In this document: piece by piece, positions 1 to 64,000 of the stretch
Position numbering within the stretch: position 1 is the stretch's first letter
How the letters are laid out: every line of letters begins with the position of its first letter
Source of the DNA: Rhynchopus sp. YZ270_cl-10
Lineage: Eukaryota
DNA length: 64,000 nt
Direction: 5' to 3'
Assembly (NCBI GenBank): GCA_964035575.1
Contig: OZ037842.1
Coordinates: 930,001 to 994,000 of the forward strand
Made by a program: the position numbers and the translations under genes
Notes under the pieces: generated by a model
Told to the model about the DNA's origin: nothing
What the model saw: only the letters and a program-made list of their open reading frames with translations
The model's database searches: none

Positions 1-1635
1 GGCGTGTCAGACAGCTCGGCCACGTAATCGTTGAAGTCCTTTACCCGCGACACAATCTTGGAGAAGAATTTTTCACCTTCGGACTCTCGCTGACCCCTAT
101 CGTGTACGTCAAGGAAAGACTCCTCCTGCTGACGGCGCATTGCTTCATTCACACCATGATGATCCAGCAGGGCACGTAACTGGGAGAGATGCGTAAGGAT
201 GGATGCTTGTAGTGGGTACACACCTTGTCAATTTCGGCACCGATCTGTTGGATCTTCGTTAACGAAGATTGCCTCTCGTGAGCCAGGGCAGTCGCCACCT
301 CAGGGTTGGTGGACCGGAGGTTGGCATACGACTGCTTCTGGTCCACCTGCAGTCGTCGAGGTGTTTTGTGGCGTTTGTTTGTTGATAATTATGAGTCTGT
401 ACTCCACATACCAAGTCTATGACCTGCTTCTCTTGGTCTTCTTGAGCCTTCAGCACCTGAAAATACCGGTGTGCGGACATGTGAAGTGCTGCTTGCGACA
501 CTGACACACGCCGATCAACATCTGCACCATGCCGTTCCAACGTTTCAGCCGTCAACGACGTGAAGTCCCGCACAAACTGTGCTGTACTCTCTGCCAACCT
601 CACTGTGGCAGCCGCACCCTCAGACTTTTCCTCAAACAATGCAGCCTCGTTAGCAACGAGACTTTCAAAGTGGTGCAACGCTGCTTCTACATGATTTGCC
701 GTCGCTTTGTTGAGCCTGCATTGCTTTGCGGTGTTGCACATCTCCTTTGTAATGTTTGTGAAGTCGTTGTACTTCAGAAGGATTTCCTCCAGAGTTGTTT
801 GCGCCTGCTTCCGGAGAGACTTCACTTGATCACTAAGTTCTTTCACAGCCTTAGCACTGTGTGCGTGCTCACCGAGTAGGCCGCACGGATCCCCTTCACA
901 TAACTCCCTCATGACCTCTGCCGCCCGGTGTGCCACATCGGCGTACTTTGCTGACGATCTTGCAACCTCAGCATATTCCCCTGCTGACGCCTGGATCGCG
1001 TCGTTACGCACTGACAGCTCAACAACCTCTGCGCGGCTGTGCTCCGCTCCTGCAACCTTCTCAGCACCGCTTTTCAGTACTGCATGGTGGCCCACTGTAT
1101 CGACATACCCACTCTCGCTGTCGTCAACACTATCGGCGTCATCACTGTTGATGTTAGGCATTCGTCGCGAAGCTGCAGAGGCAGCATCAGATGCCGCAGT
1201 CAGTGCTGCCCGTACACGTGGCAGCTGCAGGGAACGAGGATGTACAAAGGGAAGCCCCTCGTAGGAGTGCAGTATTTCCACGAACTTCTCAACGGCCTGC
1301 ACCTGCTCGTTGTTCAGTGCGGTGTCTGCAGTCATCTGTGTAATGGCCCGTATGGAATGCAGAATGTCGTCATTCGGAGGGTACTCACGGCCCATTTCTG
1401 ATACGATCATGCTATCAGCACTTTCTGCAATGTAGGCCTTGCCAGCCAACTCCATCGCCTTCATCTTAACTTGTTCAAAGGCGCGAATGTTATCTTCCTC
1501 ATACTCACTTCCGTGCGATCCAGGAACGCGCTTCACACCTTCTAAAAAGCGATCCAGCTCACCTAACATGCCCACATGGAACTGGCGTAACGCCTGAATA
1601 TCAAAGAGAGCTGGCACATCCCCACCACTCGACAT
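1..1635 (-). CDS. Spliced gene for an alpha-helical/coiled-coil-rich protein of unknown function; exons 1635-412, 346-224, 179-<1 (3' end outside the window)
   Basis: ATG at 1635 with an in-frame TAA five codons upstream. 408 codons run to a GTATGT donor. Removing two phase-0 introns gives an open frame ...QVIDL|VDQKQSYANLR...AEIDK|LRALLDHHGVNEAMRRQQEESFLDVHDRGQRESEGEKFFSKIVSRVKDFNDYVAELSDT to the window edge. The protein is A/E/L/Q-rich. Confidence 0.85.
180..223 (-). other. Spliceosomal intron, 44 nt
   Basis: Minus strand AAG|GTGTGT...CTCTCCCAG|TTA; removal restores an open frame to position 1. Confidence 0.8.
347..411 (-). other. Spliceosomal intron, 65 nt
   Basis: Minus strand TTG|GTATGT...ACTGCAG|GTG; removal joins the 259..1635 ORF to the 149..346 frame. 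Confidence 0.85.
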
Positions 1636-2529
1636 TGTATGTGCTCCTTTTTATACGTATTCCAGGAACATGTTTCCCCACAAAAACTACCTCTGTTTGA
1701 GGGGAGGATAATGTGGATGGGGAGCATTAGGGGTGCGGTGGGTGGGGACAAAATCACAAGCAAAACAGAGCACAGGAGGACAACACATTTGCCACGGATT
1801 CCCCATATCCTTTTGCCAGTGTCACGACTTCCGTATTTTCACATTCACCTGACAAAAAAATAAAAAGAGTACGAAAAAAACCAAAAATAAAAGGGTAATA
1901 AACATAGACACTCGCAAACTGAAACTGCAAAATACTCCAACACAACCAAGCAACAAACGCACCATACAAACATATTCTGAGCGAATACTCCATCAAAAAG
2001 ACAAAAATACAATACATCCCTAAAACGAAAAACTTCAGTCCGCGTTTCCTAGCCAAATACTGTTTACGCGAGACCACCTTAATAAGAAGTTATTACCAAT
2101 ATTCACACACCGTCAGGACGACACAGATGACAATCCCAATGTTTCATCACGTACTTCTTTCCTGACAACATCACTGCCGACGGTCCATATTGAAACCACC
2201 CGTACAGGTCCTTTACATGTCGTTGATACAAACGGGAAAACGAAATAATTCCCAAACACTTGTGATTAGAGTCAAACGTATCCTCCCCACCCAGTATCCT
2301 AACGCCAAGACAGACCCCCATAAACCTCCACTACACTTTCCAACGCAACGTTTTCGTACTCATAAAACGGACGCTTTACAACGTATCATTTTCGTGGTTC
2401 AAAAAAAGAAAATATACAACGCACTGTTTTCGTTCTTCGAAAAGGCACACTTCTCAACGGTTCGTTTTGTTGCATCTAAAAGACACACTCCCAAACAAGC
2501 AAATTACGTTACTCTAAACCCACGCGATA

Positions 2530-5500
2530 AAAATGGATCGATCAAACGGGTGCAAAACCACGCGTCTATAACAGCACGATGAAACGCGTCCAAAACAGCG
2601 CATCGAAAACAGCGCGATGAAACGCGTCCAAAACAGCGCGTCGAAAACAGCGCGATGAAACACTTCCAAAACAACGCATCCAAAACAGCGCGATGAAACG
2701 CGTCCAAAACAGCGCATCGAAAACAGCGCGATGAAACGCGTCCAAAACAGCGCATCGAAAACAGCGCGATGAAACGCGTCCAAAACAGCGCATCGATACG
2801 AGCGCGATGAAACACTTCCAAAACAACGCATCGAAAACAGCGCGATGAAACGCTTCCAAAACAGCGCATCGAAAACAGCGCGATGAAACGCGTGCAAAAC
2901 AACGCATCGATACGAGCGCGATGAAACGCGTCCAAAACAGCGCATCGAAAACAGCGCGATGAAACGCTTACAAAACAGCGCATCGAAAACAGCGCGATGA
3001 AACGCGTCCAAAACAGCGCATCGAAAACAGCGCGATGAAACGCGTCCAAAACAGCGCATCGAAAACAGCGCGATGAAACGCTTCCAAAACAGCGCATCGA
3101 AAACAGCGCGATGAAACGCGTCCAAAACAGCGCATCGAAAACAGCGCGATGAAACGCGTCCAAAACAGCGCATCGAAAACAGCGCGATGAAACGCTTCCA
3201 AAACAACGCATCGAAAACAGCGCGATGAAACGCTTCCAAAACAGCGCATCGAAAACAGCGCGATGAAACGCTTCCAAAACAACGCATCGAAAACAGCGCG
3301 AAGAAACGCGTCCAAAACAACCCATCGAAAACAGCGCGATGAAACGCTTCCAAAACAACGCATCGAAAACAGCGCGATGAAACGCGTGCAAAACAACGCA
3401 TCGATACGAGCGCGATGAAACGCGTCCAAAACAGCTCATCGAAAACAGCGCGATGAAACGCTTCCAAAACAGCGCATCGAAAACAGCGGGATGAAACGCT
3501 TACAAAACAGCGCACCGATAACAGCGCGATGAAACGCGTCCAAAACAGCGCATCGAAAACAGCGCGATGAAACGCTTCCAAAACAGCGCATCGAAAACAG
3601 CGCGATTAAACGCGTGCAAAACAACGCATCGAAAACAGCGCGATGAAACGCTTACAAAACAGTGCACCGATAACAGCGCGATGAAACGCGTCCAAAACAA
3701 CGCATCGAAAACAGCGCGATGAAACGCGTGCAAAACAACGCATCGATACGAGCGCGATGAAACGCTTCCAAAACAGCGCATCGAAAACAGCGCGATGAAA
3801 CGCGTCCAAAACAGCGCATCGAAAACAGCGCGATGAAACGCGTCCAAAACAACGCATCGATACGAGCGCGATGAAACGCGTGCAAAACAGCGCATCGAAA
3901 ACAGCGCGATGAAACGCTTCCAAAACAGCGCATCGAAAACAGCGGGATGAAACGCTTCCAAAACAGCGTATCGAAAACAGCGCGATGAAACGCGTCCAAA
4001 ACAGCGCATCGATAACAGCGCGATGAAACGCTTCCAAAACAGCGCATCGAAAACAGCGCGATGAAACGCTTCCAAAACAGCGCATCGAAAACAGCGCGAT
4101 GAAACGCGTCCAAAACAGCGCATCGAAAACAGCGCGAAGAAACGCGTCCAACACAGCGCGTCGAAAACAGCGCGATGAAACGCTTCCAAAACAACGCATC
4201 GAAAACAGCACGATGAAACGCGTCCAAAACAGCGCATCGAAAACAGCGCGAAGAAACGCGTCCAACACAGCGCGTCGAAAACAGCGCGATGAAACGCATC
4301 CAAAACAGCGCATCGAAAACAGCGCGATGAAACGCTTCCAAAACAGCGCATCGAAAACAGCGCGATGAAACGCTTCCAAAACAGCGCATCGAAAACAGCG
4401 CGATGAAACGCGTCCAAAACAGCGCGATGAAACGCTTCCAAAACAGCGCATCGAAAACAGCGCGATGAAACGCTTCCAAAACAGCGCATCGAAAACAGCG
4501 CGATGAAACGCTTCCAAAACAGCGCATCGAAAACAGCGCGATGAAACGCGTCCAAAACAGCGCGATGAAACGCTTCCAAAACAGCGCATCGAAAACAGCG
4601 CGATGAAACGCGTCCAAAACAGCGCGATGAAACGCTTCCAAAACAGCGCATCGAAAACAGCGCGATGAAACGCTTCCAAAACAGCGCATCGAAAACAGCG
4701 CGATGAAACGCTTCCAAAACAGCGCGATGAAACGCTTCCAAAACAGCGCATCGAAAACAGCGCGATGAAACGCGTCCAAAACAGCGCATCGAAAACAGCG
4801 CGATGAAACGCTTCCAAAACAGCGCATCGAAAACAGCGCGATGAAACGCGTCCAAAACAGCGCGATGAAACGCTTCCAAAACAGCGCATCGAAAACAGCG
4901 CGATGAAACGCTTCCAAAACAGCGCGATGAAACGCTTCCAAAACAGCGCATCGAAAACAGCGCGATGAAACGCGTCCAAAACAGCGCGATGAAACGCTTC
5001 CAAAACAGCGCATCGAAAACAGCGCGATGAAACGCGTCCAAAACAGCGCATCGAAAACAGCGCGATGAAACGCGTCCAAAACAGCGCATCGAAAACAGCG
5101 CGATGAAACGCGTCCAAAACACCGCATCGATAACAGCGCGATGAAACGCTTCCAAAACAGCGCATCGAAAACAGCGCGATGAAACGCTTCCATAACAGCG
5201 CATCGAATACAGCGCGATGAAACGCGTCCAAAACAGCGCGATGAAACGCTTCCAAAACAGCGCATCGAAAACAGCGCGATGAAACGCGTCCAAAACAGCG
5301 CTTCGAAAACAGCGCGATGAAATGCTTCCAAAACAACGCATCGAAAACAGCGCGATGAAACGCGTCCAAAACAGCGCGATGAAACGCGTCTAAAACAGCG
5401 CATCGAAAACAGCGCGATGAAACGCTTCCATAACAGCGCATCGAATACAGCGCGATGAAACGCGTCCAAAACAGCGCATCGAAAACAGCGCGATGAAACG

Positions 5501-7931
5501 CGTCCAAAACAGCGCATCGAAAACAGCGGGACGAAACGCGTCCAAAACAACGCATCGAAAACAGCACGATGAAACGCTTCCAAAACAACGCATCGAAAAC
5601 AGCACGATGAAACGCGTCCAAAACAGCGCATCGCAAACAGCGCGATGAAACGCATCCAAAACAGCGCATCGAAAACAGCGCGATGAAACGCTTCCAAAAC
5701 AGCGCATCGAAAACAGCGCGATGAAACGCTTCCAAAACAGCGCATCGAAAACAGCGCGATGAAACGCGTCCAAAACAGCGCGATGAAACGCTTCCAAAAC
5801 AGCGCATCGAAAACAGCGCGATGAAACGCGTCCAAAACAGCGCATCGAAAACAGCGCGATGAAACGCGTCCAAAACAGCGCATCGAAAACAGCGCGATGA
5901 AACGCGTCCAAAACACCGCATCGATAACAGCGCGATGAAACGCTTCCAAAACAGCGCATCGAATACAGCGCGATGAAACGCGTCCAAAACAGCGCGTCCA
6001 AAACAGCGCGATGAAACGCTTCGAAAACAGCGCATCGAAAACAGCGCGATGAAACGCGTCCAAAACAGCGCTTCGAAAACAGCGCGATGAAATGCTTCCA
6101 AAACAACGCATCGAAAACAGCGCGATGAAACGCGTCCAAAACAGCGCGATGAAACGCGTCTAAAACAGCGCATCGAAAACAGCGCGATGAAACGCTTCCA
6201 TAACAGCGCATCGAATACAGCGCGATGAAACGCGTCCAAAACAGCGCATCGAAAACAGCGCGATGAAACGCTTCCATAACAGCGCATCGAATACAGCGCG
6301 ATGAAACGCGTCCAAAACAGCGCATCGAAAACAGCGGGACGAAACGCGTCCAAAACAACGCATCGAAAACAGCACGATGAAACGCTTCCAAAACAACGCA
6401 TCGAAAACAGCACGATGAAACGCGTCCAAAACAGCGCATCGCAAACAGCGCGATGAAACGCATCCAAAACAGCGCATCGAAAACAGCGCGATGAAACGCT
6501 TCCAAAACAGCGCATCGAAAACAGCGCGATGAAACGCGTCCAAAACAGCGCGATGAAACGCTTCCAAAACAGCGCATCGAAAACAGCGCGATGAAACGCT
6601 TCCAAAACAGCGCATCGAAAACAGCGCGATGAAACGCTTCCAAAACAGCGCATCGAAAACAGCGCGATGAAACGCGTCCAAAACAGCGCGATGAAACGCT
6701 TCCAAAACAGCGCATCGAAAACAGCGCGATGAAACGCTTCCAAAACAGCGCATCGAAAACAGCGCGATGAAACGCGTCCAAAACAGCGCGATGAAACGCT
6801 TCCAAAACAGCGCATCGAAAACAGCGCGATGAAACGCTTCCAAAACAGCGCATCGAAAACAGCGCGATGAAACGCGTCCAAAACAGCGCGATGAAATGCT
6901 TCCAAAACAACGCATCGAAAACAGCGCGATGAAACGCGTCCAAAACAGCGCGATGAAACGCGTCCAAAACAGCGCATCGAAAACAGCGCGATGAAACGCG
7001 TCCAAAACAACGCATCGATAACAGCGCGATGAAACGCTTCCAAAACAACGCATCGAAAACAGCGCGATGAAACGCTTCCAAAACAGCGCATCGAAAACAG
7101 CGGGATGAAACGCTTCCAAAACAACGCATCGAAAACAGCGCGAAGAAACGCGTCCAAAACAGCGCATCGAAAACAGCGCGATGAAACGCTTCCAAAACAA
7201 CGCATCGAAAACAGCGCGAAGAAACGCGTCCAAAACAACGCATCGAAAACAGCGCGATGAAACGCTTCCATAACAGCGCATCGAAAACAGCGCGATGAAA
7301 CGCTTCCATAACAGCGCATCGAATACAGCGCGATGAAACGCGTCCAAAACAGCGCATCGAAAACAGCGGGATGAAACGCGTCCAAAACAACGCATCGATA
7401 ACAGCGCGATGAAACGCGTCCAAAACAACGCATCGAAAACAGCGCGATGAAACGCTTCCATAACAGCGCATCGAAAACAGCGCGATGAAACGCGTCCAAA
7501 ACAACGCATCGAAAACAGCGCGAAGAAACGCGTCCAAAACAACGCATCGAAAACAGCGCGAAGAAACGCGTCCAAAACAGCGCATCGAAAACAGCGCGAT
7601 GAAACGCTTCCAAAACAACGCATCGAAAACAGCGCGAAGAAACGCGTCCAAAACAACGCATCGAAAACAGCGCGATGAAACGCGTGCAAAACAACGCATC
7701 GATACGAGCGCGATGAAACGCGTCCAAAACAGCTCATCGAAAACAGCGCGATGAAACGCTTCCAAAACAGCGCATCGAAAACAGCGCGATGAAACGCGTC
7801 CAAAACAGCGCGATGAAACGCTTCCAAAACAGCGCATCGAAAACAGCGCGATGAAACGCTTCCATAACAGCGCATCGAAAACAGCGCGATGAAACGCGTG
7901 CAAAACAACGCATCGAAAACAGCGCGATGAA
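2530..7931. repeat. Satellite A array (38-bp unit AAAACAGCGCGATGAAACGCGTCCAAAACAGCGCATCG, with 24-bp and +14-bp variants); degenerate left edge
   Basis: Directly visible tandem repeat built from 14+10+14-bp subunits. Confidence 0.98.
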
Positions 7932-8726
7932 TTTAGTTTTGCTAATCCTTAACACTCCCTATTGATCGTGGTTGATGTATGCAAAGATCTGAAAAGAAAC
8001 GAACAGATTCCCACGAACATGTGTCAACGACACAACCAACACAACGCTACCGATGTGTGCGCAACGATCTGAACGCAACGAACGTAACCAACCGAACACA
8101 ACCAACGCATCTCATCCAACACAACGGAACCGATGCGTGCGTCACTATCTGTACGCAACGAACGTAACCAACCGAACACAACCAACGCAACGCAACCGCT
8201 CCATACGTTGCGCTCTGTACGTAACGATCTCTACACAACGAACGCAACGCATGCAACACTACGTAACCTATGTGTACGTAGCGATCTGCATGCAACGAAC
8301 GCTACGTAACGAACGCAACGCAACCAACGCAACGAGTGGTTACAAACCCCCACGCATGGTTCTCACACCGCGTTGGCACGTTTCCCAAGCCGCAAACCCG
8401 GTTACCTGCCTGAAAAACCGTGTTTTTGGCCAAAACGCCTGTTTTCCCTGTAGAATCCTTAAGAATCCTTAAGGAACGCACGGTTCCTAAGGCATTTTAC
8501 ACGTAAACTCGCGACACGAAAATAGGAATTAAAAACTAATCTCTCAGCGATCTGATTTAGTAAGAACTCGATTTTTGGCCCTATCTTTCCAATGCCGAAA
8601 AAATCTTACACTTTGGCGCCTCTGCGAGAAATGTCATTTTTTGGGGTACCCCGTCGGGGGTGCCAAGGGGTGGGGGGGTACGCCACAAAAGCAACCTTAA
8701 AAACCTTAACACAGAGTGTTAAGGAA
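7932..8726 (-). mobile_element. Helentron/Helitron2-like non-autonomous element, subfamily C (795 bp), intact copy
   Basis: Minus strand starts TTCCTTAACAC-TCT-GTGTTAAGG (hairpin) and ends GAGTGTTAAGG-ATTAGCAAAACTAAA. Removing it restores satellite GATGAA^ATGCTTCC with no duplication (T^T on the element strand). Confidence 0.75.
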
Positions 8727-11112
8727 ATGCTTCCAAAACAACGCATCGAAAACAGCGCGATGAAACGCGTCCAAAACAGCGCGATGAAACGCGTCTAAAA
8801 CAGCGCATCGAAAACAGCGCGATGAAACGCTTCCATAACAGCGCATCGAATACAGCGCGATGAAACGCTTCCAAAACAGCGCATCGATAACAGCGCGATG
8901 AAACGCTTCCAAAACAGCGCATCGAAAACAGCGCGATGAAACGCGTCCAAAACAGCGCATCGAAAACAGCGCGATGAAACGCGTCCAAAACAGCGCGATG
9001 AAACGCGTCTAAAACAGCGCATCGAAAACAGCGCGATGAAACGCTTCCATAACAGCGCATCGAATACAGCGCGATGAAACGCGTCCAAAACAGCGCATCG
9101 ATAACAGCGCGATGAAACGCTTCCAAAACAGCGCATCGAAAACAGCGCGATGAAACGCGTCCAAAACAGCGCGATGAAACGCGTCCAAAACAGCGCGATG
9201 AAACGCGTCTAAAACAGCGCATCGAAAACAGCGCGATGAAACGCTTCCATAACAGCGCATCGAATACAGCGCGATGAAACGCGTCCAAAACAGCGCATCG
9301 ATAACAGCGCGATGAAACGCTTCCAAAACAGCGCATCGAAAACAGCGCGATGAAACGCTTCCATAACAGCGCATCGAATACAGCGCGATGAAACGCGTCC
9401 AAAACAGCGCATCGATAACAGCGCGATGAAACGCTTCCAAAACAGCGCATCGAAAACAGCGCGATGAAACGCTTCCATAACAGCGCGTCCAAAACAGCGC
9501 GATGAAACGCTTCCAAAACAGCGCATCGAAAACAGCGCGATGAAATGCTTCCAAAACAATGCATCGAAAACAGCGCGATGAAACGCGTCCAAAACAGCGC
9601 GATGAAACGCGTCTAAAACAGCGCATCGAAAACAGCGCGATGAAATGCTTCCAAAACAATGCATCGAAAACAGCGCGATGAAACGCGTCCAAAACAGCGC
9701 GATGAAACGCGTCTAAAACAGCGCATCGAAAACAGCGCGATGAAACGCTTCCATAACAGCGCATCGAAAACAGCGCGATGAAACGCGTCCAAAACAGCGC
9801 ATCGAAAACAGCGCGATGAAACGCTTCCAAAACAACGCATCGATAACAGCGCGATGAAACGCTTCCAAAACAACGCATCGAAAACAGCGCGAAGAAACGC
9901 GTCCAAAACAGCGCATCGAAAACAGCGCGAAGAAACGCGTCCAAAACAACGCATCGAAAACAGCGCGATGAAACGCGTCCAAAACAACGCATCGAAAACA
10001 GCGCGAAGAAACGCGTCCAAAACAGCGCATCGAAAACAGCGCGAAGAAACGCGTCCAAAACAACGCATCGAAAACAGCGCGATGAAACGCTTCCAAAACA
10101 ACGCATCGAAAACAGCGCGAAGAAACGCGTCCAAAACAACGCATCGAAAACAGCGCGATGAAACGCGTGCAAAACAACGCATCGATAACAGCGCGATGAA
10201 ACGCGTGCAAAACAACGCATCGAAAACAGCGCGATGAAACGCGTCCAAAACAACGCATCGAAAACAGCGCGATGAAACGCTTCCAAAACAGCGCTTCGAA
10301 AACAGCGCGATGAAATGCTTCCAAAACAACGCATCGAAAACAGCGCGAAGAAACGCGTCCAAAACAACGCATCGAAAACAGCGCGATGAAACGCTTCCAA
10401 AACAACGCATCGAAAACAGCGCGAAGAAACGCGTCCAAAACAACGCATCGAAAACAGCGCGATGAAACGCGTGCAAAACAACGCATCGATAACAGCGCGA
10501 TGAAACGCGTGCAAAACAACGCATCGAAAACAGCGCGATGAAACGCGTCCAAAACAACGCATCGAAAACAGCGCGATGAAACGCTTCCAAAACAGCGCAT
10601 CGAAAACAGCGCGATGAAACGCGTCCAAAACAGCGCACCGATAACAGCGCGATGAAACGCGTCCAAAACAGCGCATCGAAAACAGCGCGATGAAACGCGT
10701 GCAAAACAACGCATCGAAAACAGCGCGATGAAACGCGTCCAAAACAACGCATCGAAAACAGCGCGATGAAACGCTTCCAAAACAGCGCATCGAAAACAGC
10801 GCGATGAAACGCGTCCAAAACAGCGCACCGATAACAGCGCGATGAAACGCGTCCAAAACAGCGCATCGAAAACAGCGCGATGAAACGCGTGCAAAACAAC
10901 GCATCGAAAACAGCGCGATGAAACGCGTCCAAAACAACGAATCGAAAACAGCGCGATGAAACGCTTCCAAAACAGCGCATCGAAAACAGCGCGATGAAAC
11001 GCGTCCAAAACAGCGCACCGATAACAGCGCGATGAAACGCGTCCAAAACAGCGCATCGATACGAGCGCGATGAAACGCTTCCAAAACAGCGCATCGAAAA
11101 CAGCGCGATGAA
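8727..11112. repeat. Satellite A array
   Basis: 38-bp tandem units. Confidence 0.98.
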
Positions 11113-11126
11113 TTTAGTTTTGCTAA

Positions 11127-13090
11127 TTCCTTAACACTCGGTGTTAAGGTCTTTAAGGTTGCTGATCACCTCCCACCCACCCACCCACCCACCCCCCCTC
11201 TCAGGCACCCTCCCCCCCCCCCCCCCCAAGGTGGGGTTCGGGCATTTTTTTTCAGGTCTCTAAACCTCGAAAGAGGTCAAAAAAGTGGATTCTTGGGAAG
11301 ATAGGAGGTTTTTAGGAGACTTTCTCTGAAGCAAAGACCTCCAAACCCTGACAGACCCTGAAACCAGGGTGTCGCGAGTACCCCTTTTTTACACGTGTTT
11401 CTTAAGGCTTCTACAGGGTTCTACAGGCAAAACAGGCGTTTTGGCCAAAAACCCGGTTTTTCAGGCGGGTAACCGGGTTTGCGGCTTGGGAAACGTGCCA
11501 GCGCGCTGTGAGAACCATGCGTGGGGGTTTGTAACCACTCGTTGCGTTGGTTGCGTTGCGTTCGTTGCATACAGATCGTAACGTACACATCGGTTGCGTT
11601 GCGTTGTATGCGTTGCGTTCGTTGCATACAGATCGCTACGTACACATCGGTTGCGTTGCGTGCGTTGCATACAGATCGTAACGTACGCATCGGTTGCGTT
11701 GCGTTGCATGCGTTGCGTTCGTTGCATACAGATCGTAACGTACACATCGGTTGCGTTGCGTTGCATGCGTTGCGTTCGTTGCATACAGATCGTAAAGTAC
11801 ACATCGGTTGCGTTGCGTTGTATGCGTTGCGTTCGTTGCATACAGATCGCTACGTACACATCGGTTGCGTTGCGTGCGTTGCATACAGATCGTAACGTAC
11901 GCATCGGTTGCGTTGCGTTGCATGCGTTGCGTTCGTTGCATACAGATCGTAACGTACACATCGGTTGCGTTGCGTGCGTTGCATACAGATCGTAACGTAC
12001 ACATCGGTTGCGTTGCGTGCGTTGCATACAGATCGTAACGTACGCATCGGTTGCGTTGCGTTGCATGCGTTGCGTTCGTTGCATACAGATCGTAACGTAC
12101 ACATCGGTTGCGTTGCGTTCGTTGCATACAGATCGTAACGTACACATCGGTTGCGTTGCGTGCGTTGCATACAGATCGTAACGTACGCATCGGTTGCGTT
12201 GCGTTGCATGCGTTGCGTTCGTTGCATACAGATCGTAACGTACACATCGGTTGCGTTGCGTTGCATGCGTTGCGTTCGTTGCATACAGATCGTAACGTAC
12301 ACATCGGTTGCGTTGCGTGCGTTGCATACAGATCGTAACGTACACATCGGTTGCGTTGCGTTGCATGCGTTGCGTTCGTTGCATACAGATCGTAACGTAC
12401 ACATCGGTTGCGTTGCGTGCGTTGCATACAGATCGTAACGTACGCATCGGTTGCGTTGCGTTGCATGCGTTGCGTTCGTTGCATACAGATCGTAACGTAC
12501 ACATCGGTTGCGTTGCGTTGCATGCGTTGCGTTCGTTGCATACAGATCGTAACGTACACATCGGTTGCGTTGCGTTGTATGCGTTGCGTTCGTTGCATAC
12601 AGATCGTAACGTACGCATCGGTTGCGTTGCGTTGCATGCGTTGCGTTCGTTGCATACAGATCGTAACGTACACATCGGTTGCGTTGCGTTGCATGCGTTG
12701 CGTTCGTTGCATACAGATCGTAACGTACACATCGGTTGCGTTGCGTGCGTTGCATACAGATCGTAACGTACGCATCGGTTGCGTTGCGTTGCATGCGTTG
12801 CGTTCGTTGCATACAGATCGTAACGTACACATCGGTTGCGTTGCGTTGTATGCGTTGCGTTCGTTGCATACAGATCGCTACGTACACATCGGTTGCGTTG
12901 CGTGCGTTGCATACAGATCGTAACGTACGCATCGGTTGCGTTGCGTTGCATGCTTTGGTTGCATACGGATCGTAACGTATAGAGCGGATCCGTTTCGTGG
13001 TGTTCGGTTGCGTTTATCAACCACACCAGCCAGGAGTGTTAAGGATTGCCAAAAAAAACTAAATGTTAAGGATTGCCAAAAAAAACTAAA
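11127..13090 (+). mobile_element. Helentron-like element, subfamily B (expanded satellite B), with doubled 27-bp tail (13064-13090)
   Basis: TTCCTTAACACTCGGTGTTAAGG ... GAGTGTTAAGGATTGCCAAAAAAAACTAAA followed by a second TGTTAAGGATTGCCAAAAAAAACTAAA. Confidence 0.75.
11540..12980 (+). repeat. Satellite B array (57-bp and 43-bp units built on CGTTG pentamers)
   Basis: Unit ATCGTAACGTACACATCGGTTGCGTTGCGTTGCATGCGTTGCGTTCGTTGCATACAG and a variant 14 bp shorter. Confidence 0.97.
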
Positions 13091-13790
13091 TTCCTTAACA
13101 CTCGGTGTTAAGGTCTTTAAGGTTGCTTCACCACCCCACCCACCCACCCTAAGGCACCCCCCCCCCAGGGGTGGGTTTCGGCCATTTTTTTTCAGGTCCC
13201 TAAACGTCCAAAGAGGTCAAAAAAGTGGATTCTTGGGAAGATAGGAGGTTTTTAGGAGACTTTCTCTGAAGCAAAGACCTCCAAACCCTGACAGACCCTG
13301 AAACCAGGGTGTCGCGAGTACCCCTTTTTTACACGTGTTTCTTAAGGCTTCTACAGGGTTCTACAGGCAAAACAGGCGTTTTGGCCAAAAACCCGGTTTT
13401 TCAGGCAGGTAACCGGTTTTGCGGCTTCGGAAACGTGCCAGAGGGGTGTGAGAACCATGCGTGGGGGTTTGTAACCACTCGTTGCGTTGCCTTCGTTGCG
13501 TACACATAGCTACGTACACACCGGTTACGTTGTGTTGCATGCGTTGCGTTCGTTGTGTAGAGATCGTTACGTACAGAGCGCAACGTACGGAGCGGTTGCG
13601 TTGCGTTGGTTGTGTTCGGTTGGTTACGTTCGTTGCGTTCCGATCGCTACGTACACATCGGTTGCGTTGCGTTGCATGCGTTGGTTGCATACGGATCGTA
13701 ACGTATAGAGCGGCTCCGTTTCCTTGTGTTCGGTTGCGTTTATCAACCACACCAGCCAGTGAGTGTTAAGGATTGCCAAAAAAAACTAAA
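13091..13790 (+). mobile_element. Helentron-like element, short subfamily S (700 bp)
   Basis: Same termini and core as subfamily B, with only a few diverged proto-repeat units. Confidence 0.75.
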
Positions 13791-14571
13791 TCCTTAACAC
13801 TCCCTATTGATCGTGGTTGATGTATGCAAAGATCTGAAAAGAAACGAACAGATTCCCACGAACATGTGTCAACGACACAACCAACACAACGCTACCGATG
13901 TGTGCGCAACGATCTGAACGCAACGAACGTAACCAACCGAACACAACCAACGCATCTCATCCAACACAACGGAACCGATGCGTGCGTCACTATCTGTACG
14001 CAACGAACGTAACCAACCGAACACAACCAACGCAACGCAACCGCTCCATACGTTGCGCTCTGTACGTAACGATCTCTACACAACGAACGCAACGCATGCA
14101 ACACTACGTAACCTATGTGTACGTAGCGATCTGCATGCAACGAACGCTACGTAACGAACGCAACGCAACCAACGCAACGAGTGGTTACAAACCCCCACGC
14201 ATGGTTCTCACACCGCGTTGGCACGTTTCCCAAGCCGCAAACCCGGTTACCTGCCTGAAAAACCGTGTTTTTGGCCAAAACGCCTGTTTTCCCTGTAGAA
14301 TCCTTAAGAATCCTTAAGGAACGCACGGTTCCTAAGGCATTTTACACGTAAACTCGCGACACGAAAATAGGAATTAAAAACTAATCTCTCAGCGATCTGA
14401 TTTAGTAAGAACTCGATTTTTGGCCCTATCTTTCCAATGCCGAAAAAATCTTACACTTTGGCGCCTCTGCGAGAAATGTCATTTTTTGGGGTACCCCGTC
14501 GGGGGTGCCAAGGGGTGGGGGGGTACGCCACAAAAGCAACCTTAAAAACCTTAACACAGAGTGTTAAGGAA

Positions 14572-17006
14572 ATGCTTCCAAAACAACGCATCGAAAACAG
14601 CGCGATGAAACGCGTCCAAAACAGCGCGATGAAACGCGTCTAAAACAGCGCATCGAAAACAGCGCGATGAAACGCTTCCATAACAGCGCATCGAATACAG
14701 CGCGATGAAACGCTTCCATAACAGCGCATCGAATACAGCGCGATGAAACGCTTCCAAAACAGCGCATCGATAACAGCGCGATGAAACGCTTCCAAAACAG
14801 CGCATCGAAAACAGCGCGATGAAACGCGTCCAAAACAGCGCATCGAAAACAGCGCGATGAAACGCGTCCAAAACAGCGCGATGAAACGCGTCTAAAACAG
14901 CGCATCGAAAACAGCGCGATGAAACGCTTCCATAACAGCGCATCGAATACAGCGCGATGAAACGCGTCCAAAACAGCGCATCGATAACAGCGCGATGAAA
15001 CGCTTCCATAACAGCGCATCGAAAACAGCGCGATGAAACGCGTCCAAAACAGCGCTTCGAAAACAGCGCGATGAAACGCTTCCATAACAGCGCATCGAAT
15101 ACAGCGCGATGAAACGCGTCCAAAACAGCGCATCGATAACAGCGCGATGAAACGCTTCCAAAACAGCGCATCGAAAACAGCGCGATGAAACGCTTCCATA
15201 ACAGCGCATCGAATACAGCGCGATGAAACGCGTCCAAAACAGCGCGTCCAAAACAGCGCGATGAAACGCTTCCAAAACAGCGCATCGAAAACAGCGCGAT
15301 GAAATGCTTCCAAAACAATGCATCGAAAACAGCGCGATGAAACGCGTCCAAAACAGCGCGATGAAACGCGTCTAAAACAGCGCATCGAAATAGCTATTTC
15401 CCTCCCTCCCGCCAGAGCCCGAGGGATCCCTTGAGGGAGGTCAGGGCAGCCCGAGGGCCGAAGGCCCGAGGGCGCCCTGACCTCCCGAAAGGGAATCCCG
15501 AGGGCCAAGGGAGGGAGGGATGTAGCTTTGTGACCCGACGAGGTCGTTTTCTACCCGAACTGCCTGCAAACAAGCGCTTTTGTGGTGTTTTGTGTACAAA
15601 CACGTAGGTTTTTCGGCCCACATGGGTACCATCGTTTGTGGCCCACGGACGCCGAAAAGCATGCGAATACGCTTTTCGAGTCGCAGAAACCAGGTTGTGG
15701 GCCGTTTTAAAAAGTTTTTGGCCGGTTTCAGTCACCAAAACGCACATTCTCTCGCGGGAATTTTTGGTGCTCTCAAGGGAATCCTCTTAGCTCTCAAGGG
15801 AATCCCTTGAGACCTCTGGAGGGTTACAAACAGCGCGATGAAATGCTTCCAAAACAATGCATCGAAAACAGCGCGATGAAACGCGTCCAAAACAGCGCGA
15901 TGAAACGCGTCTAAAACAGCGCATCGAAAACAGCGCGATGAAACGCTTCCATAACAGCGCATCGAAAACAGCGCGATGAAACGCGTCCAAAACAGCGCAT
16001 CGAAAACAGCGCGATGAAACGCTTCCAAAACAACGCATCGAAAACAGCGCGAAGAAACGCGTCCAAAACAACGCATCGAAAACAGCGCGAAGAAACGCGT
16101 CCAAAACAGCGCATCGAAAACAGCGCGAAGAAACGCGTCCAAAACAACGCATCGAAAACAGCGCGATGAAACGCGTCCAAAACAACGCATCGAAAACAGC
16201 GCGAAGAAACGCGTCCAAAACAGCGCATCGAAAACAGCGCGAAGAAACGCGTCCAAAACAACGCATCGAAAACAGCGCGATGAAACGCTTCCAAAACAAC
16301 GCATCGAAAACAGCGCGAAGAAACGCGTCCAAAACAACGCATCGAAAACAGCGCGATGAAACGCGTGCAAAACAACGCATCGATAACAGCGCGATGAAAC
16401 GCGTGCAAAACAACGCATCGAAAACAGCGCGATGAAACGCGTCCAAAACAACGCATCGAAAACAGCGCGATGAAACGCTTCCAAAACAGCGCATCGAAAA
16501 CAGCGCGATGAAACGCGTCCAAAACAGCGCACCGATAACAGCGCGATGAAACGCGTCCAAAACAGCGCATCGAAAACAGCGCGATGAAACGCGTGCAAAA
16601 CAACGCATCGAAAACAGCGCGATGAAACGCGTCCAAAACAACGCATCGAAAACAGCGCGATGAAACGCTTCCAAAACAGCGCATCGAAAACAGCGCGATG
16701 AAACGCGTCCAAAACAGCGCACCGATAACAGCGCGATGAAACGCGTCCAAAACAGCGCATCGAAAACAGCGCGATGAAACGCGTGCAAAACAACGCATCG
16801 AAAACAGCGCGATGAAACGCGTCCAAAACAACGCATCGAAAACAGCGCGATGAAACGCTTCCAAAACAGCGCATCGAAAACAGCGCGATGAAACGCGTCC
16901 AAAACAGCGCACCGATAACAGCGCGATGAAACGCGTCCAAAACAGCGCATCGATACGAGCGCGATGAAACGCTTCCAAAACAGCGCATCGAAAACAGCGC
17001 GATGAA
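14572..17006. repeat. Satellite A array interrupted at 15389-15829
   Basis: 38-bp tandem units. Confidence 0.98.
15389..15829. mobile_element. ~440-bp non-autonomous Crypton-like element with long terminal hairpin (about 15393-15526)
   Basis: Clean insertion into satellite CATCGAAAACAGCG. No TIRs. Ends overlap as AAATAGC/AAACAGC. Hairpin centred on GGGCC-GAA-GGCCC; CTCTCAAGGGAATCC repeated near the right end. Family assignment is structural inference. Confidence 0.6.
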
Positions 17007-18440
17007 TTTGAGTTGACGGTCTTGAAAACACTTCGCTGGCTGGTGTGTCAAACGGTCTGTGTATGGTTTGCACGTAACGCTCTACGTTTTCGATACGATC
17101 TGTATGCAACGAACGCAACGCAACGAACGCAACGCATGCAACGCAACCGATGTGTACGTTACGATCTGTATGTAACGAACGCAACGCAACGAACGCAACG
17201 CAACGCATGCAACGCAACGCAACCGATGTGTACGTAGCGATCTGTATGCAACGAACGCAACGCATGCAACGCAACGCAACCGATGCATACGTAGCGATCT
17301 GTATGCAACGAACGCAACGCATGCAACGCAACGCAACCGATGTGTACGTAGCGATCTGTATGCAACGAACGCAACGCATGCAACGCAACGCAACCGATGT
17401 GTACGTAGCGATCTGTATGCAACGAACGCAACGCATGCAACGCAACGCAACCGATGTGTACGTAGCGATCTGTATGCAACGAACGCAACCGATGCGTACG
17501 TAGCGATCTGTATGCAACGAACGCAACGCATGCAACGCAACGCAACCGATGTGTACGTAGCGATCTGTATGCAACGAACGCAACGTATCCAACGCAACGC
17601 ATACAACGCAGCGCAACCGATGTGTACGTTACGATCTGTATGTAACGAACGCAACGCAACGAACGCAACGCAACGCATGCAACGCAACGCAACCGATGTG
17701 TACGTAGCGATCTGTATGCAACGAACGCAACGCATGCAACGCAACGCAACCGATGTGTACGTAGCGATCTGTATGCAACGAACGCAACGCATGCAACGCA
17801 ACGCAACCGATGTGTACGTAGCGATCTGTATGCAACGAACGCAACCGATGCGTACGTAGCGATCTGTATGCAACGAACGCAACGCATGCAACGCAACGCA
17901 ACCGATGTGTACGTAGCGATCTGTACGAAAGCATGCTACGGGTTTAACGCCATCGCGTTAACGCAACACCTGCGCCGCTGTGACACTTCGCTGGCTCGTG
18001 TGGTTGTGATAACGGAACGGTCTACACGTGCGTTACACACTACGGTCTTCGTATACGATACACACAACGCTATGCATGTGCGATACACGCGTTAACCGCA
18101 TCGTGTGGTTACCAAACGCAGCCCACCTTCGGTGGGCTGCTGCAACTCGTGCCGTGTGTGGCCCATGCACGGTTCTCACAGCTCGCTGGCACGTTTCCCA
18201 AGCCGCAAAACCGGTCACCTGCCTGAAAAACCGGGTTTTTGGCCAAAACGCCTGTTTTGCCTGTAGAACCCTGTAGAAGCCTTAAGAAACACGTGTATAA
18301 AAGGGGTACTCGTGACACCCTGGTGTCAGGGTCTCTAAGGGCTCCCAGCCTCGCTGAGCCTATACACGCCCCAAAAAGTGTCCGATCTTTCCAAAGAAAA
18401 CGTTTTTTCGGCTGGGCGAAGCTTCTACACCCTCAAAAAA
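17007..18440 (-). mobile_element. Divergent member of the Helentron-like family, 5' end missing
   Basis: Shared core at about 18160-18335. Variant 3' end CACCAGCCAGCGAAGTGTTTTCAAGACCGTCAACTCAAA abuts satellite A at the same GATGAA^ position as subfamily C. Confidence 0.65.
17095..17925 (-). repeat. Satellite B array in reverse orientation, mostly the GTAGCGATC variant
   Basis: 57-bp units CGATGTGTACGTAGCGATCTGTATGCAACGAACGCAACGCATGCAACGCAACGCAAC. Confidence 0.95.
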
Positions 18441-18464
18441 AAACCGGTTTTTGGTCGTATCCAG

Positions 18465-18834
18465 CATGGCTAGGAGTGTGGCAGCCACACGTGGCAGCGT
18501 GGCTGCCACGTGGCTGCCACGTGGCAGCCACACAGGTGGTCAAAAAGCCAAAAAATAGATGTCCATTTTGAGACACTTTTGGTACCAACTTTTCCTTAGG
18601 GATTTTAACTTTTGTGTTAGCAAAAAAAGCAAAAAAGTTTGGTTGCTCTACGGTCAACCTGGAAATCTACTAACGTAGAGGTCATGGCTAGGAGTGTGGC
18701 AGCCACACGTGGCAGCGTGGCTGCCACGTGGCTGCCACGTGGCAGCCACACAGGTGGTCAAAAAGCCAAAAAATAGATGTCCATTTTGAGACACTTTTGG
18801 TACCAACTTTTCCTTAGGGATTTTAACTTTTGTG
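18465..18834. repeat. 152-bp direct repeat (18465-18616 and 18683-18834) rich in CACGTGGC/GCCAC motifs
   Basis: Both copies run CATGGCTAGGAG...TTTTAACTTTTGTG and appear identical. Confidence 0.95.
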
Positions 18835-18920
18835 GCGCTTCGCGCCGAAGGGCTTCGCCCTTCGGCGCGAAGCGCCACAAAAGTTAAAATCCCTAAGGAA
18901 AAGTTGGTACCAAAAGTGTC
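18790..18920. repeat. Perfect palindrome, 64-bp arms with a TTC loop
   Basis: GACACTTTTGG...GCGCCGAAGGGC-TTC-GCCCTTCGGCGC...CCAAAAGTGTC, checked base by base. Confidence 0.97.
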
Positions 18921-19126
18921 CATTCTTTTGCGAGGAGTGGAGGACTTCTGAAATCCTGCCACTGTCAAAAGAGAGAGTAGGAAGTATTTAGTGTGGTTTC
19001 TGTGGTGTAGTGTAAAAAAATGGGTAGGGTTTAGGGAGGAGAACAGGGGTTGATGTATGAAATGAAAAGTTCAAAAATAATCTTTGTTTTGTATACTCAC
19101 ATATTGTCTGTAGTGATCGTGTGGGC

Positions 19127-19372
19127 TACGAAGGACTTCATTTCTGAAGAAATAAATGAAAAATATAATAAAGAATACGACAGACTTTATTTTTCAAAGA
19201 GGAGTAGCGAATACAACGAACTTCATTCTTGAAAAATAAGGACTCGATTACGACGGACTTCATTATGAACAATGAAACCTCTATTACGACGGGCTTCATT
19301 CTGAATGATAAAACCTCGGTTACGACGGACTTCATTCTGAATGATAAAACCTCGGTTACGACGGACTTCATT
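19127..19372. repeat. 36-bp minisatellite, about 6-7 copies decaying leftwards
   Basis: TACGACGGACTTCATTCTGAATGATAAAACCTCGGT units. Confidence 0.85.
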
Positions 19373-20065
19373 AATCGCGGAATTCGATTTTCCCTTACGA
19401 TCCTTATTTTTTTTTTTTTTTGGCCCTTTTTTCCTAGTTCTGGACCAATCTCTCAAATAAAGCCAGAATTTTCGACTTTTGAGCCTTTTTAAGCAATTTC
19501 CCTGCGTATTTCTGCAGGGAATAATCAAAAAAACGCAATTTTACCTTAGAAAAAGCGAAATTTTCGCAAAGACAAAAAAATTGAAAAATTTGAAAATTGC
19601 GAAATTCGGTTTTCCCTTACGATCCTTATTTTTTTTTTTTGGCCCTTTTTTCCTAGTTCTGGCCCAATCTTTCAAATAAAGCCAGAATTTTCAACTTTTG
19701 AGCCTTTTTAAGCAATTTCCCTGCATTTTTCTGCAAAAAATCATCAAAATAACTCAATTTTGCCTTTGCGAAAATTGAAATTTTCGAGACAAAAATTTCA
19801 AAAATTTCACAGTCATAAAAACGCTCAGGAAAAAATCGGGGTCCGTTTTTTGGGCAGAGAAGTGCGTTTTAGGTGCCCACAGGTGGTCAAAACATCAAAA
19901 TTTTGCGTTTTTTTTGCACTTTTGGACACCCAAGGATCCACTATCAGGGGTAGCCTGAGATTTCCCTTTGCGAAAAAAAAAATTTTTTTTTTTCGAAAAA
20001 TTTTTTTTTCGACAACTACTTTCTGAGGTACCAGTTAAGGGCGGAAACTCAAAACCGCGTTTTAG

Positions 20066-21010
20066 ATGACCACAGATGCTCAAAAGTGCCCGATTTTGCT
20101 TTTAATGAGCTCAAATCGTCAAAATAGGGTGCTCACAAAAAAATTTTTCAGAGTTCAGTTAGCACAGAAATCGCCGCTCCCACATGTGGCAGACGTGGCA
20201 GGTGTGGCAGCCACGTCTGCCACACCGTGGCGGTCGTGGCTGCCACGACCGCCACGGTGTGGCAGGGGTACCGCCACGTTGACCAGGAGAAAGCGTGGCA
20301 AGCGTGGCTGCCACGCGACCGCCACGCCCCTGCCACACCTCGACGTCACCGCCACACGTGGCAGCCACGCTCCGAGCCATGCTCCTCCTCCTCCGCAGCA
20401 ACGCAACAATGTGCCGCCACTGCAGTTGCATGAGGACGAGGAGTTTCAGACAAGGCTGGCGATGGAAGTGTGCGAGGAGGATGAGCAGGAAAGTGCCCAT
20501 GACTTGCAGCAACCCCTCAGTGATGCACCACTGCAGTTGCATGGAGACATCCCTGTACGCGACGTTCTGCAACAGAAGCCCGGGAAACCTGTGGACGTTC
20601 CGCGAACAGACGGCTGCTTTTTCTCCGCCCTGCTCGCGGCGAGCTCAACTACATTCAGCTTCTCCTCCGTTGAGTTTTTCCGCGAAACCGTGTTTGATCC
20701 ACCAAGAGTGTCGACAACGATGCGTGGGTTCGCGCAGGCTGCGTGCGCCAGTGACAATGCGGATGGGAAGTATACGACAGTCAAGGAATGGCAGGACTGG
20801 CACAGAAAAAGCTTGACGTCGGCTGACTCGCATGCTATTTCTTGGACTGCTGAATTCCTGCGAGTTCAAATCAACATTGTTGAGCTGACAAAGGAGGGAA
20901 CGCGCTCCGTCAAGCAGATCACCCCCACAACTGTACAACACACGGTCTGGCTGCAACAATTCGGAGGTACACACTTCCAGCCTACCCAGGCGTTCACCGA
21001 GGATCCATAA
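20066..21010 (+). CDS. OTU-like cysteine protease (deubiquitinase) domain protein with an upstream UIM-like motif; true start uncertain
   Basis: VPRTDGCFFSAL (Cys codon 20615), ADSHAISWTAEFLRVQINIV and VWLQQFGGTHFQP (His codon 20972) follow OTU motif order and spacing. EDEEFQTRLAMEVCEED is UIM-like. The N-terminal ~100 codons overlap GTGGC/GCCAC repeats and may be non-coding. Confidence 0.7.
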   Translation: MTTDAQKCPILLLMSSNRQNRVLTKKFFRVQLAQKSPLPHVADVAGVAATSATPWRSWLPRPPRCGRGTATLTRRKRGKRGCHATATPLPHLDVTATRGSHAPSHAPPPPQQRNNVPPLQLHEDEEFQTRLAMEVCEEDEQESAHDLQQPLSDAPLQLHGDIPVRDVLQQKPGKPVDVPRTDGCFFSALLAASSTTFSFSSVEFFRETVFDPPRVSTTMRGFAQAACASDNADGKYTTVKEWQDWHRKSLTSADSHAISWTAEFLRVQINIVELTKEGTRSVKQITPTTVQHTVWLQQFGGTHFQPTQAFTEDP

Positions 21011-21228
21011 CTTGGTTAAGGTTAGATTTGGGGGTTGGGTTTGTTTGATTGAGATTGGGGAAGGGTTGGGTTGGGGTATTAGATTCAGGGAGTGGGTTGG
21101 TTTGGTTAGTTTGGTTATGATAGTTAGATCACTCATGTTTCTTCTTCTATGTTTTGTTCATTTCCTTTATGTTCTGTTTACTTTGACACATGTGTCTGAC
21201 GAGAGCCACATTCATCATCTGTTATTCC

Positions 21229-21259
<31 letters not shown>

Positions 21260-21421
21260 AAAAAAAAAGAGGCCAAAAGAAAAAGAAAAGGCCCGCAAAA
21301 ACAAAAAAAAAAAAAAAAAACAAAAAAAAGGCAGTGGCCCCATCAAAAAAATCACTGTCCAAAAAAAAAAAAAAAAAAAAAACAAAAAAAAAAAGAGGGC
21401 AAAAGAAAAAGAAAAGGCCCA

Positions 21422-21456
<35 letters not shown>
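21229..21456. repeat. Poly-A-rich low-complexity tract with an internal ~120-bp duplication
   Basis: AAAGAGG(C/G)CAAAAGAAAAAGAAAAGGCCC occurs twice among long A runs. Confidence 0.9.
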
Positions 21457-21459
<3 letters not shown>

Positions 21460-21992
21460 GGTAAAACGCCACCTGGGGTCACAAGGCCCAGGCTCCTACC
21501 TTTACAGGTAGGGGAGCTGTTGAGTGACCCATAGTCCACGACGTGGAAACATGTAGACGTGTAGTGAAGAGAACCGGTTCGTAACGTTCAAATCGTACGC
21601 GTTGTTTTGACCTTTTTTTGCAGAAAAATGCAGGGAAATGCCTTAAAAAGGCTCAAAAGTCGAAAATTCTGGCTTTATTTGAGAGATTGGTCCAGAACTA
21701 GGAAAAAAGGGCCAAAAAAAAAAATAAGGATCGTAAGGGAAAACCGAATTCCGCGATTTACAAATTTTTGAAATATTTTGTCTTTGCGAAAATTTCGATT
21801 TTCGCTAAGGTAATATCGCGTTTTTTTTGACCTTTTACTGCTGAAGAATGCAGAGAAATGCCTTAAAAAGGCTCAAAAGTTGAAAATTCTGGCTTTATTT
21901 GAGAGATTGGTCCAGAACTAGGAAAAAAGGGCCAAAAAAAAAAAATAAGGATCGTTAGGGAAAATCGAATTCCGCGATTTACAATTTTTTTT

Positions 21993-22095
21993 CTGGCATC
22001 GCATCGGTTGCGTTGGTTGGGTTGTGCGCGTTGCACACCTTTCATACATCAACCACACCAGCTACGAGTGTTAAGGACTGCCAAAAAAAACTAAA
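21993..22095 (+). mobile_element. 3'-end remnant of a Helentron-like element
   Basis: ATCAACCACACCAGCTACGAGTGTTAAGGACTGCCAAAAAAAACTAAA. Confidence 0.7.
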
Positions 22096-22510
22096 TTCCT
22101 TAACACTCGGTGTTAAGGTCTTTAAGGTTGCTGATCACCTCCCACCCACCCACCCACCCACCCCCCCTCTCAGGCACCCTCCCCCCCCCCCCCCCCCCCA
22201 AGGTGGGGTTCGGGCATTTTTTTTCAGGTCTCTAAACCTCGAAAGAGGTCAAAAAAGTGGATTCTTGGGAAGATAGGAGGTTTTTAGGAGACTTTCTCTG
22301 AAGCAAAGACCTCCAAACCCTGACAGACCCTGAAACCAGGGTGTCGCGAGTACCCCTTTTTTACACGTGTTTCTTAAGGCTTCTACAGGGTTCTACAGGC
22401 AAAACAGGCGTTTTGGCCAAAAACCCGGTTTTTCAGGCGGGTAACCGGGTTTGCGGCTTGGGAAACGTGCCAGCGCGCTGTGAGAACCATGCGTGGGGGT
22501 TTGTAACCAC

Positions 22511-24510
22511 TCGTTGCGTTGGTTGCGTTGCGTTCGTTGCATACAGATCGTAACGTACACATCGGTTGCGTTGCGTTGTATGCGTTGCGTTCGTTGCATA
22601 CAGATCGCTACGTACACATCGGTTGCGTTGCGTGCGTTGCATACAGATCGTAACGTACGCATCGGTTGCGTTGCGTTGCATGCGTTGCGTTCGTTGCATA
22701 CAGATCGTAACGTACACATCGGTTGCGTTGCGTTGCATGCGTTGCGTTCGTTGCATACAGATCGTAAAGTACACATCGGTTGCGTTGCGTTGTATGCGTT
22801 GCGTTCGTTGCATACAGATCGCTACGTACACATCGGTTGCGTTGCGTGCGTTGCATACAGATCGTAACGTACGCATCGGTTGCGTTGCGTTGCATGCGTT
22901 GCGTTCGTTGCATACAGATCGTAACGTACACATCGGTTGCGTTGCGTGCGTTGCATACAGATCGTAACGTACGCATCGGTTGCGTTGCGTTGCATGCGTT
23001 GCGTTCGTTGCATACAGATCGTAACGTACACATCGGTTGCGTTGCGTTGCATGCGTTGCGTTCGTTGCATACAGATCGTAACGTACACATCGGTTGCGTT
23101 GCGTTGCATGCGTTGCGTTCGTTGCATACAGATCGTAACGTACACATCGGTTGCGTTGCGTGCGTTGCATACAGATCGTAACGTACACATCGGTTGCGTT
23201 GCGTTGCATGCGTTGCGTTCGTTGCATACAGATCGTAACGTACACATCGGTTGCGTTGCGTGCGTTGCATACAGATCGTAACGTACACATCGGTTGCGTT
23301 GCGTTGTATGCGTTGCGTGCGTTGCATACAGATCGTAACGTACACATCGGTTGCGTTGCGTGCGTTGCATACAGATCGTAACGTACACATCGGTTGCGTT
23401 GCGTTGCATGCGTTGCGTTCGTTGCATACAGATCGTAACGTACACATCGGTTGCGTTGCGTTGCATGCGTTGCGTGCGTTGCATACAGATCGTAACGTAC
23501 ACATCGGTTGCGTTGCGTGCGTTGCATACAGATCGTAACGTACACATCGGTTGCGTTGCGTTGTATGCGTTGCGTTCGTTGCATACAGATCGCTACGTAC
23601 ACATCGGTTGCGTTGCGTGCGTTGCATACAGATCGTAACGTACACATCGGTTGCGTTGCGTTGCATGCGTTGCGTTCGTTGCATACAGATCGTAACGTAC
23701 ACATCGGTTGCGTTGCGTGCGTTGCATACAGATCGTAACGTACGCATCGGTTGCGTTGCGTTGCATGCGTTGCGTTCGTTGCATACAGATCGTAACGTAC
23801 ACATCGGTTGCGTTGCGTTGCATGCGTTGCGTGCGTTGCATACAGATCGTAACGTACACATCGGTTGCGTTGCGTTGCATGCGTTGCGTTCGTTGCATAC
23901 AGATCGTAACGTACACATCGGTTGCGTTGCGTGCGTTGCATACAGATCGTAACGTACACATCGGTTGCGTTGCGTTGCATGCGTTGCGTTCGTTGCATAC
24001 AGATCGTAACGTACACATCGGTTGCGTTGCGTTGCATGCGTTGCGTTCGTTGCATACAGATCGTAACGTACGCATCGGTTGCGTTGCGTTGCATGCGTTG
24101 CGTTCGTTGCATACAGATCGTAACGTACACATCGGTTGCGTTGCGTTGTATGCGTTGCGTTCGTTGCATACAGATCGTAACGTACGCATCGGTTGCGTTG
24201 CGTTGCATGCGTTGCGTTCGTTGCATACAGATCGTAACGTACACATCGGTTGCGTTGCGTTGTATGCGTTGCGTTCGTTGCATACAGATCGCTACGTACA
24301 CATCGGTTGCGTTGCGTGCGTTGCATACAGATCGTAACGTACGCATCGGTTGCGTTGCGTTGCATGCGTTGCGTTCGTTGCATACAGATCGTAACGTACA
24401 CATCGGTTGCGTTGAGTTGGATGCGTTGCGTTCGTTGCATACAGATCGCTACGTACGCATCGGTTGCGTTGCGTTGCATGCGTTGGTTGCATACGGATCG
24501 TAACGTATAG
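22511..24510 (+). repeat. Satellite B array (longest, about 2 kb)
   Basis: 57/43-bp units. Confidence 0.97.
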
Positions 24511-24564
24511 AGCGGATCCGTTTCGTGGTGTTCGGTTGCGTTTATCAACCACACCAGCCAGGAG

Positions 24565-25342
24565 TTCCTTAACACTCGGTGTTAAGGTCTTTAAGGTTGC
24601 TGATCACCTCCCACCCACCCACCCACCCACCCCCCCTCTCAGGCACCCTCCCCCCCCCCCCCCCCAAGGTGGGGTTCGGGCATTTTTTTTCAGGTCTCTA
24701 AACCTCGAAAGAGGTCAAAAAAGTGGATTCTTGGGAAGATAGGAGGTTTTTAGGAGACTTTCTCTGAAGCAAAGACCTCCAAACCCTGACAGACCCTGAA
24801 ACCAGGGTGTCGCGAGTACCCCTTTTTTACACGTGTTTCTTAAGGCTTCTACAGGGTTCTACAGGCAAAACAGGCGTTTTGGCCAAAAACCCGGTTTTTC
24901 AGGCAGGTAACCGGGTTTGCGGCTTGGGAAACGTGCCAGAGCCATGCGTGGGGGTTTGTAACCACTCGTTGCGTTGGTTGCGTTGCCTTCGTTGCGTACG
25001 CATCGCTACGTACACACCGGTTACGTTGTGTTGCATGCGTTGCGTTCGTTGTGTAGAGATCGTTACGTACACATCGGTTACGGTGCGTTGTACGCGTTGC
25101 GTTCGTTATGTTGAGATCGATATATACAGATCGCAACGTACGCATAGGTTGCGTTGGTTGTGTTGCATCCGTTACGTTGCGTTGGTTGCGTTCTGATCGT
25201 TACGTACACATAGGTTGCGTTGCGTTGCATGCGTTGGTTGCATACGGATCGTAACGTATAGAGCGGATCCGTTTCGTTGTGTTCGGTTGCGTTTATCAAC
25301 CACACCAGCCAGGAGTGTTAAGGATTGCCAAAAAAAACTAAA
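24565..25342 (+). mobile_element. Nested Helentron-like element, variant D (778 bp)
   Basis: Complete termini, B-type 5' region, short diverged central repeat. Confidence 0.75.
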
Positions 25343-27039
25343 TTCCTTAACACTCGGTGTTAAGGTCTTTAAGGTTGCTGATCACCTCCCACCCACCCAC
25401 CCACCCACCCCCCCTCTCAGGCACCCTCCCCCCCCCCCCCCCCCCCAAGGTGGGGTTCGGGCATTTTTTTTCAGGTCTCTAAACCTCGAAAGAGGTCAAA
25501 AAAGTGGATTCTTGGGAAGATAGGAGGTTTTTAGGAGACTTTCTCTGAAGCAAAGACCTCCAAACCCTGACAGACCCTGAAACCAGGGTGTCGCGAGTAC
25601 CCCTTTTTTACACGTGTTTCTTAAGGCTTCTACAGGGTTCTACAGGCAAAACAGGCGTTTTGGCCAGAAACCCGGTTTTTCAGGCGGGTAACCGGGTTTG
25701 CGGCTTGGGAAACGTGCCAGCGCGCTGTGAGAACCATGCGTGGGGGTTTGTAACCACTCGTTGCGTTGGTTGCGTTGCGTTCGTTGCATACAGATCGTAA
25801 CGTACACATCGGTTGCGTTGCGTTGTATGCGTTGCGTTCGTTGCATACAGATCGCTACGTACACATCGGTTGCGTTGCGTGCGTTGCATACAGATCGTAA
25901 CGTACGCATCGGTTGCGTTGCGTTGCATGCGTTGCGTTCGTTGCATACAGATCGTAACGTACACATCGGTTGCGTTGCGTTGCATGCGTTGCGTTCGTTG
26001 CATACAGATCGTAACGTACACATCGGTTGCGTTGCGTTGTATGCGTTGCGTTCGTTGCATACAGATCGTAACGTACACATCGGTTGCGTTGCGTTGCATG
26101 CGTTGCGTTCGTTGCATACAGATCGTAACGTACACATCGGTTGCGTTGCGTTGTATGCGTTGCGTTCGTTGCATACAGATCGCTACGTACACATCGGTTG
26201 CGTTGCGTGCGTTGCATACAGATCGTAACGTACGCATCGGTTGCGTTGCGTTGCATGCGTTGCGTTCGTTGCATACAGATCGTAACGTACACATCGGTTG
26301 CGTTGCGTGCGTTGCATACAGATCGTAACGTACGCATCGGTTGCGTTGCGTTGCATGCGTTGCGTTCGTTGCATACAGATCGTAACGTACACATCGGTTG
26401 CGTTGCGTTGTATGCGTTGCGTTCGTTGCATACAGATCGCTACGTACACATCGGTTGCGTTGCGTGCGTTGCATACAGATCGTAACGTACGCATCGGTTG
26501 CGTTGCGTTGCATGCGTTGCGTTCGTTGCATACAGATCGTAACGTACACATCGGTTGCGTTGCGTGCGTTGCATACAGATCGTAACGTACGCATCGGTTG
26601 CGTTGCGTTGCATGCGTTGCGTTCGTTGCATACAGATCGTAACGTACACATCGGTTGCGTTGCGTTGCATGCGTTGCGTTCGTTGCATACAGATCGTAAC
26701 GTACACATCGGTTGCGTTGCGTGCGTTGCATACAGATCGTAACGTACGCATCGGTTGCGTTGCGTTGCATGCGTTGCGTTCGTTGCATACAGATCGTAAC
26801 GTACACATCGGTTGCGTTGCGTTGTATGCGTTGCGTTCGTTGCATACAGATCGCTACGTACACATCGGTTGCGTTGCGTGCGTTGCATACAGATCGTAAC
26901 GTACGCATCGGTTGCGTTGCGTTGCATGCTTTGGTTGCATACGGATCGTAACGTATAGAGCGGATCCGTTTCGTGGTGTTCGGTTGCGTTTATCAACCAC
27001 ACCAGCCAGGAGTGTTAAGGATTGCCAAAAAAAACTAAA
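25343..27039 (+). mobile_element. Nested subfamily B element with satellite B array (about 25758-26955)
   Basis: Complete termini TTCCTTAACACTC...AAACTAAA. Confidence 0.75.
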
Positions 27040-27066
27040 TGTTAAGGATTGCCAAAAAAAACTAAA

Positions 27067-27766
27067 TTCCTTAACACTCGGTGTTAAGGTCTTTAAGGTT
27101 GCTTCACCACCCCACCCACCCACCCTAAGGCACCCCCCCCCCAGGGGTGGGTTTCGGCCATTTTTTTTCAGGTCCCTAAACGTCCAAAGAGGTCAAAAAA
27201 GTGGATTCTTGGGAAGATAGGAGGTTTTTAGGAGACTTTCTCTGAAGCAAAGACCTCCAAACCCTGACAGACCCTGAAACCAGGGTGTCGCGAGTACCCC
27301 TTTTTTACACGTGTTTCTTAAGGCTTCTACAGGGTTCTACAGGCAAAACAGGCGTTTTGGCCAAAAACCCGGTTTTTCAGGCAGGTAACCGGTTTTGCGG
27401 CTTCGGAAACGTGCCAGAGGGGTGTGAGAACCATGCGTGGGGGTTTGTAACCACTCGTTGCGTTGCCTTCGTTGCGTACACATAGCTACGTACACACCGG
27501 TTACGTTGTGTTGCATGCGTTGCGTTCGTTGTGTAGAGATCGTTACGTACAGAGCGCAACGTACGGAGCGGTTGCGTTGCGTTGGTTGTGTTCGGTTGGT
27601 TACGTTCGTTGCGTTCCGATCGCTACGTACACATCGGTTGCGTTGCGTTGCATGCGTTGGTTGCATACGGATCGTAACGTATAGAGCGGCTCCGTTTCCT
27701 TGTGTTCGGTTGCGTTTATCAACCACACCAGCCAGTGAGTGTTAAGGATTGCCAAAAAAAACTAAA
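27067..27766 (+). mobile_element. Subfamily S element (700 bp)
   Basis: Matches 13091-13790. Confidence 0.75.
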
Positions 27767-28547
27767 TCCTTAACACTCCCTATTGATCGTGGTTGATGTA
27801 TGCAAAGATCTGAAAAGAAACGAACAGATTCCCACGAACATGTGTCAACGACACAACCAACACAACGCTACCGATGTGTGCGCAACGATCTGAACGCAAC
27901 GAACGTAACCAACCGAACACAACCAACGCATCTCATCCAACACAACGGAACCGATGCGTGCGTCACTATCTGTACGCAACGAACGTAACCAACCGAACAC
28001 AACCAACGCAACGCAACCGCTCCATACGTTGCGCTCTGTACGTAACGATCTCTACACAACGAACGCAACGCATGCAACACTACGTAACCTATGTGTACGT
28101 AGCGATCTGCATGCAACGAACGCTACGTAACGAACGCAACGCAACCAACGCAACGAGTGGTTACAAACCCCCACGCATGGTTCTCACACCGCGTTGGCAC
28201 GTTTCCCAAGCCGCAAACCCGGTTACCTGCCTGAAAAACCGTGTTTTTGGCCAAAACGCCTGTTTTCCCTGTAGAATCCTTAAGAATCCTTAAGGAACGC
28301 ACGGTTCCTAAGGCATTTTACACGTAAACTCGCGACACGAAAATAGGAATTAAAAACTAATCTCTCAGCGATCTGATTTAGTAAGAACTCGATTTTTGGC
28401 CCTATCTTTCCAATGCCGAAAAAATCTTACACTTTGGCGCCTCTGCGAGAAATGTCATTTTTTGGGGTACCCCGTCGGGGGTGCCAAGGGGTGGGGGGGT
28501 ACGCCACAAAAGCAACCTTAAAAACCTTAACACAGAGTGTTAAGGAA
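27767..28547 (-). mobile_element. Subfamily C body (its 14-bp tail was not found upstream)
   Basis: Matches 13791-14571. Confidence 0.75.
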
Positions 28548-30201
28548 ATGCTTCCAAAACAACGCATCGAAAACAGCGCGATGAAACGCGTCCAAAACAG
28601 CGCGATGAAACGCGTCTAAAACAGCGCATCGAAAACAGCGCGATGAAACGCTTCCATAACAGCGCATCGAATACAGCGCGATGAAACGCTTCCATAACAG
28701 CGCATCGAATACAGCGCGATGAAACGCTTCCAAAACAGCGCATCGATAACAGCGCGATGAAACGCTTCCAAAACAGCGCATCGAAAACAGCGCGATGAAA
28801 CGCGTCCAAAACAGCGCATCGAAAACAGCGCGATGAAACGCGTCCAAAACAGCGCGATGAAACGCGTCTAAAACAGCGCATCGAAAACAGCGCGATGAAA
28901 CGCTTCCATAACAGCGCATCGAATACAGCGCGATGAAACGCGTCCAAAACAGCGCATCGATAACAGCGCGATGAAACGCTTCCAAAACAGCGCATCGAAA
29001 ACAGCGCGATGAAACGCGTCCAAAACAGCGCTTCGAAAACAGCGCGATGAAACGCTTCCATAACAGCGCATCGAATACAGCGCGATGAAACGCGTCCAAA
29101 ACAGCGCATCGATAACAGCGCGATGAAACGCTTCCAAAACAGCGCATCGAAAACAGCGCGATGAAACGCTTCCATAACAGCGCGTCCAAAACAGCGCGAT
29201 GAAACGCTTCCAAAACAGCGCATCGAAAACAGCGCGATGAAACGCTTCCATAACAGCGCGTCCAAAACAGCGCGATGAAACGCTTCCAAAACAGCGCATC
29301 GAAAACAGCGCGATGAAATGCTTCCAAAACAATGCATCGAAAACAGCGCGATGAAACGCGTCCAAAACAGCGCGATGAAACGCGTCTAAAACAGCGCATC
29401 GAAAACAGCGCGATGAAATGCTTCCAAAACAATGCATCGAAAACAGCGCGATGAAACGCGTCCAAAACAGCGCGATGAAACGCGTCTAAAACAGCGCATC
29501 GAAAACAGCGCGATGAAACGCTTCCATAACAGCGCATCGAAAACAGCGCGATGAAACGCGTCCAAAACAGCGCATCGAAAACAGCGCGATGAAACGCTTC
29601 CAAAACAACGCATCGATAACAGCGCGATGAAACGCTTCCAAAACAACGCATCGAAAACAGCGCGAAGAAACGCGTCCAAAACAACGCATCGAAAACAGCG
29701 CGAAGAAACGCGTCCAAAACAGCGCATCGAAAACAGCGCGAAGAAACGCGTCCAAAACAACGCATCGAAAACAGCGCGATGAAACGCGTCCAAAACAACG
29801 CATCGAAAACAGCGCGATGAAACGCGTCCAAAACAACGCATCGAAAACAGCGCGATGAAACGCTTCCAAAACAGCGCATCGAAAACAGCGCGATGAAACG
29901 CGTCCAAAACAGCGCACCGATAACAGCGCGATGAAACGCGTCCAAAACAGCGCATCGAAAACAGCGCGATGAAACGCGTGCAAAACAACGCATCGAAAAC
30001 AGCGCGATGAAACGCGTCCAAAACAACGCATCGAAAACAGCGCGATGAAACGCTTCCAAAACAGCGCATCGAAAACAGCGCGATGAAACGCGTCCAAAAC
30101 AGCGCACCGATAACAGCGCGATGAAACGCGTCCAAAACAGCGCATCGATACGAGCGCGATGAAACGCTTCCAAAACAGCGCATCGAAAACAGCGCGATGA
30201 A
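28548..30201. repeat. Satellite A array
   Basis: 38-bp tandem units. Confidence 0.98.
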
Positions 30202-30215
30202 TTTAGTTTTGCTAA

Positions 30216-31825
30216 TTCCTTAACACTCGGTGTTAAGGTCTTTAAGGTTGCTGATCACCTCCCACCCACCCACCCACCCACCCCCCCTCTCAGGCACCCT
30301 CCCCCCCCCCCCCCCCCCAAGGTGGGGTTCGGGCATTTTTTTTCAGGTCTCTAAACCTCGAAAGAGGTCAAAAAAGTGGATTCTTGGGAAGATAGGAGGT
30401 TTTTAGGAGACTTTCTCTGAAGCAAAGACCTCCAAACCCTGACAGACCCTGAAACCAGGGTGTCGCGAGTACCCCTTTTTTACACGTGTTTCTTAAGGCT
30501 TCTACAGGGTTCTACAGGCAAAACAGGCGTTTTGGCCAAAAACCCGGTTTTTCAGGCGGGTAACCGGGTTTGCGGCTTGGGAAACGTGCCAGCGCGCTGT
30601 GAGAACCATGCGTGGGGGTTTGTAACCACTCGTTGCGTTGGTTGCGTTGCGTTCGTTGCATACAGATCGTAACGTACACATCGGTTGCGTTGCGTTGTAT
30701 GCGTTGCGTTCGTTGCATACAGATCGCTACGTACACATCGGTTGCGTTGCGTGCGTTGCATACAGATCGTAACGTACGCATCGGTTGCGTTGCGTTGCAT
30801 GCGTTGCGTTCGTTGCATACAGATCGTAACGTACACATCGGTTGCGTTGCGTTGCATGCGTTGCGTTCGTTGCATACAGATCGTAAAGTACACATCGGTT
30901 GCGTTGCGTTGTATGCGTTGCGTTCGTTGCATACAGATCGTAACGTACACATCGGTTGCGTTGCGTGCGTTGCATACAGATCGTAACGTACGCATCGGTT
31001 GCGTTGCGTTGCATGCGTTGCGTTCGTTGCATACAGATCGTAACGTACACATCGGTTGCGTTGCGTGCGTTGCATACAGATCGTAACGTACGCATCGGTT
31101 GCGTTGCGTTGCATGCGTTGCGTTCGTTGCATACAGATCGTAACGTACACATCGGTTGCGTTGCGTTGCATGCGTTGCGTTCGTTGCATACAGATCGTAA
31201 CGTACACATCGGTTGCGTTGCGTGCGTTGCATACAGATCGTAACGTACGCATCGGTTGCGTTGCGTTGCATGCGTTGCGTTCGTTGCATACAGATCGTAA
31301 CGTACACATCGGTTGCGTTGCGTTGCATGCGTTGCGTTCGTTGCATACAGATCGTAACGTACACATCGGTTGCGTTGCGTTGTATGCGTTGCGTTCGTTG
31401 CATACAGATCGTAACGTACGCATCGGTTGCGTTGCGTTGCATGCGTTGCGTTCGTTGCATACAGATCGTAACGTACACATCGGTTGCGTTGCGTTGTATG
31501 CGTTGCGTTCGTTGCATACAGATCGCTACGTACACATCGGTTGCGTTGCGTGCGTTGCATACAGATCGTAACGTACGCATCGGTTGCGTTGCGTTGCATG
31601 CGTTGCGTTCGTTGCATACAGATCGTAACGTACACATCGGTTGCGTTGAGTTGGATACGTTGCGTTCGTTGCATACAGATCGCTACGTACGCATCGGTTG
31701 CGTTGCGTTGCATGCGTTGGTTGCATACGGATCGTAACGTATAGAGCGGATCCGTTTCGTGGTGTTCGGTTGCGTTTATCAACCACACCAGCCAGGAGTG
31801 TTAAGGATTGCCAAAAAAAACTAAA
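30216..31825 (+). mobile_element. Subfamily B element, uninterrupted, with satellite B array (about 30630-31745)
   Basis: Complete termini and a single tail. Confidence 0.75.
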
Positions 31826-32525
31826 TTCCTTAACACTCGGTGTTAAGGTCTTTAAGGTTGCTTCACCACCCCACCCACCCACCCTAAGGCACCCCCCCCC
31901 CAGGGGTGGGTTTCGGCCATTTTTTTTCAGGTCCCTAAACGTCCAAAGAGGTCAAAAAAGTGGATTCTTGGGAAGATAGGAGGTTTTTAGGAGACTTTCT
32001 CTGAAGCAAAGACCTCCAAACCCTGACAGACCCTGAAACCAGGGTGTCGCGAGTACCCCTTTTTTACACGTGTTTCTTAAGGCTTCTACAGGGTTCTACA
32101 GGCAAAACAGGCGTTTTGGCCAAAAACCCGGTTTTTCAGGCAGGTAACCGGTTTTGCGGCTTCGGAAACGTGCCAGAGGGGTGTGAGAACCATGCGTGGG
32201 GGTTTGTAACCACTCGTTGCGTTGCCTTCGTTGCGTACACATAGCTACGTACACACCGGTTACGTTGTGTTGCATGCGTTGCGTTCGTTGTGTAGAGATC
32301 GTTACGTACAGAGCGCAACGTACGGAGCGGTTGCGTTGCGTTGGTTGTGTTCGGTTGGTTACGTTCGTTGCGTTCCGATCGCTACGTACACATCGGTTGC
32401 GTTGCGTTGCATGCGTTGGTTGCATACGGATCGTAACGTATAGAGCGGCTCCGTTTCCTTGTGTTCGGTTGCGTTTATCAACCACACCAGCCAGTGAGTG
32501 TTAAGGATTGCCAAAAAAAACTAAA
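31826..32525 (+). mobile_element. Subfamily S element (700 bp)
   Basis: Matches 13091-13790. Confidence 0.75.
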
Positions 32526-33306
32526 TCCTTAACACTCCCTATTGATCGTGGTTGATGTATGCAAAGATCTGAAAAGAAACGAACAGATTCCCACGAACAT
32601 GTGTCAACGACACAACCAACACAACGCTACCGATGTGTGCGCAACGATCTGAACGCAACGAACGTAACCAACCGAACACAACCAACGCATCTCATCCAAC
32701 ACAACGGAACCGATGCGTGCGTCACTATCTGTACGCAACGAACGTAACCAACCGAACACAACCAACGCAACGCAACCGCTCCATACGTTGCGCTCTGTAC
32801 GTAACGATCTCTACACAACGAACGCAACGCATGCAACACTACGTAACCTATGTGTACGTAGCGATCTGCATGCAACGAACGCTACGTAACGAACGCAACG
32901 CAACCAACGCAACGAGTGGTTACAAACCCCCACGCATGGTTCTCACACCGCGTTGGCACGTTTCCCAAGCCGCAAACCCGGTTACCTGCCTGAAAAACCG
33001 TGTTTTTGGCCAAAACGCCTGTTTTCCCTGTAGAATCCTTAAGAATCCTTAAGGAACGCACGGTTCCTAAGGCATTTTACACGTAAACTCGCGACACGAA
33101 AATAGGAATTAAAAACTAATCTCTCAGCGATCTGATTTAGTAAGAACTCGATTTTTGGCCCTATCTTTCCAATGCCGAAAAAATCTTACACTTTGGCGCC
33201 TCTGCGAGAAATGTCATTTTTTGGGGTACCCCGTCGGGGGTGCCAAGGGGTGGGGGGGTACGCCACAAAAGCAACCTTAAAAACCTTAACACAGAGTGTT
33301 AAGGAA

Positions 33307-35278
33307 ATGCTTCCAAAACAACGCATCGAAAACAGCGCGATGAAACGCGTCCAAAACAGCGCGATGAAACGCGTCTAAAACAGCGCATCGAAAACAGCGC
33401 GATGAAACGCTTCCATAACAGCGCATCGAATACAGCGCGATGAAACGCTTCCATAACAGCGCATCGAATACAGCGCGATGAAACGCTTCCAAAACAGCGC
33501 ATCGATAACAGCGCGATGAAACGCTTCCAAAACAGCGCATCGAAAACAGCGCGATGAAACGCGTCCAAAACAGCGCATCGAAAACAGCGCGATGAAACGC
33601 GTCCAAAACAGCGCGATGAAACGCGTCTAAAACAGCGCATCGAAAACAGCGCGATGAAACGCTTCCATAACAGCGCATCGAATACAGCGCGATGAAACGC
33701 GTCCAAAACAGCGCATCGATAACAGCGCGATGAAACGCTTCCAAAACAGCGCATCGAAAACAGCGCGATGAAACGCGTCCAAAACAGCGCTTCGAAAACA
33801 GCGCGATGAAACGCTTCCATAACAGCGCATCGAATACAGCGCGATGAAACGCGTCCAAAACAGCGCATCGATAACAGCGCGATGAAACGCTTCCAAAACA
33901 GCGCATCGAAAACAGCGCGATGAAACGCTTCCATAACAGCGCATCGAATACAGCGCGATGAAACGCGTCCAAAACAGCGCGTCCAAAACAGCGCGATGAA
34001 ACGCTTCCAAAACAGCGCATCGAAAACAGCGCGATGAAACGCGTCCAAAACAGCGCTTCGAAAACAGCGCGATGAAATGCTTCCAAAACAATGCATCGAA
34101 AACAGCGCGATGAAACGCGTCCAAAACAGCGCGATGAAACGCGTCTAAAACAGCGCATCGAAAACAGCGCGATGAAACGCTTCCATAACAGCGCATCGAA
34201 AACAGCGCGATGAAACGCGTCCAAAACAACGCATCGATAACAGCGCGATGAAACGCTTCCATAACAGCGCATCGAAAACAGCGCGATGAAACGCGTCTAA
34301 AACAGCGCATCGAAAACAGCGCGATGAAACGCTTCCATAACAGCGCATCGAAAACAGCGCGATGAAACGCGTCCAAAACAACGCATCGAAAACAGCGCGA
34401 TGAAACGCTTCCATAACAGCGCATCGAAAACAGCGCGATGAAACGCGTCCAAAACAGCGCATCGAAAACAGCGCGATGAAACGCTTCCAAAACAACGCAT
34501 CGATAACAGCGCGATGAAACGCTTCCAAAACAACGCATCGAAAACAGCGCGAAGAAACGCGTCCAAAACAACGCATCGAAAACAGCGCGAAGAAACGCGT
34601 CCAAAACAGCGCATCGAAAACAGCGCGAAGAAACGCGTCCAAAACAACGCATCGAAAACAGCGCGATGAAACGCGTCCAAAACAACGCATCGAAAACAGC
34701 GCGAAGAAACGCGTCCAAAACAGCGCATCGAAAACAGCGCGAAGAAACGCGTCCAAAACAACGCATCGAAAACAGCGCGATGAAACGCGTGCAAAACAAC
34801 GCATCGATAACAGCGCGATGAAACGCGTGCAAAACAACGCATCGAAAACAGCGCGATGAAACGCGTCCAAAACAACGCATCGAAAACAGCGCGATGAAAC
34901 GCTTCCAAAACAGCGCATCGAAAACAGCGCGATGAAACGCGTCCAAAACAGCGCACCGATAACAGCGCGATGAAACGCGTCCAAAACAGCGCATCGAAAA
35001 CAGCGCGATGAAACGCGTGCAAAACAACGCATCGAAAACAGCGCGATGAAACGCGTCCAAAACAACGCATCGAAAACAGCGCGATGAAACGCTTCCAAAA
35101 CAGCGCATCGAAAACAGCGCGATGAAACGCGTCCAAAACAGCGCACCGATAACAGCGCGATGAAACGCGTCCAAAACAGCGCATCGATACGAGCGCGATG
35201 AAACGCTTCCAAAACAGCGCATCGAAAACAGCGCGATGAAACGCGTGCAAAACAACGCATCGAAAACAGCGCGATGAA
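33307..35278. repeat. Satellite A array
   Basis: 38-bp tandem units. Confidence 0.98.
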
Positions 35279-36073
35279 TTTAGTTTTGCTAATCCTTAAC
35301 ACTCCCTATTGATCGTGGTTGATGTATGCAAAGATCTGAAAAGAAACGAACAGATTCCCACGAACATGTGTCAACGACACAACCAACACAACGCTACCGA
35401 TGTGTGCGCAACGATCTGAACGCAACGAACGTAACCAACCGAACACAACCAACGCATCTCATCCAACACAACGGAACCGATGCGTGCGTCACTATCTGTA
35501 CGCAACGAACGTAACCAACCGAACACAACCAACGCAACGCAACCGCTCCATACGTTGCGCTCTGTACGTAACGATCTCTACACAACGAACGCAACGCATG
35601 CAACACTACGTAACCTATGTGTACGTAGCGATCTGCATGCAACGAACGCTACGTAACGAACGCAACGCAACCAACGCAACGAGTGGTTACAAACCCCCAC
35701 GCATGGTTCTCACACCGCGTTGGCACGTTTCCCAAGCCGCAAACCCGGTTACCTGCCTGAAAAACCGTGTTTTTGGCCAAAACGCCTGTTTTCCCTGTAG
35801 AATCCTTAAGAATCCTTAAGGAACGCACGGTTCCTAAGGCATTTTACACGTAAACTCGCGACACGAAAATAGGAATTAAAAACTAATCTCTCAGCGATCT
35901 GATTTAGTAAGAACTCGATTTTTGGCCCTATCTTTCCAATGCCGAAAAAATCTTACACTTTGGCGCCTCTGCGAGAAATGTCATTTTTTGGGGTACCCCG
36001 TCGGGGGTGCCAAGGGGTGGGGGGGTACGCCACAAAAGCAACCTTAAAAACCTTAACACAGAGTGTTAAGGAA
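35279..36073 (-). mobile_element. Subfamily C element, intact (795 bp)
   Basis: Matches 7932-8726 including the junctions. Confidence 0.75.
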
Positions 36074-37907
36074 ATGCTTCCAAAACAACGCATCGAAAAC
36101 AGCGCGATGAAACGCGTCCAAAACAGCGCGATGAAACGCGTCTAAAACAGCGCATCGAAAACAGCGCGATGAAACGCTTCCATAACAGCGCATCGAATAC
36201 AGCGCGATGAAACGCGTCCAAAACAGCGCATCGATAACAGCGCGATGAAACGCTTCCAAAACAGCGCATCGAAAACAGCGCGATGAAACGCGTCCAAAAC
36301 AGCGCTTCGAAAACAGCGCGATGAAACGCTTCCATAACAGCGCATCGAATACAGCGCGATGAAACGCGTCCAAAACAGCGCATCGATAACAGCGCGATGA
36401 AACGCTTCCAAAACAGCGCATCGAAAACAGCGCGATGAAACGCGTCCAAAACAGCGCTTCGAAAACAGCGCGATGAAACGCTTCCATAACAGCGCATCGA
36501 ATACAGCGCGATGAAACGCGTCCAAAACAGCGCATCGATAACAGCGCGATGAAACGCTTCCAAAACAGCGCATCGAAAACAGCGCGATGAAACGCTTCCA
36601 TAACAGCGCATCGAATACAGCGCGATGAAACGCGTCCAAAACAGCGCGTCCAAAACAGCGCGATGAAACGCTTCCAAAACAGCGCATCGAAAACAGCGCG
36701 ATGAAACGCGTCCAAAACAGCGCTTCGAAAACAGCGCGATGAAATGCTTCCAAAACAATGCATCGAAAACAGCGCGATGAAACGCGTCCAAAACAGCGCG
36801 ATGAAACGCGTCTAAAACAGCGCATCGAAAACAGCGCGATGAAACGCTTCCATAACAGCGCATCGAAAACAGCGCGATGAAACGCGTCCAAAACAACGCA
36901 TCGATAACAGCGCGATGAAACGCTTCCAAAACAACGCATCGAAAACAGCGCGAAGAAACGCGTCCAAAACAACGCATCGAAAACAGCGCGAAGAAACGCG
37001 TCCAAAACAGCGCATCGAAAACAGCGCGAAGAAACGCGTCCAAAACAACGCATCGAAAACAGCGCGATGAAACGCGTCCAAAACAACGCATCGAAAACAG
37101 CGCGAAGAAACGCGTCCAAAACAGCGCATCGAAAACAGCGCGAAGAAACGCGTCCAAAACAACGCATCGAAAACAGCGCGATGAAACGCTTCCAAAACAA
37201 CGCATCGAAAACAGCGCGAAGAAACGCGTCCAAAACAACGCATCGAAAACAGCGCGATGAAACGCGTGCAAAACAACGCATCGATAACAGCGCGATGAAA
37301 CGCGTGCAAAACAACGCATCGAAAACAGCGCGATGAAACGCGTCCAAAACAACGCATCGAAAACAGCGCGATGAAACGCTTCCAAAACAGCGCATCGAAA
37401 ACAGCGCGATGAAACGCGTCCAAAACAGCGCACCGATAACAGCGCGATGAAACGCGTCCAAAACAGCGCATCGAAAACAGCGCGATGAAACGCGTGCAAA
37501 ACAACGCATCGAAAACAGCACGATGAAACGCGTCCAAAACAACGCATCGAAAACAGCGCGATGAAACGCTTCCAAAACAGCGCATCGAAAACAGCGCGAT
37601 GAAACGCGTCCAAAACGGCGCACCGATAACAGCGCGATGAAACGCGTCCAAAACAGCGCATCGAAAACAGCGCGATGAAACGCGTGCAAAACAACGCATC
37701 GAAAACAGCGCGATGAAACGCGTCCAAAACAACGCATCGAAAACAGCGCGATGAAACGCTTCCAAAACAGCGCATCGAAAACAGCGCGATGAAACGCGTC
37801 CAAAACAGCGCACCGATAACAGCGCGATGAAACGCGTCCAAAACAGCGCATCGATACGAGCGCGATGAAACGCTTCCAAAACAGCGCATCGAAAACAGCG
37901 CGATGAA
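36074..37907. repeat. Satellite A array
   Basis: 38-bp tandem units. Confidence 0.98.
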
Positions 37908-37922
37908 TTTAGTTTTGCTAAT

Positions 37923-38966
37923 TTCCTTAACACTCGGTGTTAAGGTCTTTAAGGTTGCTTCACCACCCCACCCACCCACCCTAAGGCACCCCCCCCCCCA
38001 GGGTGGGTTTCGGCCATTTTTTTTCAGGTCCCTAAACGTCCAAAGAGGTCAAAAAAGTGGATTCTTGGGAAGATAGGAGGTTTTTAGGAGACTTTCTCTG
38101 AAGCAAAGACCTCCAAACCCTGACAGACCCTGAAACCAGGGTGTCGCGAGTACCCCTTTTTTACACGTGTTTCTTAAGGCTTCTACAGGGTTCTACAGGC
38201 AAAACAGCCGTTTTGGCCAAAAACCCGGTTTTTCAGGCAGGCAACCGGGTTTGCGGCTTGGGAAACGTGCCAGAGCGGTGTGAGAACCATGCGTGGGGGT
38301 TTGTAACCACTCGTTGCGTTGGTTGCGTTGCCTTCGCTACGTTGCGTACACATAGCTACGAGCACACCGGTTACGTTGTGTTGCATACGTTGCGTTCGTT
38401 GTGTAGAGATGGTTACGTACAGAGCGCAACGTACGGAGCGGTTGCGTTGCGTTGGTTGTGTTCGGTTGGTTACGTTCGTTGCGTTCCGATCGTTACGTAC
38501 ACATCGGTTGCGTTGCGTTGCATGCGTTGCGTTCGTTGTGTAGAGATCGATATGTACAGATCGCAACGTACGCATAGGTTGCGTTGTGTTGCACGCGTTG
38601 CATACAGAACGCAACGTACACACAGGTTGCGTTGCATCCGTTGCGTTGGTTGTGTTCGTTTCGTTACGTTCGTTGCGTTCCGATCGTTACGTACACATCG
38701 GTTGCGTTGCGTTGCATGCGTTGTGTTCGTTATGTTGAGATCGATATATACAGATCGCAACGTACGCATAGGTTGCGTTGGTTGTGTTGCATCCGTTACG
38801 TTGCGTTCGTTGCGTTCTGATCGTTACGTACACATAGGTTGCGTTGCGTTGCATGCTTTGGTTGCATACGGATCGTAACGTATAGAGCGGATCCGTTTCA
38901 TTGTGTTCGGTTGCGTTTATCAACCACACCAGCCAGGAGTGTTAAGGATTGCCAAAAAAAACTAAA
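37923..38966 (+). mobile_element. Helentron-like element, variant E (1044 bp), inserted between the two 5' Ts of the next S element
   Basis: Left junction GCTAA-T-TTCCTT has three Ts; right junction CTAAA-TCCTTAACACTCGG has one T. Confidence 0.75.
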
Positions 38967-39665
38967 TCCTTAACACTCGGTGTTAAGGTCTTTAAGGTTG
39001 CTTCACCACCCCACCCACCCACCCTAAGGCACCCCCCCCCCAGGGGTGGGTTTCGGCCATTTTTTTTCAGGTCCCTAAACGTCCAAAGAGGTCAAAAAAG
39101 TGGATTCTTGGGAAGATAGGAGGTTTTTAGGAGACTTTCTCTGAAGCAAAGACCTCCAAACCCTGACAGACCCTGAAACCAGGGTGTCGCGAGTACCCCT
39201 TTTTTACACGTGTTTCTTAAGGCTTCTACAGGGTTCTACAGGCAAAACAGGCGTTTTGGCCAAAAACCCGGTTTTTCAGGCAGGTAACCGGTTTTGCGGC
39301 TTCGGAAACGTGCCAGAGGGGTGTGAGAACCATGCGTGGGGGTTTGTAACCACTCGTTGCGTTGCCTTCGTTGCGTACACATAGCTACGTACACACCGGT
39401 TACGTTGTGTTGCATGCGTTGCGTTCGTTGTGTAGAGATCGTTACGTACAGAGCGCAACGTACGGAGCGGTTGCGTTGCGTTGGTTGTGTTCGGTTGGTT
39501 ACGTTCGTTGCGTTCCGATCGCTACGTACACATCGGTTGCGTTGCGTTGCATGCGTTGGTTGCATACGGATCGTAACGTATAGAGCGGCTCCGTTTCCTT
39601 GTGTTCGGTTGCGTTTATCAACCACACCAGCCAGTGAGTGTTAAGGATTGCCAAAAAAAACTAAA
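38967..39665 (+). mobile_element. Subfamily S element (first T displaced to 37922)
   Basis: Matches 13092-13790. Confidence 0.75.
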
Positions 39666-40446
39666 TCCTTAACACTCCCTATTGATCGTGGTTGATGTAT
39701 GCAAAGATCTGAAAAGAAACGAACAGATTCCCACGAACATGTGTCAACGACACAACCAACACAACGCTACCGATGTGTGCGCAACGATCTGAACGCAACG
39801 AACGTAACCAACCGAACACAACCAACGCATCTCATCCAACACAACGGAACCGATGCGTGCGTCACTATCTGTACGCAACGAACGTAACCAACCGAACACA
39901 ACCAACGCAACGCAACCGCTCCATACGTTGCGCTCTGTACGTAACGATCTCTACACAACGAACGCAACGCATGCAACACTACGTAACCTATGTGTACGTA
40001 GCGATCTGCATGCAACGAACGCTACGTAACGAACGCAACGCAACCAACGCAACGAGTGGTTACAAACCCCCACGCATGGTTCTCACACCGCGTTGGCACG
40101 TTTCCCAAGCCGCAAACCCGGTTACCTGCCTGAAAAACCGTGTTTTTGGCCAAAACGCCTGTTTTCCCTGTAGAATCCTTAAGAATCCTTAAGGAACGCA
40201 CGGTTCCTAAGGCATTTTACACGTAAACTCGCGACACGAAAATAGGAATTAAAAACTAATCTCTCAGCGATCTGATTTAGTAAGAACTCGATTTTTGGCC
40301 CTATCTTTCCAATGCCGAAAAAATCTTACACTTTGGCGCCTCTGCGAGAAATGTCATTTTTTGGGGTACCCCGTCGGGGGTGCCAAGGGGTGGGGGGGTA
40401 CGCCACAAAAGCAACCTTAAAAACCTTAACACAGAGTGTTAAGGAA

Positions 40447-43400
40447 ATGCTTCCAAAACAACGCATCGAAAACAGCGCGATGAAACGCGTCCAAAACAGC
40501 GCGATGAAACGCGTCTAAAACAGCGCATCGAAAACAGCGCGATGAAACGCTTCCATAACAGCGCATCGAATACAGCGCGATGAAACGCTTCCATAACAGC
40601 GCATCGAATACAGCGCGATGAAACGCTTCCAAAACAGCGCATCGATAACAGCGCGATGAAACGCTTCCAAAACAGCGCATCGAAAACAGCGCGATGAAAC
40701 GCGTCCAAAACAGCGCATCGAAAACAGCGCGATGAAACGCGTCCAAAACAGCGCGATGAAACGCGTCCAAAACAGCGCGATGAAACGCGTCTAAAACAGC
40801 GCATCGAAAACAGCGCGATGAAACGCTTCCATAACAGCGCATCGAATACAGCGCGATGAAACGCGTCCAAAACAGCGCATCGATAACAGCGCGATGAAAC
40901 GCTTCCAAAACAGCGCATCGAAAACAGCGCGATGAAACGCTTCCAAAACAGCGCTTCGAAAACAGCGCGATGAAACGCTTCCATAACAGCGCATCGAATA
41001 CAGCGCGATGAAACGCGTCCAAAACAGCGCGTCCAAAACAGCGCGATGAAACGCTTCCAAAACAGCGCATCGAAAACAGCGCGATGAAACGCGTCCAAAA
41101 CAGCGCTTCGAAAACAGCGCGATGAAATGCTTCCAAAACAATGCATCGAAAACAGCGCGATGAAACGCGTCCAAAACAGCGCGATGAAACGCGTCTAAAA
41201 CAGCGCATCGAAAACAGCGCGATGAAACGCTTCCATAACAGCGCATCGAAAACAGCGCGATGAAACGCGTCCAAAACAGCGCATCGAAAACAGCGCGATG
41301 AAACGCTTCCAAAACAACGCATCGATAACAGCGCGATGAAACGCTTCCAAAACAACGCATCGAAAACAGCGCGAAGAAACGCGTCCAAAACAACGCATCG
41401 AAAACAGCGCGAAGAAACGCGTCCAAAACAGCGCATCGAAAACAGCGCGATGAAACGCTTCCATAACAGCGCATCGAAAACAGCGCGATGAAACGCGTCC
41501 AAAACAGCGCATCGAAAACAGCGCGATGAAACGCTTCCAAAACAACGCATCGATAACAGCGCGATGAAACGCTTCCAAAACAACGCATCGAAAACAGCGC
41601 GAAGAAACGCGTCCAAAACAACGCATCGAAAACAGCGCGATGAAACGCGTGCAAAACAACGCATCGATAACAGCGCGATGAAACGCGTGCAAAACAACGC
41701 ATCGAAAACAGCGCGATGAAACGCGTCCAAAACAGCGCACCGATAACAGCGCGATGAAACGCGTCCAAAACAGCGCATCGAAAACAGCGCGATGAAACGC
41801 GTGCAAAACAACGCATCGAAAACAGCGCGATGAAACGCGTCCAAAACAACGCATCGAAAACAGCGCGATGAAACGCTTCCAAAACAGCGCATCGAAAACA
41901 GCGCGATGAAACGCGTCCAAAACAGCGCACCGATAACAGCGCGATGAAACGCGTCCAAAACAGCGCATCGATACGAGCGCGATGAAACGCTTCCAAAACA
42001 GCGCATCGAAAACAGCGCGATGAAACGCGTGCAAAACAACGCATCGAAAACAGCGCGATGAAACGCGTCCAAAACAGCGCATCGATACGAGCGCGATGAA
42101 ACGCGTCCAACACAGCGCGTCGAAAACAGCGCGATGAAACGCTTCCAAAACAGCGCATCGAAAACAGCACGATGAAACGCGTCCAAAACAGCGCATCGAA
42201 AACAGCGCGATGAAACGCGTGCAAAACAACGCATCGAAAACAGCGCGATGAAACGCGTCCAAAACAACGCATCGAAAACAGCGCGATGAAACGCTTCCAA
42301 AACAGCGCACCGATAACAGCGCGATGAAACGCTTCCAAAACAGCGCATCGAAAACAGCACGATGAAACGCGTCCAAAACAGCGCATCGAAAACAGCGCGA
42401 TGAAACGCATCCAAAACAGCGCATCGAAAACAGCGCGATGAAACGCTTCCAAAACAGCGCATCGAAAACAGCGCGATGAAACGCTTCCAAAACAGCGCAT
42501 CGAAAACAGCGCGATGAAACGCGTCCAAAACAGCGCGATGAAACGCTTCCAAAACAGCGCATCGAAAACAGCGCGATGAAACGCTTCTAAAACAGCGCAT
42601 CGAAAACAGCGCGATGAAACGCTTCCAAAACAGCGCATCGAAAACAGCGCGATGAAACGCTTCCAAAACAGCGCATCGAAAACAGCGCGATGAAACGCGT
42701 CCAAAACAGCGCGATGAAACGCTTCCAAAACAGCGCATCGAAAACAGCGCGATGAAACGCTTCTAAAACAGCGCATCGAAAACAGCGCGATGAAACGCTT
42801 CTAAAACAGCGCATCGAAAACAGCGCGATGAAACGCTTCCAAAACAGCGCATCGAAAACAGCGCGATGAAACGCTTCCATAACAGCGCATCGAATACAGC
42901 GCGATGAAACGCTTCCAAAACAACGCATCGAAAACAGCGCGATGAAACGCTTCCAAAACAGCGCATCGAAAACAGCGCGATGAAACGCTTCCAAAACAGC
43001 GCATCGAAAACAGCGCGATGAAACGCGTCCAAAACAGCGCGATGAAACGCTTCCAAAACAGCGCATCGAAAACAGCGCGATGAAACGCTTCCATAACAGC
43101 GCATCGAATACAGCGCGATGAAACGCGTCCAAAACAGCGCATCGAAAACAGCGCGATGAAACGCTTCTAAAACAGCGCATCGAAAACAGCGCGATGAAAC
43201 GCTTCTAAAACAGCGCATCGAAAACAGCGCGATGAAACGCTTCCAAAACAGCGCATCGAAAACAGCGCGATGAAACGCGTCCAAAACAGCGCATCGAAAA
43301 CAGCGCGATGAAACGCGTCCAAAACAGCGCATCGAAAACAGCGCGGTGAAACGCGTCCAAAACAGCGCGATGAAACGCGTCCAAAACAGCGCGTCCAAAA

Positions 43401-46400
43401 CAGCGCGATGAAACGCGTCCAAAACAGCGCGTCCAAAACAGCGCGATGAAACGCTTCCATAACAGCGCATCGAATACAGCGCGATGAAACGCGTCCAAAA
43501 CAGCGCGTCCAAAACAGCGCGATGAAACGCTTCCAAAACAACGCATCGAAAACAGCGCGATGAAACGCGTCCAAAACAGCGCGATGAAACGCGTCTAAAA
43601 CAGCGCATCGAAAACAGCGCGATGAAACGCTTCCAAAACAACGCATCGAAAACAGCGCGATGAAACGCGTCCAAAACAGCGCGATGAAACGCGTCCAAAA
43701 CAGCGCGTCCAAAACAGCGCGATGAAACGCTTCCAAAACAACGCATCGAAAACAGCGCGATGAAACGCGTCCAAAACAGCGCGATGAAACGCGTCTAAAA
43801 CAGCGCATCGAAAACAGCGCGATGAAACGCTTCCAAAACAACGCATCGAAAACAGCGCGATGAAACGCGTCCAAAACAGCGCGATGAAACGCGTCTAAAA
43901 CAGCGCTTCGAAAACAGCGCGATGAAACGCTTCCAAAACAACGCATCGAAAACAGCGCGATGAAACGCGTCCAAAACAGCGCGATGAAACGCGTCTAAAA
44001 CAGCGCATCGAAAACAGCGCGATGAAACGCGTGCAAAACAGCGCACCGATAACAGCGCGATGAAACGCGTCCAAAACAGCGCATCGAAAACAGCGCGATG
44101 AAACGCGTCCAAAACAACGCATCGAAAACAGCGCGATGAAACGCGTCCAAAACAACGCATCGAAAACAGCGCGATGAAACGCTTCCAAAACAGCGCATCG
44201 AAAACAGCGCGATGAAACGCTTACAAAACAGCGAACCGATAACAGCGCGATGAAACGCGTCCAAAACAGCGCATCGATACGAGCGCGATGAAACGCGTCC
44301 AACACAGCGCGTCGAAAACAGCGCGATGAAACGCTTCCAAAACAACGCATCGAAAACAGCACGATGAAACGCGTCCAAAACAGCGCATCGAAAACAGCGC
44401 GATGAAACGCTTCCAAAACAGCGCATCGAAAACAGCGCGATGAAACGCTTCCAAAACAGCGCGATGAAACGCGTCTAAAACAGCGCTTCGAAAACAGCGC
44501 GATGAAATGCTTCCAAAACAACGCATCGAAAACAGCGCGATGAAACGCGTCCAAAACAGCGCGATGAAACGCGTCTAAAACAGCGCATCGAAAACAGCGC
44601 GATGAAACGCTTCCATAACAGCGCATCGAATACAGCGCGATGAAACGCGTCCAAAACAGCGCATCGATAACAGCGCGATGAAACGCGTCTAAAACAGCGC
44701 TTCGAAAACAGCGCGATGAAATGCTTCTAAAACAGCGCATCGAAAACAGCGCGATGAAACGCGTCCAAAACAGCGCGATGAAACGCGTCTAAAACAGCGC
44801 ATCGAAAACAGCGCGATGAAACGCTTCCAAAACAGCGCATCGAAAACAGCGCGATGAAACGCGTCCAAAACAGCGCGATGAAACGCTTCCAAAACAGCGC
44901 ATCGAAAACAGCGCGATGAAACGCTTCCAAAACAGCGCATCGAAAACAGCGCGATGAAACGCGTCCAAAACAGCGCGATGAAACGCTTCCAAAACAACGC
45001 ATCGAAAACAGCGCGATGAAACGCATCCAAAACAGCGCATCGAAAACAGCGCGATGAAACGCTTCCAAAACAGCGCATCGAAAACAGCGCGATGAAACGC
45101 TTCCAAAACAGCGCATCGAAAACAGCGCGATGAAACGCGTCCAAAACAGCGCGATGAAACGCTTCCAAAACAGCGCATCGAAAACAGCGCGATGAAACGC
45201 GTCCAAAACAGCGCGATGAAACGCTTCCAAAACAGCGCATCGAAAACAGCGCGATGAAACGCTTCTAAAACAGCGCATCGAAAACAGCGCGATGAAACGC
45301 TTCTAAAACAGCGCATCGAAAACAGCGCGATGAAACGCTTCCAAAACAGCGCATCGAAAACAGCGCGATGAAACGCGTCCAAAACAGCGCGATGAAACGC
45401 TTCCAAAACAGCGCATCGAAAACAGCGCGATGAAACGCTTCCAAAACAGCGCATCGAAAACAGCGCGATGAAACGCTTCCAAAACAACGCATCGAAAACA
45501 GCGCGATGAAACGCATCCAAAACAGCGCATCGAAAACAGCGCGATGAAACGCTTCCAAAACAGCGCATCGAAAACAGCGCGATGAAACGCTTCCAAAACA
45601 GCGCATCGAAAACAGCGCGATGAAACGCGTCCAAAACAGCGCGATGAAACGCTTCCAAAACAGCGCATCGAAAACAGCGCGATGAAACGCTTCCATAACA
45701 GCGCATCGAATACAGCGCGATGAAACGCGTCCAAAACAGCGCATCGAAAACAGCGCGATGAAACGCGTCCAAAACAGCGCGATGAAACGCTTCCAAAACA
45801 GCGCATCGAAAACAGCGCGATGAAACGCTTCCATAACAGCGCATCGAATACAGCGCGATGAAACGCTTCTAAAACAGCGCATCGAAAACAGCGCGATGAA
45901 ACGCTTCTAAAACAGCGCATCGAAAACAGCGCGATGAAACGCTTCCAAAACAGCGCATCGAAAACAGCGCGATGAAACGCGTCCAAAACAGCGCATCGAA
46001 AACAGCGCGATGAAACGCGTCCAAAACAGCGCATCGAAAACAGCGCGATGAAACGCGTCCAAAACACCGCATCGATAACAGCGCGATGAAACGCGTCCAA
46101 AACAGCGCGATGAAACGCGTCCAAAACAGCGCGTCCAAAACAGCGCGATGAAACGCTTCCATAACAGCGCATCGAATACAGCGCGATGAAACGCGTCCAA
46201 AACAGCGCGTCCAAAACAGCGCGATGAAACGCTTCCAAAACAGCGCTTCGAAAACAGCGCGATGAAATGCTTCCAAAACAACGCATCGAAAACAGCGCGA
46301 TGAAACGCGTCCAAAACAGCGCTTCGAAAACAGCGCGATGAAATGCTTCCAAAACAACGCATCGAAAACAGCGCGATGAAACGCGTCCAAAACAGCGCGA

Positions 46401-49400
46401 TGAAACGCGTCTAAAACAGCGCATCGAAAACAGCGCGATGAAACGCTTCTAAAACAGCGCATCGAAAACAGCGCGATGAAACGCTTCCAAAACAGCGCAT
46501 CGAAAACAGCGCGATGAAACGCGTCCAAAACAGCGCATCGAAAACAGCGCGATGAAACGCGTCCAAAACAGCGCATCGAAAACAGCGCGATGAAACGCGT
46601 CCAAAACACCGCATCGATAACAGCGCGATGAAACGCGTCCAAAACAGCGCGATGAAACGCGTCCAAAACAGCGCGTCCAAAACAGCGCGATGAAACGCTT
46701 CCATAACAGCGCGTCCAAAACAGCGCGATGAAACGCTTCCAAAACAGCGCTTCGAAAACAGCGCGATGAAATGCTTCCAAAACAACGCATCGAAAACAGC
46801 GCGATGAAACGCTTCCAAAACAGCGCATCGAAAACAGCGCGATGAAACGCGTCCAAAACAGCGCTTCGAAAACAGCGCGATGAAATGCTTCCAAAACAAC
46901 GCATCGAAAACAGCGCGATGAAACGCGTCCAAAACAGCGCGATGAAACGCGTCTAAAACAGCGCATCGAAAACAGCGCGATGAAACGCTTCCATAACAGC
47001 GCATCGAATACAGCGCGATGAAACGCGTCCAAAACAGCGCATCGAAAACAGCGGGATGAAACGCGTCCAAAACAACGCATCGATAACAGCGCGATGAAAC
47101 GCTTCCAAAACAACGCATCGAAAACAGCGCGATGAAACGCTTCCAAAACAGCGCATCGAAAACAGCGCGATGAAACGCGTCCAAAACAGCGCTTCGAAAA
47201 CAGCGCGATGAAATGCTTCCAAAACAACGCATCGAAAACAGCGCGATGAAACGCGTCCAAAACAGCGCATCGAAAACAGCGCGATGAAACGCGTCCAAAA
47301 CAACGCATCGAAAACAGCGCGATGAAACGCTTCCAAAACAGCGCATCGAAAACAGCGGGATGAAACGCTTCCAAAACAACGCATCGAAAACAGCGCGAAG
47401 AAACGCGTCCAAAACAGCGCATCGAAAACAGCGCGATGAAACGCTTCCAAAACAACGCATCGAAAACAGCGCGAAGAAACGCGTCCAAAACAACGCATCG
47501 AAAACAGCGCGATGAAACGCTTCCAAAACAGCGCATCGAAAACAGCGCGATGAAACGCTTACAAAACAGTGCACCGATAACAGCGCGATGAAACGCGTGC
47601 AAAACAACGCATCGAAAACAGCGCGATGAAACGCGTGCAAAACAACGCATCGAAAACAGCGCGATGAAACGCTTCCAAAACAGCGCATCGAAAACAGCGC
47701 GATGAAACGCTTCCAAAACAGCGCATCGAAAACAGCGCGATGAAACGCTTACAAAACAGTGCACCGATAACAGCGCGATGAAACGCGTGCAAAACAACGC
47801 ATCGATACGAGCGCGATGAAACGAGTCCAAAACAGCTCATCGAAAACAGCGCGATGAAACGCGCCCAAAACAACGCATCGAAAACAGCGCGATGAAACGC
47901 TTCCAAAACAGCGCATCGAAAACAGCGCGATGAAACGCTTACAAAACAGTGCACCGATAACAGCGCGATGAAACGCGTGCAAAACAACGCATCGAAAACA
48001 GCGCGATGAAACGCGTGCAAAACAACGCATCGAAAACAGCGCGATGAAACGCTTCCAAAACAGCGCATCGAAAACAGCGCGATGAAACGCTTCCAAAACA
48101 GCGCATCGAAAACAGCGCGATGAAACGCTTCCAAAACAGCGCATCGAAAACAGCGCGATGAAACGCTTACAAAACAGTGCACCGATAACAGCGCGATGAA
48201 ACGCGTGCAAAACAACGCATCGAAAACAGCGCGATGAAACGCGTCCAAAACAGCTCATCGAAAACAGCGCGATGAAACGCGCCCAAAACAACGCATCGAA
48301 AACAGCGCGATGAAACGCTTACAAAACAACGCATCGAAAACAGCGCGATGAAACGCGCCCAAAACAACGCATCGAAAACAGCGCGATGAAACGCTTCCAA
48401 AACAGCGCATCGAAAACAGCGCGATGAAACGCTTACAAAACAGTGCACCGATAACAGCGCGATGAAACGCGTGCAAAACAACGCATCGAAAACAGCGCGA
48501 TGAAACGCGTCCAAAACAGCTCATCGAAAACAGCGCGATGAAACGCGCCCAAAACAACGCATCGAAAACAGCGCGATGAAACGCTTACAAAACAACGCAT
48601 CGAAAACAGCGCGATGAAACGCTTACAAAACAGTGCACCGATAACAGCGCGATGAAACGCGTGCAAAACAACGCATCGAAAACAGCGCGATGAAACGCGT
48701 GCAAAACAACGCATCGAAAACAGCGCGATGAAACGCTTCCAAAACAGCGCATCGAAAACAGCGCGATGAAACGCTTCCAAAACAGCGCATCGAAAACAGC
48801 GCGATGAAACGCTTCCAAAACAGCGCATCGAAAACAGCGCGATGAAACGCTTACAAAACAGCGCATCGAAAACAGCGCGATGAAACGCTTCCATAACAGC
48901 GCATCGAAAACAGCGCGATGAAACGCGTCCAAAACAGCGCATCGAAAACAGCGCGATGAAACGCGTCCAAAACAGCGCATCGAAAACAGCGCGATGAAAC
49001 GCGTCCAAAACACCGCATCGATAACAGCGCGATGAAACGCTTCCAAAACAACGCATCGAAAACAGCGCGATGAAACGCGTCCAAAACAGCGCGTCCAAAA
49101 CAGCGCGATGAAACGCTTCCAAAACAGCGCATCGAAAACAGCGCGATGAAACGCGTCCAAAACAGCGCATCGAAAACAGCGCGATGAAACGCGTCCAAAA
49201 CAGCGCATCGAAAACAGCGCGATGAAACGCGTCCAAAACACCGCATCGATAACAGCGCGATGAAACGCTTCCAAAACAACGCATCGAAAACAGCGCGATG
49301 AAACGCGTCCAAAACAGCGCGTCCAAAACAGCGCGATGAAACGCTTCCATAACAGCGCATCGAATACAGCGCGATGAAACGCGTCCAAAACAGCGCTTCG

Positions 49401-52400
49401 AAAACAGCGCGATGAAATGCTTCCAAAACAACGCATCGAAAACAGCGCGATGAAACGCGTCCAAAACAGCGCGATGAAACGCGTCTAAAACAGCGCATCG
49501 AATACAGCGCGATGAAACGCGTCCAAAACAGCGCGTCCAAAACAGCGCGATGAAACGCTTCCAAAACAGCGCATCGAAAACAGCGCGATGAAACGCGTCC
49601 AAAACAGCGCTTCGAAAACAGCGCGATGAAATGCTTCCAAAACAACGCATCGAAAACAGCGCGATGAAACGCGTCCAAAACAGCGCGATGAAACGCGTCT
49701 AAAACAGCGCATCGAAAACAGCGCGATGAAACGCTTCCATAACAGCGCATCGAATACAGCGCGATGAAACGCGTCCAAAACAGCGCATCGAAAACAGCGG
49801 GATGAAACGCGTCCAAAACAACGCATCGATAACAGCGCGATGAAACGCTTCCAAAACAACGCATCGAAAACAGCGCGATGAAACGCGTCCAAAACAGCGC
49901 TTCGAAAACAGCGCGATGAAATGCTTCCAAAACAACGCATCGAAAACAGCGCGATGAAACGCTTCCAAAACAGCGCATCGAAAACAGCGCGATGAAACGC
50001 GTGCAAAACAACGCATCGAAAACAGCGCGATGAAACGCTTACAAAACAGTGCACCGATAACAGCGCGATGAAACGCGTGCATAACAACGCATCGAAAACA
50101 GCGCGATGAAACGCGTGCAAAACAACGCATCGAAAACAGCGCGATGAAACGCGTCCAAAACAACGCATCGAAAACATCGCGATGAAACGCTTCCAAAACA
50201 GCGCATCGAAAACAGCGCGATGAAACGCTTACAAAACAGCGCACCGATAACAGCGCGATGAAACGCGTCCAAAACAGCGCATCGAAAACAGCGCGATGAA
50301 ACGCTTCCAAAACAGCGCATCGAAAACAGCGCGATGAAACGCGTCCAACACAGCGCGTCGAAAACAGCGCGATGAAACGCTTCCAAAACAACGCATCGAA
50401 AACAGCACGATGAAACGCGTCCAAAACAGCGCATCGAAAACAGCGCGATGAAACGCATCCAAAACAGCGCATCGAAAACAGCGCGATGAAACGCGTCCAA
50501 AACAGCGCGATGAAACGCTTCCAAAACAGCGCATCGAAAACAGCGCGATGAAACGCTTCCAAAACAGCGCATCGAAAACAGCGCGATGAAACGCGTCCAA
50601 AACAGCGCGATGAAACGCTTCCAAAACAGCGCATCGAAAACAGCGCGATGAAACGCGTCCAAAACAGCGCGATGAAACGCTTCCAAAACAGCGCATCGAA
50701 AACAGCGCGATGAAACGCTTCTAAAACAGCGCATCGAAAACAGCGCGATGAAACGCTTCCAAAACAGCGCATCGAAAACAGCGCGATGAAACGCTTCCAA
50801 AACAGCGCATCGAAAACAGCGCGATGAAACGCGTCCAAAACAGCGCGATGAAACGCTTCCAAAACAGCGCATCGAAAACAGCGCGATGAAACGCTTCCAT
50901 AACAGCGCATCGAATACAGCGCGATGAAACGCGTCCAAAACAGCGCATCGAAAACAGCGCGATGAAACGCTTCTAAAACAGCGCATCGATAACAGCGCGA
51001 TGAAACGCTTCTAAAACAGCGCATCGAAAACAGCGCGATGAAACGCTTCCAAAACAGCGCATCGAAAACAGCGCGATGAAACGCGTCCAAAACAGCGCGA
51101 TGAAACGCTTCCAAAACAGCGCATCGAAAACAGCGCGATGAAACGCTTCCAAAACAGCGCATCGATAACAGCGCGATGAAACGCTTCTAAAACAGCGCAT
51201 CGAAAACAGCGCGATGAAACGCTTCCAAAACAGCGCATCGAAAACAGCGCGATGAAACGCGTCCAAAACAGCGCGATGAAACGCTTCCAAAACAGCGCAT
51301 CGAAAACAGCGCGATGAAACGCTTCCATAACAGCGCATCGAAAACAGCGCGATGAAACGCTTCTAAAACAGCGCATCGAAAACAGCGCGATGAAACGCTT
51401 CCAAAACAGCGCATCGAAAACAGCGCGATGAAACGCTTCCAAAACAGCGCATCGAAAACAGCGCGATGAAACGCGTCCAAAACAGCGCGATGAAACGCTT
51501 CCAAAACAGCGCATCGAAAACAGCGCGATGAAACGCGTCCAAAACAGCGCATCGAAAACAGCGCGATGAATCGCGTCCAAAACAGCGCATCGAAAACAGC
51601 GCGATGAAACGCGTCCAAAACAGCGCATCGAAAACAGCGCGATGAAACGCTTCCAAAACAACGCATCGAAAACAGCGCGATGAAACGCTTCCAAAACAGC
51701 GCATCGAAAACAGCGCGATGAAACGCGTGCAAAACAACGCATCGAAAACAGCGCGATGAAACGCTTCCAAAACAGCGCATCGAAAACAGCGCGATGAAAC
51801 GCTTCCAAAACAGCGCATCGAAAACAGCGCGATGAAACGCTTCCAAAACAGCGCATCGATAACAGCGCGATGAAACGCTTCCAAAACAACGCATCGAAAA
51901 CAGCGCGATGAAACGCTTCCAAAACAGCGCATCGAAAACAGCGCGATGAAACGCTTCTAAAACAGCGCATCGAAAACAGCGCGATGAAACGCGTCCAAAA
52001 CAGCGCATCGAAAACAGCGCGATGAAACGCTTCTAAAACAGCGCATCGAAAACAGCGCGATGAAACGCGTCCAAAACAGCGCATCGAAAACAGCGCGATG
52101 AAACGCGTGCAAAACAACGCATCGAAAACAGCGCGATGAAACGCGTCCAAAACAACGCATCGAAAACAGCGCGATGAAACGCTTCCAAAACAGCGCATCG
52201 AAAACAGCGCGATGAAACGCTTACAAAACAGCGAACCGATAACAGCGCGATGAAACGCGTCCAAAACAGCGCATCGATACGAGCGCGATGAAACGCGTCC
52301 AACACAGCGCGTCGAAAACAGCGCGATGAAACGCTTCCAAAACAACGCATCGAAAACAGCACGATGAAACGCGTCCAAAACAGCGCATCGCAAACAGCGC

Positions 52401-53708
52401 GATGAAACGCTTCCAAAACAGCGCATCGAAAACAGCGCGATGAAACGCTTCCAAAACAGCGCATCGAAAACAGCGCGATGAAACGCGTCCAAAACAGCGC
52501 ATCGAAAACAGCGCGATGAAACGCGTCCAAAACAGCGCATCGAAAACAGCGCGATGAAACGCGTCCAAAACACCGCATCGATAACAGCGCGATGAAACGC
52601 GTCCAAAACAGCGCGATGAAACGCGTCCAAAACAGCGCGTCCAAAACAGCGCGATGAAACGCTTCCATAACAGCGCGTCCAAAACAGCGCGATGAAACGC
52701 TTCCAAAACAGCGCTTCGAAAACAGCGCGATGAAATGCTTCCAAAACAACGCATCGAAAACAGCGCGATGAAACGCTTCCAAAACAGCGCATCGAAAACA
52801 GCGCGATGAAACGCGTCCAAAACAGCGCTTCGAAAACAGCGCGATGAAATGCTTCCAAAACAACGCATCGAAAACAGCGCGATGAAACGCGTCCAAAACA
52901 GCGCGATGAAACGCGTCTAAAACAGCGCATCGAAAACAGCGCGATGAAACGCTTCCATAACAGCGCATCGAATACAGCGCGATGAAACGCGTCCAAAACA
53001 GCGCATCGAAAACAGCGGGATGAAACGCGTCCAAAACAACGCATCGATAACAGCGCGATGAAACGCTTCCAAAACAACGCATCGAAAACAGCGCGATGAA
53101 ACGCTTCCAAAACAGCGCATCGAAAACAGCGCGATGAAACGCGTCCAAAACAGCGCTTCGAAAACAGCGCGATGAAACGCGTCCAAAACAGCGCACCGAT
53201 AACAGCGCGATGAAACGCGTCCAAAACAGCGCATCGAAAACAGCGCGATGAAACGCGTGCAAAACAACGCATCGAAAACAGCGCGATGAAACGCGTCCAA
53301 AACAACGCATCGAAAACAGCGCGATGAAACGCTTCCAAAACAGCGCATCGAAAACAGCGCGATGAAACGCGTCCAAAACAGCGCACCGATAACAGCGCGA
53401 TGAAACGCGTCCAAAACAGCGCATCGAAAACAGCGCGATGAAACGCGTGCAAAACAACGCATCGAAAACAGCGCGATGAAACGCGTCCAAAACAACGCAT
53501 CGAAAACAGCGCGATGAAACGCTTCCAAAACAGCGCATCGAAAACAGCGCGATGAAACGCGTCCAAAACAGCGCACCGATAACAGCGCGATGAAACGCGT
53601 CCAAAACAGCGCATCGATACGAGCGCGATGAAACGCTTCCAAAACAGCGCATCGAAAACAGCGCGATGAAACGCGTGCAAAACAACGCATCGAAAACAGC
53701 GCGATGAA
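40447..53708. repeat. Satellite A array (13.3 kb)
   Basis: 38-bp tandem units with higher-order blocks. Confidence 0.98.
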
Positions 53709-54503
53709 TTTAGTTTTGCTAATCCTTAACACTCCCTATTGATCGTGGTTGATGTATGCAAAGATCTGAAAAGAAACGAACAGATTCCCACGAACATGTG
53801 TCAACGACACAACCAACACAACGCTACCGATGTGTGCGCAACGATCTGAACGCAACGAACGTAACCAACCGAACACAACCAACGCATCTCATCCAACACA
53901 ACGGAACCGATGCGTGCGTCACTATCTGTACGCAACGAACGTAACCAACCGAACACAACCAACGCAACGCAACCGCTCCATACGTTGCGCTCTGTACGTA
54001 ACGATCTCTACACAACGAACGCAACGCATGCAACACTACGTAACCTATGTGTACGTAGCGATCTGCATGCAACGAACGCTACGTAACGAACGCAACGCAA
54101 CCAACGCAACGAGTGGTTACAAACCCCCACGCATGGTTCTCACACCGCGTTGGCACGTTTCCCAAGCCGCAAACCCGGTTACCTGCCTGAAAAACCGTGT
54201 TTTTGGCCAAAACGCCTGTTTTCCCTGTAGAATCCTTAAGAATCCTTAAGGAACGCACGGTTCCTAAGGCATTTTACACGTAAACTCGCGACACGAAAAT
54301 AGGAATTAAAAACTAATCTCTCAGCGATCTGATTTAGTAAGAACTCGATTTTTGGCCCTATCTTTCCAATGCCGAAAAAATCTTACACTTTGGCGCCTCT
54401 GCGAGAAATGTCATTTTTTGGGGTACCCCGTCGGGGGTGCCAAGGGGTGGGGGGGTACGCCACAAAAGCAACCTTAAAAACCTTAACACAGAGTGTTAAG
54501 GAA
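53709..54503 (-). mobile_element. Subfamily C element, intact (795 bp)
   Basis: Matches 7932-8726 including the junctions. Confidence 0.75.
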
Positions 54504-57500
54504 ATGCTTCCAAAACAACGCATCGAAAACAGCGCGATGAAACGCGTCCAAAACAGCGCGATGAAACGCGTCTAAAACAGCGCATCGAAAACAGCGCGAT
54601 GAAACGCTTCCATAACAGCGCATCGAATACAGCGCGATGAAACGCTTCCATAACAGCGCATCGAATACAGCGCGATGAAACGCTTCCAAAACAGCGCATC
54701 GATAACAGCGCGATGAAACGCTTCCAAAACAGCGCATCGAAAACAGCGCGATGAAACGCGTCCAAAACAGCGCATCGAAAACAGCGCGATGAAACGCGTC
54801 CAAAACAGCGCGATGAAACGCGTCCAAAACAGCGCGATGAAACGCGTCTAAAACAGCGCATCGAAAACAGCGCGATGAAACGCTTCCATAACAGCGCATC
54901 GAATACAGCGCGATGAAACGCGTCCAAAACAGCGCATCGATAACAGCGCGATGAAACGCTTCCAAAACAGCGCATCGAAAACAGCGCGATGAAACGCGTC
55001 CAAAACAGCGCTTCGAAAACAGCGCGATGAAACGCTTCCATAACAGCGCATCGAATACAGCGCGATGAAACGCGTCCAAAACAGCGCGTCCAAAACAGCG
55101 CGATGAAACGCTTCCAAAACAGCGCATCGAAAACAGCGCGATGAAACGCGTCCAAAACAGCGCTTCGAAAACAGCGCGATGAAACGCTTCCATAACAGCG
55201 CATCGAATACAGCGCGATGAAACGCGTCCAAAACAGCGCGTCCAAAACAGCGCGATGAAATGCTTCCAAAACAATGCATCGAAAACAGCGCGATGAAACG
55301 CGTCCAAAACAGCGCGATGAAACGCGTCTAAAACAGCGCATCGAAAACAGCGCGATGAAACGCTTCCATAACAGCGCATCGAAAACAGCGCGATGAAACG
55401 CGTCCAAAACAGCGCATCGAAAACAGCGCGATGAAACGCTTCCAAAACAACGCATCGAAAACAGCGCGAAGAAACGCGTCCAAAACAACGCATCGAAAAC
55501 AGCGCGAAGAAACGCGTCCAAAACAGCGCATCGAAAACAGCGCGATGAAACGCTTCCAAAACAACGCATCGAAAACAGCGCGATGAAACGCTTCCAAAAC
55601 AACGCGTCCAAAACAGCGCGATGAAACGCGTCCAAAACAGCGCATCGAAAACAGCGCGATGAAACGCGTGCAAAACAGCGCACCGATAACAGCGCGATGA
55701 AACGCGTCCAAAACAGCGCATCGAAAACAGCGCGATGAAACGCGTCCAAAACAACGCATCGAAAACAGCGCGATGAAACGCGTCCAAAACAACGCATCGA
55801 AAACAGCGCGATGAAACGCTTCCAAAACAGCGCATCGAAAACAGCGCGATGAAACGCTTACAAAACAGCGAACCGATAACAGCGCGATGAAACGCGTCCA
55901 AAACAGCGCATCGATACGAGCGCGATGAAACGCGTCCAACACAGCGCGTCGAAAACAGCGCGATGAAACGCTTCCAAAACAACGCATCGAAAACAGCACG
56001 ATGAAACGCGTCCAAAACAGCGCATCGAAAACAGCGCGATGAAACGCTTCCAAAACAGCGCATCGAAAACAGCGCGATGAAACGCTTCCAAAACAGCGCG
56101 ATGAAACGCGTCTAAAACAGCGCTTCGAAAACAGCGCGATGAAATGCTTCCAAAACAACGCATCGAAAACAGCGCGATGAAACGCGTCCAAAACAGCGCG
56201 ATGAAACGCGTCTAAAACAGCGCATCGAAAACAGCGCGATGAAACGCTTCCATAACAGCGCATCGAATACAGCGCGATGAAACGCGTCCAAAACAGCGCA
56301 TCGATAACAGCGCGATGAAACGCGTCTAAAACAGCGCTTCGAAAACAGCGCGATGAAATGCTTCTAAAACAGCGCATCGAAAACAGCGCGATGAAACGCG
56401 TCCAAAACAGCGCGATGAAACGCGTCTAAAACAGCGCATCGAAAACAGCGCGATGAAACGCTTCCAAAACAGCGCATCGAAAACAGCGCGATGAAACGCG
56501 TCCAAAACAGCGCGATGAAACGCTTCCAAAACAGCGCATCGAAAACAGCGCGATGAAACGCTTCCAAAACAGCGCATCGAAAACAGCGCGATGAAACGCG
56601 TCCAAAACAGCGCGATGAAACGCTTCCAAAACAACGCATCGAAAACAGCGCGATGAAACGCATCCAAAACAGCGCATCGAAAACAGCGCGATGAAACGCT
56701 TCCAAAACAGCGCATCGAAAACAGCGCGATGAAACGCTTCCAAAACAGCGCATCGAAAACAGCGCGATGAAACGCGTCCAAAACAGCGCGATGAAACGCT
56801 TCCAAAACAGCGCATCGAAAACAGCGCGATGAAACGCTTCTAAAACAGCGCATCCAAAACAGCGCGATGAAACGCTTCTAAAACAGCGCATCGAAAACAG
56901 CGCGATGAAACGCTTCCAAAACAGCGCATCGAAAACAGCGCGATGAAACGCGTCCAAAACAGCGCGATGAAACGCTTCCAAAACAGCGCATCGAAAACAG
57001 CGCGATGAAACGCTTCTAAAACAGCGCATCGAAAACAGCGCGATGAAACGCTTCTAAAACAGCGCATCGAAAACAGCGCGATGAAACGCTTCCAAAACAG
57101 CGCATCGAAAACAGCGCGATGAAACGCTTCCAAAACAGCGCATCGAAAACAGCGCGATGAAACGCTTCCAAAACAGCGCATCGAAAACAGCGCGATGAAA
57201 CGCTTCCAAAACAACGCATCGAAAACAGCGCGATGAAACGCATCCAAAACAGCGCATCGAAAACAGCGCGATGAAACGCTTCCAAAACAGCGCATCGAAA
57301 ACAGCGCGATGAAACGCTTCCAAAACAGCGCATCGAAAACAGCGCGATGAAACGCGTCCAAAACAGCGCGATGAAACGCTTCCAAAACAGCGCATCGAAA
57401 ACAGCGCGATGAAACGCTTCCATAACAGCGCATCGAATACAGCGCGATGAAACGCGTCCAAAACAGCGCATCGAAAACAGCGCGATGAAACGCGTCCAAA

Positions 57501-60500
57501 ACAGCGCGATGAAACGCTTCCAAAACAGCGCATCGAAAACAGCGCGATGAAACGCTTCCATAACAGCGCATCGAATACAGCGCGATGAAACGCTTCTAAA
57601 ACAGCGCATCGAAAACAGCGCGATGAAACGCTTCTAAAACAGCGCATCGAAAACAGCGCGATGAAACGCTTCCAAAACAGCGCATCGAAAACAGCGCGAT
57701 GAAACGCGTCCAAAACAGCGCATCGAAAACAGCGCGATGAAACGCGTCCAAAACAGCGCATCGAAAACAGCGCGATGAAACGCGTCCAAAACACCGCATC
57801 GATAACAGCGCGATGAAACGCGTCCAAAACAGCGCGATGAAACGCGTCCAAAACAGCGCGTCCAAAACAGCGCGATGAAACGCTTCCATAACAGCGCATC
57901 GAATACAGCGCGATGAAACGCGTCCAAAACAGCGCGTCCAAAACAGCGCGATGAAACGCTTCCAAAACAGCGCTTCGAAAACAGCGCGATGAAATGCTTC
58001 CAAAACAACGCATCGAAAACAGCGCGATGAAACGCGTCCAAAACAGCGCTTCGAAAACAGCGCGATGAAATGCTTCCAAAACAACGCATCGAAAACAGCG
58101 CGATGAAACGCGTCCAAAACAGCGCGATGAAACGCGTCTAAAACAGCGCATCGAAAACAGCGCGATGAAACGCTTCTAAAACAGCGCATCGAAAACAGCG
58201 CGATGAAACGCTTCCAAAACAGCGCATCGAAAACAGCGCGATGAAACGCGTCCAAAACAGCGCATCGAAAACAGCGCGATGAAACGCGTCCAAAACAGCG
58301 CATCGAAAACAGCGCGATGAAACGCGTCCAAAACACCGCATCGAAAACAGCGCGATGAAACGCGTCCAAAACAGCGCATCGAAAACAGCGCGATGAAACG
58401 CTTCCAAAACAACGCATCGAAAACAGCGCGATGAAACGCGTCCAAAACAGCGCGTCCAAAACAGCGCGATGAAACGCTTCCAAAACAGCGCATCGAAAAC
58501 AGCGCGATGAAACGCGTCCAAAACAGCGCATCGAAAACAGCGCGATGAAACGCGTCCAAAACAGCGCATCGAAAACAGCGCGATGAAACGCGTCCAAAAC
58601 ACCGCATCGATAACAGCGCGATGAAACGCTTCCAAAACAACGCATCGAAAACAGCGCGATGAAACGCGTCCAAAACAGCGCGTCCAAAACAGCGCGATGA
58701 AACGCTTCCATAACAGCGCATCGAATACAGCGCGATGAAACGCGTCCAAAACAGCGCGATGAAACGCGTCTAAAACAGCGCATCGAATACAGCGCGATGA
58801 AACGCGTCCAAAACAGCGCGTCCAAAACAGCGCGATGAAACGCTTCCAAAACAGCGCATCGAAAACAGCGCGATGAAACGCGTCCAAAACAGCGCTTCGA
58901 AAACAGCGCGATGAAATGCTTCCAAAACAACGCATCGAAAACAGCGCGATGAAACGCGTCCAAAACAGCGCGATGAAACGCGTCTAAAACAGCGCATCGA
59001 AAACAGCGCGATGAAACGCTTCCATAACAGCGCATCGAATACAGCGCGATGAAACGCGTCCAAAACAGCGCATCGAAAACAGCGGGATGAAACGCGTCCA
59101 AAACAACGCATCGATAACAGCGCGATGAAACGCTTCCAAAACAACGCATCGAAAACAGCGCGATGAAACGCGTCCAAAACAGCGCTTCGAAAACAGCGCG
59201 ATGAAATGCTTCCAAAACAACGCATCGAAAACAGCGCGATGAAACGCGTCCAAAACAGCGCTTCGAAAACAGCGCGATGAAACGCTTCCAAAACAGCGCA
59301 TCGAAAACAGCGCGATGAAACGCGTGCAAAACAACGCATCGAAAACAGCGCGATGAAACGCTTACAAAACAGTGCACCGATAACAGCGCGATGAAACGCG
59401 TGCATAACAACGCATCGAAAACAGCGCGATGAAACGCGTCCAAAACAACGCATCGAAAACATCGCGATGAAACGCTTCCAAAACAGCGCATCGAAAACAG
59501 CGCGATGAAACGCTTACAAAACAGCGCACCGATAACAGCGCGATGAAACGCGTCCAAAACAGCGCATCGAAAACAGCGCGATGAAACGCTTCCAAAACAG
59601 CGCATCGAAAACAGCGCGATGAAACGCGTCCAACACAGCGCGTCGAAAACAGCGCGATGAAACGCTTCCAAAACAACGCATCGAAAACAGCACGATGAAA
59701 CGCGTCCAAAACAGCGCATCGAAAACAGCGCGATGAAACGCATCCAAAACAGCGCATCGAAAACAGCGCGATGAAACGCGTCCAAAACAGCGCGATGAAA
59801 CGCTTCCAAAACAGCGCATCGAAAACAGCGCGATGAAACGCGTCCAAAACAGCGCGATGAAACGCTTCCAAAACAGCGCATCGAAAACAGCGCGATGAAA
59901 CGCTTCCAAAACAGCGCATCGAAAACAGCGCGATGAAACGCGTCCAAAACAGCGCGATGAAACGCTTCCAAAACAGCGCATCGAAAACAGCGCGATGAAA
60001 CGCGTCCAAAACAGCGCGATGAAACGCTTCCAAAACAGCGCATCGAAAACAGCGCGATGAAACGCTTCTAAAACAGCGCATCGAAAACAGCGCGATGAAA
60101 CGCTTCCAAAACAGCGCATCGAAAACAGCGCGATGAAACGCGTCCAAAACAGCGCGATGAAACGCTTCCAAAACAGCGCATCGAAAACAGCGCGATGAAA
60201 CGCTTCCAAAACAGCGCATCGAAAACAGCGCGATGAAACGCTTCCAAAACAGCGCATCGAAAACAGCGCGATGAAACGCGTCCAAAACAGCGCGATGAAA
60301 CGCTTCCAAAACAGCGCATCGAAAACAGCGCGATGAAACGCTTCCATAACAGCGCATCGAATACAGCGCGATGAAACGCGTCCAAAACAGCGCATCGAAA
60401 ACAGCGCGATGAAACGCTTCTAAAACAGCGCATCGAAAACAGCGCGATGAAACGCTTCTAAAACAGCGCATCGAAAACAGCGCGATGAAACGCTTCCAAA

Positions 60501-61933
60501 ACAGCGCATCGAAAACAGCGCGATGAAACGCGTCCAAAACAGCGCATCGAAAACAGCGCGATGAAACGCGTCCAAAACAGCGCATCGAAAACAGCGCGAT
60601 GAAACGCGTCCAAAACACCGCATCGATAACAGCGCGATGAAACGCTTCCAAAACAACGCATCGAAAACAGCGCGATGAAACGCGTCCAAAACAGCGCGAT
60701 GAAACGCGTCTAAAACAGCGCATCGAATACAGCGCGATGAAACGCGTACAAAACAGCGCGTCCAAAACAGCGCGATGAAACGCTTCCATAACAGCGCATC
60801 GAATACAGCGCGATGAAACGCGTCCAAAACAGCGCGTCCAAAACAGCGCGATGAAACGCTTCCAAAACAGCGCATCGAAAACAGCGCGATGAAACGCGTC
60901 CAAAACAGCGCTTCGAAAACAGCGCGATGAAATGCTTCCAAAACAACGCATCGAAAACAGCGCGATGAAACGCGTCCAAAACAGCGCGATGAAACGCGTC
61001 TAAAACAGCGCATCGAAAACAGCGCGATGAAACGCTTCCATAACAGCGCATCGAATACAGCGCGATGAAACGCGTCCAAAACAGCGCATCGAAAACAGCG
61101 GGATGAAACGCGTCCAAAACAACGCATCGATAACAGCGCGATGAAACGCTTCCAAAACAACGCATCGAAAACAGCGCGATGAAACGCTTCCAAAACAGCG
61201 CATCGAAAACAGCGCGATGAAACGCGTCCAAAACAGCGCTTCGAAAACAGCGCGATGAAATGCTTCCAAAACAACGCATCGAAAACAGCGCGATGAAACG
61301 CGTCCAAAACAGCGCGATGAAACGCGTCTAAAACAGCGCATCGAAAACAGCGCGATGAAACGCTTCCATAACAGCGCATCGAATACAGCGCGATGAAACG
61401 CGTCCAAAACAGCGCATCGAAACAGCGGGATGAAACGCGTCCAAAACAACGCATCGATAACAGCGCGATGAAACGCTTCCAAAACAACGCATCGAAAACA
61501 GCGCGATGAAACGCGTCCAAAACAGCGCGATGAAACGCGTCTAAAACAGCGCATCGAAAACAGCGCGATGAAACGCTTCCATAACAGCGCATCGAATACA
61601 GCGCGATGAAACGCGTCCAAAACAGCGCATCGAAACAGCGGGATGAAACGCGTCCAAAACAACGCATCGATAACAGCGCGATGAAACGCTTCCAAAACAA
61701 CGCATCGAAAACAGCGCGATGAAACGCTTCCAAAACAGCGCATCGAAAACAGCGCGATGAAACCCGTCCAAAACAACGCACCGAAAACAGCGCGATGAAA
61801 CGCGTCCAAAACAACGCATCGAAAACAGCGCGATGAAACGATTCCAAAACAGCGCATCGAAAACAGCGCGATGAAACGCTTCCATAACAGCGCATCGAAA
61901 ACAGCGCGATGAAACGATTCCAAATCAGCGCAT
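54504..61933. repeat. Satellite A array, final units slightly diverged
   Basis: 38-bp tandem units. Confidence 0.98.
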
Positions 61934-62641
61934 CACAAAACTAAATTTAACCTCATTTTTTATTTTTCAGTTGTGATCCAGTTTTCATGTTTAGTTATGA
62001 AAAGGGGCAGCACACAGATGGTTCATTGTAATGTTTTTCCACAGAACAGACTCGTGTCTCGCAAACTAGAAAACGCAAATGACTAAAAATTGTTGAAAGG
62101 AAAATGGACGAACATAACAGTGTGGTATACAAAAGGGACTATAATTTTTTTTTTCTTGTGACCGACCGTTCTTGCGCAAGTCTCTTGTCTGGACTTTTGG
62201 GTGGAAGGGATTGTGGAGGTGTGGCGGACCGCGACTTCATTCCCAAGCCTCCGACGTGGTTTTTCCGAGGAACAAACAGTACGACATTGCTGATTATCTT
62301 CTTTTTTCTCTCTTTTTTTTTTTTTATTCCACTGGGAAATAAAGTATACGAAGGATTTGGCACTTTTAGCGGGATTCTTTTTAATGATAATTTCACGCAG
62401 TTTTTTTATCGCGAATTTATAACCCGCTCATTGAACTTTATTTCACGCGTTTTTCACTTTTTTTCACAGCAATTCCTTCAGAGCGGGATTTTATTTTTGT
62501 TTTTTTCACGCTAAAACAGGGGTTTTATTTGGCGATAACTTCACGCTAAATTTTGGTACATCCTGCACCACCACCCGCCTAAAAATTGAAAATTTCGAAT
62601 TTTTTTTGCCCTTTTCCCATTTTTTTTCTGACACATGCAAC

Positions 62642-62954
62642 ATGCCGAAGGATGTAAGACGCAAACGGTCCTCCGACAGGAGATGGACAAGCACTACAGT
62701 GGTTTTGCTGAAGGACTAGCATTGTCGACACCGTACGTCCGTGAATGGGACCGCTTTTTAAGGAATTCATTGGCAAGCCTGACGGTAAGCCCACGGAAGC
62801 CGACTTCGTTTCGTATATAGTGTATCTCCGTGACGATCTCACTATCAAGACGAAGGACACACCACCCCCTTTACTTCATTGTGAGGAAGGTGGTGGCTGG
62901 CATGATATTCTGTGATGGGCGGGGATCTTCTGAATGTGTCTCGCTCTTGCACGA
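62642..62954 (+). pseudogene. Frameshifted remnant resembling the N-terminal (core-binding) domain of a tyrosine recombinase
   Basis: Reading across the T5 run at 62755-62759 gives STPYVREWDRF/KEFIGKPDGKPTEADFVSYIVYLRDD, a Y..W..F..F...PT...F..Y..YL pattern. No catalytic R-H-R-Y domain is visible. Truncated by a nested insertion. Confidence 0.4.
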
Positions 62955-63342
62955 CAGCCATTTCCTGACCTCCCGCTAGCACCCGAGGGGACACTGAGGT
63001 GGCGAGAGGTCGGGATGTAGCTTTGTGTACCGTTGAGGCAGCTTTCCAAACCCGACCACACGCTGCGCTACGCGCTATGCGTACACGTGGTGTGGGCTTT
63101 TTAGGCTACATACTGTACGCGCTACACACAAAATGCCGTTGTTGTGTGTGTAAAAACGTGGGTTGCGTGGTACTGCATGGGGTCACACGTGCACCACCCT
63201 GTGGCTCACACATGGTTCTGCCACTCCAAAAATGCGTATCCCACCCCACATACCAGGGTATGGGCCAATTCACCAGTTTTTTGCAGGTTCCCAGCGAGCA
63301 AAAGCTAGCGGGAGGGTAATAAGAGCTACCTGGAGGGACACA
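62955..63342. mobile_element. Diverged relative of the 15389-15829 element, nested in the Crypton-like element
   Basis: Shares left end AGC(C/T)ATTTCC..CCTCCCGC, internal GGGATGTAGCTTTGTG and right end CTGGAGGG..AC; hairpin centre shorter. Confidence 0.6.
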
Positions 63343-63598
63343 TTCTCGTTAGTTATTGCACAATAAATGAGTCCCGCTAAAAGTGCCAAATCCTTTCGTA
63401 TACTTTATTTCCCGTGAAATAAAATTACGTATTCACCTCCTTTTAGCGGATTATTTTGCGATACTTCACTTATTTTTTTCCCAGGCTCGTGCACTCAATT
63501 TGCCTCGCTTCGCTCGGCAAATTAAGTAGCCCTCGCCTGGGAAAAAAATGCGTGAAGTTATCGCAAAATAAAACCCCGCTAAAAGGAGGTGAATAAAT

Positions 63599-63640
<42 letters not shown>

Positions 63641-63871
63641 TGAGGAGAAAACCAAAACGGAAATGAAGCTTGCGAAATGAGAGTGGAGGTTATTATGTTT
63701 TATTCTCCCCATTACCACCACTTCGCAGAAAAAACCCTTTTTTCGTTCGCGAGTTTGTTTTGCGTCTTCCTCAATTTACAAACTTTTTTTCCCACCCACC
63801 CTCCAACAAAAAAGTTTTATCAAAGTTTCAAAAAGAAATAAGAAGGAACGTGTGCTGAATGACTATCCGAG

Positions 63872-64000
63872 ACACCACCCCTGGATCAGACATCCTTGTT
63901 ATGAGTACCTGGGAGCCCTCTTGAGGGTGAGGCACCACCCTTGGATCTGTTATCTGGGTTATGAGTACCTTGGGTCTGTTATTGCTGGCATGAGTACACC
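63872..64000. repeat. Short diverged tandem repeat (about 60/30-bp period), possibly continuing beyond the window
   Basis: CACCACCC.TGGATC twice and ATGAGTAC three times. Confidence 0.6.

Follow-up and report, generated by a model that had tools for sequence, protein, structure and literature searches.

The window analysed here, 64,000 nucleotides of contig OZ037842.1 from Rhynchopus sp. YZ270_cl-10, contains a 439-bp non-coding mobile element, E1, whose joined ends match the reverse complement of a site inside the element and whose inner hairpin has three internal mismatches, all of them GA opposite GA. We tentatively propose that E1 is a non-autonomous element that moves as DNA only, in the manner of a Crypton, through a folded single strand and with a tyrosine recombinase borrowed from a putative partner element. 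The layout of internal site and joined ends is already known as the internal complementary region of DIRS1-like retrotransposons, which the sequence-only reading of this DNA had missed. The junction site itself is a known hallmark; what varies in E1 is the miniature size, the fixed mismatches of the ends, and the DNA-type hairpin. The parts of E1 and its surroundings are as follows.

14618–17006, + strand: 38-bp satellite array, recipient of the E1 insertion
15390–15828, no strand assigned: E1, 439-bp non-coding mobile element; empty site restored, multicopy in public sequencing runs
15390–15410, + strand: hairpin-side terminus, of which 15392–15410 pairs with 15509–15527
15417–15505, + strand: inner hairpin with three GA:GA mismatches, two A bulges, a GAA loop and six CCC..GA..GGG units
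15421–15422/15500–15501, 15433–15434/15487–15488 and 15453–15454/15468–15469, + strand: GA opposite GA in the stem
15460–15462: GAA loop of the hairpin
15448 and 15494: single-A bulges
15509–15536, + strand: internal complementary site; 15509–15527 complements the left end, 15529–15536 the right end
15772–15815, + strand: subterminal short inverted repeat of 15421–15435 (15772–15786, 87%) and small hairpin at 15789–15815
15821–15828, + strand: far terminus, pairing with 15529–15536 at 7/8 positions plus one T.G

Rejoining the flanks of E1 gives a 20-mer that is present 395 times in the window's satellite; the same 20-mer with one or two extra A, or with one A fewer, has 0 occurrences. Excision of E1 thus restores the satellite exactly, indicating insertion with no target duplication at the one site examined, and this restoration moves the element's limits from the 15389..15829 first given to 15390–15828. 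Given the run of A at the edges, the ends could be displaced by 1–2 bases, and the run also permits the insertion to be read, after a shift, as flanked by a 2-bp duplication of AA; this reading is disfavoured by the flanks of a second element, E2, and by an end-to-end junction contig. Together with the next flanking bases, E1 begins with TTT and ends with ATT. Neither classical terminal inverted repeats nor a target-site duplication of fixed length, the two marks of MITEs of DDE transposases, which the sequence-only reading had named as counting against its proposal, is found at E1. An Rfam search of E1 returned 6 matches, all far under the gathering scores, and comparison with phage genomes gave no match.

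The window as a whole is mostly satellite DNA. From 2570 to 61934, the 38-bp satellite is interleaved with 57/43-bp blocks and with recurring unique spacers of ~400–900 bp, possibly a centromeric or subtelomeric higher-order repeat. At 18790–18920 lies a perfect palindrome with 64-bp arms, a 3-base loop and nested GAA/TTC mini-hairpins, preceded by a 152-bp exact direct repeat (18465–18616/18683–18834); it looks like a fold-back end or a hairpin-telomere scar. Nested long inverted repeats (18162–22497, 180 bp at 94%; 19373–21990, ~380 bp at 90%) enclose a 314-codon open frame at 20066–21010 with no Pfam match, and a gene at 259–1650 on the – strand (~458 residues) likewise has no Pfam match and a single EukProt relative, at 55%.

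The proposal that the joined ends rebuild an internal site held for all three elements that we describe in the window. Against the reverse complement of 15509–15536, the joined ends of E1 score 36 (shuffles: mean 14.9, maximum 25, 0/1000 as high), and the corresponding scores of E2 and E3 are 25 and 98, again with 0/1000 shuffles each; for E2 the shuffle maximum is 24. The junction first written down matched the site but had one A too many, since flank joining fixes E1 at 15390–15828; the corrected junction nevertheless exceeds the internal site by one base. Pairing of 15392–15410 with 15509–15527 comprises 17/19 Watson-Crick pairs, one T.G and one T.T, and this T.G plus T.T pair recurs in the same register in E1 (15397–15398) and E2 (62961–62962). 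Overall, the ends differ from the internal site in 4/29 columns in E1 and 8/31 in E2, partly at shared places. When the whole of E1 is folded as the + strand, both ends are paired onto the internal site. A 16-base core of the site, 15517–15532, is identical in E2 and has 2 matches in the window, and at most a 6-base motif is common to the ends of E1 and the two halves of its site. Scanning with the core pattern returned 25 viral loci, none with the context of E1; a longer core pattern had 0 matches in metagenomes, and the tip patterns of E1 and E3 had 0 matches in viral contigs.

62954–63342, no strand assigned: E2, diverged relative of E1 nested in E3, with the same end motifs and an internal site at 63006–63031
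~62322–63600, + strand: E3, unrelated to E1 in sequence, same layout
62632–62958, + strand: broken reading frames inside E3, of which the piece 62745–62912 is weakly similar to an integrase N-terminal SAM-like domain

The ends of E2 are similar to those of E1 and its body is partly alignable, with a 12-bp exact inverted repeat (62969–62980/63304–63315) and a short hairpin without the GA:GA stack; E2 holds a single CCC-GA-GGG unit. In E3, the 5' end is mirrored at 63365–63424 (92%), followed by a terminal hairpin at 63417–63608 with a GA:GA plus GAA tip on the – strand. Each end of E3 has a T run, and a 10-base motif is common to the two ends and the two halves of its internal site. Inverted repeats measure 15 bp (87%) in E1 and 12 bp in E2, and 44 bp (82%) and 28 bp (96%) in E3.

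The hairpin of E1 was described correctly by the sequence-only reading: the pair table gives GA:GA at all three 2x2 mismatches, a GAA loop and two single-A bulges. DNA hairpins gain stability from tandem GA pairs that stand between a pyrimidine and a purine (pyrimidine-GA-purine) and from C-GAA-G loops. Folded as DNA, 15412–15510 reaches –41.1 kcal/mol on the + strand (z –8.91) and –40.0 kcal/mol on the – strand (z –8.49), with 0/200 shuffles as good in either case. The further suggestion that the hairpin is strand-selective found little echo in the energy model, in which 15390–15530 folds at –57.9 (+) versus –56.5 (–), a bias of 1.4 kcal/mol; E2 has no bias (–13.3 versus –13.7), and that of E3 is 6.7. 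A GA:GA mismatch with a GNA loop at the tip occurs 2 times in the 14,417 non-satellite bases of the window, once each in E1 and E3, a number that 0/300 Markov controls reach, and, relative to the layout, these two GA:GA plus GAA tips share one strand, namely the strand that reads the hairpin first. Because a repeated CCC-GA-GGG unit supplies four of the six GA in the E1 stem, the three mismatches are not independent of one another; two different units make up the middle pair, and GA:GA is kept there nonetheless.

Similar hairpins and a similar layout were also found elsewhere. The tip motif of E3 has 15 metagenomic loci, 14 of which look, by eye, like hairpin-rich prokaryotic repeats. On an AT-rich contig, L039, a 281-bp element at 2740–3020 has joined ends that match an internal site in 38/41 columns (a value that stands without a shuffle control); at its tip, GA:GA is found on the strand reading the hairpin last, and its outer GA:GA is on the opposite one. 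These loci indicate that the layout is not unique to this host, that GA:GA/GAA hairpins are common, and that their polarity is not universal. The same contig has a second GA:GA plus GAA hairpin element at 3597–4514, with a tip almost identical to that of E1, and clusters of GA:GA/GAA mini-hairpins occur on prokaryote-looking contigs (L026–L029, L035–L037, L040), several of them right after tRNA-like sequence. Given that E2 and one contig of the E1 family are without the stack and that the L039 tip is on the opposite strand, an essential role of the GA:GA site is disfavoured. The GA:GA stack is accessory and not the core site; the putative site is the duplex of ends and internal site. Within the literature covered, of which Repbase reports and most subscription papers were not part, there was no description of GA:GA/GNA hairpins in the ends of DIRS or Crypton elements.

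E1 belongs to a multicopy family. Its sequence, whole or in part, is present in 10 of the 22 public sequencing runs listed, one of which may be the source of the window itself; no RNA run figures among those listed as carrying it, which does not bear on expression. Four of the ten yielded 3, 162, 652 and 3 contigs that align to E1. One contig of run X3 links 15829 to 15395 across four intervening letters; it is colinear with the junction predicted and has a variant left end. The end-to-end junction contig keeps both terminal A. The right-to-left end junction that the sequence-only reading had proposed to look for thus exists, in a form that is shared by a circle and a tandem copy. A loose-end consensus in X5 (2 contigs, agreement 0.65) places an E2-like right end before an E1 left end, and another X3 contig is without 15426–15506. 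Mobility of the element, argued by its copy number and by the lack of target duplication and of classical terminal inverted repeats, is therefore upheld; the accompanying assignment to Cryptons is not, as E1 has neither a 4–6 bp terminal direct repeat nor a partner protein.

Variants of the hairpin within the family show changes on both of its arms. The runs X1 and X8 have a 15448 A>T that is paired by an A inserted behind 15473, and loss of 15427 and 15491 accompanies 15495 A>G; by our reading these variants keep the E1 stem, with linkage of the changes taken as given. The combination of 15449 G>C and 15473 C>A is mismatched, and X3 and X5 also have 15473 C>G, which would restore the pair if similarly linked. 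Among the 40 of 57 rows listed, 14 rows at 12 positions are substitutions within 15390–15530, and none of these 14 falls on the 15 GA and loop bases, an outcome with a chance of about one in four that is not significant.

Candidate longer copies were also seen. One X5 record (record 15, 3745 bases) ends in a relative of the E1 hairpin region and is a candidate longer or autonomous copy, and records of 1066–1257 bases also end in E1-like sequence. Loose ends before 15390 in X3 and X8 suggest by eye that the flanks of other E1 copies resemble the end motifs of E3. The E1 family may favour insertion into E3-type elements; E2, too, sits inside E3.

The broken frame of E3, which begins ~310 bp from the 5' end of that element and lies outside the E1 family proper, offers a possible pointer to the enzyme. 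The resemblance of the piece 62745–62912 to integrases was spotted before any search. In the Atlas, 9/10 clusters listed are integrase or SAM-like by name or Pfam families (scores 0.89–0.90), with a recognition of 2181, below the 2300 mark, and only 67–79 of 256 features shared. The piece aligns to the SAM region of a phage integrase with 14/28 identical residues at an E value of 3, and 2/5 of its phage matches are on the strand opposite to the annotated gene (one checked). When 9 related integrases were made into a profile with the seed left out, the piece was not among the best 6 of 1483 pieces; Pfam, PHROGs, NCBIfam and PDB sequences returned nothing relevant to it, and the E3 frame pieces had no match in plasmids or PDB sequences. 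A single-sequence model (pLDDT 56) gave no Foldseek match and no Z of at least 5, and is uninformative. Searches with the frame pieces gave no longer relatives; among the representatives searched, there were only near-identical copies and 5 low-complexity matches (one of five inspected). Databases contain 9 near-identical members for the 56-residue piece, spread over at least 25 contig records, so E3 is itself multicopy. Searches of viral and genome contigs did not find relatives of the phage integrase, and the analysis turned up neither an autonomous partner nor a catalytic domain or reverse transcriptase.

In each of the three serious models of E1 movement, a single strand has both of its ends gathered on the internal site; the models differ in the enzyme and in the source of the strand. 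In the model that we prefer, the internal site of the + strand would pair with both ends side by side and hold them as a nicked duplex; the GA:GA/GAA hairpin would aid folding of this strand and not be required for it. The ends would then be joined into a circle, and a recombinase would cut the junction between the two terminal A and insert E1. A tyrosine recombinase is favoured by the DIRS-type layout, the four-way motif of E3 and the faint signal in the broken frame of E3, and it is probable that one or other of the two recombinase readings, DNA-only or miniature DIRS, is correct. We lean towards DNA (Crypton-type), rather than reverse transcription (DIRS), as the source of the single strand, and this is the least certain part of the model. 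Three features favour the DNA-only route: the ends are not copies of the site, the T.G/T.T pair occupies the same register in E1 and E2, and in E3 the integrase-like piece stands first. Repair of the ends with the internal site as template would be expected to erase the T.G/T.T pair.

A miniature DIRS1-like element is a somewhat unlikely but serious alternative. A – strand transcript of E1 would be copied by the reverse transcriptase of a partner into + strand single-stranded cDNA, the ends would be restored on the internal region, and the resulting circle would be inserted by the partner's tyrosine recombinase. Read on the – strand, E1 has the order of DIRS1 (5' end, body, internal site, inverted repeat, extension). 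The TTT/ATT of E1 and the T runs of E3 resemble NTT ends, the four-way motif of E3 fits, DIRS reverse transcriptase can act in trans, and the 3745-base X5 contig could be the partner. The strand of the GA:GA hairpin also fits and does not separate this route from the DNA-only one, because DIRS makes the same antisense strand as single-stranded cDNA. Set against these points are inverted repeats of 15 bp at 87%, 12 bp, and 44 bp at 82%, compared with 31–304 bp of strict complementarity in DIRS1-like elements, the partly shared differences between ends and site noted above, the lack of NTT ends in E2, and the integrase-like piece of E3 where gag belongs.

We consider it improbable that E1 is a non-autonomous Helitron2 or Helentron mobilised by an HUH Rep-helicase, in which the junction match would simply follow from an asymmetric repeat adjoining a terminal hairpin. 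Such a repeat is present beside the hairpin, as are joined ends, GAA loops and the absence of a duplication; in that orientation E1, E2 and E3 all start with T, with E1 and E3 in T runs, and HUH enzymes act on single strands, which fits a DNA hairpin. The distance from repeat to end is nevertheless ~140, 71 and 177 bases in E1, E2 and E3, versus 20–51 in Helitron2, and the repeat is ~60 bp long in E3; the 5' repeat of E1 lies outside its 5' hairpin, E2 is not in a T run, and the broken frame of E3 points, if weakly, to an integrase. Finally, the reading of E1 as a fold-back or MITE-like element that depends on a cut-and-paste transposase, its hairpin a by-product of a repeated quasi-palindromic unit, is largely excluded. 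Four exact CCC-GA-GGG units yield GA:GA automatically, the boundaries can be read with a 2-bp AA duplication, and such hairpins are common in unrelated repeats, as the prokaryotic-looking appearance of 14/15 E3-tip loci illustrates. Yet E1 has no terminal inverted repeat, three elements have an asymmetric junction match, E2 lacks AA flanks, and the end-to-end junction keeps both terminal A, so that this explanation is very improbable.

With its defined ends, end-to-end junction and natural hairpin variants, this multicopy 439-bp element is a minimal substrate on which to examine whether a folded single strand can serve eukaryotic tyrosine recombinases. Should its partner prove to be an ordinary DIRS or Helitron2, E1 would amount to a routine new family from a protist that has been little studied. 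Some eukaryotic DNA transposons that lack reverse transcriptase might form a class that uses a DIRS-type junction as a folded single-stranded recombination site, with fixed unpaired bases and GA:GA/GAA hairpins choosing the strand and with E1, E2, E3 and the L039 element as passengers in distant hosts. We regard this broader idea as unlikely; if true, it would link Crypton and DIRS ends to one mechanism akin to integron attC and CTX-phage integration.

In the available portions of the papers cited here, DIRS1-like elements are defined by an internal region whose complements are the start of the left terminus and the end of the right one (PMC6681497, PMC3266345, PMC9210276, PMC8969392, PMC13465315), and the title of the 1985 DIRS-1 paper, as cited, speaks of an 'internal circle junction sequence'. 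The internal region of DIRS-1 is needed for transposition, the intermediate is single-stranded antisense cDNA, the reverse transcriptase can work in trans, and the specificity of the recombinase is described as uninvestigated (PMC7192593). E1, E2 and E3 share with these elements an internal site near one end that complements the adjacent joined termini. E1 shares the lack of target duplication (one site) and, in its GA:GA hairpin, the strand of the single-stranded DNA intermediate; E1 and E3 share T-rich ends, with NTT ends fitting both and not E2, and E3 shares a four-way motif of at least 10 bases, compared with only 6 bases in E1. In contrast to DIRS1-like elements, E1 is ten times shorter and non-coding, with no reverse transcriptase found, and the inverted repeats of all three elements are short or imperfect, whereas the strictly complementary part in DIRS1-like elements spans 31–304 bp (PMC3266345). 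The internal site of DIRS-1 is described as exactly complementary (PMC3266345, PMC7192593), whereas the ends here are not exact complements of the site and the E1 junction is one base longer than it. E3 also has an integrase-like piece first, where DIRS has gag.

Cryptons are described in the accessible parts of two papers as having 4–6 bp direct repeats or none, with an untested circle model (PMC3212892, PMC13565253), and their transposition as not yet shown by experiment (PMC13565253). E1 resembles them in the lack of classical inverted repeats and of duplication and in the proposed circle, and E3 in having its integrase-like piece first; small non-autonomous members are also known, of 353–709 bp among the animal families listed (PMC3212892). 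E1 and E2 are without the 4–6 bp terminal direct repeat of CryptonF/S (E1 has at most an A run, E2 one A). CryptonA/I stay compatible with E1, being reported without terminal repeats (PMC3212892). Neither an internal junction site nor a hairpin is described for Cryptons in the portions of PMC3212892 and PMC13565253 available, and the corresponding portions of PMC5753468 and PMC4455052 name CryptonV and salmon non-autonomous Cryptons and leave their ends undescribed.

Helitron2 elements, again from partial text, have an asymmetric inverted repeat of 8–15 bp directly upstream of the 3' hairpin, with the 3' copy 20–51 bases from the end and the 5' copy within a 5' hairpin, and also a 5' T, no duplication, detected joined ends and GAA-loop hairpins (PMC3627910, PMC5148889). 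E1 shares an asymmetric repeat upstream of a terminal hairpin, the 5' T, the lack of duplication, joined ends and the GAA loop; a T context surrounds E1 and E3 and does not surround E2. Beyond the spacing and length of the repeat and its place outside the 5' hairpin, E1 differs from Helitron2 and Helentrons in a hairpin that is several times longer, and no Rep-helicase was found. Replitrons were dropped as candidates for E1, as they have short direct terminal repeats.

Salmon Crypton-N1_SSa and Eulor5/6 carry a hairpin-plus-tail layout like that of E1, and integron attC and CTX-phage attP are folded single-strand recombination sites. E1 differs from attC and attP in that its putative site is the duplex of ends and internal site, not the GA:GA stem. 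It resembles them in that an imperfect fold with fixed unpaired bases could re-create, on one strand, a site for a recombinase.

Follow-up and report, generated by a model that had tools for sequence, protein, structure and literature searches.

A likely tyrosine-recombinase-moved, multicopy element with a long terminal hairpin and mirrored ends in Rhynchopus sp. YZ270_cl-10

The window analysed here, a stretch of 64,000 nucleotides from Rhynchopus sp. YZ270_cl-10 (contig OZ037842.1), contains at 62322..63600 a multicopy element whose gene is broken and which is likely a mobile element moved by a tyrosine recombinase. We are confident that it is a mobile element of the recombinase type. We marginally favour the reading that it is a non-autonomous Crypton-like tyrosine-recombinase transposon, in which the joined ends and an internal copy of them would constitute a folded single-stranded attachment site. 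By analogy, the element would work like a Crypton with DIRS1-like ends, and it is filed here according to this mode of working and not as a member of a known group.

The 64-kb window consists almost wholly of a 38-bp satellite array and interspersed repeats, and the element is located in unique sequence immediately beyond the array. The satellite, the poly-A tails and the length of the contig (2.27 Mb) fit a eukaryotic source. It is about 1.28 kb long, and no strand is assigned to it as a whole. On the plus strand it is bordered by a run of 12 T's on the left (62314..62325; target-side and crossover region) and by a run of 39 T's on the right (63601..63639; target), and how many of these T's are owned by either end cannot be fixed.

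The far (left) end of the element, 62322..62381 on the plus strand, is found inverted at 63365-63424 (92% over 61 columns, E = 4.5e-17), while 63417-63449 mirrors the right end. Because the left end is mirrored directly at the foot of the hairpin, the sequence formed when the two ends are joined agrees with the internal site right through the junction, as the sequence-only reading had stated; this ICR-like inverted copy of the end-to-end junction occupies 63365..63449, with no strand assigned. In addition, a partial inverted terminal repeat (ITR) pairs 62363..62406 (plus strand) with 63542-63585 over 44 nt at 82%, and is supplemented by shorter arm-like subrepeats at 62482-62497 and 62519-62546, also on the plus strand. 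A 10-nt motif is common to all four arms, namely at 62363, 63374, 63440 and 63576. If the junction is drawn with four T's, inverted half-sites that can be read directly from the sequence flank an 8-nt spacer, which agrees with the internal copy at its AAA side only. When the ends are joined in silico, the GA strand folds into a single rod of about 150 bp that runs through the junction, with an energy of -123 kcal/mol.

The arms of the long terminal hairpin span 63417..63608, and the structure is steadier on the minus (GA) strand, where it contains two GA:GA mismatches. The folding energy of 63436-63601 is -54.4 kcal/mol on the plus strand (z -12.4) and -61.9 kcal/mol on the minus strand (z -13.9), so that the minus strand is favoured by 7.5 kcal/mol; on either strand, 0 of 200 shuffles equal these values. 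The 166-bp hairpin with TC/TC mismatches and a TTC loop, corresponding to GA:GA and GAA on the minus strand, is thus real (z -12 to -14). Its tip, at 63502..63518 on the minus strand, is a GCGAAGC mini-hairpin closed by a GA:GA mismatch. The second GA:GA lies deeper in the stem, and the outer TC/TC mismatch pair is located at the ends of the motifs at 63481-63488 and 63533-63540. The polarity is the same, as had been claimed, in a companion 437-bp element of the same layout (15391..15827, plus strand; ‘15.4-kb element’): in both elements the GA strand starts with the hairpin, and A runs flank both.

The idea that the GA/GAA tip by itself is the signature of a recombinase had to be abandoned, as such tips are common in viral contigs that lack any long stem. 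Among 123 viral loci, TC is found at the two free tip positions in 87 of 134 matches, and a centred long stem beside the mini-hairpin tip is found in none. Two viral arm scores exceeding that of the window (108 vs. 102) arise from off-centre alignments and not from hairpins. In 119 prokaryotic loci, the top arm score is 52, compared with 117 for the 62322..63600 element. DNA patterns derived from the element have no match in metagenomes or in viral contigs, the tip of the 15.4-kb element has none in viral contigs, and matches of the hairpin element to Rfam fall far under the gathering scores. According to PMC13037366, tips of the GCGAAGC type are extraordinarily stable mini-hairpins known at ssDNA origins, where the motif is primase-associated and SSB-excluding. 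Since the mini-hairpin is generic and is known at such origins, it points to a single-stranded phase and not specifically to a recombinase. In one 403-kb viral contig, a short repeat based on this mini-hairpin tip is dispersed over many places (loci L003, L004, L029, L038, L076, L097, L100, L107, L114 and L122).

The ORF remnant lies on the plus strand, as the sequence-only reading had stated, and runs through three frames (62635..62955, with breaks near 62757 and 62870); it contains no catalytic domain. The remnant is probably what is left of a tyrosine recombinase's N-terminal, core-binding domain (Phage_int_SAM-like), and the earlier description of it as recombinase-like is supported by the ESM Atlas, by phage tblastn and by a core-binding profile. 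In the ESM Atlas, the top matches of the middle piece are integrase N-terminal SAM clusters (0.93), and the 10 best family-bearing matches all fall in that SAM clan; the first match has 109 features in common with it, fewer than the 170 that members of one family usually share, and a value of 0.9 is attained by 4-10% of shuffles. The best of three phage tblastn matches (E 2) falls within the N-terminal region of a protein annotated as integrase. The profile was built from nine core-binding domains that were chosen without use of the query, namely: eight plasmid integrases (of 28 records) and the YR fragment of locus L191. On this profile, the X-bridged read-through of the remnant scores 4.5 bits, compared with 7.1 for a true integrase domain, and 1 of 1000 shuffles scores as high (686 scored at all). 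Mosaics score above 2.3 bits only when the first two frames are kept, while the third frame adds almost nothing (4.5 vs. 4.3). The YR N-terminal domain that seeds the profile is presumably of the DIRS type. On a two-sequence CryptonA N-terminal profile, a weak test, 463 of 1000 shuffles score as high as the remnant; the DUF3504 region itself is absent from the element.

Searches with standard resources gave no further identification of the remnant. In Pfam, which the sequence-only reading had named as a check, the pieces of the remnant have no match, and they have none in PHROGs, PDB sequences or plasmids. The AlphaFold model of the 56-aa piece (pLDDT 66, pTM 0.39) has no Foldseek match. Word-index searches for an intact relative found none, one of them returning only read-throughs of the same family, and a full HMMER scan returned only the remnant's own cluster and two repetitive proteins, which were rejected on inspection. 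Locus L124 was likewise discarded as a related locus, being a 14-residue, pattern-selected match with no Pfam family.

The claim that the element is unrelated in sequence to the 15.4-kb element is correct for its outer shell, the ends of which give no blastn match, but not for its interior. The segment 62955..63341 (plus strand) is a degenerate relative of 15391-15827, with a local alignment score of 127.5 compared with a mean of 32.8 and a maximum of 55.5 in 200 shuffles; 227 of 300 aligned columns are identical, with many gaps. This nested segment keeps both ends of the 15.4-kb element and a collapsed hairpin whose centre is deleted, mirrors its own junction weakly (score 32), and carries its GA strand opposite to that of the outer element. 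Its start coincides with the end of the ORF remnant. Judged from these alignments, only the outer shell appears to be independent of the 15.4-kb element. The predicted history is an insertion of a relative of the 15.4-kb element at the present end of the recombinase ORF, followed by the spread of the composite. The 15391-15827 element itself interrupts the AAAA of a satellite unit and has AAA on either side, and since 574 satellite units keep the site uninterrupted, its empty allele is visible in the window.

Protein look-ups indicate that the family is dispersed. The ORF piece 62745-62912 belongs to a nine-member cluster that is found on 25 contigs at 96-98% identity, while the controls, one a host gene and the other an ORF that crosses the junction with the left flank, are each found on one contig. 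The description of a mobile multicopy element agrees with this contrast of 25 contigs with one per control ORF; it should be noted that these counts concern proteins, the DNA and the ends of the copies not being visible in them. A second cluster (4 sequences on 11 contigs) starts in the remnant, crosses the nested segment and continues to 63363, and the composite is therefore the amplified unit. In P0014 and P0017 (62830-63363), one frame stays open for 177 codons through the nested insert in 9 contigs, perhaps by chance; this read-through has no Pfam or PDB match. We do not regard the 177-aa P0014 as a real protein, given this missing support and the fact that the frame is broken twice in the copy of the window.

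A scan with the tip of the 15.4-kb element, covering part of the metagenomes, yielded at least 122 loci: 56 of a family W, 27 of a family G and 39 others, which were scored for arm length only, L160 excepted. Because the search pattern included the tip mismatches, their presence in these loci is not evidence, in contrast to the second GA:GA pair, which lies outside the pattern and is present in 4 of 5 hairpins. The GA strand folds better in all five, by 1.4 to 8.5 kcal/mol, with small margins (1.4 and 3.0 kcal/mol) in two of them. In family W, 57 of 58 assessable copies have a common start base, with 51 different flanks, and 36 of 44 complete copies are 311 bp long; the boundaries of this family are thus fixed, and they fall at the half-sites. 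The joined ends of family W correspond to the internal inverted site except for 2 extra bases, and head-to-tail junctions exist in L126 (two) and L132 (one); in the fold of its joined ends the foot is paired, but there is no single clean rod. Family G shows the same junction mirror in 6 of the 6 copies displayed. One of its stem pairs is changed on both sides in 5 of 15 copies, two-sided changes occurring in only 2 of 60 stem pairs, and no autonomous element is found among its 27 loci. A match between junction and internal site is thus present in 62322..63600, the 15.4-kb element, family W and family G. The claim that unrelated families share this design consequently stands in part: the design recurs in sequence-independent families, including family W, but 62322..63600 is not fully independent of the 15.4-kb element.

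Family W also includes copies with an intact gene. L191 and L194, both 1.9 kb long, share the ends of the family and carry one ORF of 463 aa that matches DUF3504 (E 8e-35) and Phage_integrase (E 1e-9) and contains the recombinase residues R219, H344, R347, H370 and Y379; no reverse transcriptase and no further ORF of at least 90 aa is found inside them. Judged by these domains and residues, the enzyme can be taken as an intact CryptonA (DUF3504) recombinase. The frame is open in L138 and L143, with a shift near the start, and L195 is truncated. The ORF remnant gives no BLAST alignment with this CryptonA enzyme and does not match it, and family W is therefore an analogue and not a relative of 62322..63600. 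The gene of family W is on the GA strand, starts 181 nt from the hairpin end and reads away from the hairpin. It had been claimed that the hairpin lies downstream of the gene and that its bottom strand folds best, as in attC. This geometry holds for 62322..63600 but is reversed in family W, so that attC-like polarity is not a rule and the likeness to attC is one of analogy only. What does not vary is that the GA strand bears the hairpin at its 5′ end; a location behind the gene is not constant.

A few copies of family W differ in arrangement. In L238 and L239, which are adjacent and probably stem from one event, the hairpin has the reverse orientation relative to the body, and the change occurs at its foot; such flips could change which strand bears the stable hairpin. 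L229 is a copy whose partner in the junction is an internal secondary site similar to the far end, which gives a shorter tandem unit. Beside the intact copy in L191, at 363-3142, are a frameshifted second DUF3504 recombinase and a separate recombinase fragment of the Phage_int_SAM type.

We propose that the minus (GA) strand would become single-stranded and fold. The inner arm would be the pairing partner of the near end, and the adjacent 60 nt that of the far end, which would bring both ends side by side. A recombinase supplied in trans would then join the ends and free a single-stranded circle, with the junction in a stem of about 150 bp. The GCGAAGC tip and the GA:GA pairs would stabilise the GA strand alone. 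In the folded site, one strand exchange with a poly-A target would be possible and a second would not, because the 8-nt spacer matches its partner at the AAA side only. Insertion by the recombinase is predicted to be into A/T runs, and resolution would be by replication or repair, as for attC and CTX phage. We lean, somewhat more than evenly, towards the folded single-strand step itself.

The element resembles Cryptons in several respects: it is likely recombinase-only, has no visible target-site duplication, may have a short run shared by both ends, and exists in many non-autonomous copies. No reverse transcriptase or second transposase is found in 62322..63600, which is a deleted copy. The T runs on both sides are compatible with the 4-6 bp direct repeat of Cryptons but are unparseable. 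In PMC3212892 (Kojima and Jurka 2011), animal Cryptons are reported as lacking terminal repeats, and the words ‘hairpin’ and ‘palindrom’ are absent from this article; the available part of PMC8969392 gives Cryptons only a short direct repeat. In contrast to the published animal Cryptons, and to a description of Cryptons as free of inverted or long terminal repeats, 62322..63600 combines a partial ITR with a mirrored junction and a long hairpin. Its remnant is unlike the CryptonA N-terminus, whereas the CryptonA family W shares its end layout. Since the DUF3504 family W has the mirrored junction, the published criterion that Cryptons lack terminal repeats may be incomplete. CryptonV is described as targeting microsatellites (PMC8869645, PMC5753468); the copy at 62322..63600 likewise lies in a simple repeat, a poly-T run, and the two are set side by side by description only. 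The literature searched, a scope outside which fall Repbase Reports, Dfam, subscription journals and supplements, yielded no description of this end layout for Cryptons. Some Crypton-derived database repeats are noted as palindromic.

The ends closely resemble those of DIRS1-like elements, which have, according to PMC3266345, ITRs of 66-316 bp, extensions, abutting ICRs near the 3′ end and NTT ends; ICRs are assigned to DIRS in PMC13465315 and PMC6681497 as well. In 62322..63600 we find an internal region near the 3′ end that is complementary to both termini, with ICRs of 60 and about 90 nt, lengths that are within the DIRS1 range, as well as extensions, NTT ends and the four-arm motif. The differences are that the 1.28-kb element contains no gag, RT, RNase H or MT, that its ITR is just 44 nt at 82% plus shorter subrepeats, and that its right ICR runs on into a tight hairpin with a GAA tip. 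With attC and the CTX attP, the element shares an imperfect palindrome favouring one strand and a short homology on one side of the crossover (PMC4792948). The same article describes for attC and, in part, for CTX phage a single exchange of a folded site followed by replicative resolution. However, 62322..63600 is eukaryotic and would have its full site only after the joining of its ends. As distinct from attC, the position of the hairpin relative to the gene is not fixed, and there is no integron integrase or cassette array.

These resemblances allow other explanations. The element could be an internally deleted, non-autonomous DIRS1-type retrotransposon, with a true ICR that circularises minus-strand cDNA and a hairpin stable on the cDNA strand. 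The extensions, the partial ITR (44 nt, 82%), the two abutting ICRs, the NTT ends and the four-arm motif all fit the DIRS1 anatomy given in PMC3266345. Furthermore, the GA strand is the strand that a cDNA would be. The remnant scores with the profile seeded by a YR domain that is presumably DIRS-type, and not with CryptonA. On the other hand, only about 310 nt separate the left end from the start of the recombinase ORF, no ORF recognised by Pfam precedes this start, the ITR is short and partial, and the same layout is present in family W, which is RT-free, so that reverse transcription is not required for the layout. We therefore consider a DIRS1-type origin unlikely.

A classical double-stranded Crypton route, with a duplex circle as the excised form and integration at A/T runs, in which the internal copy and the hairpin would not be the substrate of recombination but would have an accessory role (in binding, in inversion or in priming of the second strand), also appears rather improbable to us, even though a duplex circle, proposed by analogy, is the published model of Crypton transposition (PMC3212892). 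In its favour, the tip is a widespread motif, known as primase-associated and SSB-excluding in ssDNA origins (PMC13037366), and the flipped hairpin of the adjacent copies L238 and L239 is as expected of duplex inversion between sites. It leaves unexplained, however, the exact 60-nt mirror of the far end beside the hairpin foot and the strand-specific mismatches in unrelated families. It would be more surprising still if the remnant were captured debris or a chance likeness and the shell were moved by another enzyme, of the HUH rolling-circle or an unknown type. All standard profile searches of the remnant are blank, the interior already carries one passenger, and one Helitron type is described with asymmetric inverted repeats, hairpins and T targets (PMC8969392). 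Yet the shell layout matches in detail that of a family encoding only an intact tyrosine recombinase, and three weak signals agree in indicating the N-terminus of an integrase, with position and order as they should be.

For the favoured reading, a Crypton-like transposon with a folded attachment site, the conserved end design names a concrete substrate, namely the folded GA strand across the joined ends, and family W provides an intact 463-aa enzyme and a 311-bp cargo with which the idea can be tested. If true, eukaryotes would have to be added to integrons and CTX phage as a setting of single-strand recombination by tyrosine recombinases, and the ends of Cryptons would be linked to the ICR of DIRS1. 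The layout also offers a rule for the classification of gene-less repeats. The copy at 62322..63600 is a dead composite; its main additions are that a second class of recombinase is probably involved and that the gene can have the opposite polarity. It is conceivable, though on balance doubtful, that more than one recombinase class of eukaryotic recombinase-only transposons uses a folded ssDNA site made of the joined ends and the internal mirror copy, in the manner of integron cassettes and CTX phage, and that the DIRS1 ICR was inherited from such transposons and is not a device of reverse transcription; 62322..63600, in which DIRS-like ends and a recombinase remnant of non-CryptonA type occur without RT, would then be a living intermediate.

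Several other features of the window were also observed. A separate long palindrome at 18815-18925 (centre about 18860) has tips of the GCGAAGC type and lies inside duplicated sequence. The ORF 20426-21010, which by eye we take to be OTU-type protease-like with an acidic ubiquitin-binding-like motif, has no Pfam match; long A runs follow it (poly-A from 21230), and it lies inside inverted repeats at about 19400-21990. On the minus strand, 259-1635 is a single-copy ORF of 458 aa that forms a cluster of one, with no Pfam match above threshold. Finally, 7958-8713 and its copies, up to 54490, are higher-order satellite units of several hundred bases that occur in both orientations within the 38-bp array.
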